A stretch of 54,865 bases of DNA from Coraliomargaritaceae bacterium (GCA_965656495.1 CBFHKU010000008.1:27739-82603); one strand, 5' to 3'. Numbered from the stretch's first letter, positions 1 through 54,865 are shown. Notes: generated by a model from the letters alone, not told the origin. Made by a program: numbers and translations.

Positions 1-308
1 TATTTTGTTTGAAACGCGGAGGAGCAGAGGAGCGGAGTGGTTATTTTGTTTGAAACGCGGAGGAGCAGAGAAGCGGAGGGATTTTATTGTTTGAAACGCG
101 AAGTAGCAGAGGGATAAAAATATTTTCAGCTTTTTGTGTTAACCCTAAAAAAACTCCGCTCCTCTGCTCCTCCGCGTTCCAATAATCTTTTACTACTCTG
201 AGTTAAAAAACCTAAAAAATCCTCCGCTCCTTCGTTCCTCTGCGTTACAAAAACAATCTCCGTTCCTCCGCTCCTCTGAGTTAAAAAAGATCTCCGCTCC
301 TCTGCGTT
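1..308. repeat. Family A repeat array: three forward arms then four to five inverted arms (arm consensus AACGCGGAG-GAGCAGAG-GAGCGGAG)
   Basis: Forward cores start at 13, 54 and 95 (exact 41-nt period, each preceded by TTGTTTGA). Reverse-complement copies lie at 154-178 (perfect RC of 13-37), 222-246, 258-282 and 292-308 (partial), with a remnant near 193-204. The array may extend beyond the window start. Confidence 0.92.
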
Positions 309-399
309 TAAAAAAGTATTACTGGGGAAGGATTTTTAGCTTGTATTTGAGTTTTAAATTTTAACAAAATAGATATTTGCAACTATAAAAATTAATCAA

Positions 400-804
400 A
401 TGATCACGGATATTAGCAAAGAAAACAAGCTGAGTGAGGCGGTCATTGGGGCGGCAATCGAAGTACACCAGGAGCTGGGAGGGCCGGGAATGTTGGAGCG
501 GGTTTACGAAGAAGCGCTGATGCATGAGCTAAAAGAAAGGGGGATCAATTATACGAATCAGTTGAGTATTCCGGTGAATTACAAAACAAAGACACTGGCA
601 AATCCGTTTTACTTAGACCTATTAATCGAAAAAAGTTTGATTGTAGAAGTGAAAGCTGTGTCAGAGATGAATGCGATATTTCAGGCACAGGTACTGACCT
701 ACTTACGTTTATGTAATTTAAAAGTGGGGCTGGTAATAAATTTTGGGCTTCCTCGTTTGATCGACGGAGTGAATCGAGTGATCAACAACAAGTACAAGCC
801 TTAG
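400..804 (+). CDS. GxxExxY protein (PD-(D/E)XK nuclease-like fold)
   Basis: 134 aa. IGAAIEVH..LGGPGMLERVYEEAL contains G-x-x-E-x-x-Y, followed by YLDLL..IVEVKAV, QVLTYL and GLVINFG, all typical of the family. Confidence 0.92.
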   Translation: MITDISKENKLSEAVIGAAIEVHQELGGPGMLERVYEEALMHELKERGINYTNQLSIPVNYKTKTLANPFYLDLLIEKSLIVEVKAVSEMNAIFQAQVLTYLRLCNLKVGLVINFGLPRLIDGVNRVINNKYKP

Positions 805-915
805 GTCCGGGCGGAGACTGATTTTGGTGGATTGGGGGACGATTCGTCCTTGTAGTTCAGGCAGGGAGGGCTTGTTTTATTTTGCAGGCTTATAGAGAAT
901 AGTAGAGTCAATGGT

Positions 916-1755
916 ATGTCTGATTTATTAGAGGTAGAAAATCTTCGCATTGCGTTTTTAAATGAAGGTACGACCAAGGAGGTGGTACACGGAATTGATT
1001 TCACGGTGGCGGCGGGCGGTGAGACGGTAGCGCTGCTCGGGGAGAGTGGAAGTGGCAAGAGTGTGACTTGTTTGGCGCTCACGCGGCTTTTGCCGGAGGG
1101 GGGTGCCTGTCGCTTGAACGGTCGTATACGTTTCGAGGGGCAGGAGGTGCTGGAGATGGATAATGCCAAATTGCAGGCCTTACGTGGGGCGGGGATCGCC
1201 TATATCTTTCAAGAACCGTCTGCTTCACTGAATCCGGTTTTTACGGTGGGCTATCAGATCGCGGAAGCGGTGAAGCTACACCGTCCCGATATAGATGACG
1301 TGACGGCACGGGTGGTGGAACTGTTGGAATTGGTTGGCATCCGCGACGCAGAAAAACGGCGCAAGGCTTACCCGCACGAAATGAGCGGGGGGATGCAGCA
1401 ACGGGTGATGATTGCAATGGCGCTCGCCTGTGAACCCAAACTTTTGGTGGCGGATGAACCGACCACCGCGCTCGATGTGACGATTCAGGCTCAGATCATG
1501 GAGCTGCTACGGGAACTGCGCAGCAAGCTCGGGATGAGCATTGTTTTAATCACGCACAACTTCGGGATCGTGAAAGGTTTCGCGGACGAAGTGATGGTGA
1601 TGTATCAGGGAGAAATCGTGGAGCGCGGCGCGGTGGATACTGTTTTGGAAAATCCGCAACATCCTTACACGCGCGCCTTGATTGCCTGCATTCCCAAACT
1701 CGGCGCGAAGCGCGAGCGGCTAAGCACGATTGGAGATGCGATGGCGCAGGACTAG
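916..1755 (+). CDS. oppD: Oligopeptide/dipeptide ABC transporter ATP-binding protein (OppD/DppD-like)
   Basis: Walker A GESGSGKS, signature MSGGMQQR, Walker B LLVADEPTTALD, C-terminal PQHPYT. Confidence 0.88.
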   Translation: MSDLLEVENLRIAFLNEGTTKEVVHGIDFTVAAGGETVALLGESGSGKSVTCLALTRLLPEGGACRLNGRIRFEGQEVLEMDNAKLQALRGAGIAYIFQEPSASLNPVFTVGYQIAEAVKLHRPDIDDVTARVVELLELVGIRDAEKRRKAYPHEMSGGMQQRVMIAMALACEPKLLVADEPTTALDVTIQAQIMELLRELRSKLGMSIVLITHNFGIVKGFADEVMVMYQGEIVERGAVDTVLENPQHPYTRALIACIPKLGAKRERLSTIGDAMAQD

Positions 1756-3554
1756 GGGGCTTGGGTTTCAGCCCAGTCGCAATAGATTGCGGTATTCAAT
1801 TTTTTGATTTGCTTGGACTTATTTTCAATTGTGGCACTTTTCACGACGAGGGATACTTTCCAGTCGGGAATTTCACAATTGGGTTCAATGATAATAACTT
1901 GCTCGTCAGGGCGACGATGCGCGTTTTTGCTAACTTCAATTATTTCTGAGATCTTTGTTTCAAGATTGAGTGAGGCTAAGGTTTTTTTATTGAGATAGAG
2001 ATGAAGCCATTGACCATCTGGCTTGGATGAGAATTCTATCTTTATACTTCCATGAGGAGATGGAAAGATGCGCGTTTGTGGCTCGTCGATAAAATTATAA
2101 ACATAAAAATCAGCCAGACGATACGCATGGCCGAGGGTTGGTTCTGGTCCTGAAAATTTAAATTTTGTAAGGTTCAAGTCGTCGCCATTTATCTTAAGAT
2201 ATTCAAAAAGAAGGGAATATTTATTCCATTTTCGTGATTCTTTAAAATCATCGCCCTGAGGCGATGCGTAGAATCCGGTCAGTTCTTTGGTGAGGTTTGC
2301 CTCGCCAAAGGCTTCGATAATGTATCGAAGGCTGCTCTTTAGTTGTTCGGCATTTTCCGAGTCAAATTCTGTTTCAGCTGGCTGCAGGATTCCGTTTTCG
2401 ATCATCCCCAATTTCTCAGACAGTATATGGACGCGCTCGATTTGAGCACGTTCGCTCCAGCTGAAAACACTGAATGGGCCGGCACAAAGGGCAAATAATG
2501 TGACCGCGAGCAGAGAAGCGGGGATGCAGGCGGGGTGCAAGCGATGGCGTAAGATATGGATGAGGCTCAGTGCTAGAAGCCAGAGTGCCAGAGCAATGCC
2601 AAAATAGCGATTAATGGTTAATCCATAGTTATTGAGGCGAATCTGTAGCGCCAGAAAAAGGACGATGGATAAGGGGAAGATGAGGCGAAAAATCCAACGA
2701 TGGTAGAGTTTTGCCCAAGGGGTTCGCTCGGTTAGCGGTTCTGAAAGCAGGTATGTAAACAGGCTTATTAGTGCGAGAATTAATATTGGCATCGCAACCC
2801 AGCCATTGGGCCAACTCCATTGAAGGAGTATTTTAGAGACATAGAGATAGAGGATAAGGAGATAGGTAGTGCTAAGCGGTAAAGCAATGAATCGTAGGGA
2901 AAAGTGGAGGGCTTTGGGGCAGGCAATCTCTTTTTGTGGATCATTGGCTTTGGGTACGCCCCCTAAGAAGAGAAGTGGGTGGACTAGGAACGCGCAGGCA
3001 ATCCAGAGCTTTAGGTATAAGTCTTCTTCGAGATCTAAGCCAAAGAGTTTTTCCACACTTAAGAGGGCAATCGCCAGACCAATAAAAAGCACCGCTGCAT
3101 TGATGCTGCTAAAGAAAAACTGCAAAAATAGCTTAAGGTTAAAAGACCAGAGTCTTTCTTTACTGGATGTTGCCAGGAGGGGCGTAAGCGCAATTCCTAG
3201 GTGTGTGACCAGTAGGATGAGGATGGTGCGATACCAGTAGGTAGAATTTAGGTGGTACGCTTCGGTGGGCGTGTAATAAAAACCATAAGCGGCAAGAGCC
3301 AACCCCGCAATGACTGAAAGGCAGAGAGCAATGTTCGAGTTAAGCTTACGAAATTCGGCGCATAGTTTGAGCAGAATTAAGAATGGAAAAGCTATCCCGG
3401 CTCCAACAGCTATGCGATAGAAGACAAAACTTTCACTGAATTCAACGGATAGAATTAGGCATGCAGTGACAACGACGGAAGCAATGAATGGAAGGGTAAA
3501 GCGATGGATGCTTGATAGCGCGCTGCTTAGGGTAGTTGTGATAAATTTTTTCAT
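1752..3554 (-). CDS. Polytopic membrane protein, DUF4153-like
   Basis: 600 aa. About 10-11 hydrophobic segments in the N-terminal 370 aa, RLNNYGLTINRY motif, soluble C-terminus. Confidence 0.6.
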   Translation of the reverse strand: MKKFITTTLSSALSSIHRFTLPFIASVVVTACLILSVEFSESFVFYRIAVGAGIAFPFLILLKLCAEFRKLNSNIALCLSVIAGLALAAYGFYYTPTEAYHLNSTYWYRTILILLVTHLGIALTPLLATSSKERLWSFNLKLFLQFFFSSINAAVLFIGLAIALLSVEKLFGLDLEEDLYLKLWIACAFLVHPLLFLGGVPKANDPQKEIACPKALHFSLRFIALPLSTTYLLILYLYVSKILLQWSWPNGWVAMPILILALISLFTYLLSEPLTERTPWAKLYHRWIFRLIFPLSIVLFLALQIRLNNYGLTINRYFGIALALWLLALSLIHILRHRLHPACIPASLLAVTLFALCAGPFSVFSWSERAQIERVHILSEKLGMIENGILQPAETEFDSENAEQLKSSLRYIIEAFGEANLTKELTGFYASPQGDDFKESRKWNKYSLLFEYLKINGDDLNLTKFKFSGPEPTLGHAYRLADFYVYNFIDEPQTRIFPSPHGSIKIEFSSKPDGQWLHLYLNKKTLASLNLETKISEIIEVSKNAHRRPDEQVIIIEPNCEIPDWKVSLVVKSATIENKSKQIKKLNTAIYCDWAETQAP

Positions 3555-3598
3555 ATGATGCTTTATGCGCGGTTTAGGTGCTACTGCGGAGTGATGAT

Positions 3599-3787
3599 TT
3601 AGCGAAACTGATTTTGTTCCGGTTGGTAGTGGTAGTCAGCGGATTTGAGGCGCTCGATGAGTTCGGCGGGATCGAGATCATGAGTGCGGCAAAAATCCTC
3701 AAAGGAATCGCAGTGATTGCGGAGGGCGGTATTGACGAGACCGACAAGTAAATGGGGATCCATGGTGTCGTAGTTGGGAAAATCCAT
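3599..3787 (-). CDS. DUF4250-family small protein
   Basis: MDPHLLVGLVNTALRNHCDSFEDFC...YHYQPEQNQFR matches the DUF4250 pattern. ATG at 3787 chosen over the TTG at 3793. Confidence 0.75.
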   Translation of the reverse strand: MDFPNYDTMDPHLLVGLVNTALRNHCDSFEDFCRTHDLDPAELIERLKSADYHYQPEQNQFR

Positions 3788-3883
3788 TTTCAAATATTAG
3801 GGTCGGGGGTATGTTTGTGCCAAGTGGATTTTTCAGCCTTATGGTGTTGAAGGCGCTTTAAAAATCGCTGAGGCTGTCTGGAA

Positions 3884-4702
3884 ATGGAAGGTGATTCACC
3901 AGTAAGCAAAGCAGCGAACCCGCTTCTCAAGATTGAGGGGTTGAAGGTGCATTTTCCGGTGCGTGCGGGGATTTTGCAACGGGTGGTGGACCATGTCAAA
4001 GCGGTGGATGGAGTTTCGTTCGAGGTGCCTCGCGGCACGACAGTTGGTTTGGTGGGCGAGAGCGGGAGCGGCAAGACCACTACGGGGCGTGCGATCGCGC
4101 GTTTGGTGCCGGTAACGGCGGGCAGCATACACTATGACGGCAGGGAACTGGTCGGGCTGAGTAACCGTGAATTTTTCCCATACCGGAAAAAAATCCAGGT
4201 CATTTTTCAGGATCCCTTTGGGTCATTAAATCCCCGGATGTCGGTTTACAGCATTATAGCGGAACCTTTGGAGATTCATTTCAAGGAATGGAGTCGCTCG
4301 CAACGCGAGGATCGTGTTGCGGATCTGCTGCGAAAGGTGGGCCTTGATCCGGAGGCGATGCGGCGCTACCCGCACCAGTTCAGCGGGGGGCAGCGTCAAC
4401 GCATTGGGATCGCGCGCGCGCTGGCGGTGGAGCCGGAATGCATCATCTGCGATGAACCGGTGAGTGCGCTGGATGTCTCGGTGCAGGCGCAGATCGTGAA
4501 TCTCCTGCAGGATTTACAGGATGAACTGGGCCTTACCTATCTGTTTATCGCGCACGACCTCGCGGTGGTGGAGCATATCAGCGACGAGGTGCTCGTTATG
4601 ACGGGCGGCAAAATCGTGGAGCAAGCCAGCGCCGAGGCGATTTACCGCAATCCCCAGCATCCCTACACCAAGGAATTGCTTGCGGCGATACCGGAACTCT
4701 AA
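3884..4702 (+). CDS. oppF: Oligopeptide/dipeptide ABC transporter ATP-binding protein (OppF/DppF-like)
   Basis: [46 protein letters not shown]. Confidence 0.88.
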
Positions 4703-4719
4703 ATCTAGTCATACCAGCC

Positions 4720-4857
4720 ATGAAAAACCCACTGCTTACAAGCCTACTGCTAGCGACGCTGCTTATCTTTACGGCGTGTTCGACCACCACTCAAGGGAGC
4801 GCCTCGGTGGTGCTTATCTTTGTGGAGGCCGCCGTGGAAATCGTGAATCCTTTTTAG
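4720..4857 (+). CDS. Putative 45-aa small lipoprotein (below ORF-track cutoff)
   Basis: Translated by hand: MKNPLLTSLLLATLLIFTA-CSTTTQGSASVVLIFVEAAVEIVNPF*. Basic N-terminus, hydrophobic core and lipobox-like FTAC. It fills the whole intergenic gap. Confidence 0.6.
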   Translation: MKNPLLTSLLLATLLIFTACSTTTQGSASVVLIFVEAAVEIVNPF

Positions 4858-5540
4858 CGCACGCGAATCGGGATAACAATTTCCGCTTGGTCGGGCGTTT
4901 GAACAAAGAGTTTACCGAAACCGGGGGCATCGCCTTGCAGGCTGAGACTGAGGGTGCGTGCTCCGGCGGGGAAGCGGGCTTCCGGCATGATCACGCTTTG
5001 CGGTACATCGGTGGTAACACGGATGGGCAGACCACCGGCGGGCGCGGGCTGCGCGAGTTCAAAGGCGATGGTCTGGCCTTGGCCTGAGCGCAGGTCGATG
5101 CTGGATGGAATGACCCGCAAGAATGCGCTGTTCTTGTTGTTGGAGGCTGCTTGCGGCGCAAGCACCCGCAAGGTTTGCACTTCGGTCTGCGCCTTTTGAA
5201 TTTCGTCGGGCGTATTATCCCTGAGGAGCTGGTATTGCATCTCAAAGTAATAGAGCGCCTCGGAACGGTTCGCAGGCAGGCTGTATTCGTATTCGTAGAA
5301 GCCGCCGCCGTCGGGGTGGGGCTGCATGCGATGGGTTTTGCCGTCAATGACGACATAGGTTTCCAGGGAATCGCGGTTTACGAGCGCATCGGTCAAGGCA
5401 ACCCGCGCGCTAAGGGTATAGAGTCCGGACGCCGAACGCGGGAGGGTTTCGGGCGTGTTGTTGAGGATCGCGACGGAGCAGCCGCTGAAAAAAAGCGACG
5501 CGATTGAGGCGAGTAGAGTAAAAATGCGCTTGGCTTTCAT
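4854..5540 (-). CDS. Hypothetical lipoprotein with probable beta-sandwich domains
   Basis: MKAKRIFTLLASIASLFFSG-C signal peptide II. Start moved to ATG 5540 to avoid overlap with hemW. Confidence 0.7.
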   Translation of the reverse strand: MKAKRIFTLLASIASLFFSGCSVAILNNTPETLPRSASGLYTLSARVALTDALVNRDSLETYVVIDGKTHRMQPHPDGGGFYEYEYSLPANRSEALYYFEMQYQLLRDNTPDEIQKAQTEVQTLRVLAPQAASNNKNSAFLRVIPSSIDLRSGQGQTIAFELAQPAPAGGLPIRVTTDVPQSVIMPEARFPAGARTLSLSLQGDAPGFGKLFVQTPDQAEIVIPIRVR

Positions 5541-5568
5541 GTACGTGGATGAAGATATGGTTTTGTCT

Positions 5569-6723
5569 ATGTTATCGCAAGGAAAAGAGTCGGGACCTCT
5601 GGGTCTATATGTGCATGTGCCTTTCTGCGCCTCCACCTGTGACTTCTGTGCTTTTTATCAGGAGAAACCCCGGCGGGGGGATCTCGACCGTTACCTTGCA
5701 GCGATGGAGCTTGAATTTTCCAAGCTGCCGCAGGATCGGATTGTAGAGACGGTCTTTTGGGGTGGGGGGACGCCGGGCTTGCTGGCTGCCAAAGACCTTG
5801 AGCGACTTGGCAGGGCGCAACTCCAGCGCCTCGGGGCTGCGCCGGCTGAATGGACCATTGAAATGGCTCCCTCCACTGTGAAACCCGACAAACTCGCGGT
5901 GCTTCGCGATCTCGGGGTCACCCGTATTTCGATGGGCGTTCAAAGCTTCGATGCCAAGCTCCTTGACTCGCTGGGTCGCCTGCATCAACCCAAGCAAATC
6001 TATCAAGCTTGGGAGCGCATTCAGGCGGCGGGCTTTGCGCACACGAACCTCGATCTTATTTTTGCGATTCCCAATCAAACCCAGGCACAATGGGAATCCG
6101 ATTTGCGCGAGGCCGCCCGCCTTGCGCCCGACCATATTTCCACTTATTGCCTGACTTTCGAGGAAGACACCGCCCTCTATGTAAAACTCTCGCAGGGCAA
6201 AGTTCGCATAGACGACGAGCGCGACGCGCAGTTCTACGAACGCGGATGGGACTTGCTCGCGGAACTCGGCTACGCGCAATACGAGATTTCCAACTTCTCA
6301 AAACCCGGCGGGGAATGCCGTCATAATCTCAACACCTGGCGCATGCATGAATGGATCGGCTGTGGCCCCTCCGCCGCCAGTCAATACGCCGGTCGGCGCT
6401 ATCAACGCCCCGCCAACCTCGATCAATGGCTCGCCGGGACGGAGTCGGGAGTGCCGCCCCGGGAGGACGAAGTGGTTTTAAACGATCGCCTCCTCTTAAC
6501 CGATGCGGTGGTGTTTGGACTGCGGATGAACGCCGGCATCGACCTCGGCGAGCTCAAGCATCGTTTTCCGGCTGCGGGGGAACTCAGTTCACTGCGTGCA
6601 CCATTGCAAAAATACCTCGATGAAGGCCTTTTGAATGTGGTGGGTCAGGAATATAGCCTCACACGACGCGGGCGTCTCCTCGCGGACGCGATCGGGAGCG
6701 ATATTTTGCAGCAAATCAATTAG
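5569..6723 (+). CDS. hemW: Radical SAM heme chaperone HemW (HemN-like)
   Basis: LYVHVPFCASTCDFCAF (CxxxCxxC), GGGTP, RISMGVQSF, YEISNF, CRHNLNTW. Start estimated. Confidence 0.85.
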   Translation: MLSQGKESGPLGLYVHVPFCASTCDFCAFYQEKPRRGDLDRYLAAMELEFSKLPQDRIVETVFWGGGTPGLLAAKDLERLGRAQLQRLGAAPAEWTIEMAPSTVKPDKLAVLRDLGVTRISMGVQSFDAKLLDSLGRLHQPKQIYQAWERIQAAGFAHTNLDLIFAIPNQTQAQWESDLREAARLAPDHISTYCLTFEEDTALYVKLSQGKVRIDDERDAQFYERGWDLLAELGYAQYEISNFSKPGGECRHNLNTWRMHEWIGCGPSAASQYAGRRYQRPANLDQWLAGTESGVPPREDEVVLNDRLLLTDAVVFGLRMNAGIDLGELKHRFPAAGELSSLRAPLQKYLDEGLLNVVGQEYSLTRRGRLLADAIGSDILQQIN

Positions 6724-6769
6724 GTTTATTTTTGTAAGGTCTGAAGACGAGGAACGTATAGTCTAAGCT

Positions 6770-7288
6770 ATGCGTTACCTAACTATTCTACTCTTTTCTC
6801 AATTCCTGAGTTTCACTGCGGCATTCGCGGTGATTGATATATATCTCGAGAACGTTGGTTCTTCGTCTCCCTATTATAAATTCTATTCCGATTCCAACAA
6901 AACCATTGAATATGACTTCTTGGGTGGGTCGGATACCTTAAACGTCAATCAAAGCTATCGGTTCTTCCGCGAAAGCACTGCAACGGGACATCCTTTTTTC
7001 ATCAGTGATGATCACGCCAATGCCTCAAATTTAACCAATGGTAGCGGACCGAGTAGTGACATCAGTCTCACTGGCAATGGCAGCTACACCAGCGGAATCG
7101 GAGCCAATCAGGCACTGACCCTCAGTTTCAACAGCGGTTTCGACGTGGGCAGCGACAAACTTTATTATTATTGCACTGCGCATCCGTCCATGGTCGGACA
7201 ATTCACAGTTGTGCCCGAACCGTCCACCTACGCACTGCTTGCTGGGGGCATGGCGATTGGGGTCGCGATCTATCGCCGGCGCAAATAG
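6770..7288 (+). CDS. PEP-CTERM-sorted protein with cupredoxin-like copper motif
   Basis: N-terminal signal peptide, GHPF...YYYCTAHPSM, then VPEPSTYALLAGG-TM-RRRK tail. Confidence 0.85.
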   Translation: MRYLTILLFSQFLSFTAAFAVIDIYLENVGSSSPYYKFYSDSNKTIEYDFLGGSDTLNVNQSYRFFRESTATGHPFFISDDHANASNLTNGSGPSSDISLTGNGSYTSGIGANQALTLSFNSGFDVGSDKLYYYCTAHPSMVGQFTVVPEPSTYALLAGGMAIGVAIYRRRK

Positions 7289-7312
7289 CGCTTACCTTTC
7301 GTTAAAATTTTC

Positions 7313-7340
7313 AAGCCCGCGTCCTGCGGGCTTTTTTTTT
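7313..7340 (+). terminator. Intrinsic terminator after the PEP-CTERM gene
   Basis: AAGCCCGC-gtcct-GCGGGCTT followed by a T run. Confidence 0.88.
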
Positions 7341-7355
7341 GGGCGTTGGGGTTTA

Positions 7356-7385
7356 AACCGCAGATGGGCGCAGATGAGCGCAGAT
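7356..7385 (+). repeat. Family B arm downstream of GxxExxY gene 2
   Basis: AACCGCAGAT-GGGCGCAGAT-GAGCGCAGAT (10-nt period). A decayed remnant lies at about 7401-7418. Confidence 0.88.
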
Positions 7386-7418
7386 GTTTTTTGGGTGGGG
7401 TAGATGCGGAGATGGGCG

Positions 7419-7817
7419 CTATGGTTTGGGGTTGTTGATGTAACGTTTGTATTCGAGGCGAGGGGATCCGAAGTTTATGAGGAGGGCGCGACGGAAGCCG
7501 GTTGCCTTTAGGTAGTGGAGCACTTGAGCGGTTTCGATATCGCCGAGTGCCTTGATGGTCTTCAATTCGACAATGATGTCTTCGTAACAGACAAAGTCAG
7601 CGCGGTAGGGCGTATTCAAGCTTCGCCCCTTGTAGTGGATAGGAATGGGGTATTCCCTGATTGAAGGAATGGCCCGTTCCGTCAGCTCCAGCTCGATGGC
7701 GTCCTGATAGACGGCTTCGAGGAAACCAGACCCGAGCTCCCGGTGCACCTCCATAGCTGCGCCGATAATGGCATAAGTCTCGGGGTCTTTCTTTGAATCT
7801 GCGTTCATCTGCGACAT
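7419..7817 (-). CDS. GxxExxY protein (PD-(D/E)XK nuclease-like fold)
   Basis: 132 aa. IIGAAMEVHRELGSGFLEAVYQDA, YRADFVC..IIVELK, QVLHYLKATG, LLINFG. Confidence 0.93.
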   Translation of the reverse strand: MSQMNADSKKDPETYAIIGAAMEVHRELGSGFLEAVYQDAIELELTERAIPSIREYPIPIHYKGRSLNTPYRADFVCYEDIIVELKTIKALGDIETAQVLHYLKATGFRRALLINFGSPRLEYKRYINNPKP

Positions 7818-7825
7818 CTGTGGTT
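7797..7825 (-). repeat. Family B arm overlapping the start of GxxExxY gene 2, inverted relative to 7356-7385
   Basis: Minus strand reads AACCACAGAT-GTCGCAGAT-GAACGCAGAT and encodes the N-terminal MSQMNAD. Confidence 0.88.
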
Positions 7826-7990
7826 CTACTCCTAAAGGTATTAGCTAAGATAGCTTAGGAACAGGGGTCGCTGGGGCGGTGCGGCTATCGAAGGAACCTT
7901 GCACCTGCCAAGGAATTTGCAATTAAAAATTCTTAAAGTGAGTTTAAGGCCCTCAATAATAAATAGTTTTTGAGGCAGCGGCTTGAAGCT

Positions 7991-9442
7991 TTAATCGTAG
8001 CGGCGGCGGAGGTTGGTGGCGAGGATGCCGAGGGCTTCGCGGTATTTTGCGACGGTGCGGCGGGCGATTTTGATGTCTTTTTCCTGCAATAGATTAACAA
8101 TGGCCTGGTCGCTGAGGGGTTTGGCGGGGTCCTCGTCTTCGATCAACTGGGCGATCATATCCTGCACGGATTTGTTGGAGACGGCGTCTCCGGTGGCGGA
8201 TTTGTAGCCGGTGGTGAAGAAGTATTTGAAGGGGAAGGTGCCGTGGGGGGTGCGGATGTATTTGTTGGCGGTGGCGCGGCTGATGGTGGTCTCGTGAACG
8301 CCGACGACTTGCGCGACGGTGTTCATGGTGAGGGGTCGGAGTTTTGCGATGCCTTCTTCGAAAAATTCGCGCTGATGGATGAGGAGTTCGCGGGTGATGC
8401 GTTCGATGGTTTGTTGGCGTTGCTCAATGGAATTGATCAGGAATTTTCCGGAGCGGAGGCGTTCGAGGAGAAATTCCTTTTCGGATTTACTGAGGGTGCT
8501 TTTGGCGAGCATGGCCTTGTAGGTGCTGTTGATCCGGAGCTTGGGGATGTAATCGTTGTGGAGGTGCACTTGCCATTGGTCGTATTCGTCGAGGAAGACG
8601 GTGACATCGGGGTCGACGACGGTGTTGCTGTCGGGAGCGAAGCGTTTGCCGGGGGCGGGGTCGAGCCGTCCGATTTGAGTGATGGCGTCCTGGATTTCAT
8701 CGGGTTTAGCGCCGGTGAAGCGGGCGAGTTCGGGGATGCGGCGCCGTACAAGGAGTTTAAAGTGTTCGCGCAGGATGCGGCGGGGGAGGCTTGCTTCGTT
8801 GTGACCGAGGCGGGTGAGCTGGGTATCGAGGCAATCCCGGAGGTCTGCGGTTCCGATTCCGGCGGGGTCAAAGGACTTGAGGCGTTCGGAGGCCGCCTGC
8901 ATGAGTCCGAGGGGGAGGCGTGACTGGAGGGCGCAGTTGGAAAGGCTTTCGGTGAGGAAACCGTGATCGTCGAGGCTTCCGATGAGGTAGAGGAGTGCTT
9001 CGCGCTCGCTTTCGGTGCAGTTGGTGAGTTCCGCTTGTTGGATGAGGTGCTGCTGGAGGGAGGTACCGAGCACGAGGGAATTGAGGAAGTGTTCACGGCG
9101 CGCCTCGTCTTCGCTGTTGTAGCTTTGGCCGCTGTTTTCTTCGGCGAATTGTTGACGGATGTCTTCGTTGAGGCGATCGAGGGTTGAGAAATCCTCGGCG
9201 TCGAAGTTGAGTTCGTCGCTTTCGCCGCTGCGGTCTTCGTCTTTGTTTTGGCTCAAGTCCTCAACGCTAATGCTGTCGAGGGGCAGTTCCTCGAGTAGGG
9301 GATTGTTTTGAAGTTCTTCGAGGATGGAGGTGCGTAATTCTGTCGCGGGTGCCTGCAGGATTTTGAGGGAATTGCGCAACTGTGGCGCAAGTACCTGTGA
9401 TTGCGTCTGTTTTTGGCTTTGTTGGAATTCCTGTGCACACAT
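7991..9442 (-). CDS. rpoN: RNA polymerase sigma-54 factor
   Basis: Gln-rich region I ([19 protein letters not shown]), [12 protein letters not shown], RpoN box [10 protein letters not shown]. Start at ATG 9442. Confidence 0.96.
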
Positions 9443-9497
9443 GTTGGTCAGGATACAAAAACAATTTTTTATAAGAAAAACAAGTAGATTTGCGATT

Positions 9498-9514
9498 CTA
9501 GCACGAAAATTGCT
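9498..9514 (+). promoter_or_regulatory. Near-consensus sigma-54 (-24/-12) site between divergent rpoN and iscA-like genes
   Basis: CTAGCACGAAAATTGCT against consensus YTGGCACGNNNNTTGCW: one mismatch, in the GG dinucleotide. Confidence 0.45.
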
Positions 9515-9565
9515 GTAGCTTTTGTGTTTGTTGACAAGCTGCAAAATCCGCAGTTCATTATTGTT

Positions 9566-9883
9566 ATGTTGACTTTAACGGAAGCAGCGGCGGCACAGAT
9601 AGGTCGTCTCCAGGCAGAGCAAGCGGATGGAACGCAACGTTTGCGCATTTTCGTAGATGCGGGGGGCTGCTCGGGTTTTGAGTATGGGATGTCCTTCGAC
9701 TCGAAGAAGGAGGGCGATCATGAGTTTGAGGACAAGGGAGTCTCCTTTTTCATGGATGCTGCCAGTCTGGAGTATATGAAGGGCAGCGTGGTGGAATTTG
9801 ATGACAGCCTGCACGGCAAGGGTTTTCAGATAAAAAATCCGAACGCAACGAACACCTGCGGTTGCGGTCGCTCTTTCAATTAG
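9566..9883 (+). CDS. A-type Fe-S carrier (IscA/ErpA/HesB family)
   Basis: [30 protein letters not shown]. Confidence 0.92.
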
Positions 9884-9964
9884 ACCACCTAGTGCGTTTC
9901 GCAAATCGCGGCGGGAAACATTTTATGTTTTCCAATTAGACCCTTCTTGGTTAAGTGTTTTGGT

Positions 9965-11647
9965 ATGTCTCAAAAAGCACCACCGTTTCACTACGAAAAA
10001 CCATTTCCGCTTGGGGATGATGGCACGGAATACACTTTGTTAACGGACGGCTTTGTCGAAGCGGAAGTATTTGAAGGTCGCAGTATATTGAAGGTCGACC
10101 CGGCGGGTTTGACCTATCTTGCCGAGACGGCGATGCGTGAGATCGCTTTCAAATTGCGAAGGGCGCATTTGGAACAAGTGGCAGCGATTCTGGAGGATCC
10201 CGAGGCGACTGAAAATGACCGGACGATTGCCTTGACGCTCCTGCGCAATGCGGAGGTTTCGGCGCATGGGGTTTTGCCGTTTTGTCAGGACACCGGAACG
10301 GCGATCATCCTCGGGAAGAAAGGGCAGGCTATCTGGACCGGTGGCGGTGATGCCGCCGCGCTGGCGGAAGGAGTCTACAACACCTACACCAAGGAGAATT
10401 TGCGATACTCGCAAACCGCGCCCCTGAGCATGTATGAAGAGGTGAACACCGGTTGTAATCTGCCGGCGCAGATTGATCTGCTCGCGACTGACGGCGAGGC
10501 GTATGAGTTTTTGTTTGTGGCAAAAGGCGGGGGTTCTGCGAACAAGAGTTTCCTGTTTCAGGAAACGAAGGCGCTCTTGAATCCGGCGAATCTGGAAAAA
10601 TTTTGTATTGAAAAAATGGGTACGCTCGGGACTTCGGCTTGCCCGCCGTATCACATTGCGATCGTGATTGGGGGGACCTCTGCGGAGACGACCATGAAGA
10701 CCGTAAAGCTGGCTTCGACGAAATATTACGATTCGTTACCAAAGAGCGGGAACAAACATGGGCGGGCGTTCCGCGACAAGGCGTTGGAATCAAAGCTTTT
10801 AGACTACACGCGGGAGATGGGTTACGGTGCGCAGTTTGGCGGTAAATACTTCGCACTGGATATTCGGGTGATTCGGTTGCCGCGCCACGGGGCGTCTTGT
10901 CCGGTGGGGCTGGGGGTATCGTGTTCGGCGGACCGCAACGTGCGAGCGCGGATCGATAAGGACGGTATTTGGCTGGAGACTTTGGAGTCCAACCCCGGGC
11001 GTTTCCTGCCTGCGGAGGGTGAGATTGAAAAACCCAAGGATCCGGTTGCGGTGGACCTCAATCGTCCGATGCAGGTGATTTTGGAGGAATTGAGCCAATA
11101 CCCGGTGGCGACGCCCCTGTCGTTGACGGGAACGATTGTGGTGGCGCGTGACATGGCGCACGCTAAATTAAAGGAACGGCTGGATCGCGGGGAGGGACTG
11201 CCGGAATATTTCAAGAATCACCCGGTTTATTATGCTGGACCGGCGAAAACGCCGGAGGGGAAGCCCTCGGGTTCATTTGGTCCGACCACTGCGGGTCGGA
11301 TGGATGCGTACGTTGAGCCGTTTCAGGCGGCTGGGGGTTCGATGATAATGCTGGCAAAGGGAAACCGTTCTGCTGCGGTAACGGATGCGTGTAAAGCGCA
11401 CGGCGGCTTTTATCTGGGTTCGATTGGGGGTCCGGCGGCGCTCTTGGCGGAGCATAACATTAAGAAGATCGAAGTGCTGGAGTATGAGGAACTCGGAATG
11501 GAGGCCATTTGGAAGATCGAAGTGGAGGACTTCCCAGCTTACATTTTGGTGGACGACAAGGGGAATGACTTTTTCTCCGGGGTGCGTGAGGCTTGCGACA
11601 AGTGTGCAATGAAGGCCTTTGAAGCAGCAAAAGCGAGCACGGCATAA
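9965..11647 (+). CDS. fumA: Fumarate hydratase class I (Fe-S)
   Basis: [42 protein letters not shown]. Confidence 0.94.
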
Positions 11648-11663
11648 ATGGATATTATAAGCT

Positions 11664-12155
11664 ATGTCCGAGAGCCGATATCTTTTGATTGATGCGTATA
11701 ATGTCATCCACGCCACAGAGTCGCTGCGTAAATTGATGGCGGGTCAATTGGATTTGGCGCGCGATCAATTGGCGGAAATGGTGCGCCCGATTCATGATGC
11801 GGAGGCGATCCGAGTGGCGTTGATTCTGGATAGCCGCAAGGAAAGCCTGGAGGTGGAGTATCCATTTGGGGCACGGACCTTTGAATACCTCTACGCACCG
11901 GCGGCATTGACGGCGGACGGGGTGATTGAGCGCATCGTGAAGCGTGTTCGTGAACCTTCGGGTGTGAGTGTGGTGAGCAATGACAACATGGTACGGGAAG
12001 CAACGCGGGCGAGTGGGGCGATGGCATTGCGACCGGAAGAACTCTTTAGTTGGGCGCAAGCCTGTGAAAAGCGACTGCAACAGGACACGCGCCGTCACAA
12101 TAAGAAGAACCAGCAAATTTTTCGGAACGGTCTGGATATAGATCTGCAACTTTGA
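11664..12155 (+). CDS. NYN-domain protein (YacP/Rae1-like RNase)
   Basis: YLLIDAYNVI, TADGVIE and VVSND acidic PIN/NYN motifs. Confidence 0.8.
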   Translation: MSESRYLLIDAYNVIHATESLRKLMAGQLDLARDQLAEMVRPIHDAEAIRVALILDSRKESLEVEYPFGARTFEYLYAPAALTADGVIERIVKRVREPSGVSVVSNDNMVREATRASGAMALRPEELFSWAQACEKRLQQDTRRHNKKNQQIFRNGLDIDLQL

Positions 12156-12167
12156 ATTTGGTGTACA

Positions 12168-13391
12168 ATGAGCGAGACGAGACAAGTAGAGGAGCTGCAT
12201 GGATTATATGGCGCTTTTACGATGTCGGAGCGGGTCTTGCAGCAGATTTGGTTGAGGCAGGATTTCGAATGCTTGGATCTCAGGACCGCTTCGGGTGAGT
12301 CGCTGGAGATCGTCGATCCCGGGAGCTGGAATCATGGAGGCGGACCGGATTTCCTGAATGCAGTACTACGCATTGCGGGCGAATTGCGAACGGGGGATGT
12401 GGAGGTTCATTTTTATGAGACGGATTGGCAGGCGCATGGGCACGATCGAAATTCAAATTTTAACAAAGTTGTGCTGCATGTGGTTTTGTTTGAACCGAGG
12501 TCATTGGATCGCGACATCAGGCCTGCAAAAACAGCAGCAGGTCAGGTCTTGGAGGTTTTTTATTTGATGCCCAAGTTGCACTGCGATTTGGAGTCGTATG
12601 CTGAGGCGGCGGCCTTGCGTGAAATGGAGACGGTCGATCATTTGGAATGGGTAAACGCTTTTATGGCTTTGGACGAGGCAAGGCGGCGGGCAATTTTGAA
12701 GTGGGCGGGACAACAGCGTTGGAAACAGAAGGTTGTTTATGCGAAGCAACGGTTGGAGTCGGCAGGGTGGCGCAAGGCATGTCATTGTTATCTGCTGGAG
12801 GTGTTGGGTTATGCGCGCAACCGTTTGCCCATGGCGCGTATCGCGGAGCGCTACCCGCTGGAATGGTGGGAATCGGGCGCGTTTGAGGTCGAGGCGGCAC
12901 ATGCATCGGAGCAGGAGAATTGGGCGCGGGGCGGCCAACGACCTGCAAACAATCCCCGGCGACGCCTGATGGATTACATGCGTCTGGCGCAGGCGGTGCC
13001 GGATTGGCCGGGCAAATTGCGGGCGGCATTACAAGGTTTGCCCGGTGTGTCTGAGGAAGGATCAACGGCGGCATTTCGGCGGCGCGTTGGGATGCCCATG
13101 CTGCAAGCAGAATTCCACTGCAATCATCTGGGTAAGGTTGCGGGGCTTACGCGTTGTAATACCGCGATGGTCGATGCTTTTTTGCCGATGGCGCAGGCGG
13201 AGGGTCTGCTCGATTCATTTTGGTATTGGTGGCATTGGCCGGCGGGGGATCGGCCGGACCGGCAGTATCAGTTCTTGAAAAAAGTCGGTCTGTGCAATCG
13301 AAGTAATCCCTTGTGCAATGGCTGGGTGCAGGGAGTTTTGCAGCTTTTTATTGAAGGCGGGTGGCAGGGTGATTGCATTGACCTGCCCTGA
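12168..13391 (+). CDS. DUF2851-family protein
   Basis: E..LQQIW, PGSWNHGGGPDF..A, GDVEVH, DWQAHGHD..NFNKVVLHVV. Confidence 0.8.
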   Translation: MSETRQVEELHGLYGAFTMSERVLQQIWLRQDFECLDLRTASGESLEIVDPGSWNHGGGPDFLNAVLRIAGELRTGDVEVHFYETDWQAHGHDRNSNFNKVVLHVVLFEPRSLDRDIRPAKTAAGQVLEVFYLMPKLHCDLESYAEAAALREMETVDHLEWVNAFMALDEARRRAILKWAGQQRWKQKVVYAKQRLESAGWRKACHCYLLEVLGYARNRLPMARIAERYPLEWWESGAFEVEAAHASEQENWARGGQRPANNPRRRLMDYMRLAQAVPDWPGKLRAALQGLPGVSEEGSTAAFRRRVGMPMLQAEFHCNHLGKVAGLTRCNTAMVDAFLPMAQAEGLLDSFWYWWHWPAGDRPDRQYQFLKKVGLCNRSNPLCNGWVQGVLQLFIEGGWQGDCIDLP

Positions 13392-13414
13392 GTTTGCGCT
13401 ATTGAATAGTGGCG

Positions 13415-14035
13415 ATGGCGGGATTTGATGAAAATATAGTACGCGAGTATTTTGAGGTGAATGGATTTTTCGTCCGGCAGCTTCGGAAATACTCGGTGCA
13501 ATCACGGAAGAAACGGGCGGATGAGGAGATCGATATGGTCGTCTTTAATCCGGCGGTGTCGGGCGATACCGGAGAGGGGTCGAGCTTTCAGCTTTTTTCG
13601 GGCGACGTTGCGCGTATTCGTCGGGCGGTGGTGGTGGTGAAGGGATGGCATACCTCGCGCTTCACGCCCGCAATGTTGCGCAGCAGTAGCAAGATTTTTG
13701 ATTTTCTCAAAAAGGATGTTCTCAATAAAGCGGAGTCTTATTTTAGATTTGATGAACCCGGCATTGATGCAACGGTGGCAGCGGAGGCCGCTTCCTTTTC
13801 CAAGATTTTAGTTTTACCGGGTCTCCCGACTGCGGATCCGCAGCGCAGTGAAAGTATCGAACTCCTCAAGGAGCGGGGGATCGATGGAATCATCGCCTTC
13901 AGCACGATTCTCGAAAATCTCTTGCGTCATGTGGAGGTAAACCACAGTTACCAGAAGTCGGATTTGTTGCAATTGCTACGAATTCTGAAACTCTACGATA
14001 TGGTGAAAACACCGCAGATGACCCTGTTTAACTAA
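13415..14035 (+). CDS. Conserved hypothetical protein, possible PD-(D/E)XK-like fold
   Basis: E..VREYFE.NGFFV, EIDMVVFN, VVVKGWH pattern. Co-oriented within the operon. Confidence 0.65.
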   Translation: MAGFDENIVREYFEVNGFFVRQLRKYSVQSRKKRADEEIDMVVFNPAVSGDTGEGSSFQLFSGDVARIRRAVVVVKGWHTSRFTPAMLRSSSKIFDFLKKDVLNKAESYFRFDEPGIDATVAAEAASFSKILVLPGLPTADPQRSESIELLKERGIDGIIAFSTILENLLRHVEVNHSYQKSDLLQLLRILKLYDMVKTPQMTLFN

Positions 14036-14045
14036 GACCCAAAAG

Positions 14046-14840
14046 ATGAAAATACATTCTACCGCCGTTGTCGATGAGGGGGCTGTCCTGGGAGCCGGCT
14101 GTAGCGTTGGGCCGTATGCGATCATTGAAGGGGGCGTTCAACTCGGGGAAGGTTGTGAGATCGCCTCGCACGTGGTGCTGCGCGCGGGCACGCGTCTCGG
14201 AGATGAAGTGCGGGTAGATTCGTTCTCGGTATTGGGTGGCGAGCCGCAATCAATCGGCTTCGATGCTTCAATTGAGAGCGGGGTGCATGTCGGTGACCGG
14301 GTGGTTTTCCGCGAGGGGTGTACGGTGCACCGATCGATGTATGCGGGGAAAGCGACGACGATTGGGAGTGATTGTTTTTTTATGGCGCAGGCACATGTCG
14401 CGCACGACTGTGAGTTGGGTGACGCGGTGATTGTGGCGAATGCGGTATTGCTTGCCGGGCACGTACAGGTGGGCGAGCGTTGTTTCTTAGGTGGTGGAAG
14501 TGGGGTGCATCAGTTTTGTCGCATTGGTGCCTACACCATCCTTGCGGGGCATGCCTTGATGACGGTTGATGTGCCGCCCGCCTGTATGGCGGCGGGCCGG
14601 AATGCGGTGCATGGTTTGAACCTGGTCGGCCTGCGCCGTGCCAAGATCGACCCGGAAGTGGTTCAGGATTTAAAGGCGTGTTTTCATGCGGTTTATAAGG
14701 GCGGCGGTAACTACAAGGCAAAGGCAAGGGCCGCCCTGGAGGAGGGAAGTTTGGGCTTGTCACCGATGGGGCAGGCTTTTCTTGGATTTTTTGAAATGGG
14801 GAAACGTGGTTTTGCCAGTCCGCAGAATAATGAGGGATAA
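14046..14840 (+). CDS. lpxA: Acyl-ACP--UDP-GlcNAc O-acyltransferase
   Basis: Hexapeptide repeats, GGEPQ, HVAHDC, LAGHV, VHQFCRIG, GLNLVGLRR. Confidence 0.92.
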   Translation: MKIHSTAVVDEGAVLGAGCSVGPYAIIEGGVQLGEGCEIASHVVLRAGTRLGDEVRVDSFSVLGGEPQSIGFDASIESGVHVGDRVVFREGCTVHRSMYAGKATTIGSDCFFMAQAHVAHDCELGDAVIVANAVLLAGHVQVGERCFLGGGSGVHQFCRIGAYTILAGHALMTVDVPPACMAAGRNAVHGLNLVGLRRAKIDPEVVQDLKACFHAVYKGGGNYKAKARAALEEGSLGLSPMGQAFLGFFEMGKRGFASPQNNEG

Positions 14841-15768
14841 AACAGAAGAGCCGCCTTTGGCGTTGACTTGCGGGGATCCTTCGGGGGTGGGTCCGGAGGT
14901 GATTGCCGGGGCGCTGGAGCAGGATCGGAATCAAGGTGGGGATTGCTTCTTACTTGGGCCGGAGGCATGGGCGAAGCCTTTGGCGGCGCGTTTTGGAATC
15001 GGCTATGAATCGGTGGGTGCGGTTGATTTTGAAATGAGACCCGGTGAACCGTCCGAGGCAGCGGCGACGGTGGCTCTGGCGGCACTGGAGACAGGGGCGG
15101 CGGGTTGCGCCTCGGGACGTTTTCGTGCGGTGGTCACAGGGCCGGTCAGTAAGGCTTGGCTGCAAAAGGTCGGGTTCGAGCACCCCGGGCAAACCGAATT
15201 CTTCGCCGCCAAATGGGGCGGAGAGCCCACGATGGCTTTTGTGGGTCAATCCTTGCGGGTGGTTTTGGCAACCTGGCATATTCCACTGGCGCAGGTTCCG
15301 GCGGCACTGACCGCGACGAGTTTGAGGCGTGCGGTTGAGCGCGCGGACGGATTGGCGCGTCGCTTGGGTATTTCGGAGCCTCGAATCGGGGTTTGCGGGC
15401 TGAACCCTCACGCGGGAGAGGGCGGACTTTTGGGGCATGAAGAGGAGGAGATTTTGAATCCTGTCCTGCGTGAGTTGCGGGGGCAGTACCCCGGGGTATC
15501 GGAATGCCTGCCCGGGGATACGGTATTCAACCGACAAAAAAAGGGTGACTTTGATGTGGTGGTTGCGGCGTACCACGATCAGGGTTTGGCGGCGGTCAAA
15601 ACGCTCGAGTTTGATACCGCCGTCAATGTCACGCTCGGTCTGCCGCACTTGCGAACCAGCCCGGATCACGGGACTGCGTATGCGCTCGCGGGAAAAGGGA
15701 GCGCAGATAGCGGTAGTTTTTTATCGGCTTTACAGTTGGCGCGAGAGTTGACCGCTTGGCGCAGATGA
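14830..15768 (+). CDS. pdxA: 4-hydroxythreonine-4-phosphate dehydrogenase
   Basis: GDPSGVGPE, GLNPHAGE, YHDQGL, NVTLGLP..RTSPDHGTA. Confidence 0.93.
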   Translation: MRDKTEEPPLALTCGDPSGVGPEVIAGALEQDRNQGGDCFLLGPEAWAKPLAARFGIGYESVGAVDFEMRPGEPSEAAATVALAALETGAAGCASGRFRAVVTGPVSKAWLQKVGFEHPGQTEFFAAKWGGEPTMAFVGQSLRVVLATWHIPLAQVPAALTATSLRRAVERADGLARRLGISEPRIGVCGLNPHAGEGGLLGHEEEEILNPVLRELRGQYPGVSECLPGDTVFNRQKKGDFDVVVAAYHDQGLAAVKTLEFDTAVNVTLGLPHLRTSPDHGTAYALAGKGSADSGSFLSALQLARELTAWRR

Positions 15769-16154
15769 GTTTGTTTGAAGTGATGTCGATGACGAATGTA
15801 TTGCCCGAGGGGGTGCGTGAGGGGAACGAAAAGCTGCTGGAGGTGACTGCTGAAGCCGGCGAAAAGTTAGTTCAACTGCTCGCACGCGAAGAAAAGGGTG
15901 AATTTCTGCGGGTGAAAATAACGGGGGGCGGTTGCAATGGTCTGGTTTACAATATGAAATTTGTGGAGGAGGCGAAACGTGGGGACATTTTGGTGCGTGC
16001 ATTTGGTGCGGCGATTCTGGTGGATTCCCGCAGTGCGCTTTACCTCAAGGGCACAAAACTGGACTATTCCAGCAAGCTTGTGGGGGGTGGCTTCAAGTTC
16101 ACCAACCCCAATGCCACCGCAAATTGTAGCTGTGGAGAAAGTTTCAGCATCTGA
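15765..16154 (+). CDS. Second A-type Fe-S carrier (IscA/HesB family)
   Basis: GGGCNGLVY, NPNATANCSCGESF. ATGA overlap with the pdxA stop; true start may be slightly downstream. Confidence 0.88.
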   Translation: MSLFEVMSMTNVLPEGVREGNEKLLEVTAEAGEKLVQLLAREEKGEFLRVKITGGGCNGLVYNMKFVEEAKRGDILVRAFGAAILVDSRSALYLKGTKLDYSSKLVGGGFKFTNPNATANCSCGESFSI

Positions 16155-16339
16155 TTTTCTTTTGGGTTGAATAAAAAAAAGCAATCACTACTAAGTTATA
16201 TAAAGAATTCCTACTTTGTTAATTAAATCGAATATCGTCACACCCAAGCAATGCGTACTAGCGGGGCCAATCGCTCCACCTTTCGAGCCGGTTTTATTCT
16301 GAAAACCGCTGTAGGATTCTTCACTGATAAAAATACTTA

Positions 16340-17008
16340 ATGGCAAAATATCCTCACTCCCGCGGTCGTTACCCGAACCGCAACCGTGGCCCGAAGGGCT
16401 TAAGAAGAAATGACCGTATTCGCGCTACCGAAGTGCGCGTGATTGGACCGGAGGGCACCAACCTTGGTGTGATGACTTCCAAGAAGGCGCTGGAATTGGC
16501 CAAAAAGGTCGGACTCGACCTGATTGAAATTTCCCCCGGAGCTCGTCCGCCGGTTTGTAGAATTCTGGATTTCGGTAAGTTTCTTTACGAAGAAAGTAAG
16601 AAGCAAAAGGACAGCAAACAGGGTAAGTCCAGTGTGAAGATGAAGGAAGTGAAGTTCCGGGTCTCCATTGATCAGCATGACTTTGAGACGAAGTTGCGCC
16701 GCGCGGAAGGATTTCTCTACAGCGGAAACAAGGTCAAGCTCACGTTGCAATTCCGTGGACGTGAGATGGAGCACACCGAACTGGGAGTTGAACGGGTCAA
16801 TCTCGCCCGCGATGAACTGGCTGGAGTATCGAGCGCAGACATGGAAGCACGTCGGGTGGGTCGACAGGTCACGATGGTTTTATCTCCGCTTCCCGAGAGC
16901 AAACGTCGCTTGAAATTCAATGAAACCGAGGCTGATTTCGATCCCAATGATGAAGGGGATGCGCACGAAGATGCGGATCAGGAATCAGACGAGCAGGCGG
17001 AGTCGTAG
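16340..17008 (+). CDS. infC: Translation initiation factor IF-3
   Basis: [53 protein letters not shown]. Confidence 0.95.
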
Positions 17009-17084
17009 GCTCGTTTAATGTGCCTACCAGTCGATGTTGGCATAAGTTGTATTTGGGGCATCGACAATTTCAAATTTATGGGCA

Positions 17085-18722
17085 ATGCTTCAGGGTTATA
17101 TGGGTATTGTTAAAAAGATTCGTTGCTTATTCCTTTTAGTGCCGTTCTTGGCAAGTGGAGCAGGAGAGGTTGAACGCTTAATTATTTTAGCAAATAGTTC
17201 GTCTAAAGATTCGATGGCTCTGGCGCGTTACTATGCGGAGATGCGATCTATTCCTGAGGGCAATATCATCGCGTTGCCCTTACCGGAAAAAGAGACCATC
17301 AGCATTAGGGAATATGTTGATACTTTGCATAATCCTCTGCTTGAGGCGTTGTTGGATCGCCGTTTGATAATTGGTGCGAAGGCGGGTGTAGCCGATGCCC
17401 ATGGACGTAAATGGCTGGTCGCGGGACTTCATGATATCAGTTATCTGGTACCGGTGTACGGCGTGCCGCTCAGAATCAGTAATGATGCCGAAGCGATCGC
17501 GCCAAATAACGGACAAATTCCTGAAAACTTCAGATACAACCGTGCTTCAGTGGATTCAGAGTTGGCGCTGCTGGCGATGCCGGGTCGGCGCTCCATGACG
17601 GCATTTAATACGAACCCGTTCTTTGGTAATAAGGAGCCGTCCTCGCACATCCTACAAACGGCATTGCGGGTGAGTCGGCTTGATGGGCCGGATGTCAGGA
17701 CGGTTCGTTCTTTGATTGAGCGCACTTTAGAGGGCGAGCGCAAGGGGCTGCAGGGGCGTGCCTATTTTGATCTCGGGGGACCCCATGCATCGGGGGATGA
17801 ATGGTTTCGGGAGGCGAGCGAAATGGCATTAGCCGCTTATTTTGACACTACGATTGAATCAAGCAAGCGACTTTTGGATGAGCGGGATCGCTTCGATGCG
17901 CCGGCCATCTACATGGGATGGTATCGACACGATGCCTACGGAAATTTCAAAATTGCGAACTGGGACGTTCCCCCCGGTGCGCTGGCGCTTCACTTGCACA
18001 GTTTTTCAGCGACTTCCTTGCGCACTACAAACCGATATTGGCTCGGTGCCTTGGTTAAGATGGGGTTCTGTGCGACGCTTGGAAATGTCTACGAGCCCTA
18101 CCTGCAAATGACCCACCATCCGCACCGGCTTCTGGAGTCTTTGCTTGAAGGCGGCACTTGGGGAGCAGCGGCGGCTTACAGTTTGCCTAGCTTCAGTTGG
18201 ATGGGAGTTGCAATTGGTGATCCGCTTTATCGACCCTTTCAAAAAAAACTTGGGGCGCAGTTGGGGGCAGCGGATGTGCCCTATGCAGTGCTGCGCGAAG
18301 TCAATCGCATTGATTTAAATGGCAGTGCGTCAACTGCTACGACCTACCTGCGCGGGGAGTTTCAGCGCGCGCCCTCGCTGCCTCTGGCGTTTAAACTTGC
18401 CTCCCGCTATGCCGATTCAGGGGAAAGCGATAAAGCGATGGAGGTTTTGCGTGTAATGCAGTATATTACGGTCTATGCCAAGGAGGACAAGGTGTTGGTT
18501 CAGAAATTGGCAGATTTGATGGCACGATTGGATCACGAAGAACAAGCATTGGTGATTTATGAAAGGCTGCTCGGCGAGGAAGGTATCGCCAAGCCCTACA
18601 GGATAAAATTGCTTACCAAGGGTTCGGAATTGGCGACCGGGGTAGGACGGACGCGCTTGGCGGACGTTTGGTCTCAAGAATGCCTCATGCTTAAGACGCC
18701 CAAAGCGGATGGAGCCAAGTAA
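17085..18722 (+). CDS. TIGR03790-like protein (exosortase/PEP-CTERM-associated family) with TPR-like C-terminus
   Basis: IILANS.S.DS..LARYY..R.IP..N, SVDSELALL, VSRLDG, NVYEPYL, IGDPLYRPF. Confidence 0.75.
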   Translation: MLQGYMGIVKKIRCLFLLVPFLASGAGEVERLIILANSSSKDSMALARYYAEMRSIPEGNIIALPLPEKETISIREYVDTLHNPLLEALLDRRLIIGAKAGVADAHGRKWLVAGLHDISYLVPVYGVPLRISNDAEAIAPNNGQIPENFRYNRASVDSELALLAMPGRRSMTAFNTNPFFGNKEPSSHILQTALRVSRLDGPDVRTVRSLIERTLEGERKGLQGRAYFDLGGPHASGDEWFREASEMALAAYFDTTIESSKRLLDERDRFDAPAIYMGWYRHDAYGNFKIANWDVPPGALALHLHSFSATSLRTTNRYWLGALVKMGFCATLGNVYEPYLQMTHHPHRLLESLLEGGTWGAAAAYSLPSFSWMGVAIGDPLYRPFQKKLGAQLGAADVPYAVLREVNRIDLNGSASTATTYLRGEFQRAPSLPLAFKLASRYADSGESDKAMEVLRVMQYITVYAKEDKVLVQKLADLMARLDHEEQALVIYERLLGEEGIAKPYRIKLLTKGSELATGVGRTRLADVWSQECLMLKTPKADGAK

Positions 18723-18737
18723 TGCGTTCGGCTTCTT

Positions 18738-18769
18738 AATATTATTTCTTGACTAATTAACTAATATTT
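18738..18769. promoter_or_regulatory. Candidate operator/promoter upstream of cysCDN
   Basis: AATATTA...TAATATT inverted repeat enclosing TTGACTAATTAACT, resembling Rrf2-family (IscR/CymR-type) operators and a -35 box. Confidence 0.35.
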
Positions 18770-18806
18770 AGACCCTTCATCATTCAAGATTCTGCAATAA
18801 CTATCA

Positions 18807-19409
18807 ATGAGGGCAAACATACATACCGAGTTTCACCGGATGCTGGGACGCGAGGCGAAAGAGGCACAGCTATCGCAGCGGGGTCATGTCTTTTGGCTTT
18901 ATGGCTTGTCGGGCTCGGGGAAAAGCACCCTGGCGGTTGCCCTGGAGCGCGCTTTGGCAGAGGCGGGAATTTTCACGAAGCTGCTCGACGGGGATAATAT
19001 TCGAAGTCGGCTCAATCAGGATCTCGGATTTTCGGATGAGGATCGCGTGGAAAATATTCGCCGTATTTCGGAAGTGGCACGGCTCTTTGTTGAGTCGGGC
19101 GTGGTTGTTTTTGCCTCCTTCATAACCCCGACCCGCGCCTTGCGTGAGAACGTCGCTGATATTGTCGGTGCGGATGATTGCACCCGGGTTTATGTCAAGG
19201 CGAGTTATGAAACCTGCGCCAAGCGTGATGTGAAAGGACTCTACGCGAAGGCAGCGGCGGGCACGGTTAAAGACTTTACCGGTAAGGATTCCGGATTTGA
19301 GCCACCGCAGAGCGAAGATCCCGATTGGATAATTGATACCGATGCTTTGAGTGAAGCGGATGCGGTTCAGCAATTACTCGATTTAATGCTTCCCATGATC
19401 AAAGTTTAG
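18807..19409 (+). CDS. cysC: Adenylyl-sulfate kinase
   Basis: GLSGSGKST, LDGDNIR, DLGFS..DR.ENIRR, RDVKGLY, FTGKDS. Confidence 0.95.
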   Translation: MRANIHTEFHRMLGREAKEAQLSQRGHVFWLYGLSGSGKSTLAVALERALAEAGIFTKLLDGDNIRSRLNQDLGFSDEDRVENIRRISEVARLFVESGVVVFASFITPTRALRENVADIVGADDCTRVYVKASYETCAKRDVKGLYAKAAAGTVKDFTGKDSGFEPPQSEDPDWIIDTDALSEADAVQQLLDLMLPMIKV

Positions 19410-19441
19410 TAATCATTTCATAAGCGACCAACGAATTAACA

Positions 19442-20356
19442 ATGCACCAAGATTATTCCATCACGCACCTCAAACAGCTCGAGTCTGAGGCGATCTATAT
19501 TTTGCGCGAAACCGCTGCCCAATTTGAAAAGCCGGTTCTTCTCTTTTCTGGAGGGAAGGATTCCATCGTCATGGCGCATCTGGCAAAAAAAGCATTTTAT
19601 CCCGCTCGTTTGCCGTTCCCGCTGATGCACGTGGACACCGGTCACAATTTCCCTGAAACGATGGAGTATCGGGATCGCTTTATTGCGGAACTGGGTGCGG
19701 AATTAGTCGTGGCTTCGGTACAGGAGGCCATTGACGCCGGCAAGGTGAAGGAGGAGACCGGTCCCCATGCCAGCCGCAATGGATTGCAGACCGTTGCTTT
19801 ACTTGAAGGGCTTGAGGCCGGTAATTACGATGCCGCACTTGGTGGCGGGCGGCGCGATGAAGAAAAGGCGCGCGCCAAAGAACGGTTTTTCTCCCATCGG
19901 GATGCGTTCGGGCAATGGGACCCCAAGAATCAACGCCCGGAGTTGTGGAACATTTTCAACGGCCGTAAGCATCACGGTGAACACTTTCGTGTATTTCCGC
20001 TGAGCAATTGGACGGAAATGGACATCTGGCAATACATCAAGCTGGAGGAGATTGATTTACCCAGCCTGTATTTTTCGCATAAGCGCCCCTGTTTTGTACG
20101 GAACGGGGTTATTATGGCGGTGACTGATTTCATTGAGCTCCTTCCGGATGAAGCAGCTCAAGTAAAAGACATGCAGATTCGTTTTCGCACAATCGGGGAC
20201 GCAACTTGCACGGGGGCAGCACTTTCCGATGCCTCGGACCTGGATGCCATTATTGGAGAAGTTGCGGCGGCGCGACAAACCGAGCGTGGCACGCGGGCGG
20301 ATGACAAACGCTCCGAGACTGCGATGGAAGACCGCAAAAAGGAGGGATACTTCTAA
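19442..20356 (+). CDS. cysD: Sulfate adenylyltransferase subunit 2
   Basis: LLFSGGKDS, RRDEEKARAKER, WDPKNQRPELW, MEDRKKEGYF. Confidence 0.96.
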   Translation: MHQDYSITHLKQLESEAIYILRETAAQFEKPVLLFSGGKDSIVMAHLAKKAFYPARLPFPLMHVDTGHNFPETMEYRDRFIAELGAELVVASVQEAIDAGKVKEETGPHASRNGLQTVALLEGLEAGNYDAALGGGRRDEEKARAKERFFSHRDAFGQWDPKNQRPELWNIFNGRKHHGEHFRVFPLSNWTEMDIWQYIKLEEIDLPSLYFSHKRPCFVRNGVIMAVTDFIELLPDEAAQVKDMQIRFRTIGDATCTGAALSDASDLDAIIGEVAAARQTERGTRADDKRSETAMEDRKKEGYF

Positions 20357-20410
20357 GCCCTGCGAAGCGAATTCTTATACCTACAATTCAAACATTTCTT
20401 TTTTAATAGT

Positions 20411-21694
20411 ATGACTGAAACGAATACAGCCGCCGGCTACCTCGATATGGACCTTCTTCGCTTTACGACCGCCGGTTCGGTGGACGATGGCAAAAGCACC
20501 CTCATTGGTCGTCTTCTCTACGATAGCAAAGCTATTTTTGAAGACCAGCTTGAGGCGGTTGAGAAGAGCTCAAAATCACGGGGCGATGAAAATGTGAATC
20601 TCGCACTCCTGACGGATGGCTTGCGCTCGGAACGGGAGCAGGGGATAACGATCGACGTGGCGTATCGTTATTTTGCGACGCCGAAGCGTAAGTTCATCAT
20701 CGCAGACACTCCGGGGCACACGCAATACACCCGCAATATGGTTACGGGGGCATCGACCGCGAATCTGGCTATTTTATTAGTGGATGCCCGCAAGGGTATC
20801 ATCGAGCAGACTTGCCGCCATGCGTTCATCGCAAATCTTTTACGCATCCAGCACGTGGTTGTCTGCGTCAATAAAATGGATTTGGTCGACTGGGATGAGG
20901 GTACGTATAATGCGATCGTAGAGGATTTTAAGAAGTTCGCTTCGCGCCTCGATAATATTGTGGAGGTTACCTTTATTCCGGCGAGCGCGCTTTTGGGTGA
21001 CAACATCGTCGATAAATCTTCCAACATGCCTTGGTATCAGGGTCCAACCCTGCTCTATCATTTGGAGACGGTCTATATTGGCGGCGACGAGAACCACATC
21101 GACGCCCGTTTTCCAGTACAATGGGTGATACGTCCGCACTCGGACAAATGGCATGATTTTCGCGGTTTTGCGGGGCGGATTGCCGGCGGTGTCTACAAGC
21201 CCGGCGATAAGGTAAAAGTTTTACCCTCCGGTTTTGAATCTACGATCAAGGGAATCCACACCATGGATGGTGAGTTGGAGGAAGCTTTTGCGCCGATGTC
21301 GGTCGCGCTGACGCTGGAGGACGAGATCGATATCTCGCGGGGTGATATGCTAGTGAAGCTGAATAATCCGCCTGAGCCGAAACAGGATATTGAAGCGATG
21401 ATCTGCTGGTTTTCTGCGGACAAAAAGCTCGCGGGACGCGGTAAATATATTTTACGCCACACTGAAAAAGAGGTTAAGGCCTTGGTTCAGGAGGTGCGTT
21501 ATAAGGTGAACATCAACACTTTGCATAAAATAGAGGACGACTTGGTCTTCAGTCACAACGACATCGGCCGTATTTCGATCCGCACATCGGCACCACTGAT
21601 AGCTGACAGCTATCGCCGGAATCGCATCACCGGCAGTTTCGTTCTGATTGACGAACAAACCAACGAGACGGTTGCGGCTGGAATGATCATTTGA
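20411..21694 (+). CDS. cysN: Sulfate adenylyltransferase subunit 1 (GTPase)
   Basis: GSVDDGKSTLIGRLL, EREQGITIDVAYRYF, DTPGH, NKMD, TVAAGMI. No fused kinase domain. Confidence 0.96.
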   Translation: MTETNTAAGYLDMDLLRFTTAGSVDDGKSTLIGRLLYDSKAIFEDQLEAVEKSSKSRGDENVNLALLTDGLRSEREQGITIDVAYRYFATPKRKFIIADTPGHTQYTRNMVTGASTANLAILLVDARKGIIEQTCRHAFIANLLRIQHVVVCVNKMDLVDWDEGTYNAIVEDFKKFASRLDNIVEVTFIPASALLGDNIVDKSSNMPWYQGPTLLYHLETVYIGGDENHIDARFPVQWVIRPHSDKWHDFRGFAGRIAGGVYKPGDKVKVLPSGFESTIKGIHTMDGELEEAFAPMSVALTLEDEIDISRGDMLVKLNNPPEPKQDIEAMICWFSADKKLAGRGKYILRHTEKEVKALVQEVRYKVNINTLHKIEDDLVFSHNDIGRISIRTSAPLIADSYRRNRITGSFVLIDEQTNETVAAGMII

Positions 21695-21764
21695 ATCCGG
21701 GGCGAAAGTGGCTCTGCGCTTGAGGGTTGCCAGCAGCCGGATTCGAGCTACATATCTAGACCCA

Positions 21765-22691
21765 ATGAATACATTTTCCAAGATCCGCTGCGGGGTAGTC
21801 GGAACCGGTTATTTGGGCCAGCACCACGCGCGCATCTATGAGGCGCTCGAAGACTGTGAGTTTGTCGGGATTGTTGAATCCAATGATGCCCGTGCCGCAG
21901 AAATCTGCGAGCGCCATCAATGCAAACGGTTTGATTCGCTTGAAGCGTTGGCGGATGCCTGTGATGCCGTTAGTATTGTAGTGCCGACGGACAAACACAG
22001 TGAGGTGGCGCTGCCGCTTCTGGCGGGCGGTTGCCATTTGTTAATTGAGAAGCCGCTCTGCGCGAGTATGAAGGAGGCGGAGGAGATTTTATCGGCAGCA
22101 AAGACGGCGGGCTGTATTGTGCAGGTGGGTCATATCGAGCATTACAATCCGGTGATGGGTTATTTGGAAAAGGCAGTGACCGCGCCGCAATACATCACTG
22201 CAGACCGTTTGGCACCCTATAATCCCCGGGGCACGGAGGTCGGCGTGGTGTTGGATTTAATGATCCACGACCTCGGTGTAATTCTTGCATTGGTTCGCTC
22301 GCCGGTTGCTTCGGTTGAGGCGGTTGGTGTGAATGTGCTTTCGAACAGTGAGGATATTGCGAATGCGCGCATTGTTTTTGAGAATGGCTGTGTGGCTAAT
22401 ATTAATACCAGCCGGGTCAGCATGAAGAAAGTGCGTGAAATCCGTGTCTTTCAGTCGGCAAACTACCTGTCGTTGGATTTCATGAATCAAACCGGTCACT
22501 TCCTGAAGAAGGAAGGGGAGGAATTGATACGTGAGAATATTCCCATTGAAAAAGAAGAACCACTGAAATTGGAACTGGCTTCTTTCGTGAAGGTGGTAAG
22601 GGAAGCGGGCGAACCGAAAGTCGGTGCGGATCTTGGGCGATCAGCCTTGGAGTTGGCGATTCAGGTGAGCGAACTTGTCTCGAAATCTTAG
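21765..22691 (+). CDS. Gfo/Idh/MocA oxidoreductase, GnnA-like
   Basis: GTGYLGQHHAR, LIEKP, QVGHIE..NP, VVLDLMIHD, DIANAR. Directly upstream of lpxB. Confidence 0.8.
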   Translation: MNTFSKIRCGVVGTGYLGQHHARIYEALEDCEFVGIVESNDARAAEICERHQCKRFDSLEALADACDAVSIVVPTDKHSEVALPLLAGGCHLLIEKPLCASMKEAEEILSAAKTAGCIVQVGHIEHYNPVMGYLEKAVTAPQYITADRLAPYNPRGTEVGVVLDLMIHDLGVILALVRSPVASVEAVGVNVLSNSEDIANARIVFENGCVANINTSRVSMKKVREIRVFQSANYLSLDFMNQTGHFLKKEGEELIRENIPIEKEEPLKLELASFVKVVREAGEPKVGADLGRSALELAIQVSELVSKS

Positions 22692-22705
22692 TCTGATTGC
22701 CTGCA

Positions 22706-23881
22706 ATGAATGCACCGCTTCAAACTCCGGCCGCTTTTGAAGGGCCGCGTGTCTCAAGGGTAGACCTGTTGATTGTATGTGGGGAGCATTCGGGTGATGA
22801 ACATGCCGCGGAGATGCTGGCTCAGTTGCGTTTGGAAAAGCCTGATTTAAAAGTCGCTTGCTTGGGAGGGCCAAGACTGGCGGCTGCAGGGGCGCAGTTG
22901 CTCTATGACCTCACGGCGGTCTCGGTGGTCGGTTTCATCGAAGTGGTGCGGCATTATTCATTTTTTAAAGGTCTGTTTGACTGCACGCTCGACTGGATTG
23001 AGCAATACGAACCGAAGCATATCTGTTTTGTTGACTATCCCGGTTTTAATTTGCGCTTGGCGAAGGAGCTGCACAAACGGGGTCTGAGTCGAAAAGGTGG
23101 GGGAAGGATTGGCCTGAATTATTACATCGGCCCTCAGATTTGGGCATGGAAGGCGAAGCGACGTTTCCAGATGGCGGAGTTAATTGACCGCTTGAGCGTG
23201 ATTTTTCCTTTTGAGGTCGAATGCTATAAGGATACGGACTTGCCAGTGGAATACGTGGTGCACCCCTTTGCGCGCGAAGGTCACCGGTTTCCGTTTTATT
23301 ATGAGTCCACCGGCCCGGTATTATTGCTTCCCGGCAGCCGGACCGCCGCATGTGAACGCATCTTTCCTGTATTGCTAGCGGGTTTCAGCAGGGCCCGCAA
23401 AGTGAAACCGAAACTGCGCGCGCAGGTTATTTATCCCAGCGAGCGCATTCGCGAAGTTTTGGAAACCATCTTGCAGGATTTTCCCGAAATGAAAGATGGG
23501 GTAGAATTGATCGAAAAATCGGACGAGCGCATCGGAGTACAGGCAGCCTTGATGAGTTCGGGAACGATGTCGCTGGCCGTTGCAATGAGCGGTATTCCGG
23601 GGGCGATTGCTTACCGCATGAACGCATGGAGTTATCGTTTGAGTCGTTTATTGGTGAAGATTCCCTTTATCGGGATTTCAAACTTGCTTTTGAATCGTCC
23701 GTTGCATCCCGAATTTATTCAAGGTGCTGCAAGCGCGGAAAATCTTAGCGCCGCTTTGCTGGAAGCTTGCACGGCGGAATCTGTAGCGGAGGCGGAGGCG
23801 GGTTCCGATGCTTTGAAAGCGGCCCTGCATCCGAAAGGCGCGTCTCAAGCGGAAGCCTGGTTGCTGCGCGGGCTGGATTAA
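22706..23881 (+). CDS. lpxB: Lipid-A-disaccharide synthase
   Basis: GEHSGD, VDYPGFN, PQIWAW, IFPFE, LLPGSR, SGT, PEFIQ. Confidence 0.93.
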   Translation: MNAPLQTPAAFEGPRVSRVDLLIVCGEHSGDEHAAEMLAQLRLEKPDLKVACLGGPRLAAAGAQLLYDLTAVSVVGFIEVVRHYSFFKGLFDCTLDWIEQYEPKHICFVDYPGFNLRLAKELHKRGLSRKGGGRIGLNYYIGPQIWAWKAKRRFQMAELIDRLSVIFPFEVECYKDTDLPVEYVVHPFAREGHRFPFYYESTGPVLLLPGSRTAACERIFPVLLAGFSRARKVKPKLRAQVIYPSERIREVLETILQDFPEMKDGVELIEKSDERIGVQAALMSSGTMSLAVAMSGIPGAIAYRMNAWSYRLSRLLVKIPFIGISNLLLNRPLHPEFIQGAASAENLSAALLEACTAESVAEAEAGSDALKAALHPKGASQAEAWLLRGLD

Positions 23882-25218
23882 ATTTTTGCGGCAATTGCAG
23901 CTTCCAGGCAGTAGCTGAGCGAAATTCCGTTTCGGTAGTTCGACATGATTTCGAAGCCCGGGTAGCGGGTTTCAGCATCCGTAATGGTTTTTAAATAATG
24001 CCCATAGCCAATTTTATATTGTGGAATGGCGCGCGGCCAATGCGCCAAGTGCCGCATCACGGGCGCTTCTTTTATGCCCAGCAATTCAGTTAGATCCGGC
24101 ATCACCCTTTGTTCTAAAAGCGAAGCATCGCTGCAGCTCAGGTGGGGCTGGCGATCGCCCCCAACAAATACGGTTAGCAGGACCGAGCCTTCGGGCGCGC
24201 GGCCTTCAAAAAAACTTGAGGGGAACAGTGCCCCAAGGATGGAGCGTTGTTCACACTCCGGCACAAGGACGCCAAAGCCGTCCAGCAAATGATCCACCGC
24301 ATTGCGACTAAAGCCCAAACTTAAAACGGATACAGGCGGGTATTCAATTGCGGCAAGTGGGGCAAGCGCTTCCTGTAAATCGTCTGGTAGGGGAAGTTCG
24401 CTGAGGGCATAGGCGGGAGTGGTGATAATGACGCGGTCATAGCGTTCAGGCTTACCATTCCACTCGACGGTCCAGTCGGTATCATTGCGTTTAATGCCCT
24501 CGATCCGGACGCCGGTTTGCACGCTGGCACCAAGGGCTTTGGAGAGGTATTGCGGCAGGGACTCCAGACCATCTTTAAAGCTGATAATGCTTTTCTTGAA
24601 CCGGGGCTGTCCTCGTTTTGTTGAGGCACGCATATTAGCCAGAGCGCCACGGATCAAGCCACCATGCTGCGCTTCGAGGGCATACAACTTTGGGAATCCA
24701 TAGCGCAGGGAAAGTGCTTCGGGTTTGCCGGCGTAGATGCCACCGACCAGTGGATTGATGGCGTAGCGGTAGAGTTCGCTCCCCAATCGACGGCAAACGA
24801 AGTCCGCCACACTCTCCTCGCTTGTGTCCTCGCGGCGGGGGATGAAGGGTTCTTTGAGTACGCGCAGTTTTGCGGGTAGGGACCAAAGTGGGGTAGTGAG
24901 GGCTTGGAGCGGGCCCATCGGCACCGGATGAACACGTCCGTTGCGCACGAGGAAGCGCTTGTTTGCCGCAGTGTTAGCAGTGATCTGTTGGTCCTCCAAG
25001 CCGGGAATGGAACTGAGAAAAGCGGCGACTTCCGGGTTGCTTATTTGGAGAGAATTCGGGCCGGCCTCGGCGAGAAAGCCATCAATCCGTTCACTTCTTA
25101 TCGCACCGCCAAGGCGCTGTGTCTTTTCCAGTATAATACAATCGGCACCTTGCTGTTTTAATTTCCAGGCGGCTGCCAAGCCGCTGATTCCGGCGCCGAT
25201 GATGCATATTTTAGGCAT
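23878..25218 (-). CDS. hemY: Protoporphyrinogen/coproporphyrinogen oxidase (HemY-type)
   Basis: IIGAGISGLAAA, EAGPNS, GGIYAG, WPRAIPQY. Coupled to hemE. Confidence 0.9.
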   Translation of the reverse strand: MPKICIIGAGISGLAAAWKLKQQGADCIILEKTQRLGGAIRSERIDGFLAEAGPNSLQISNPEVAAFLSSIPGLEDQQITANTAANKRFLVRNGRVHPVPMGPLQALTTPLWSLPAKLRVLKEPFIPRREDTSEESVADFVCRRLGSELYRYAINPLVGGIYAGKPEALSLRYGFPKLYALEAQHGGLIRGALANMRASTKRGQPRFKKSIISFKDGLESLPQYLSKALGASVQTGVRIEGIKRNDTDWTVEWNGKPERYDRVIITTPAYALSELPLPDDLQEALAPLAAIEYPPVSVLSLGFSRNAVDHLLDGFGVLVPECEQRSILGALFPSSFFEGRAPEGSVLLTVFVGGDRQPHLSCSDASLLEQRVMPDLTELLGIKEAPVMRHLAHWPRAIPQYKIGYGHYLKTITDAETRYPGFEIMSNYRNGISLSYCLEAAIAAKI

Positions 25219-26242
25219 GATTCCATTGGGTGACGCTGTCCAGCAATGCTTCGACACATTCAATCTTTGCATGAGGCAGCATGCCGTGTCCGAGATTGAA
25301 GATATGGCCCGGGAAGTGGGCCGTTTCTTTTAAGATCGTGACTGCTTCCTGGCGGGTGAGCTCGGGGGTCGTAGTCAATATTGCGGGATCGAGGTTTCCT
25401 TGTAGTGCAATGGGAGCATCAAGGGTCGCATGAATTTTTGAGAGGGGCAGGGTCCAGTCGAGGCTCAGGGCTTTGGCGCCGGTCGCGGCGAGTTGAGCGG
25501 CATGGTGGCCCATGCCTTTAGCGTATAGTATAACCGGGACTTCAGAATCAAGCGCGTTGATAATGTCTTGGATCCATTTTAGCGACCACTTCTGGTAGTG
25601 ACTGTGCGGACAGAGCGCGGCCCATGAATCGAAAATTTGAACCGCATCGACGCCCGCCTTGATTTGCATTTTTAAATAATCGATGCAGGCTTCGCTGATT
25701 TTCTGCATGAGTTGCTCAAATTGTTTTGGTTCACGCAGGGCGAGATATTTAATTTTTGAGAAATCTTTGCTGGAACCGCCTTCGACCATATAAGTCGCCA
25801 AGGTCCAGGGCGAGCCGCAGAAACCCAGGAGCGCGCGGGAAGTTCCCAATTCTTTTCGCGTCATTTCGAGGGCTTCACCTACATAACCGAGTCGGTCTTC
25901 GATACCGGAGCTGTTGAGCGCCGCAATTTTTTCCGGTGCATCCAAGGCATAATTCATCGCGATGCCTCCGGATTCACGAAAATGATAACCTTGTCCCAGC
26001 GCTTCAGGGATAACAAGAATATCGGAGAAGATTATGGCGGCATCGAGGGGGAAGCGTTGCATCGGCTGAAGCGTAACTTCTGTTGCAAGCTCGGGGGTTT
26101 GAACCAGCGTGAGGAAGTCGTAACGTTGCTTGAGGCTACGGTATTCCGGCAGGTAACGCCCGGCTTGGCGCATCAACCAAATCGGGGGGCGATCAAGCGG
26201 GGTGCAGTTGGCCGCTGCTAGAAAGCGTTCACGTGATGTCAT
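25211..26242 (-). CDS. hemE: Uroporphyrinogen decarboxylase
   Basis: PIWLMRQAGRYLPEYR, AAIIFSDIL, QIFDSW, QGNLDP, FNLGHG. Confidence 0.96.
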   Translation of the reverse strand: MTSRERFLAAANCTPLDRPPIWLMRQAGRYLPEYRSLKQRYDFLTLVQTPELATEVTLQPMQRFPLDAAIIFSDILVIPEALGQGYHFRESGGIAMNYALDAPEKIAALNSSGIEDRLGYVGEALEMTRKELGTSRALLGFCGSPWTLATYMVEGGSSKDFSKIKYLALREPKQFEQLMQKISEACIDYLKMQIKAGVDAVQIFDSWAALCPHSHYQKWSLKWIQDIINALDSEVPVILYAKGMGHHAAQLAATGAKALSLDWTLPLSKIHATLDAPIALQGNLDPAILTTTPELTRQEAVTILKETAHFPGHIFNLGHGMLPHAKIECVEALLDSVTQWNHA

Positions 26243-26348
26243 TGTTTGTAAAAAGTCTTGGTTTTTGGGAACCTGTCTTCATTTTCGTTTTAAAGAAATA
26301 GAGATTGATGTGCAGGGCAAATATCCGCAAGAGTTCAATTCTGATTAT

Positions 26349-27281
26349 ATGAAGAGAGAGGTGAGTCAGAACGCCAAGAATAAAGCGGATGCGGTATTTA
26401 TTGCCGGCTGTGGTTATGTAGGCTCCGCGCTGGCAGAGCAGCTTAAGAAAAAGGGTGTTAAGGTCGGAGCACTGACGCGGAATGAGGAACGGGCCGCAGA
26501 GCTGCGTGAACTCGGCTTGGATGAGGTAGTAGTCGCCGATTTGGATAGTCGAGAATGGCACGATAAACTTAATCTTAAATACAGAGCAGTTGTAAATTGT
26601 GTGAGTTCTGCGGGCGGTGGGCTTGCAGGTTATCAAAAGTCATATGTTGAAGGGCAGCGCTCACTCCTTGAGTGGGCACAGGTCGCGCAACCGGAAATCA
26701 TTTGCTATACCAGCAGCACTTCGGTCTACCCGCAAAGCGATGGGGTCTGGGTGGACGAAACCGCATCGACTGAACCTAGTACGGAAACCTCGGCTCTATT
26801 GCTTGAGGCGGAACAAATGCTGCTGCAATCTGAGTCTTTTCCAGGAAAGGCCTTTGTATTGCGCTTGGCTGGAATTTACGGCCCCGGTCGGCATTACCTT
26901 ATTGACCAGATTAAGGGCGGAGAAACGGTATTAGCGGGCGAGGGACGACATCACTTGAACCTTATTCATCGAGATGATGCCGTCAGCGGAATTATGGCGG
27001 TCATCGAATCTAAGCAAGATTTCGCTGGGGGAATCTATAACCTATGCGACGGTCAGCCATACATTCAGTCGGATATAGTGCGCTGGGTGGCAGCTTCGTT
27101 GAGTGTAAATTGTCCGAGCTTCGATCCGGAAATGAAAACAGCGCGGATGCTTCGCAGGAAAGGGAAGTCACCCGATCGTAAAATCAGCAATAAGAAATTA
27201 ATCGAGACCACCTCATGGCGCGCAAAATTCCCCAATTTCAAGGCTGGTTATAAAGCTTTACTTGAAGATGAGTGTAAATAA
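26349..27281 (+). CDS. NAD-dependent epimerase/dehydratase (atypical SDR, YeeZ-like)
   Basis: IAGCGYVG, YTSSTSVY, LRLAGIYGPGR, NLIHRDD. Start estimated. Confidence 0.85.
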   Translation: MKREVSQNAKNKADAVFIAGCGYVGSALAEQLKKKGVKVGALTRNEERAAELRELGLDEVVVADLDSREWHDKLNLKYRAVVNCVSSAGGGLAGYQKSYVEGQRSLLEWAQVAQPEIICYTSSTSVYPQSDGVWVDETASTEPSTETSALLLEAEQMLLQSESFPGKAFVLRLAGIYGPGRHYLIDQIKGGETVLAGEGRHHLNLIHRDDAVSGIMAVIESKQDFAGGIYNLCDGQPYIQSDIVRWVAASLSVNCPSFDPEMKTARMLRRKGKSPDRKISNKKLIETTSWRAKFPNFKAGYKALLEDECK

Positions 27282-27370
27282 ATTTGACAGAATCAGAAAT
27301 ATTAGCAACGTAGTTGGGTATATTAAACGTAATTTAAAATATATATACTGTAAATAAACACTTAGAGACC

Positions 27371-28189
27371 ATGTCACTTTTTAAAAAGGCCAACAAAATA
27401 ACAAAAGATAAGTTTCGAAAGGGTGAAATCATTTTCCAGATGGGTGAATACGGCGAATATGCTTACCGAATCTTGGAGGGTGAAGTTGAGATTCTGATTA
27501 GTGATGATGAGCAGGAAGTAACGCTTGCACAATTGGGTGCTGGCGAAGTTTTCGGTGAAATGGGAATGATTGGGCGTTCTCCGCGCTCGGCGACAGCGAG
27601 AGCGATGAGCGCCCTGAAGGTTGAGGTTATGAGCGAAGAAGAGTTTAACCAAAGACTCTTAAAAAACACTGATGCGCTGATACCCTATCTTTCCTCGATT
27701 TTCAATCGTACCCGTTCTTTGAATCACCAAATACAGGAACTTCAACTGAAGGGTGCCAGCTATAAGAAAAAAGAAAGTAAACCCATACTCGGAGAAGAAT
27801 TAGGAATAAAATCGATTTATTTAACTGGAGATTCTGAGTTTTTAAAAAGACAAGGTTCATTAAAAAATCGCGAGGTGGATGAGTTTCCCTTTTATATTGG
27901 TCGCAGGAGAGAAACTGCGGCAGTGGATGTTTTTCAGAAAAATCAATTGGCGATATATGATGAGCAGCCTTATAGCATCTCCCGCAATCACTGTGCTATT
28001 GAGATGATAGATGGCTCTGTTTATGTTCGTGATAGGGGTAGTTACGCTGGGACGATAGTGAACGGCAAGCGCATCAATGGTAATGGAACAAGTGTTGATC
28101 GCGTCGAGCTGAATGCTGGAGAAAACAGCCTGATTCTGGGTGGAGCGGAGAGCAGAATTCGCCTCAAGCTTGTCATTGAGTCGCATTAA
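27371..28189 (+). CDS. Cyclic-nucleotide-binding domain + FHA domain protein
   Basis: N-terminal IF..GE..GEVEI..GEVFGEM...PRSATARA. C-terminal FYIGR...ISRNHC..VRDRGSYAGTIVNG. Confidence 0.85.
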   Translation: MSLFKKANKITKDKFRKGEIIFQMGEYGEYAYRILEGEVEILISDDEQEVTLAQLGAGEVFGEMGMIGRSPRSATARAMSALKVEVMSEEEFNQRLLKNTDALIPYLSSIFNRTRSLNHQIQELQLKGASYKKKESKPILGEELGIKSIYLTGDSEFLKRQGSLKNREVDEFPFYIGRRRETAAVDVFQKNQLAIYDEQPYSISRNHCAIEMIDGSVYVRDRGSYAGTIVNGKRINGNGTSVDRVELNAGENSLILGGAESRIRLKLVIESH

Positions 28190-28290
28190 TTCCCCTTACG
28201 ATAGTCCGGTGCCTTACAATCGGCTTGACCGAAGGTGGGGGCGGGTTGACTCTGTGCTGTATTGTTTAACATCTATTAGGAGGTATATTT

Positions 28291-28602
28291 ATGGCAGGAG
28301 TAGGAAAACTTTTGAAGCAGGCGCAGAAGATGCAGCGTCAAATGCAGGCGATACAAGAGGAGCTTGCAGAGAAGGAACTTGAGGTATCGAGCGGTGGGGG
28401 TGCAGTGCACATCAAAATTTCGGGACAAGGGGAATTCCGTGAACTGAAAATAGATCCTGAATTTTTGAAAGAGGATGGTGAATTTATCGAGGAAACTTTA
28501 TTAAATGCCATCCGGGAGGCCGCTGAAAAAGCAAAAGCGGTCAGCGAAGAATCAATGAGCGCTGCAACCGGCGGAATGGGTGGCTTCCCCGGATTGATGT
28601 AA
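28291..28602 (+). CDS. ybaB: YbaB/EbfC nucleoid-associated protein
   Basis: LLKQAQKMQ..Q, SGGGAV, KIDP. Strong AGGAGG RBS; precedes recR. Confidence 0.92.
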   Translation: MAGVGKLLKQAQKMQRQMQAIQEELAEKELEVSSGGGAVHIKISGQGEFRELKIDPEFLKEDGEFIEETLLNAIREAAEKAKAVSEESMSAATGGMGGFPGLM

Positions 28603-28603
28603 G

Positions 28604-29200
28604 GTGACACCCGCGTTTGAACAATTACTGCAGGCCCTGAAGCAATTACCGGGATTGGGTTTTCGCTCAGCTGAGCGCATTGCCCTGCATCTCTTGGTTG
28701 AGCACCCGGAAGCGGGTGAGGAATTGAGGGCTTGCCTGGAAAGGGCGGCGGGGTCGGTGCAAAAGTGCTCCATCTGTGGACATTTATCTGAGTCTGAAAA
28801 GTGTGAAATCTGCATGGACGAAAAGCGTGATAATTCGCGACTTTGTGTCGTGGAGCATGTGCCGGATCTTTTCTCGCTGGAGCGATCCGGTGCGTGGACG
28901 GGAGGCTATCATGTGCTGCACGGTAAATTGTCGCCTATCCATGGCGTGGGTCCGGAACAACTCAATATGGCTGCTCTGAGAAGCCGCATTGAGAGCGGGG
29001 CGGTTAAGGAGTTGGTTTTAGCGCTGAGTAATGACATCGAAGGTCAGGCGACGTGCCATTATATTCAGGAGGAAATTGTCGCTAGTCTTGAGGTTGAGAT
29101 TACGCGGATTGGGTTTGGGCTGCCAAGTGGCGGCGGAGTGACCTTCGCCGATTCAGTGACCTTGAGGAGCGCGTTGGATAGTCGGCGCACCTACCAATGA
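28604..29200 (+). CDS. recR: Recombination mediator RecR
   Basis: LPGLGFRSAERIA (HhH), C4 zinc finger, YHVLHG.LSP..G.GP, Toprim domain. Confidence 0.95.
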   Translation: MTPAFEQLLQALKQLPGLGFRSAERIALHLLVEHPEAGEELRACLERAAGSVQKCSICGHLSESEKCEICMDEKRDNSRLCVVEHVPDLFSLERSGAWTGGYHVLHGKLSPIHGVGPEQLNMAALRSRIESGAVKELVLALSNDIEGQATCHYIQEEIVASLEVEITRIGFGLPSGGGVTFADSVTLRSALDSRRTYQ

Positions 29201-29208
29201 GTGGACAC

Positions 29209-29235
29209 AAAAAAACCGAACAAATTCGTCCGGTT
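29209..29235 (-). terminator. Intrinsic terminator after tRNA-Leu
   Basis: Minus strand AACCGGAC-gaattt-GTTCGGTT plus a T run. Confidence 0.75.
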
Positions 29236-29239
29236 AATT

Positions 29240-29334
<95 letters not shown>

Positions 29335-29516
29335 TGTTTGGATCACAATTAAGAGTTAGAGAAAAACGCCTGCTTTTTCTCAAATCAACACCAAAGTCAA
29401 AAAATCTTGTTGCAAAAAAATAACGTGAGGGAAGCTTGAAATTTTACCAGTGAGCCCGTAAAACTTACGCTTCTTTTATTTACAACTACACCGCATCTTG
29501 AAATGCGTTATTACAC

Positions 29517-31418
29517 ATGAGCGACGAAACCCTTAATGATTCGCCTAAAAAGGTAGAAGAGCCTTTGGATTTAAACTCTCTGTCCAATTTGGATTTTGGC
29601 CCCTCATGGGCTGGCGACACGTCAGGTTCTTCGGCGGGAAACCGTCATAAGAATTACAAAGTCGAGAAGAACAGCGGGCACGATAGAAAAAGAAGTTCGG
29701 GCAGTCGCGACCGCCGGCCTTCGCGTCCGTCTAGGGACGGAAATAGCTCTGGTAGTGATGGCAACCGTACCGGCAAAAGAGGCACGGAGCATCGCGGTCG
29801 TCCAAGAGGGGGAAACAGTCGTGGTCAGAACAGCGATCACAAACGGAATATTTTTGAGCCAACCGTTAAGATTGATATCTACCCGCAGGATGAGGCTTTT
29901 GACGCTTTGGTTAAGCGCCTGCAGTCTACGGCTCGCACCTATCAATTATTTGAGATAACGAAATTACTGCTCGAAAAATACGAACGCTTCATCGTGGTGG
30001 TGTCGCCCAAAACCAAGGATGAGGCTGCGTCAAAGCTCTATTATTCAGTGCCGGGGCATCTGCCATTTGAAACCGAGGAGGCCGCCATCAATCATGTGCT
30101 GGCGAATCACTTGGAATTATTTTTTGAGGCAGAGACGGTTGAAGTTGAGGCGCCCAAAGGAAATTTCCTGATGGTGAATCGTTGCCCGTTCACTCAAGAA
30201 CTGCTGGGTCCACCCAACTACCACCGTTACTCCGAGTTCGTTCAACGGCATTTTGCAAACCGTATAACTGGTATGAGCTTGGAGCGATACCTTGAGAAGA
30301 TTGAGACAGTCAAAGAACAGGAAGTGATTGATGCATGGGTGAACTCAATGAAAGAGAGTGTTCGTTACACGGTTAAAGAACCGGCTGATGGTGAGCCTAC
30401 GGTGCTGGAAACATTGGAGGCGGCGCGTTTGTTTCTGCTGCAATATCGCAAGGCGGCCGTGGTTGGCTCAGGTGAATCCGTGCGTTTTGCAGGACGTGAT
30501 TTGGAACGTTTGCCAGCCGGTGATCTCCGCCGCTCAGTCGAAAGCTATGTGGAACAACAACGATATTTTCCGCTGGAAACAGCTAACAATATTCGGGGGC
30601 GTCTGCGTCGTCACAACTTTACCATTTATAAAAAAGGCGCAAAGAACGCTTCGTTTGTATGCGCAGTCAAACGCAAATTCCGTGATACGAACTCCGTATT
30701 TACCGATTCGATCCAAAGCTTAATCGATTTTATTGAAACGCATCCCGAGATTAAGGCTGCGGATTTGGCAAATTCCTATTTAGGGATTCAGATTCCGGAA
30801 AAGCAACCGGGCGAGCTCAAACTCGCGGAGCAAGACGCTGCAAGCAAGGAGGATTCTGAGGTAGAGAAGGGCGATGCCGAGTCGGGCACCCAGGAAGCGG
30901 CAAAGGAGGTGGAGCAAGCTGATGCCGCGAACCTCGCTGAAGCTGAATCGGCGCCTGAGGAAGGGGATGCTAATGCCAGAATTGATGCCAAGCCTGCCCT
31001 GACAGAAGCTCAGGAATCGGAATTGAAGCAATTAAAGATGGATCTACGTTGGCTTGTTACCGAGGGCTATGTCACCGAATACGGTGATGGACGTCTCTTT
31101 GCGCCATTGCCGATGCCACCTGCGAGCCCCAAGAGCAAGGATGCCAAGGCAGATGAGGCTGGTGTCGCAAATGGAATTGAAGCACCGATTCCCGTTGCGG
31201 AGGAGGCACCTGCTACGGCGAAGGTATCGACTGATGCGGTAGAAAGTGAAACTCCGGAGCCAGTCTCTCAGCAGGCTACAAGCGAAGTGGATGTCCCCGC
31301 CGAGGAGTCAACGCTTGCTGAAAGTGCGCCGGAAGCTCATGAACCGCAACAGTCGGCGGAAGCGCCGGTGCCATCTCAGGAATGCGACGCGGATAGCGCC
31401 GCAAATCCTAAGGACTAG
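29517..31418 (+). CDS. Hypothetical protein with disordered R/G/S-rich N-terminus and acidic C-terminus
   Basis: 633-aa ORF with a globular middle region and an LRWLVTEGYVTEYGDG segment. No family recognised. Confidence 0.75.
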   Translation: MSDETLNDSPKKVEEPLDLNSLSNLDFGPSWAGDTSGSSAGNRHKNYKVEKNSGHDRKRSSGSRDRRPSRPSRDGNSSGSDGNRTGKRGTEHRGRPRGGNSRGQNSDHKRNIFEPTVKIDIYPQDEAFDALVKRLQSTARTYQLFEITKLLLEKYERFIVVVSPKTKDEAASKLYYSVPGHLPFETEEAAINHVLANHLELFFEAETVEVEAPKGNFLMVNRCPFTQELLGPPNYHRYSEFVQRHFANRITGMSLERYLEKIETVKEQEVIDAWVNSMKESVRYTVKEPADGEPTVLETLEAARLFLLQYRKAAVVGSGESVRFAGRDLERLPAGDLRRSVESYVEQQRYFPLETANNIRGRLRRHNFTIYKKGAKNASFVCAVKRKFRDTNSVFTDSIQSLIDFIETHPEIKAADLANSYLGIQIPEKQPGELKLAEQDAASKEDSEVEKGDAESGTQEAAKEVEQADAANLAEAESAPEEGDANARIDAKPALTEAQESELKQLKMDLRWLVTEGYVTEYGDGRLFAPLPMPPASPKSKDAKADEAGVANGIEAPIPVAEEAPATAKVSTDAVESETPEPVSQQATSEVDVPAEESTLAESAPEAHEPQQSAEAPVPSQECDADSAANPKD

Positions 31419-31442
31419 GCCGCCAGAATAGATTCAGGCCAA

Positions 31443-32072
31443 CTAGTCTTGCCCCTTTGTTTCGCTAAGAGCCCGCAGGTAAATCGCACGGCTAATAAAG
31501 GCGTCGGTGGCGGCATATTTGATTTGCTTTTGATCCAATTGATCGCGTGCCCAGTTTGAGACCTGCGCGGCTTTACTGATTCTGCCTCCCAAGAGTAAGC
31601 CTGCGAGGGCGCGAAGCCCCCGGTTTTCATAGCCTAGCTCCAGTGTTAATTTGCTGATTTCTAAAAATCCACCGGCTTTAAAGTCTGAAAATTTTTGCAG
31701 TTGCTTGACGTCATCATGAATTCCGACTCCGCACTTGGTTACATCCGGCGACTCGAGGATCGGAATAAGTGGATCAAGGCTTTTGGTTTTTGAAATTCTA
31801 AAGAGAAAGACTTTATCAGCGGTCGCCATCTGAATTAAGGCGGGCGGGTAAAATTCACCGCGTTTAAAGGATGGGCGTGTCTCGGTGTCAAAACCAAGCA
31901 ACTGCTCTCCTGAAAGTTGCTTGGCGGCTATTTCCATTTGAGCAATGCTTTCGATCAATTCAATGGGACCTTCCCATGCAAGCAGTGGGAGTTCGTTGAT
32001 CTCCGCTTTTGAAATCTTTCTTTTTTCTGTAGGTTCCATTCTTTGGTGCTGGCTGACGGGTTTGTTATTCAT
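31443..32072 (-). CDS. DEDDy 3'-5' exonuclease (RNase D/WRN-exo-like)
   Basis: GFDTET, GVGIHDD, SNW..L...QIKYAATDA. Confidence 0.88.
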   Translation of the reverse strand: MNNKPVSQHQRMEPTEKRKISKAEINELPLLAWEGPIELIESIAQMEIAAKQLSGEQLLGFDTETRPSFKRGEFYPPALIQMATADKVFLFRISKTKSLDPLIPILESPDVTKCGVGIHDDVKQLQKFSDFKAGGFLEISKLTLELGYENRGLRALAGLLLGGRISKAAQVSNWARDQLDQKQIKYAATDAFISRAIYLRALSETKGQD

Positions 32073-33043
32073 GGCTGCACCGTCAGTCCATCATAAGCGA
32101 GGTGTATTTGCATTGGATAGTGTTCTTTGCCACTGGAGTCAGCATTCAGTTTAGTGCGATGTTTTTCAGCTGAGTTAAGGAGTGCATGTATCATGGCGTC
32201 ATTATTTGCGGGCTCATGGTGCGTGATGATCAGGTTTTTGACTTTAGCGCGGGATGCCAATTCAACCGCAGTAAGGACATCAGAGTGACCCCATTTTCTG
32301 TTTTCCTGACTAATTTGATGGAGCGCGTATTGTGCATCAAAGATTAGAATATCTGCCTCATTGAAAAATTCCAAAAAGGGGTAGTCGGATTTATCTGCGG
32401 CCTTGTGAGGGTGCTGGGAGTCCGTTGAAACAACAACCGATTCGCCGGCTTCCTCAAAACGAAAAGCCCATGAATGGTCGGGATGATCCTGTTTCAGGGT
32501 TTTGACGGCAAGGTTTCCTAGTTGGAAGTCCCTGTTTTCGTTTGTTATATCAAACTCGATATCCGCTGGCAAGGAATCGAAATCAATCGGGAAATATGGG
32601 GATTTCAGTAAATTACGCAGGGCATCTTCTGCTGCGTTGTGAAGGGAATGGATAATAATTTTGTTCCCGCTTTGGTAGGCTGGCTTAAAAAAGGGAAAGC
32701 CCTGAATATGATCCCAGTGCAAGTGCGTTAAAAACAAGTGGTAGGTATTTTCGGGGCAGTCATCGGGCAATGCGTCTGAGAAAGCTCTTAGACCGCTGCC
32801 GGCATCACAAAGTATTGCCATATTCTCGGAATTATGGATTTCGATACAACTGGTATTACCCTTGTATGTTCCGCGCAATGGAAAGGGAAGATGTGCGACA
32901 AAGTCATGAACGGCCTGCCGGTTGCCAAAGTTCATATCTTTGGCCTGCCACAGAACTTCTGTAAGTTTTTTATCTAATTGATTGGTGTTTAAGGGGGCAG
33001 GTATGGAACCCGTGCATCCCCAAAAGCTGGCTTTTAGTGACAT
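32069..33043 (-). CDS. MBL-fold metallo-hydrolase
   Basis: GNTSCIE, DAGSG, THLHWDHIQGFPFF, DAQY, WGHS, HHEP. Confidence 0.88.
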   Translation of the reverse strand: MSLKASFWGCTGSIPAPLNTNQLDKKLTEVLWQAKDMNFGNRQAVHDFVAHLPFPLRGTYKGNTSCIEIHNSENMAILCDAGSGLRAFSDALPDDCPENTYHLFLTHLHWDHIQGFPFFKPAYQSGNKIIIHSLHNAAEDALRNLLKSPYFPIDFDSLPADIEFDITNENRDFQLGNLAVKTLKQDHPDHSWAFRFEEAGESVVVSTDSQHPHKAADKSDYPFLEFFNEADILIFDAQYALHQISQENRKWGHSDVLTAVELASRAKVKNLIITHHEPANNDAMIHALLNSAEKHRTKLNADSSGKEHYPMQIHLAYDGLTVQP

Positions 33044-33097
33044 CGTATATAGGTTATGAAGTCTGGGTGTAACATTTTTTGGGTAGGGCTGAATTGC

Positions 33098-33778
33098 TTA
33101 GACGGGATCCGGCAGGCGTTTGCTGTGCGCGTAGGCGCGATGTGCCTTTACCTGTACAAACGTCTGCTCCTCAATAATATATGCAGTAAGTTTTCCTCCG
33201 TAAACGCAGCCGGTGTCAATCCCCAGTGAATTCTTTTCTTTGAAAACCTTGGGTCTGGGAGTGTGGCCGTAAATGACGAATGGCGGGCCCTTCCACTGTT
33301 TGGCCCACGTGGAGGCTTCAGGCGCATCCGAACGCTTGGCGGCCTTGCCGTGTTGGTCGATTACTTGAATATTGACCGCGACTTCTATCGGTTGGGCATA
33401 CCAAGGCGAGTTTGGTAAAAAGCCTCCGTGGACAAAGACAATGTCGCGATTCCCATCAAACTTAAATTTGGGTAGGCGTTCCAGATAATCCCAGTCCTCG
33501 GTATGCAACTGCCGAATGGTTTCGAGGTCGTAATCCTTAAGGATTTCTGGGCGGCTCTCCCTGAGGGCGGTTAAGAGCCGTAGCTCGTGGTTGCCGAGGA
33601 TGGACTCTATCTTGTAGGCTCTGGCCAGTTCAATAACGCGCCGACTTTGCGGTCCACGGTTTACCAAATCCCCCAACTGTATCACTCGGTCGCCTGATTT
33701 TAGGTTGAGCGCTTCGAGCAGCTCTTCCAGCTCATCGGCGCAGCCGTGGACGTCTCCGATCGCAATTGTTCTAGGCAT
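33098..33778 (-). CDS. Calcineurin-like metallophosphoesterase (ApaH/PrpE-like)
   Basis: IGDVHGC, GDLVNRGP, GNHE, YGHTP, IDTGCVYGGKLTA. Confidence 0.9.
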   Translation of the reverse strand: MPRTIAIGDVHGCADELEELLEALNLKSGDRVIQLGDLVNRGPQSRRVIELARAYKIESILGNHELRLLTALRESRPEILKDYDLETIRQLHTEDWDYLERLPKFKFDGNRDIVFVHGGFLPNSPWYAQPIEVAVNIQVIDQHGKAAKRSDAPEASTWAKQWKGPPFVIYGHTPRPKVFKEKNSLGIDTGCVYGGKLTAYIIEEQTFVQVKAHRAYAHSKRLPDPV

Positions 33779-33890
33779 ATCGCTTGCTGACTTGATGGAA
33801 TTTGCTGGATTGCATCTGATTAAGCTATTTGATGCGAACAAAGAAGGAGCTTGTGGAATAACTCACAATAAACGAACATTAACATCTTTC

Positions 33891-34406
33891 ATGGATTGGC
33901 AAATCAAAACAATGGCAGGTAAGTCCTCAGCAACATCTGCTGAATTCAAGCCGGGTGATACGGTACTCAGTTTGATTTACAAAGATACGAGCGATGACCT
34001 CTTGGCGCGGGTTGACTTGCTGGAGGGTGAGGTAGAGGGATTTGAATTACCGGGAGTGCCGCTTGGCCGCTGGAAACGTATAATCAAGGAAGACGGTTCT
34101 CAGGAATTAAACCCGCAGGAGCGAATGCTTGCGGCGGAGGATTTTTTCTTGTCGCTTTTTGAGGAAAGCAAAGCGGACGAAGCAGAAGCCGGCGAGGAAG
34201 AGCTTGAAGCCTTGAAGCATTTGCTGGCGCTCCTGCTTGAGCGCAAACGAGTTTTGCGGGCAGTGGGTTCGCGCGCCACAGAAGGTATGCAGTTATACCG
34301 GCACCCAAAGCTGGAGCGGGAGTTCGAAATCAAGGTAATGACGGTCTATCCAGAACTGATGCAAAGGATAATGGACACGATGGGGGACGTTTTTCTGCAA
34401 TCATGA
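33891..34406 (+). CDS. Hypothetical protein
   Basis: ATG 33891 (MDWQIK..) avoids overlap with the divergent gene. LALLLERKRVLR segment; ATGA overlap with the next gene. Confidence 0.65.
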   Translation: MDWQIKTMAGKSSATSAEFKPGDTVLSLIYKDTSDDLLARVDLLEGEVEGFELPGVPLGRWKRIIKEDGSQELNPQERMLAAEDFFLSLFEESKADEAEAGEEELEALKHLLALLLERKRVLRAVGSRATEGMQLYRHPKLEREFEIKVMTVYPELMQRIMDTMGDVFLQS

Positions 34407-34909
34407 AAATTGAAATGCGATTCAAATTTATAATTGTTCTGGTGATGCCGCTGCTGATTTTATGCGGCTGCCGAAAAGAAACTGCGCCTGAAAATTTGAG
34501 GGCACCGCGCCTTTATCTGGAGGGGCGTACGATGAACTATGGGGCTATGACACCCGCAAGAATTGTCATGCCCAAGAGCGGGACCATGATTGAGGTGATG
34601 AAGGAGCCGCTTGTGAATGAGTTTGAGATCGTTAATGCGGAATTGGTGAAGGTCGAATTGGGGATGGCACTTTTGCTTCAATTATCGGATCGCGGCGCTC
34701 GCAGTCTCTATCGTGCCTCAGTTACAAATACCGGAGGACGGGTCGTTTTAACCATAAACGGCAATCCAGTCGGTTTTCGTCGTTTGGATGGAGCCATTAA
34801 TGATGGAAATTTCTATTGTTTTGTAGAGATGAAGGATTCCGCTCTCGAGGAACTCGTTGTGGATCTAAAGGAGAGCCTTGCATATCTTAGGACGCAATCT
34901 GAGCGTTAA
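34403..34909 (+). CDS. Lipoprotein with SecD/SecF head-like domain
   Basis: LLILCG-C lipobox; LLQLSDRGARSLYRAS..N.GGRVVLTING resembles the SecDF P1 head. Confidence 0.6.
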   Translation: MKIEMRFKFIIVLVMPLLILCGCRKETAPENLRAPRLYLEGRTMNYGAMTPARIVMPKSGTMIEVMKEPLVNEFEIVNAELVKVELGMALLLQLSDRGARSLYRASVTNTGGRVVLTINGNPVGFRRLDGAINDGNFYCFVEMKDSALEELVVDLKESLAYLRTQSER

Positions 34910-34938
34910 ATGTAAGGACCAAGGGCGCTATACAAAAA

Positions 34939-35952
34939 GTGATGCGGTTGAAACTTTGCTACGTATTTTTCCTTGTGCCACTTCAAAGCGCTTTGCTGTT
35001 GGCAGAGCTTGTTTGGCCTACGCCCAATCAGGCCTTTTTGAAAGGCGAGCCGATTGAAGCCTTTGTGCAGGCAACAGCCTCAGGTAAAATCGAGTCGGGG
35101 CTTTTTGGATGCGTGCGTGAAGGGGGGCGGCGATTTCATGAAGGTTTGGATTTGTTTCCGATTGAACTCGATGCACGGGGTGAGGCCAAGGATTTGATTT
35201 TTTCAGTCTTACCGGGTCGGGTGGTTCATGTAAACGATCGGCCCGGATGGAGCAGTTATGGTCGCTACGTCGTTGTGCGCCATGAGGGTGAAAGTCCTGC
35301 TTTTCACAGCTTATATTCCCACCTGGCATCGGTTGACGTTGGTATAAAGGAAGGAGCGCGGGTCAAAGCGGGCACAGTTTTGGGCGTTATGGGCCGCTCG
35401 GCGGGTGGTTATGCCATCCCAAAATCAAGGGCACATTTGCATTTTGAAATAGGCTTAATGCTAAGTGATAACTTTGAGAGCTGGTTTAAGCGTCAAAATT
35501 TCAAAACCCCGAATCGCCACGGCCGGTGGAACGGGATGAATCTTGTGAGCGTTGACCCGCTTGGTTTTTATCAGGCGGTTCGCGCTGGAAATGTTCGCGA
35601 TTTCGATGCTTATCTGCATGCCTTGCCGGTTGCGGCACGGCTGCGGGTCTTTTTTGGCGAAACTCCCGCATTCGTACATAATTATCCATGCTTAGTATCC
35701 GGTAAACTGCGGGAGGGGAAATTGGTGGCATGGGATATCGCGTTTACCGACTTTGGAGTCCCTAAATCGTGGACCCCCCGATATGAAGCGGAGGGCATTC
35801 GGGGGAATCCCGGCGAAGTTCGAATTTTGAGTTATGCACCGGATCGCCTAAAACGGCAGCCTTGCCAGCGCGTTTTGGATTTCAAAGGGGAGGGTGTCGT
35901 ACTCTCGAAGCAGACGAAAACCGCGCTGGAGTTATTATTCGGCTTTCAATAA
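34939..35952 (+). CDS. M23-family metallopeptidase
   Basis: Signal peptide, HEGLD, YGRYVVV.H, YSHL, HLHFEI. Confidence 0.88.
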   Translation: MMRLKLCYVFFLVPLQSALLLAELVWPTPNQAFLKGEPIEAFVQATASGKIESGLFGCVREGGRRFHEGLDLFPIELDARGEAKDLIFSVLPGRVVHVNDRPGWSSYGRYVVVRHEGESPAFHSLYSHLASVDVGIKEGARVKAGTVLGVMGRSAGGYAIPKSRAHLHFEIGLMLSDNFESWFKRQNFKTPNRHGRWNGMNLVSVDPLGFYQAVRAGNVRDFDAYLHALPVAARLRVFFGETPAFVHNYPCLVSGKLREGKLVAWDIAFTDFGVPKSWTPRYEAEGIRGNPGEVRILSYAPDRLKRQPCQRVLDFKGEGVVLSKQTKTALELLFGFQ

Positions 35953-36639
35953 ATCCGCGGAGTTTGCAGGAAAGTCCCGCTTGGCCGCCTTGAGTAAGGA
36001 ACTGACTTGTGTGACGTTAAGACGGCACGCTCCGGCACGAATCAACGCGATGCAATCATTGATGCTACTGCCGGTGTAATGCGCAGTGATCGCGGTCTTT
36101 TTGGAGTAATGCTCATAACTGAGTTTAAGATCCTCAAAAGTGGAATCTTTTTCGCCAAGTGAGCATGCTATTTGAAGGAAATTTGCCCTTGCCGCTTCGA
36201 TTAAACTAATGGCCTTGAGCTTTTGTTTTTTTGCCAGATAAGATGTTTCAAGGATTAGCTTGGAACGAAGTTTGTGTTTTTCGGCAGCAGCAACCAAACA
36301 GGCGGCCTCTTCTGCAAAAAGGCTTTTTTCTCCAGCTCGGAGGGCGGCAAAGTTCATGACAACAGCGACCTCGGTTGCTCCGTTTTCAGCGGCGTTTTTG
36401 ATCGCACTTTTTTTTGCTTCGATACAAGAGCGCCCATGCGGGTAATCAATAACCGCGCAGATGGCGACTTCAGTATTGTAGAGGATGCTTGCGCAAAGGC
36501 TTACATTGTAAGGGTATACGCTGACCGACGCAAAGCCGGACTCTGCCGCCTGATCTGATAGCGCGCACAGATCGGCTTCCGTGGAATCCAATTGGAGGTT
36601 CGTTGCATCAAAATGTGCAAAAAGCTCTTTTAGGGACAT
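35935..36639 (-). CDS. DeoC-like TIM-barrel protein lacking catalytic residues
   Basis: DeoC motifs FASVSVYP, AVIDYPHG, GATEV.VV.N, KLILET and AGA.R are present, but the catalytic Lys and Asp positions are substituted. Confidence 0.75.
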   Translation of the reverse strand: MSLKELFAHFDATNLQLDSTEADLCALSDQAAESGFASVSVYPYNVSLCASILYNTEVAICAVIDYPHGRSCIEAKKSAIKNAAENGATEVAVVMNFAALRAGEKSLFAEEAACLVAAAEKHKLRSKLILETSYLAKKQKLKAISLIEAARANFLQIACSLGEKDSTFEDLKLSYEHYSKKTAITAHYTGSSINDCIALIRAGACRLNVTQVSSLLKAAKRDFPANSADLLKAE

Positions 36640-36784
36640 TTAGCGAAGGGATGGGTGAGGTTTAAATAAATGAAGTTTTGTGACATCAATGCAAACTTTT
36701 TGTCAGGACCGAGTGGATTCTTTTGCCTTTGCGGAGCGCTTTTCGCTTGTTTCATGAGCGGATGCTGTTTTGCTTTCGCGTTTT

Positions 36785-38569
36785 ATGAAGCGTACTCATC
36801 ATTGTTCACAGCTCACCAAAGAGGATGCTGGTAAGTCGGTCCAACTCTGTGGTTGGGTCGATTCCGTGCGTGATCACGGCGGTATTTTGTTTATTGATTT
36901 GCGCGACCGTGAAGGTCTCACGCAGATTGTGCTCGACCCTGCAAACAAGGAACTGGAGGCGAAGTTTGCCTCAATCAAGCCTGAATCCGTGATTGCGGTG
37001 AGCGGTGTCGTTAATGAACGTCTGGGTGATACGATCAATGAAGCGCTTGCGACGGGCGCGATTGAGGTACATGCCGAAACACTGGAAATCCTGAATATTT
37101 CCAAGACGCCTCCGTTTCCGATGGATGACTCTGCCGACAAGGTCGGGGAGGATCTGCGAATGACTTATCGCTATTTGGACTTACGGCGCAGTCGCAATTT
37201 GGAAATCCTGCGGCTCCGGCATCGGACCAGTCAGGCGATCCGCAATTTTATGGATGAGGCTGCGTTTATCGAGGTCGAGACGCCCATGCTTTTCAAAAGT
37301 ACGCCTGAGGGGGCGCGGGAATTTCTGGTGCCGAGCCGGATGAATCCGGGATCCTTCTACGCCTTGCCGCAATCACCCCAGCAATATAAGCAAATGCTGA
37401 TGGTCGCCGGGGTGGAGCGTTATTACCAATTGGCGCGTTGCTTCAGGGACGAGGACTTGCGCTCGGACCGCCAGCCTGAATTCACGCAGCTCGACATTGA
37501 ATTATCCTTCATTGATCGCGAGGACATGTATGCCCTGATCGAGGGCCTCATGAAACGCGTATGGCAGGATGTGCTTGGGGTCGAACTGGAGACGCCGTTT
37601 TTGCGGATGAGTTATTTTGACGCCATGAACCGCTTCGGGATTGATAAGCCCGATATGCGCTTTGGCATGGAGTTGCAGGATTGCGCGGAGGTTTTTGCAA
37701 ATTCTGAATTCAAAGTTTTTGCCGGGGCGCTCAAGGCGGGCGGGGCGGTCAAGGCCTTTAATGCGAAAGGTTTGGCAGACCTCACACAGGGCGAACTTCG
37801 CAGTTTGGAAGATGCCGCCAAATCGCACGGCGCCAAAGGTTTGGCGTTTATTAAATGTGAGGGCGGCGAATGGAAATCGCCCATTCTCAAGTTCCTCTCG
37901 GAGGATGAAAAGGAGGGTCTGCGTAGCCTGCTGAATATTGAAGACGGCGACATCGTCTTTTTTGCGGCGACTGAATGGGAACAAGCGTGCACGATTCTGG
38001 GACGCGTACGGCTTGATGCGGCGCAATTGCTCATCAAGCGCGGACTTTTAGAGTTGGATCCTGCGGATTATAAGTTCCTGTGGGTCATTGAGTTTCCGCT
38101 CATGCTATTTGATGAGGAGGCGAATCGTTTTGTAGCCTCGCACCACCCGTTTACCGCACCGGTTGAGGAGGATGTACCTTTGCTGGACAGCGATCCCAAG
38201 AAAGTCCGTGGCCAGCATTACGATCTGGTTCTCAACGGCGTGGAGCTTGGTGGCGGGTCGATTCGGATACACCAGCCACAAGTGCAGAAGAAGGTATTTG
38301 AAGAGGTTCTAAATATTGATCCGGAGGTGGTTGAAAGCCGCTTCGGCTACATGCTGAAGGCCTTTGAGTATGGCGCACCGCCACATGGTGGTATCGCCTT
38401 CGGGCTTGACCGGATGGTGACGATTCTCGCTCAACGGCAAAGTATTCGTGACGTAATCGCCTTCCCGAAAAACCAGAAGGGGCAGGAGATGATGACCGCG
38501 AGTCCGGGCACTGCGACGGATAAACAATTGCGCGACTTACACATTCGCTCGGTTCCACCCAAGGACTGA
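36785..38569 (+). CDS. aspS: Aspartate--tRNA ligase (probably non-discriminating)
   Basis: RTH.C, RDHGG, YRYLDLRR, LPQSPQ, CFRDEDLRSDRQPEFTQ, PPHGGIAFGLDR. The His in RDHGG suggests the non-discriminating type. Confidence 0.96.
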   Translation: MKRTHHCSQLTKEDAGKSVQLCGWVDSVRDHGGILFIDLRDREGLTQIVLDPANKELEAKFASIKPESVIAVSGVVNERLGDTINEALATGAIEVHAETLEILNISKTPPFPMDDSADKVGEDLRMTYRYLDLRRSRNLEILRLRHRTSQAIRNFMDEAAFIEVETPMLFKSTPEGAREFLVPSRMNPGSFYALPQSPQQYKQMLMVAGVERYYQLARCFRDEDLRSDRQPEFTQLDIELSFIDREDMYALIEGLMKRVWQDVLGVELETPFLRMSYFDAMNRFGIDKPDMRFGMELQDCAEVFANSEFKVFAGALKAGGAVKAFNAKGLADLTQGELRSLEDAAKSHGAKGLAFIKCEGGEWKSPILKFLSEDEKEGLRSLLNIEDGDIVFFAATEWEQACTILGRVRLDAAQLLIKRGLLELDPADYKFLWVIEFPLMLFDEEANRFVASHHPFTAPVEEDVPLLDSDPKKVRGQHYDLVLNGVELGGGSIRIHQPQVQKKVFEEVLNIDPEVVESRFGYMLKAFEYGAPPHGGIAFGLDRMVTILAQRQSIRDVIAFPKNQKGQEMMTASPGTATDKQLRDLHIRSVPPKD

Positions 38570-38585
38570 GCTACCCGGTGCGGGT

Positions 38586-39860
38586 TTAGTCTTTAAGCTC
38601 TCCGGTGCCGTGTAGCACGTATTTGTAGGTACACAATTCGTTGAGCCCCATTGGGCCACGTGCATGCAGGCGGTCGGTGGAAATCCCGATTTCAGCGCCA
38701 AGACCAAACTCGAATCCATCGGAGAAGCGCGTGCTGGCATTGTGGAAGACAGCAGCGGAATCAACCCCATTTAGAAACGCGCGGGCGGTTGCTGCATCGT
38801 GTGTTACGATGGTATCGGTATGCCCGGAGCCATTGGCATTGATTAAATCAATCGCGGCCTGCGCATCCGGCACGACTCCAATGGAGATGATGAGGTCGGT
38901 GTATTCGGTGGCAAAATCTTCTTGGGAGGCATCGACCAATGGCAAGCCCGTTCCGGTGAGCAAGGCTTTGGCGGCGTGATCTACACGAAGTTCCACCCCG
39001 GCCTCGTGCAGTGCCTTGGCGAGCCCGGGAAGCTGGGCGGCGGCATCCTGGTGGATGAGTAAATTCTCGGCGGCATTGCAAACACTCGGACGCTGCGTTT
39101 TGGAATTAATGACAATGGACTTCGCGAGCTCTGGATCGGAGTCGGCATCAACATATACCGAGCAAACGCCGGTGTAGTGCTTGATGACCGGAATGCGGCT
39201 GTTTTCTACGGTGAAGCGGATGAGCCCTTCGCCGCCGCGCGGAATGATGCAATGAATCGTATCATCCTGTTTCAGGAGAACGTTCAGGGCGGCACGGTCG
39301 GTGGTGGGAACGACCTGAACCGCGTCGGCATTGATCCCCGAAGCAGTGAGCGTTGTTTGAATCAGCTCCGCCAACTTCATGTTTGAATGAAATGCCTCTT
39401 TTCCGCCGCGAAGGATGGATGCGTTGCCCGATTTCAAGCAAAGGATTGCGCAATCAACCGTAACGTTTGGCCGTGATTCATAGATGATACCGATGACTCC
39501 CATGGGGACGCGGAGTTTACGAAGATCAAAGCCACGCGGTGGTTGCATCCGTTCGATTTCCTCACCCACGGGGTCGGGTAGGGAGGCGACTTGTCGCACA
39601 CCCTCAGCCATTTTCAAAATCCGCTCCGGCGTAAAGGTCAGGCGCTCAATCATCGGTTCCGATAAGCCGTTTTCCTCGGCAGCCGCCAGATCCTTGGCGT
39701 TCGCTGTTATGATGGCGTCTGTTTCAGCAACGAGTGTCTCGGCGAGTTGCTCGAGAAAGGCATTTTTTTTGTGGGTCTCAAGGGTGGCGAGTTCCAGCGA
39801 GGCCGCGCGCGCGCGTTGCGCGATATCAACAATAAGAGTTTCGATTGAATCCATGCTCAT
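38586..39860 (-). CDS. proA: Gamma-glutamyl phosphate reductase
   Basis: [57 protein letters not shown]. Confidence 0.96.
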
Positions 39861-39863
39861 GTA

Positions 39864-40844
39864 CTAAGCATTGATGGCTTGAAGCAGTTCTGTCCAGACT
39901 GCATCGGGAAGGACGCTACCTTGTTGCTGTACGACGGCGGCACCCAGGAGTGAACCAAAGTGCGCGCATTCAGGGGCGGGGCGACCCTCCAGCCAGCCAT
40001 ACAGGAAGCCTGCTGCCCATAAATCTCCTGCCGCAGTTGTATCGATAACGGTCTGCGCCCGAATAGGCTCAATGCTGTGAATCGAGTTTTGCTGCGCGAT
40101 GAGTGAACCACGGGCCCCTAGTTTGACTGCGGCGATATCACAATGTTTTTGCAGTGCTTGAGCCATCATTTCGTAGTCATTTTCAATGCCGGTAAAGGCG
40201 GCGGCTTCTTCTTCGTTGGCAAAGACAATATCGATGTATTGGTCCAGGATTTCCGGAAGGATGGCCTTTGCGGCCTGAACAACTTCGAAGGATGCCAGAT
40301 CCAGGCTTATGGTACATCCCGCGGATTTTGCGGCTTCGAGCACTGTGCGCATGAGAGCTTCATTAAAGAGGAGGTAGCCCTCTAAGTGGGCAAAATCGTA
40401 AGCTTCGAAATCGGCCGCGCTGATTTCTTCAGGAGCGAGGGTCATCGCGGCACCGAGATGGGTGCGCATGGTGCGTTCTCCGTCCGGAGTGACCAGAGAA
40501 AGGCAATGCCCATTTGGAATGGTGCCGTGTTTAAAGCTACCCACGTGGCCACCATGCCGTTCAAATTGCTCAAGATAGAATTGCGCCATCTGGCAATTGC
40601 CCAGCTTGCCGAGGATAGCGGCAGGCATTCCCATGCGGGCGAGCGCAAAGAGAGTATTTCCGGCAGAACCGCCCGGAGCGCGGGTGTTTTCTGCGGGAAG
40701 GTCACTCAAGAGGGCATCCAGTTCCGAAGCCTCGACCAGAAGCATGCCACCTTTCTCCCCGGCGACATGCTCAAGGAATTTATCCTCCACCAGAGCGATC
40801 GTATCAACGACCGGACTTCCAACACCGATAATCTTCTTTTTCAT
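39864..40844 (-). CDS. PfkB-family kinase (adenosine/inosine kinase-like)
   Basis: [41 protein letters not shown]. Confidence 0.88.
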
Positions 40845-40880
40845 CAATATAATTGTAGCTCAGGGATCAACTTGGGTCAT

Positions 40881-40915
40881 AAAAAAACCGCCAATGCTGT
40901 GGATTGACGGTTTTT
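40881..40915 (-). terminator. Intrinsic terminator, possibly bidirectional
   Basis: Minus strand AAAAACCGTCAAT-loop-ATTGGCGGTTTTTTT. Confidence 0.8.
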
Positions 40916-40935
40916 AATATATTTTTTTAAAAAGC

Positions 40936-41331
40936 TTATAGTGCGTCGCGAATGCGAGCGTAGAGCACCTGTGATTCCGCAAGGTTACCCAAGTCGCCCA
41001 CTCGAATACGAAGTTCGGTCTGTCCTTCGCCATCCATTATGTTGCGAATCCGAACACTCACGAGTTGGTCACCGACTTTACGTGCGTAAATTTTAATGGA
41101 CTCCTTGCCGTGGCGTTCGCCGGTGCGGAAATAACCCATATCATCCATTTCGCGAATAGCGGCTCGGAAGATTTCGCTAACCGAAGCATCAAGAGGCGCG
41201 TAGAAATATCCTGCGGTGTAGGACGCCGATTGTTCAAGACCGGTCTGAGGATCAATGGCGACTTGGGTGGTGCAGCCTGTGAAGAGCAGCACGATAATGG
41301 AGATAATGGAGAAAAAAGCTTTTGCATTCAT
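40936..41331 (-). CDS. DUF3568-like lipoprotein
   Basis: MNAKAFF..LLFTG-C lipobox; C-terminal TELRIRVG..GN..ES..L...I pattern. Confidence 0.65.
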   Translation of the reverse strand: MNAKAFFSIISIIVLLFTGCTTQVAIDPQTGLEQSASYTAGYFYAPLDASVSEIFRAAIREMDDMGYFRTGERHGKESIKIYARKVGDQLVSVRIRNIMDGEGQTELRIRVGDLGNLAESQVLYARIRDAL

Positions 41332-41448
41332 ATTTTTGATAAAAGAGGACTTTTTGAAGCAGTGCAATGCGAAGCTTCAATAAATGTGAGATTTTTCCAA
41401 AGGCTGTTATGCGTCGAATCCAGGCGCATTCATCTGTGAAAATTCTTT

Positions 41449-41488
41449 AAAAAGAAAGCGACCCGCCTCAAAAAGAAACGGATCGCTT
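41449..41488 (-). terminator. Intrinsic terminator downstream of xseA
   Basis: Minus strand AAGCGATCCGTTTC-tttt-GAGGCGGGTCGCTT followed by TCTTTTT. Confidence 0.7.
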
Positions 41489-41576
41489 ATGAACACATAC
41501 CCCTAACTAACTCACTAAATAACAAATTATCTTGAATAATGAGTCATTAGATCTGTTCTCAGGTTCCAGAAATTTA

Positions 41577-42950
41577 TTATTTTTTAGCTTTATTTTGTGG
41601 GGTTTTATCTGGGGTCAGGGTGAGCGAGCCATCATGGAAGCGCGCCTTGATACGCGCGGCGCTTTGTGCGGAACCGGCGGAGGTGAGGATGCTGCCATCT
41701 TCTTTTTCCAAGATGGCAAAGCCCCGCTTCAGGGCGGATTGAATATTGGTGTTCTCGAGGCGCTTTTGGATGGCGGTGAGTTTTGCATTGGAAGCCTGCA
41801 GGCCTTTGGTGGAGGCAAACTCCAATCGATGCTTGCAGGCGCTTAAGTTCTGGTAAGCCAGATCGAGACGGCGTTTCGGGTTGTGCTTGATCAGCCGATT
41901 CGAGAGATGCTGCATGGTTTCCCTGTTTGCGGCGATGTTTTCCCTTAAGGCCTGAGTCAGGCGAATCTGGGTATCGTCGATCCTCAAAGCGTGGTAGGCG
42001 AGCTGTCGTTGCGGGGACAGGAGGCGAAAGCGAGTTTGTGCCGCTTCCAGTCGTTGTTGGATCCGGAGGGGAAGCTGGGTGGTAAGTCGCCTTAAGGATT
42101 GGCTTACCTCATGGAATTTTTGTCGTGTTTCCAGTGATTTTGACGAAATCAGCTCCGCCGCGGCAGAGGGTGTCTCCGCCCGGATATCAGCGGAATAATC
42201 CGTTAGCACCTGGTCGATCTCATGGCCGACCGCTGAAATGGTGAGTGTTGCGGATGCCGCAACGGCACGAGCGAGGGACTCATGGTTAAACGGCCAAAGG
42301 TCTTCAATGCTGCCGCCACCTCGCGTTAAAACGATACAGTCAAATCCAGGACTGAAGGCATTGGCGTATGCAAGGGCTTGCTCAATTTCTGCAGCGGCTT
42401 CCTTGCCTTGGACGCGCACTGGAAAGACAACAACGGAGCCATCAAAATTACGGCGCTGGAGGATGCGCAGGAAATCACGGAGTGCCGCACCGGTTGGTGA
42501 GGTGATGACTGCAATGCGGCGGGGCAGGGCGGTGAGCGTTCTTTTGCGCTCCGCCTCAAAGAGTCCTTCCGCTGCCAGCGCGCGTTTCAAGCGCTCGAAT
42601 TCAATCTGTAAACGCCCCTCGCCGCTGTGGAGGGCAATCTTTACAATTAATTGATAGCGTCCGTGCGGGGCATAGACCGCAAGATCACCAAACAAGGTAA
42701 CCGCTTCACCGTCCTTTAGTTCAAAATCCTGCCGGGCGGCATCACGCGCAAAGAGCACGCAGGGGATTTGACTGCCTTTGTCTTTAAGCGAGAAATAAAC
42801 ATGTCCGGTGCTTTGTTTACGGCAATTGGAGATTTCGCCACGCACCCATACGCGGGTGAAGCTACCCTCCAGGAGCCGTTTGATTTGCTGGGTGAGGGCG
42901 CTGACCTCCAGTACTGCTTCTGCATCTGGTTGGAAATTCAAATCGGGCAT
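41577..42950 (-). CDS. xseA: Exodeoxyribonuclease VII large subunit
   Basis: VWVRGEISN, GHVYFSLKD, VITSPTGAA.RD, RGGGSIEDLWPFN, SAVGHE.D, RAETPSAAAE. Confidence 0.95.
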   Translation of the reverse strand: MPDLNFQPDAEAVLEVSALTQQIKRLLEGSFTRVWVRGEISNCRKQSTGHVYFSLKDKGSQIPCVLFARDAARQDFELKDGEAVTLFGDLAVYAPHGRYQLIVKIALHSGEGRLQIEFERLKRALAAEGLFEAERKRTLTALPRRIAVITSPTGAALRDFLRILQRRNFDGSVVVFPVRVQGKEAAAEIEQALAYANAFSPGFDCIVLTRGGGSIEDLWPFNHESLARAVAASATLTISAVGHEIDQVLTDYSADIRAETPSAAAELISSKSLETRQKFHEVSQSLRRLTTQLPLRIQQRLEAAQTRFRLLSPQRQLAYHALRIDDTQIRLTQALRENIAANRETMQHLSNRLIKHNPKRRLDLAYQNLSACKHRLEFASTKGLQASNAKLTAIQKRLENTNIQSALKRGFAILEKEDGSILTSAGSAQSAARIKARFHDGSLTLTPDKTPQNKAKK

Positions 42951-43047
42951 ATGGGATATTTGCACCGTATCGTTCAAAATGGCAACTCCATGTCCACTTC
43001 CTGAGATGTAAACTTGCCAGCACGTAAAAGGGGCCTAGCTTGCTGGT

Positions 43048-43596
43048 ATGGAAGCGGATCAAAATCATACAAATACAAACTTGTTGCCACTTGCGCTGGC
43101 GCTGCTGGCGGTTGTTCTGGGTGGGGCAGGCCTCTACTTTGGGCTAACGGCAAACAATACCCTGCAGCCGATCGTGGAATCCATGGACGCCAGTGAAAGC
43201 AGCTTGAGTGAATCTGCGGAAGAGGTGGCGAGCCTGAAAAAAGCGGTGCAGGCTTTGTCGGAACAGAACAAAGATTTAGAGAGTGCCCTTTCCCGTCTTC
43301 GTGCCTACGGCAATGAGCGGGATAAGCGCCTTAAGGAACTGACCCTCGAACTCAATAAACAAGGGGAACGTTTGGCGAACCAAGCAGCGCCTGTGACTAC
43401 CTCTGCCGCAACCAAGCCGGCGGCAGTCGGGACGGGTGCGATTGCGGAAGGTGGATATGTCATTAAATCCGGCGACACGTTTGCGCGCATCGCGACCGAA
43501 GCGGGAGTGCCGCTGCAGGCTCTGCTGGATGCCAATCCCGGAGTCGACCCGCGCCGTTTGCGCATTGGTCAATCAATCATTATCCCGGCTCAGTAA
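43048..43596 (+). CDS. Membrane-anchored coiled-coil LysM protein
   Basis: N-terminal TM helix, coiled coil, [13 protein letters not shown]...[18 protein letters not shown]. Confidence 0.88.
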
Positions 43597-44198
43597 TGGC
43601 TAAGCTTGCTCCGCCTGACAACCTGCAGGAACCGTTGCGCTGGGAGCTGCTCAGTGATCAGCTGAATTTCTCCTGCCGGGTTTGGGAATTGCGGACCCGG
43701 CGTTACCGACATCCTACGAATGCAAAAGAGGGAGATTTCTATTATTTAAACTCTCGCGATTGGGTCATCGTGGTGGCGCGCACCATCGATGGGGATTTAA
43801 TCATGGTGCGCCAGTTTCGCTGGGGATCCGACGCGCTTTCATGGGAGTTGCCCGGTGGAATCATTGATTCCGGGGAGGATCCGGTGCAGGCGGGTTTGCG
43901 GGAACTCAAGGAGGAGACCGGTTATGTTGCGGAAAAGGGCGTGGTATTGGGTCAGTGCAGTCCTAACCCCGCTATCCTTAACAATCAATGCCATGTTGTT
44001 TTTGCGGATCAATGCCAGCTATCGCAGGACGGCACCAATTGGGACGAGCACGAAGAAATGGAAGTCCGCTCGCTGCCGGAAGCAGAGGTCATGCAATGGG
44101 TATCCGAGTGTAAGATCGGCCACGCCCTCGCGCTGGTGGGGATTTTATTTTACCGCACAAAGGTGACCGAGCAGGAGCAGGCTACCAAGTGTAATTGA
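43596..44198 (+). CDS. NUDIX hydrolase (ADP-ribose pyrophosphatase-like)
   Basis: Nudix box [29 protein letters not shown] and ELPGG. Confidence 0.9.
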
Positions 44199-46251
44199 GT
44201 GTCGCGCCAAATTGCTGAGGGTCGGCCGGGTTTTCGTAGCGCGTCTCACCTGCGCCGTTGTCGAAGAAAAAGACGCGTTTTTCATATTTTGTGTCAAAAA
44301 GATTTCGGCCCCAGAAGGTAAGGGTCCAGTTATCAATGCGATAGCCCAAGGCGGCATTCACTACAGTAAAGGCACTGCGCTTCTCGTCGTGGCTGTTGGA
44401 TTCATAATAGGAATCGCTGCCGCTGATTTCGCCGTTGGCAAAAAAGCCGGTGTTGGGATTGTAAGCGAGTCTCGCACGATAAGTGTACGTCGGTATATTA
44501 GACAAGCCACGTGCTTCGATTGTAAGCGCAGCATTACTCGGATCGGTATAGGCGTCGCGATGCGCATCGAGGAGGCCTAGAGAACCTTTAAATGACCAGT
44601 TCGGTAGAAAATACCAAGTAGTCTCTCCCTCGAGCCCCAGATGGCGTGCTCCCTCGCCGTTGGTTGTGAAATAGGTAAAGGAAACCCTATCTCCGGCAGA
44701 GTCGCGCAACTGCGCCTTATCACGATCCAGATAAAACAAGGTCAGTTGGGAAACTAATTTTCCGTCCTCGGATTTTGCTCGGAGTCCTAATTCATAGTTC
44801 CAGAGTGTCTCGCTGTCATATTTTACCGGAAGTGAAGCAATGAGATTAGGAAAGATATTGGCACCTCCCGCTTTGTAGCCACGTCCCAGCGAAGCAAACA
44901 AGGTTTGGTGCTCGCTTAACATATGCTCGAAAGTAAGTTTGCCGCCGTAAAGGAGTTCGTTAAAGCGGACGTCCTCGCGAATTTCTATATCGGTATCGAG
45001 ATCGAAATATTCGGCGCGTAAACCTAGAGTCAGCTTGCTTTTTTCGCTTAGGAGATGGGTGGCCTGTCCGTAAATGCTGGTCGCTTTACTCTCATATCTT
45101 GTTTTAAAATCACCCCAGTCACCGCCAAACTGCGAGTCTTCTTCGAGGTTCTCGAAATAAAGCCCCAGCGTCCATCGATCAATCAGGCCAAGGGCATCCT
45201 CGCGCTTGGCGGAGTCAATACGGATTTCCTCACTCCAACGTTCGCGCTCACGGAGAAGGAAGACAAAGGCTGACCATCCAGCAGTCGCCTGATTACTCCA
45301 ATCGCCGTCATAGCTGTAAAGTGAATCGGTCGCAGTATAAGTTGAGATCGTGCTTAGCTTCGCGTCGGGCAATCCATCCCAAGTGCCGCGTATGCTGGCG
45401 GCTTTGGATTCCTGTTCATCGCGACCGGGTTCGTCGGAAAAAACGGTGAATGCGGTATTGTCGAGTGACCATTCATCATAACCGTTGTTGGTGTTTGCGT
45501 AGAATAGAGTACTGTCCCAAGTCCAATCACTAGCGGGTTTCCAGCTTAGTTTTAGACGGGTGTTGAACTCGTCGCGCTCATTGGTGTCGTCTCGGTTGAG
45601 ATGCTTGTTTTTGCGGAAGCCATCACTGTTTTGTTGGTAGAGTGAGTAGCGGAAAGTAAGGGACTCGGGGTTATCTTTGAGGACCGGGCCGCCGAAGGCG
45701 AGACCGCCCCCACGGAGATTATCTTGTCCGATTGTGCCCTCGGCCTGTCCGCTCCAGTATGGGGTGGGCTCGTTACTGACGAGCTTGATGAGACCGCCGG
45801 CGGCATTCACGCCAAATGCCCCCGCCTGCGGGCCCCGGAGGACTTCGACCTGTTGCATATCAAAAAGGTTGCCGATTGAGCCGAGCCCGGTGAAGTCGAG
45901 GTCGTCGATCAGGAAGCGCACCGTGGAATCGGGGGTTTCGCCCTCGAACTGGGAGTTTTCGCCGATGCCTCGGATTTGGAAATATCGGGGACGGGAAGTG
46001 CCGCCGGTCCAGGTAAGGTTTGGGATGACCTCGATGAGATCCTGAAAGTGAAGGCTGCCGTTGGATTCCAACTCGCTGGAATCGATCGCAGTGGTGCTGT
46101 TGGTGGTCCGCAGAAGATCGGTCTCCCAGAGGCTGGCGGTCACGACTAATTCAGGGAGTTCGTGAATCGGCGCATTTTCTTGGGCTGTCTCGTTGGCAAA
46201 AACGGCAGTGCCCAGTGAGAAAAGGAGGGTGCATGCGATGGTGGCTTTCAT
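44182..46251 (-). CDS. TonB-dependent receptor, probably for thiamine or a precursor
   Basis: Signal peptide, ELVVTA TonB box, plug motifs FQIRGIG and VEVLRGPQ, C-terminal aromatic residue (..LNYTW). TPP riboswitch upstream. Confidence 0.88.
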
Positions 46252-46327
46252 TTGGATCTCGATTTATTATTTAGGTTGAGACCCGGCTGCTTCGGCAGAG
46301 AAGCGAAAGCGTACGCGCTGGCACGAT

Positions 46328-46430
46328 TACCTTTCCCTACGCCGGTATGAGCCGGATCAGGTTCGAAGGGATCGCTTTGTGCTAGTGCAGGAAGCTGTCT
46401 CAGACCCATGCCAGGTCACCCCTAAGGAAG
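46328..46430 (-). promoter_or_regulatory. TPP riboswitch
   Basis: Minus strand AGGGGTG...CTGAGA...CCCTTCGAACCTGATCCGGCTCATACCGGCGTAGGGA matches the THI-box consensus. Confidence 0.95.
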
Positions 46431-46537
46431 TGATGAACATCATGCGCATACTTTAATGAGTCAACCAAGAAGCGCGGAATTCTTTAAGAAAGACAGAAAA
46501 AGGTGGTCAATTAGGCAGACTTCACAAACATGCTTTC

Positions 46538-47662
46538 ATGCCTCGTATATATTTGTCACCCCCAGATTTGAGTGAGTTGGATCACGCTGCGGTTGCGGCG
46601 GCGCTTGCTTCGAATTGGGTGGCACCGGTCGGGCCGGAGTTGGACGCATTTGAGGCCGAGGTTTGCGCGCACAGCAAACGGACGGCGGGCTTGGCAGTAA
46701 ACTCCGGGACCGCCGCGTTGCATTTGGCATTAAAGGTACTGGGTATTGGTAAGGGGGATCTCGTTTTGTGCCCGTCCTTTACGTTTGCTGCGAGCGCCAA
46801 CCCGATTGTTTATTGTGGCGCCGTCCCGGTTTTTGTCGGAAGCGAGCCGCGCACGTGGAATATGGATCCGGAGGCGCTTCGTGAGGCTTTTGAGGCACTC
46901 GCAGGCGAGGGGAAAAAACCGAAGGCTGTGATTGTTGTACAACTGTATGGTCAGTGTGCCGATATGGCTGCGATTGAAAAGGTTTGCGCGGAATATGCGG
47001 TGCCGCTCATTGAGGATGCCGCTGAAGCGCTGGGGGCGTCCCATCAGGGACGACCGGCGGGCTCTTTTGGGGCGTTTTCTTTTTTCTCTTTCAACGGAAA
47101 TAAAATCATTACGACTTCAGGAGGCGGGATGCTGCTTTCAGATGCGGTTGAGGCGTTGGAAGCGGCGCGATCACTCTCCATGCAGGCACGGGAGCCCGTT
47201 ATCCACTATGAACATCGCCAAATCGGCTACAATTATCGTATGAGCAATGTACTGGCGGCCCTTGGGAGGAGCCAATTGTCGGATCTCGCGCGGCGGATTC
47301 ACGCACGAAAAGCGCATTTTGAGGCATATAAGGCGGAGTTGGATTCATTGCCCGGAGTTGAATTCATGCCGATTGTGGAACCCGATGCGGTTAATTATTG
47401 GCTTACATGCCTGACGATTGATTCGAGTGAGTCGATGGCGGATGCTGCGAGCGTGATAAAAGCACTTGAAGCTGCGGATATTGAAGCGAGGCCGCTTTGG
47501 AAGCCCTTGCATTTGCAGCCGGTCTATAAAGAATGCCGTTATTATGGAAGTGGTATTGAGGAAAAGCTTTTTTTTGATGGACTGTGTTTGCCAAGTGGTT
47601 CCGGCCTCACCGAGGAAGAACGTGGAAAAGTCATTGCGAAGGTGCGTTCAAGCATAGAGTAA
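46538..47662 (+). CDS. DegT/DnrJ/EryC1/StrS sugar aminotransferase (PglE/EpsN-like)
   Basis: NSGTAALHLAL, IEDAAEALG, SFNGNKIITTSGGG, GYNYRMSN, RPLWKPLH. Confidence 0.92.
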   Translation: MPRIYLSPPDLSELDHAAVAAALASNWVAPVGPELDAFEAEVCAHSKRTAGLAVNSGTAALHLALKVLGIGKGDLVLCPSFTFAASANPIVYCGAVPVFVGSEPRTWNMDPEALREAFEALAGEGKKPKAVIVVQLYGQCADMAAIEKVCAEYAVPLIEDAAEALGASHQGRPAGSFGAFSFFSFNGNKIITTSGGGMLLSDAVEALEAARSLSMQAREPVIHYEHRQIGYNYRMSNVLAALGRSQLSDLARRIHARKAHFEAYKAELDSLPGVEFMPIVEPDAVNYWLTCLTIDSSESMADAASVIKALEAADIEARPLWKPLHLQPVYKECRYYGSGIEEKLFFDGLCLPSGSGLTEEERGKVIAKVRSSIE

Positions 47663-47676
47663 GGTTTGGGATATTT

Positions 47677-49548
47677 ATGAACCGAAATTGGTTACCTCGA
47701 ATTTTTAATCTGCCGACGATTGGGCTTTTGCTGGCTTATTTGCTAATCCTATCTGCAAGTTATTGGATCGCCTTTGAATTGCGCTTTGATTTCTCCGTCA
47801 CGGAGTATTACGAGGTGGTTCGGATCCAGACTCTTTGGTGGGTACTGTTGTTAAAAATCGCGCTTTTGCTGGCATTCGGGCAATTTGAAACAGTTCTTGC
47901 CTATTTTCGCCTGCCGGATGCGCTGCGTCTGTTGACGGCGTTATCGATTGTCGCAGTGGTTTTGGTCCTCACTTGGTATCAATTTGACGGAAAGGAAATC
48001 GCGCCGCGCTCGGTCATTCTTTCAGATCTGCAGCTTTCATTTTTGGGGCTGACGCTTTTCCGATTATTGTTTCGTATCAAGGCGAGCAAGGATCTTAGCG
48101 ATTGGCTATCAGTTCAGGAAACTGAACGTGTGATTATTGTTGGCGCGGGTGAAGTGGGGGCAGGTCTGGCGGCAGACTTAATGAGTAAGGGCCGACTGGG
48201 GATGCGACCGGTTGCATTTCTTGATGATGACACCAATAAAGTGGGTCGCTATGTGCACAATGTTATGGTGGTAGGCCGTGTGGATGAATTGGCTAGCGTG
48301 GCGAGTCGTTATAAAGCGACAAAAGTGGTGGTGGCGTTTCCGTCGGCCCCAATGAAACGTATTAAGGCAGTCGTGGACTGTGCTCGCGAGGCCGGTTTGA
48401 AGGTGGATCGAGTGCCGGCTCTAATAGATCTTGTGAGCGGAAAAGCTCAGGTCTCGCAACTACGTCCCATTGAAATGGAGGACTTACTTGGTCGGGAAGC
48501 GGTGGACTTGAATGATGATGCCATTCAGGCATTGTTGGCGGGCAAGCGTGTTCTGGTTACGGGCGCGGGCGGCAGCATCGGAATGGAATTAGTTCAACAA
48601 GTATTGGAACGGTCTCCGGATAAACTGCTTTGTCTCGATCACTCGGAATTGGCTATTTTTAAGTTAAAACAGCGGATTTCAAAGTTTGAGAAAGCTGGTT
48701 CGATAATCGATAGCAAGGTACTTGATATTTGTGATACTCGAAGCCTCAAACTGCTCTTAGAGGAATTTAAACCTGAAGTGATTTTTCATGCCGCTGCGCA
48801 CAAGCATGTCAACCTCATGGAAGACCAACCCGAGCAAGCGCTTAAAAACAACACCTTGGGAACCTTGGACCTCGCCCGAATCGCCTCACGCATTGGAGTT
48901 GAGCATTTTGTACTAATTTCCACCGACAAGGCGATCAATCCTACCAGCGTAATGGGCGCAAGCAAGCGACTTGCCGAACTTGCAATCGTAAACCAGCAAG
49001 CGGAAAGCGCGAACCAGACCCGCTTTATTTCGGTTCGATTTGGGAATGTGCTCGGTTCATCCGGCAGTGTGATTCCTATATTTCGCCAACAACTTGCAGA
49101 GGGTGGTCCCTTGACGGTCACGGATCCGGAGGTCACGCGTTTCTTCATGACGGTTCAGGAAGCGGTCGGCCTCGTCCTACAGAGCGCCACGCAGGGCGAG
49201 GGCGGAGAAATCTTCGTTCTCGATATGGGGAAACCAATCAAAATTTTGGATGTGGCTCGCCAAATGATAGCATTGGCAGGCATGCGCGAAGGGGTGGACA
49301 TCGAAATAAAATTCATTGGTTTGCATCCGGGTGAAAAACGCTACGAGGAGGTGCAGCACTTGAGCGAAACGCTCCATGCCACCAAGCATCCCCGGATCAT
49401 GCGCTTTACGGGCTCTAAGGAATCAATCGAAGCCGCGCATGACTTGGAATCCCGCATCCGGGAGCAATTGGCGGAGGGTGATTCGGTTCAGGTCAGGGAG
49501 CTGATGCATGCGATGCTTCCTGAATATCGCCGCTATTCAAGCACTTGA
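47677..49548 (+). CDS. Membrane-bound UDP-GlcNAc 4,6-dehydratase (CapD/PglF/WbpM-like)
   Basis: Four N-terminal TM helices, GAGGSIG, FHAAAHKHV, ISTDKA.NP.SVMGASKR, VRFGNVLGSSGSV. Confidence 0.92.
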   Translation: MNRNWLPRIFNLPTIGLLLAYLLILSASYWIAFELRFDFSVTEYYEVVRIQTLWWVLLLKIALLLAFGQFETVLAYFRLPDALRLLTALSIVAVVLVLTWYQFDGKEIAPRSVILSDLQLSFLGLTLFRLLFRIKASKDLSDWLSVQETERVIIVGAGEVGAGLAADLMSKGRLGMRPVAFLDDDTNKVGRYVHNVMVVGRVDELASVASRYKATKVVVAFPSAPMKRIKAVVDCAREAGLKVDRVPALIDLVSGKAQVSQLRPIEMEDLLGREAVDLNDDAIQALLAGKRVLVTGAGGSIGMELVQQVLERSPDKLLCLDHSELAIFKLKQRISKFEKAGSIIDSKVLDICDTRSLKLLLEEFKPEVIFHAAAHKHVNLMEDQPEQALKNNTLGTLDLARIASRIGVEHFVLISTDKAINPTSVMGASKRLAELAIVNQQAESANQTRFISVRFGNVLGSSGSVIPIFRQQLAEGGPLTVTDPEVTRFFMTVQEAVGLVLQSATQGEGGEIFVLDMGKPIKILDVARQMIALAGMREGVDIEIKFIGLHPGEKRYEEVQHLSETLHATKHPRIMRFTGSKESIEAAHDLESRIREQLAEGDSVQVRELMHAMLPEYRRYSST

Positions 49549-49549
49549 T

Positions 49550-50440
49550 TCAGTGGTGCGTTTCGCGGGGGTCGAGGGCGTCGCGTAAGCCATCACCTAA
49601 AAAATTCAGGGAGAAGATTGTAAGCGAGAAAAGGACGGCGGGTCCGATTAGCAACCAGGGATAAATGTCGAGTTTGTCAGCCCCCTCGTTAATTAAGGTG
49701 CCCCATGAACTGTGAGGCGGTTGCACTCCAAGCCCCAGGAAACTGAGGATCGACTCAAGTAAAATTACGGCGGGTATGGTAAGGGTGCCGTAAACAATGA
49801 CTGCACCGAGCAGATTCGGCAGTAAATGATCACGCAAAATTCGCCAGTGGCTTGCTCCGCTTGCGCGAGCCGCTTCGACATAGCTCAAGGTCCGCAGGCT
49901 CCTTGCTTGCGCACGCACGATTCGCGCCATCGTAAGCCATTCAACTGCACCGATCGCGAGGAAAATCAAGAAGATGCTTTTGCGATCAAAAGTAACAGTG
50001 AGGACCACCACCAGCATCGTAAAGGGGAGGGCATAAACCACATCCACAAAGCGCATCATGAGCGTATCGATTCGACGGCCACAGTAACCCGCGATTGCTC
50101 CGTAGCTAACCCCAATGAGCAGTGCGACAAAGGTTGCCGCAAATCCCACTCCGATTGAGATACGCCCACCGGTCAGGACGCGCTCCAGGAGATCCCGCCC
50201 CAATTCATCCGTGCCCAGCCAATGTTCCCATGAAGGTGGCTCGGCACCGCGTGCCAAATCCTGTGTTGCAAAATCCTGACCGCTCAAAAGCGGCCCGATC
50301 AGGCATGCCGTTAAAATCGCGAGAAAAAGGAAACCGCCAATACGCGCCATGGGGTTGCGGCAAAGGCGTCCCCAGGCAACCCGCCCAGGGGATTTTTGGA
50401 TGCAATTCAGCACCTTTTGTTCTCGTTTTTCCTTAGTCAT
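49550..50440 (-). CDS. oppC: Oligopeptide ABC permease
   Basis: HWLGTDELGRD, ARIVRAQ, YVEAARASG, LSFLGLG, NFLGDGLRDALDP. Confidence 0.92.
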   Translation of the reverse strand: MTKEKREQKVLNCIQKSPGRVAWGRLCRNPMARIGGFLFLAILTACLIGPLLSGQDFATQDLARGAEPPSWEHWLGTDELGRDLLERVLTGGRISIGVGFAATFVALLIGVSYGAIAGYCGRRIDTLMMRFVDVVYALPFTMLVVVLTVTFDRKSIFLIFLAIGAVEWLTMARIVRAQARSLRTLSYVEAARASGASHWRILRDHLLPNLLGAVIVYGTLTIPAVILLESILSFLGLGVQPPHSSWGTLINEGADKLDIYPWLLIGPAVLFSLTIFSLNFLGDGLRDALDPRETHH

Positions 50441-51350
50441 GTCGGGAACGTGGCTGCAGCCACATCTGGATAAGATCTACGATAAGGTTAAAGCTGATGA
50501 TCAGGACGGCGTAAAAGAGCACCGTTCCCATTACGAGGGTATAGTCGCGATTGAGGGCGGCATTTACAAAGAACGGTCCGAGGCCCGGAATGAAGAATAG
50601 CGTCTCAACCACGAAGGAACCACTGATGAGTCCCGCCGCCGCAGGTCCGAGAAATGAGATCACCGGTTGCATCGCTGAACGCATGGCATGACGCCGGATC
50701 ACGGTCCAGGCAGACAGTCCCTTTGCGCGGGCGCTGCGAATCCAGTCGTTTTGTAAAACTTCCAACATGCCGCCCCGGGCGAGGCGCGCGATGTAGGCGG
50801 CGTACATGAGCCCGAGGGTTAGGGCGGGCAGGATGCGATCACTGGAAAAATTCCACCCAAGGGGATTGAACCAATCGAGAGTCAGGGCAAAGGCGAGGAT
50901 CAGGATGGGACCAATCACGAATGAGGGCAGGCAGATCCCGAGGGTGGCGATTGCCATTAAGACGGATTCAGCGGCCTGATTGTGCCGCAGGGCTGCCAAA
51001 ACGCCGAGCGGGATCCCGATCGCAAGGGCGATCAGCAATGCCCAAAGACCCAGTTCAAGCGAGACCGGAAAGGCCTGCGCAATAACTTCCTGCACCTCCC
51101 AACCTGCGTATTGATAGGACGGCCCAAGGTCGCCACGCAATAGATTGCCCAGAAAATGGAGGTATTGGACGTGAAGCGGATCGTCCAGACCGTAGTGCGC
51201 CTCGATTTGTAGTTTGATTTCATCAGACACCGGTTTTTCAGAATCAAAGGGACCGCCCGGGGCAAGACGTAGCAGCACAAAGGTGGCGGTGGCGATAACC
51301 CAAAGCGTGGGGATTGCCTGCAGCAGGCGTCTTGCGATCAGGGATAACAT
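50433..51350 (-). CDS. oppB: Oligopeptide ABC permease
   Basis: LAPGGPF, GDLGPSY, ARAKGL, GSFVVE.LF.IPGLG, NRDY. Confidence 0.92.
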   Translation of the reverse strand: MLSLIARRLLQAIPTLWVIATATFVLLRLAPGGPFDSEKPVSDEIKLQIEAHYGLDDPLHVQYLHFLGNLLRGDLGPSYQYAGWEVQEVIAQAFPVSLELGLWALLIALAIGIPLGVLAALRHNQAAESVLMAIATLGICLPSFVIGPILILAFALTLDWFNPLGWNFSSDRILPALTLGLMYAAYIARLARGGMLEVLQNDWIRSARAKGLSAWTVIRRHAMRSAMQPVISFLGPAAAGLISGSFVVETLFFIPGLGPFFVNAALNRDYTLVMGTVLFYAVLIISFNLIVDLIQMWLQPRSRHD

Positions 51351-51352
51351 TT

Positions 51353-52981
51353 TTAAGGTTCGAGACGCACGGCCTGATAGGGGTGGTTGTCAAGAATGCT
51401 CGGGTACCAGCCCTTGACGGAGGGATGAATCAAGCGACTGGTCACATAAAAATAAATAGGAATCACCGGCAGCGCATCGATCAGGATTTCCTCTGCTTCT
51501 TGAAACAAGGCATGACGTGCCTCGGGATTGGTCTCGCGTGCTGCTTGCGCAATGAGGGCGTCATAACGCGGGTCATGCCAATTGGTGTGGTTGTTGCCGT
51601 TGTCGCTCTCCCCGAGGCTCAGGAAGGTGTTGGGATCGTCGTAATCACCATACCATGCCGCGCGCAGGATGTCGAAGTCACCGCTTTCGCGGGTCGCGAG
51701 ATAGGCTTTCCATTCTTGATTGTGCAACTCGATTTCGATGCCGAGTTCCTTTTTCCACATTTCCTGAATGGCGACTGCGAGGGTGCGGTGCGATTCGCTG
51801 GTGTTGAAGAGCAGTTGCAGCTTGGGGAAACCCTTGCCTCCGGGGTAGCCGGCTTCCGCCAGGCGTTGGCGCGCGAGGTCGGGATCAAAGGGCAGGCGGG
51901 CCCTCGCATGATAGCCGCCGGTGTTGGGCGGGGTAAAATGAAAGGCCGGTTTTTGCCCAGCTTTCAGGACGTGTTCGGTCAATTGCGCCCGGTCAATCGC
52001 ATACGCCAGCGCTTGTCGGACCTTTGGTTCATTGAGGGGGCGCCGCTCGGTGTTGAGCATATAATAATAGACCCCCAGCGCCGTGTCGAATCGGAGTCGT
52101 TCAGGCTGGTTTTCCCGATACCAATCAATGCGGTGGATGGGCACGGAACTGGTGAGATGGAGATGGCCGGCGCGAAAGGCGCGTTCCTCGCTCTGTACTG
52201 CGATGGGTAAGAAATGGAGACCGTTGAGCGCTACCTTTGAATGCTCGCGGTAGTGCGGATTGCGTACCGCATGAATACCGTTATTCAAACGCCAGCGTTT
52301 GAGAATGAAGGGGCCATTGCCGACGAAATTCCCGGGCTTGGTCCACTTTGAAATGCGATCAGTCATGCCGCCATGCTCCAGAATGGTGGGGGGATGCACC
52401 GGCCACCAGGTATTGTGAGCGAGCATACTGAGGAAATAAGGAGTGGGGGACTCCAGCTCAATGACGAGGGTGTGCGCATCCGGCGCGCTCACTCCGACGC
52501 TTGCGAAATCAGAGTTCTGTCCGCGATGAAAGGCTTCCGCGCCGCGCATTGGATAGAGCATGTAGGCATACGGAGCGCCGAGGGTAGGTGATAGGATGCG
52601 TTCAAAGGAAAAGATGAAATCCTGGGGCGTTACGCGGTCCCCGTTGGACCAGCGCGCCTCGGGGTCAAAATAAAAGGTATAGCGCAAACGGTCATCCGAT
52701 ACAGTCCATGAGCGTGCCACGCCTGCCTCGACTGCCATGGTCTCGGGATTGAGGGTGGTCAGTCCCTCGAGTAGCGCGAGCATCACGGAATACTCGGTGA
52801 GACCGGTCGTCAGGTGTGGGTCCAGGGCGGCGGGTTCAGCTCCGATTCCCAAATAGAGTTCCCCGTTCTCATTCCCGCGCTCCACATTGGTTTGATGCTT
52901 GGAGCACGCACACACAGCCACCAGCAATAGACAGCTAATACATTTAAGGATTCGGCGACAGGAAAACACGCGACAGAGCAT
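51353..52981 (-). CDS. oppA: Oligopeptide ABC substrate-binding lipoprotein
   Basis: Lipobox-like VCAC, EP.LDPH, ARWSNGD.VT..DF, VGNGPF, VRQALAYAIDR, W.GDY.DP.TFL. Confidence 0.92.
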   Translation of the reverse strand: MLCRVFSCRRILKCISCLLLVAVCACSKHQTNVERGNENGELYLGIGAEPAALDPHLTTGLTEYSVMLALLEGLTTLNPETMAVEAGVARSWTVSDDRLRYTFYFDPEARWSNGDRVTPQDFIFSFERILSPTLGAPYAYMLYPMRGAEAFHRGQNSDFASVGVSAPDAHTLVIELESPTPYFLSMLAHNTWWPVHPPTILEHGGMTDRISKWTKPGNFVGNGPFILKRWRLNNGIHAVRNPHYREHSKVALNGLHFLPIAVQSEERAFRAGHLHLTSSVPIHRIDWYRENQPERLRFDTALGVYYYMLNTERRPLNEPKVRQALAYAIDRAQLTEHVLKAGQKPAFHFTPPNTGGYHARARLPFDPDLARQRLAEAGYPGGKGFPKLQLLFNTSESHRTLAVAIQEMWKKELGIEIELHNQEWKAYLATRESGDFDILRAAWYGDYDDPNTFLSLGESDNGNNHTNWHDPRYDALIAQAARETNPEARHALFQEAEEILIDALPVIPIYFYVTSRLIHPSVKGWYPSILDNHPYQAVRLEP

Positions 52982-53069
52982 TTATCGGTCATCCAAGAAA
53001 TGCAAGTATGCGTGATACCGCTCCCAACTAATAAAGAGTCAAAAATATAAACACAGCGTTCCATCGCCC

Positions 53070-53156
53070 CTCTGATCCTCCGCTCCTCTGCTCCTCTGCT
53101 CCTCCGCGTTATAAGATAAAACACATAGCCCCTCCGATCCTCCGATTCTCCGCGTT
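53070..53156 (-). repeat. Solo family A arms (same family as 1-308)
   Basis: Plus strand CTCTGATC-CTCCGCTC-CTCTGCTC-CTCTGCTC-CTCCGCGTT (53070-53110) and CTCCGATC-CTCCGATT-CTCCGCGTT (53132-53156). Confidence 0.88.
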
Positions 53157-53194
53157 AAACCGTAAAATACAGAGCACCAAGAACCCCTCCCTGT

Positions 53195-54598
53195 CTACAA
53201 AAGTGGTTCGATCAGGCGCACAAAACAAGCCGCGGCTCGGTTGGGGAGAAAGCCTTTTTCTTTTATGGCTGCCTCATAATCAATACTCTGTGCATTTATG
53301 GAATCAGCCCATGTAGTCAGGGCGGTGATGTCGGATTTGGCGTGGTGGAGCAGCCCGATTTCAAAATTGAGGAAGAGGGACCGCATATCGATGTTGGCGG
53401 ATCCCAGGAGGGCGTGGCTTTCATCGGCAATGATGAGTTTGGCGTGCAGCATACGCTCGGTGAAAAAGCGAATTTCAACCCCCGCCTCGTGGAGCAATTG
53501 AAGGTAATTATGACGCGCGATGTCAGTAATGCTATGATTCGACTGCAGGGGGAGGATCAAGCGGATCTGTTTCTTGCTTCGCGCCTGAACGATCAAGGAC
53601 TGAAAGATCACTTCATCCGGGATGAAATAGGGGGTGATAATCGTCAGTTGTTCTTCAAAGGTATTTATAAGGAGGAGTATCTGCTCCCAAAGCGGGTCAT
53701 TGGGAACATCGGGTCCGCTGGCAATGACATTGATTGCGCTCTTTCCCTGTTCCTCAGGCTGGAATTCGAGGGTCGGCTTGAATGCCGCCGGATTGTGCCG
53801 AGTGGCAAAGGCCCAGTCTGCTATAAAGGTTCGACTGAGATGGGCTACTGCGGGGCCGGTAATGACAACACTCAGGTCCACAAAGCGAGCCGGATCATGC
53901 TTTGGCCCGATGAAGCGCCGGTCGATATTGTGCCCGCCCACCAAGGCGCGGCGGTGGTCAAAAATTGCCAGCTTGCGGTGGTTGCGTAAATTGGCATTGG
54001 AATGCGTTTGAAAGGGGATGACCGGCATGAACATCGCCACTTCGACCCCCGCACTGCGTAAGCGGCGACGCAATCCACGGGTGGTGTTCCAGCACCCAAG
54101 GGAGTCCAGCAGCAGACGAACCGTGAGACCATTCCGCGCTTGCTGCGCCAGGAGCTCCGCGATCTGTGCGGCAGGCGCGTCTTTCCCAAAGATGTAGGTT
54201 GCAATATGGATGGCAGTTTTTGCCTCCTTGATTTCGTGACAGATGCGTTCATAGAAGGCTTCGCCGTCGGGCAAAAGCGTTACCTCGTTACCGGTTGTTT
54301 TATTGATGGCGACTACCTCAGAGTCACGGGTGCCGGACCCGCTCAAGGCGAGTGCCTCCTTGGTCACCCGGCGTTTGATTTGGGTGGTTTTTCGGCTCTT
54401 TCGCCCTCCGAAGATCAAATATAATGGCCCGGCGATGAGCGGAACAGAAAGCACGAAAAAAAACCAGGCGAAGAAATTACCCGGCCTCCTCTTTTCCCTG
54501 AAGGCCCGACTGATAACGAGAAGCGCCAAGATGAAGCCCAAAACCGCGGTGGCATGGGTAAGGATCAGTTGCGCCCCATTACTAAGAATTTCAATCAT
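53195..54598 (-). CDS. cls: Cardiolipin synthase (PLD family)
   Basis: Two N-terminal TM helices; two HKD motifs (NHRKLAIFD..GGHN and HAKLIIAD..GSANID.RS..LNFE). Confidence 0.9.
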   Translation of the reverse strand: MIEILSNGAQLILTHATAVLGFILALLVISRAFREKRRPGNFFAWFFFVLSVPLIAGPLYLIFGGRKSRKTTQIKRRVTKEALALSGSGTRDSEVVAINKTTGNEVTLLPDGEAFYERICHEIKEAKTAIHIATYIFGKDAPAAQIAELLAQQARNGLTVRLLLDSLGCWNTTRGLRRRLRSAGVEVAMFMPVIPFQTHSNANLRNHRKLAIFDHRRALVGGHNIDRRFIGPKHDPARFVDLSVVITGPAVAHLSRTFIADWAFATRHNPAAFKPTLEFQPEEQGKSAINVIASGPDVPNDPLWEQILLLINTFEEQLTIITPYFIPDEVIFQSLIVQARSKKQIRLILPLQSNHSITDIARHNYLQLLHEAGVEIRFFTERMLHAKLIIADESHALLGSANIDMRSLFLNFEIGLLHHAKSDITALTTWADSINAQSIDYEAAIKEKGFLPNRAAACFVRLIEPLL

Positions 54599-54724
54599 AC
54601 ACCCTAAGCGTAAAATATATTTTGTAGTTCAATATGCCAACTTTATTTTAAAACTGAACCGTTTACCGGTTGTCTCAGTCCAAGATAGGCCCTTAACTTA
54701 CACTGTATTCTTAGAATTAACAAA

Positions 54725-54865
54725 ATGATCCAAAATAACAATAATCAGGGCGGCAAACGGGAGATCAACCTGCAGCAGCTAGCACAGAATTTTATGAGCG
54801 GGATGCAGCGTCATTTTGACATGCTCGCTTTCAACCTCGCCTCGCGGGAAACGGTCACGGAAGCA
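54725..54865 (+). CDS. Hypothetical protein, 5' part (runs off the window)
   Basis: Open frame MIQNNNNQGGKREINLQQLAQNFMSGMQRHFDMLAFNLASRETVTEA..., divergent from cls. Confidence 0.5.
   Translation, partial: MIQNNNNQGGKREINLQQLAQNFMSGMQRHFDMLAFNLASRETVTEA

Follow-up and report, generated by a model that had tools for sequence, protein, structure and literature searches.

Among the described systems closest to the elements reported here are the REP/REPIN repeats with their RAYT proteins (TnpA-REP, Y1 HUH). As described in PMC3116915 and PMC5581495, each repeat type is paired with one gene type, with repeats clustering next to the gene and doublets or tandem arrays without a gene found elsewhere, several divergent paralogs reside in one genome, and the genes are rare on plasmids and largely vertical; GxxExxY loci resemble them in these respects. 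Unlike RAYTs, GxxExxY proteins belong to the PD-(D/E)XK and not the HUH type, a single arm consists of three direct subunits instead of a palindrome tagged with GTAG/CGTC, and the gene is usually located between the arms, with many gene-less copies resulting from in-place gene deletion. The REP/RAYT-like logic proposed in a first-pass annotation of this DNA held for the co-variation of repeat class with clade and for the dispersed gene-less copies, and failed for the HUH transposase and the tagged-palindrome repeats.

The 23S rRNA intervening sequences (IVSs, S23p) and the TIGR02436 cassettes also carry a small ORF inside inverted arms of short tandem repeats, are located inside a transcription unit and decay; in the Coxiella IVS (PMC4990558), a four-helix-bundle ORF is enclosed by a terminal stem that carries heptamer repeats and is cleaved by RNase III. 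The TIGR02436 cassettes of the source genome have their layout and even junctions in common with GxxExxY. GxxExxY cassettes differ from the IVSs in their position between protein genes and not in rRNA, in the nuclease fold and in arms that showed no G-U bias in the mismatch count given below, with cores 8–11 nt apart where the IVSs have heptamers in direct succession. Free-standing homing endonucleases (T4 Seg/Mob), with PD-(D/E)XK and EDxHD families among them according to PMC6083498, share with GxxExxY an intron-less gene for a nuclease flanked by conserved genes of the host, a filled/empty polymorphism and amplification, SegB being described in PMC13096335 as amplifying itself with its flanks. 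They are carried by phages and cleave the empty allele, and they have neither terminal arms nor derivatives without the gene, whereas the GxxExxY genes are chromosomal, were not found in phages and encode only ~130 aa. IS elements and MITEs are similar in having a gene between terminal inverted repeats and short gene-less derivatives, but GxxExxY cassettes have no DDE/HUH transposase, target duplication or near-identical same-genome copies and are almost absent from plasmids. The Rpn/YhgA proteins (PDDEXK_2) are likewise encoded by multi-copy PD-(D/E)XK genes formerly called transposases; they belong to a different Pfam family, are larger, have variable C-termini and are reported as toxin-antitoxins (PMC5350276 and 10.1101/2023.05.02.539157), with no mention of arms in the opening lines of the abstracts.

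GxxExxY/PDDEXK_3 is a widespread family, entered as of unknown function in PMC3424549. The literature searched, comprising few subscription papers and no supplements, contained no description of the arms presented below, on the novelty of which the repeat tables of PMC3733652 could bear, and no description of a mobile element with a restriction-endonuclease fold.

The window, i.e., the whole analysed stretch of 54,865 nt from a Coraliomargaritaceae bacterium, contains two GxxExxY genes oriented towards each other. The features considered are as follows.

1–123, + strand: tandem 41-nt units of family A with forward arms at 13–37 and 54–78, third unit degenerate
141–308, − strand: family-A reverse arms at 154–178, 222–246 and 258–282 plus two partial units; palindrome with the forward array
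400–804, + strand: GxxExxY gene A, 134 aa, TIGR04256/PF13366, 'DG'-type C-terminus; predicted catalytic residues E33, D73, E83 and K85
916–1755, + strand: oppD-like host gene (oligopeptide/dipeptide ABC ATPase), downstream of cassette A
7356–7385, + strand: right arm of family B; CGCAGAT core three times at period 10 (10+10)
7419–7817, − strand: GxxExxY gene B, 132 aa, TIGR04256/PF13366, 'LEYKR'-type C-terminus
7797–7825, − strand: family-B left arm; CACAGAT, CGCAGAT, CGCAGAT, periods 9 + 10; contains the gene B start codon (ATG)
7991–9544, − strand: rpoN (sigma-54) host gene, upstream of cassette B and in the same direction as B
53046–53156, − strand: gene-less family-A array; short forward half-arm and linker, then reverse arms at 53086–53110 and 53132–53156

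Two GxxExxY genes, each with its own repeat family (period 8 for A), had been noticed earlier, and this was confirmed in the sequence and by profiles. Both proteins matched only TIGR04256 (133.6 bits for A, 141.7 bits for B, cut-off 35) and PF13366 (PDDEXK_3; 130.1 and 132.1, respectively, cut-off 22), and no Y1 HUH transposase was present beside the arms. The period of about 10 claimed for family B was found to be 9–10, and the claimed GC(A/G)GA core did not fit the first subunit of the left arm, CACAGAT. A gene between arms, gene-less inverted arms beside a gene and solo arms, the states listed previously, all occur in the window; the arms at 53070–53156, noted as solo, are parts of a ~54-nt unit with a short forward half-arm. 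Proteins A and B are 42% identical. A single system composed of A and B was ruled out by their different clades, independent presence and unrelated junctions; they are independent cassettes. The Rfam search over the whole window detected only a TPP riboswitch and one tRNA, and the cassettes are not located in an rRNA gene.

The AlphaFold model (pLDDT 95) had a PD-(D/E)XK fold, and the catalytic motif was kept in the aligned proteins (D73 in 149/151, E/D83 in 149/151 and K85 in 151/151). The median omega was 0.06 for nine same-site pairs with measurable dS; the resident proteins are under purifying selection, and their predicted PD-(D/E)XK motif is intact. The best fold matches were Cas4, restriction enzymes and Hjc (best Z 7.4, with 101 aligned at rmsd 4.7), which did not stand apart from the matches ranked next; the PDB sequence search gave only a weak match to T7 endonuclease I (E 0.049) and the ESM Atlas only GxxExxY clusters. 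Since the fold searches point to no single family, a junction-resolvase role is one possibility among others.

The family-A arm consists of AAC and three 8-nt units. The window begins directly after a 98-N assembly gap lying inside the A array, beyond which four further forward 41-nt units immediately follow the oppC stop codon, placing cassette A at the oppC–oppD junction. The array is an amplified arm interrupted by the gap, because of which its copy number is not countable from the assembly. The DNA of region 1–330 folded with −69.5 kcal/mol (z −7.95), and none of 100 shuffles was equally stable. No match to a sigma-70 promoter was obtained within 1–950. A CRISPR was ruled out by the near-identical units and the absence of variable spacers and of an Rfam match. 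Genome-wide, 73 family-A matches were detected at 24 sites, against 0, 0 and 0 in three shuffles, and the shared linker of the ~54-nt unit was found at 10 of these 24 sites; all arm types together gave 156 arms, whereas two shuffled genomes yielded 11 and 10. The gene-less array at 53046–53156 is also present in the genome G006, with a partial unit only in G003.

Arms were also scored at full-length homologous GxxExxY loci. An arm facing the gene was detected at 121/154 loci and both arms at 83/154, while the wrong-orientation control gave 34 loci with an arm and 12 with both; arms occurred in 0/770 shuffled flanks and in 5/600 random genome windows, in agreement with the enrichment near GxxExxY genes expected in the first-pass annotation. 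These counts come from a detector that misses arms in which a core is broken as well as the arm type of three loci (L008, L029 and L036), and that prefers C-R-Y-N-N-A cores by design, which makes the core conservation partly circular. The arm comprises three direct 7-nt cores spaced 8–11 nt apart and is palindromic only as a pair.

The cassettes lie a median of 11 nt 3' of a co-oriented stop codon. The upstream stop was co-oriented at 84/92 loci, at 72 of them within 60 nt (mirror control 31/90), the downstream start at 70/90 loci, and the left arm was in the open frame of the gene at 45/101 loci. This arrangement and the ability of the B arms to pair (−39.6 kcal/mol) would suit an intervening sequence acting at the RNA level, in which, once the arms have paired in a polycistronic mRNA, either RNase III or the protein would excise the cassette or control its translation, as in the 23S rRNA IVSs with the S23p gene, the Coxiella IVS (PMC4990558) being the precedent. 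Co-orientation is, however, expected for any promoterless insert too. Among 77 arm pairs, G-U-compatible mismatches (70) were not in excess over A-C ones (78; p 0.57; 22 vs. 27 per locus) in a comparison made without a positive control, and 157 mismatches were transversions. Moreover, read on the mRNA strand, the two transition mismatches of the B stem are both of the A-C kind, gene A is intact although no downstream arm remains in the source genome, and one-orientation arrays, e.g., C9:7451–7619, cannot pair arm with arm. Such an RNA role was judged the least probable of the explanations considered. The absence of a G-U excess from these pairs and the 8–11 nt core spacing would fit dsDNA rather than RNA as the putative substrate.

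The arm type follows the protein clade across sites and not the host genome. On the tree of 151 proteins, a quick one with 129 columns and 68/146 inner branches open, the arm classes required 69 changes (shuffled mean 114.6; 0/200 as low) and the last core base 11 changes over 124 labelled tips. The nearest protein at another site had the same last core base in 103/124 cases (baseline 0.42). Different-site pairs had this base in common in 85% of cases at 50–60% protein identity and in 27–34% at 20–40%; agreement was 21/79 for pairs from the same genome with <50% identity and 119/140 for pairs from different genomes with at least 50%. The arm type was also retained at different junctions by proteins of 82–88% identity, e.g., L001/L003 and L006. 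This supports the earlier expectation that the repeat family tracks the protein clade, also when insertion sites differ and irrespective of the host genome. Linkage alone could give such co-variation, and the main protein trait (DG C-terminus) offered only two independent contrasts, too few to reveal residue-to-base co-evolution. Spacer bases were alike in 214/361 comparisons within a locus and in 780/1896 across loci of one family, a likeness that would also arise from pairing or gene conversion.

The unit is the GxxExxY gene with its two inverted arms, in each of which three 7-base cores are phased, and it lies just 3' of a host stop codon. It appears about evenly balanced that this unit is one heritable cassette whose nuclease acts on its own arms. 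Each protein likely recognises its own repeats, within a slow and apparently undescribed type of selfish DNA. The nuclease would probably bind and nick or cut DNA at its own arm type, the spacing near one helical turn placing the cores on one face, and cleavage may trigger recombination: through host repair, a copy of the cassette would now and then reach another gene junction, amplification or deletion of its parts in place being the commoner outcome. Tandem amplification and internal deletion of cassettes do occur. More tentatively, and with somewhat less than an even chance, these elements may represent a new class of prokaryotic selfish DNA, in which a 130-aa PD-(D/E)XK nuclease reads the clade-specific code set by the three helically phased 7-bp cores of its arms and moves its cassette into post-stop-codon operon junctions without target duplication. 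At these junctions, GxxExxY clades and four-helix-bundle cassettes would take each other's place, and mosaic intergenic repeats would be built from their dead arms. If so, this would be a class of mobile DNA without DDE, HUH or serine/tyrosine recombinase, much of the intergenic repeat content left unannotated in these genomes would be explained, and sequence-specific nucleases of very small size, with a protein–DNA code that can be read, would be at hand. The arms give each GxxExxY clade a named candidate substrate, making its function directly testable, and A (8-nt arms) and B (9–10-nt arms) are two natural pairs serving as mutual controls.

Comparison of orthologous loci, as had been advised, revealed that one and the same site can be full, deleted, gene-less or empty in relatives. 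The oppC–oppD junction, where cassette A has long been resident, also holds the closest homolog of A in another genus, flanked by two A-type arms in inverted orientation. Where the history is readable, gene-less palindromes arise by in-place gene deletion, with decay series within one genus at leuB–alaS and metK–ahcY; gene-less arms are mostly decay products, multiplied later. No clean empty allele was found at the A sites C10, C4:11800 and C6:51000, the flanks of which were rearranged. The longest direct match outside the arms averaged 4.56 at 82 loci and 4.34 between unrelated loci, giving no sign of target duplication, old examples of which could have decayed; long direct repeats enclosed 17/129 genes. 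Same-site genes were mostly saturated at synonymous sites and not younger than the host flanks, and no recent copies were detected among 133 same-genome pairs (maximum identity 73%), and thus no event of self-mobility was directly observed. One clean recent move between genera (L022/L023/L064, 89% nucleotide identity over ~950 bp) concerned a segment bounded by a different 17-bp inverted repeat, which indicates that it moved as cargo; no transposase was found beside this outer repeat in the 21/30 adjoining ORFs scanned.

This long residence at single junctions, the strong purifying selection and that transfer as cargo of another repeat also fit a domesticated nuclease with a host role in repair, defence or addiction, the arms being operator or protection sites and the cassette moving only as a passenger. 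Gene B matched 8/72,556 plasmid records and 0/50,697 phage records, a near-absence resembling the distribution of housekeeping type that PMC5581495 reports for RAYTs, and a precedent is offered by the Rpn PD-(D/E)XK proteins, anti-phage toxin-antitoxins according to 10.1101/2023.05.02.539157. Against domestication, decay is frequent, with 4/6 A cassettes broken at oppC–oppD in addition to the two series above, the genomes carry 0–11 GxxExxY copies with no match in 13/41, and the neighbours are unrelated housekeeping junctions. A host role was considered unlikely, though the strongest of the competing explanations. Protein A alone, used as a query against the genome contigs, found one weak locus.

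The earlier claim that each protein spreads its own arms found partial support and is weakened by the recent transfer as cargo, by the shared junctions and by the REP mosaics at gene-less B sites, 7/7 of which lie within mosaics with RAYT REPs. In G000, a RAYT-type REP was present near 30/53 arm sites, compared with 47/2000 random windows, and REPs flank a Y1 transposase gene at C9. Only G000 among seven genomes of the genus had a RAYT or RT match, and it was also the richest in arms. A TIGR02436 (four-helix-bundle) cassette, missed by tblastn with four TIGR02436 proteins of the genome and identified by NCBIfam, was located in G006 exactly where G000 has GxxExxY copies; such cassettes have the same design and junctions as GxxExxY and no known nuclease. 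At L338, an arm pair flanks an unrelated 163-aa ORF. All this could mean that GxxExxY is itself cargo and that shared trans machinery (RAYT, host recombination or reverse transcriptase) moves any small arm-bracketed ORF. This explanation, rated improbable and only slightly above the RNA role, leaves unexplained why arm sequence and nuclease clade agree at identities as low as ~50% and why the catalytic residues are conserved. In addition, 21/24 family-A sites are REP-free, and G006 carries 16 A arms although no RAYT or RT was found in it. Returning to the nuclease-linked cassette, family A probably spread without REPs, and the other arm families are probably in part passengers of RAYT/REP mosaics or other repeats. 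Against such a cassette, no A gene was found in G006 with its 16 A arms, and G311 has an intact A gene with only one A-arm match. The PF01797 genes of the genome lie elsewhere with their own REPs, the RAYT/REP family being separate from the arms.

Both GxxExxY genes of the window (TIGR04256/PF13366) were confirmed as such, A and B being 42% identical, and the arms (short inverted repeats with three 7-nt cores each) were located where the first-pass annotation had put them, in a number far beyond the chance expectation. The arm/gene feature is real, as is the presence of two such genes beside different repeat families. Window coordinates are as follows:

400-804, forward strand, GxxExxY gene A
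7419-7817, reverse strand, GxxExxY gene B
29243-29326, tRNA
46317-46433, TPP riboswitch

In cassette A, oppC is followed by the forward and then the reverse A array; after a further 90 nt come gene A and then oppD. A 98-N assembly gap ended just before the window start, and four further forward A units were found upstream of the window, directly 3' of the oppC stop. Cassette B, downstream of rpoN, had the canonical form of an arm with the ATG, the gene and an inverted arm. Host genes other than oppD and rpoN carry the names that we presume from their sequences. Just upstream of the window (C8:27455-27478 of the studied genome, G000), the final oppC codons resembled an A-arm subunit and made the protein three residues longer than in the related genome G003. 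The DUF4153 membrane-protein gene (window 1762-3598) was missing from a related strain, as seen at a contig joint of run X14.

Filled and empty orthologous sites, the comparison proposed with the first-pass annotation, were both found, together with deleted and gene-less states (arms with no gene between them). At the oppC-oppD junction, 35 loci were examined, with oppC adjacent in 29. tblastn detected an A cassette or its remnant at six, intact in G000 and G311 (the latter with both arms) and broken in G005, G021, G224 and G382. By eye, four other loci carried arms of other GxxExxY families, 12 had heptamer repeats of the four-helix-bundle type and seven were short with no recognisable repeat. 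In G016 (L338), GxxExxY-type arms enclosed an unrelated ORF of 163 aa, for which NCBIfam gave no match. Cassette B was present in G006, whose DNA is about 94% identical to that of G000 (57 codons compared, no amino-acid changes), and absent in G003; in run X14 one contig joined 7283 to 7995, its short side being only 30 letters. The metK-ahcY junction was full in G000, a gene-less palindrome formed by internal deletion in G006, and empty in G001, G002 and G005. The leuB-alaS junction held three copies in tandem in G000 (the full one between two deleted ones, together with host flanks), a deleted copy in G003, a gene-less site in G004 and a half-arm in G001; in G006 a broken TIGR02436 cassette with heptamer arms occupied the exact point of the G000 GxxExxY copies. 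Therefore, the cassettes are old and often decay, and other clades and families later take over their junctions.

The wider locus set comprised 90 loci fetched from 107 TIGR04256 matches, three A-like, three viral, one from genome contigs, four of our own, and 80 metagenome matches, the best when at least 582 were ranked by likeness to B (181 in total, 179 with a match, 154 full-length with flanks). The predicted arm enrichment was borne out, with an arm facing the gene at 121 of the 154 full-length loci and both arms at 83, in a set that includes those best 80 metagenome matches. Long GxxExxY-domain proteins (L082, L085, L086 and L087; open frames of about 260-285 aa) had no detectable arms. 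A tree of 151 proteins (four long forms left out, L113 added) had 124 tips with an arm label, of which A, L113 and L114 were assigned by hand. Gene A fell in a clade with a DG-type C-terminus, and G-ending cores accompanied 33/33 DG-type proteins versus 10/90 others. Gene B belonged to a 23-member group, 19 of which had GAT-ending arms of period 9-10. The arm was predicted by the protein and not by the host genome, and arm similarity still increased with protein identity after removal of same-site pairs. The proposed pairing of each subfamily with its own arm family is thus supported as inheritance. Given the linkage of gene and arms, and with just two independent contrasts available, this co-variation is best read as a stable gene-plus-arm unit rather than as recognition. 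Recognition and cutting of its own arms by the predicted nuclease is likely at about an even chance.

The upstream gene was co-oriented at 84/92 loci (mirror control noisy, 31/90), with a median stop-to-arm distance of 11 nt. Arm mismatches showed many transversions and no G-U bias, in a test without a positive control, and core positions were better conserved (1485/1617) than spacers (214/361). Phased protein sites in duplex DNA would therefore fit better than a selected RNA stem.

In G000, seven TIGR04256 matches were found, among them fragments as well as four full-length genes. Contig C6 also carried an internally deleted copy; the arm of this copy (C6:5500-5700) loosely resembled a non-triplet type seen at several junctions in the subclade L008, L029, L036 and L050. 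Arm type differed per gene: A, B, CACCAC-type (C8:4742), CCCGCTAAG-type (metK-ahcY) and CACGAAT (leuB-alaS). The genome-wide count gave 73 family-A arms at 24 sites (a non-arm linker common to 10) and gene-less B arms at seven. A second A pattern occurred 47 times in G000, 16 in G006 and at most three in any other of 101 family genomes. That the nuclease spreads gene-less arms, as first proposed, is plausible for family A, with no REP nearby at 21 of 24 sites, and doubtful for family B, with all seven sites within mosaics. Mosaics mix arms of several GxxExxY families, 6-8-nt repeats of four TIGR02436 (four-helix-bundle) gene flanks, and RAYT REP (180 matches, flanking a Y1 transposase); REP lay near 30/53 arm sites versus 47/2000 random windows. 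Mosaic intergenic regions included C1:74500-75600, C1:93850-94850, C1:400500-401200, C4:154700-155400 and C5:150700-151350, and blocks of a few hundred bases recurred at distant mosaic sites. G000 had at least 17 GAC-CGCT-type arms, but a gene of the matching clade was found in G004 and G006 and not in G000. One reverse-transcriptase gene (C13:33267-33737) was found only in G000 among seven genus genomes, and at the C6 right end an integrase-like ORF accompanied by a tandem repeat was seen by eye.

Of 72,556 plasmid records, 8 matched gene B, and none of 50,697 phage records did. No same-genome gene pair exceeded 73% identity; pairs of 82-88% were found between genomes, with the two genes at separate junctions. 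One recent transfer alone was clean (L022/L023/L064): a ~950-bp unit containing a GxxExxY cassette moved between genera, and it was bounded by a separate 17-bp inverted repeat, distinct from the arms. Movement is thus real but slow, and may be self-driven. The 17-bp repeat (L352-L375) occurred in 43/101 family genomes, where up to 34 copies were counted; the 21 of 30 adjoining ORFs that were scanned included no transposase. No target duplication was found at cassette ends. Resident genes were under purifying selection and retained the predicted catalytic triad.

The protein gave a confident structure model with a PD-(D/E)XK core and no single nearest structure. PMC3424549 describes PF13366 as of unknown function with multiple transfers; the main text of PMC3733652 does not mention GxxExxY, and the passages of PMC4679880 on heptamer repeats inside operons do not tie them to this family. 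Literature searches found no published description of these arms. By the definitions in PMC3116915 and PMC5581495 (REP/RAYT) and PMC4990558 (23S rRNA IVS), the cassettes belong to neither group, nor to IS/MITE, although they work most like REP/RAYT. For free-standing homing endonucleases, the comparison was SegB amplification (PMC13096335). Four TIGR02436 cassettes of G000 (L171-L174; C1:370529, C3:59917, C3:105098 and C3:150281) had the same design, with inverted periodic arms (clear in 3/4) just 3' of a co-oriented gene and a repeat differing per gene.
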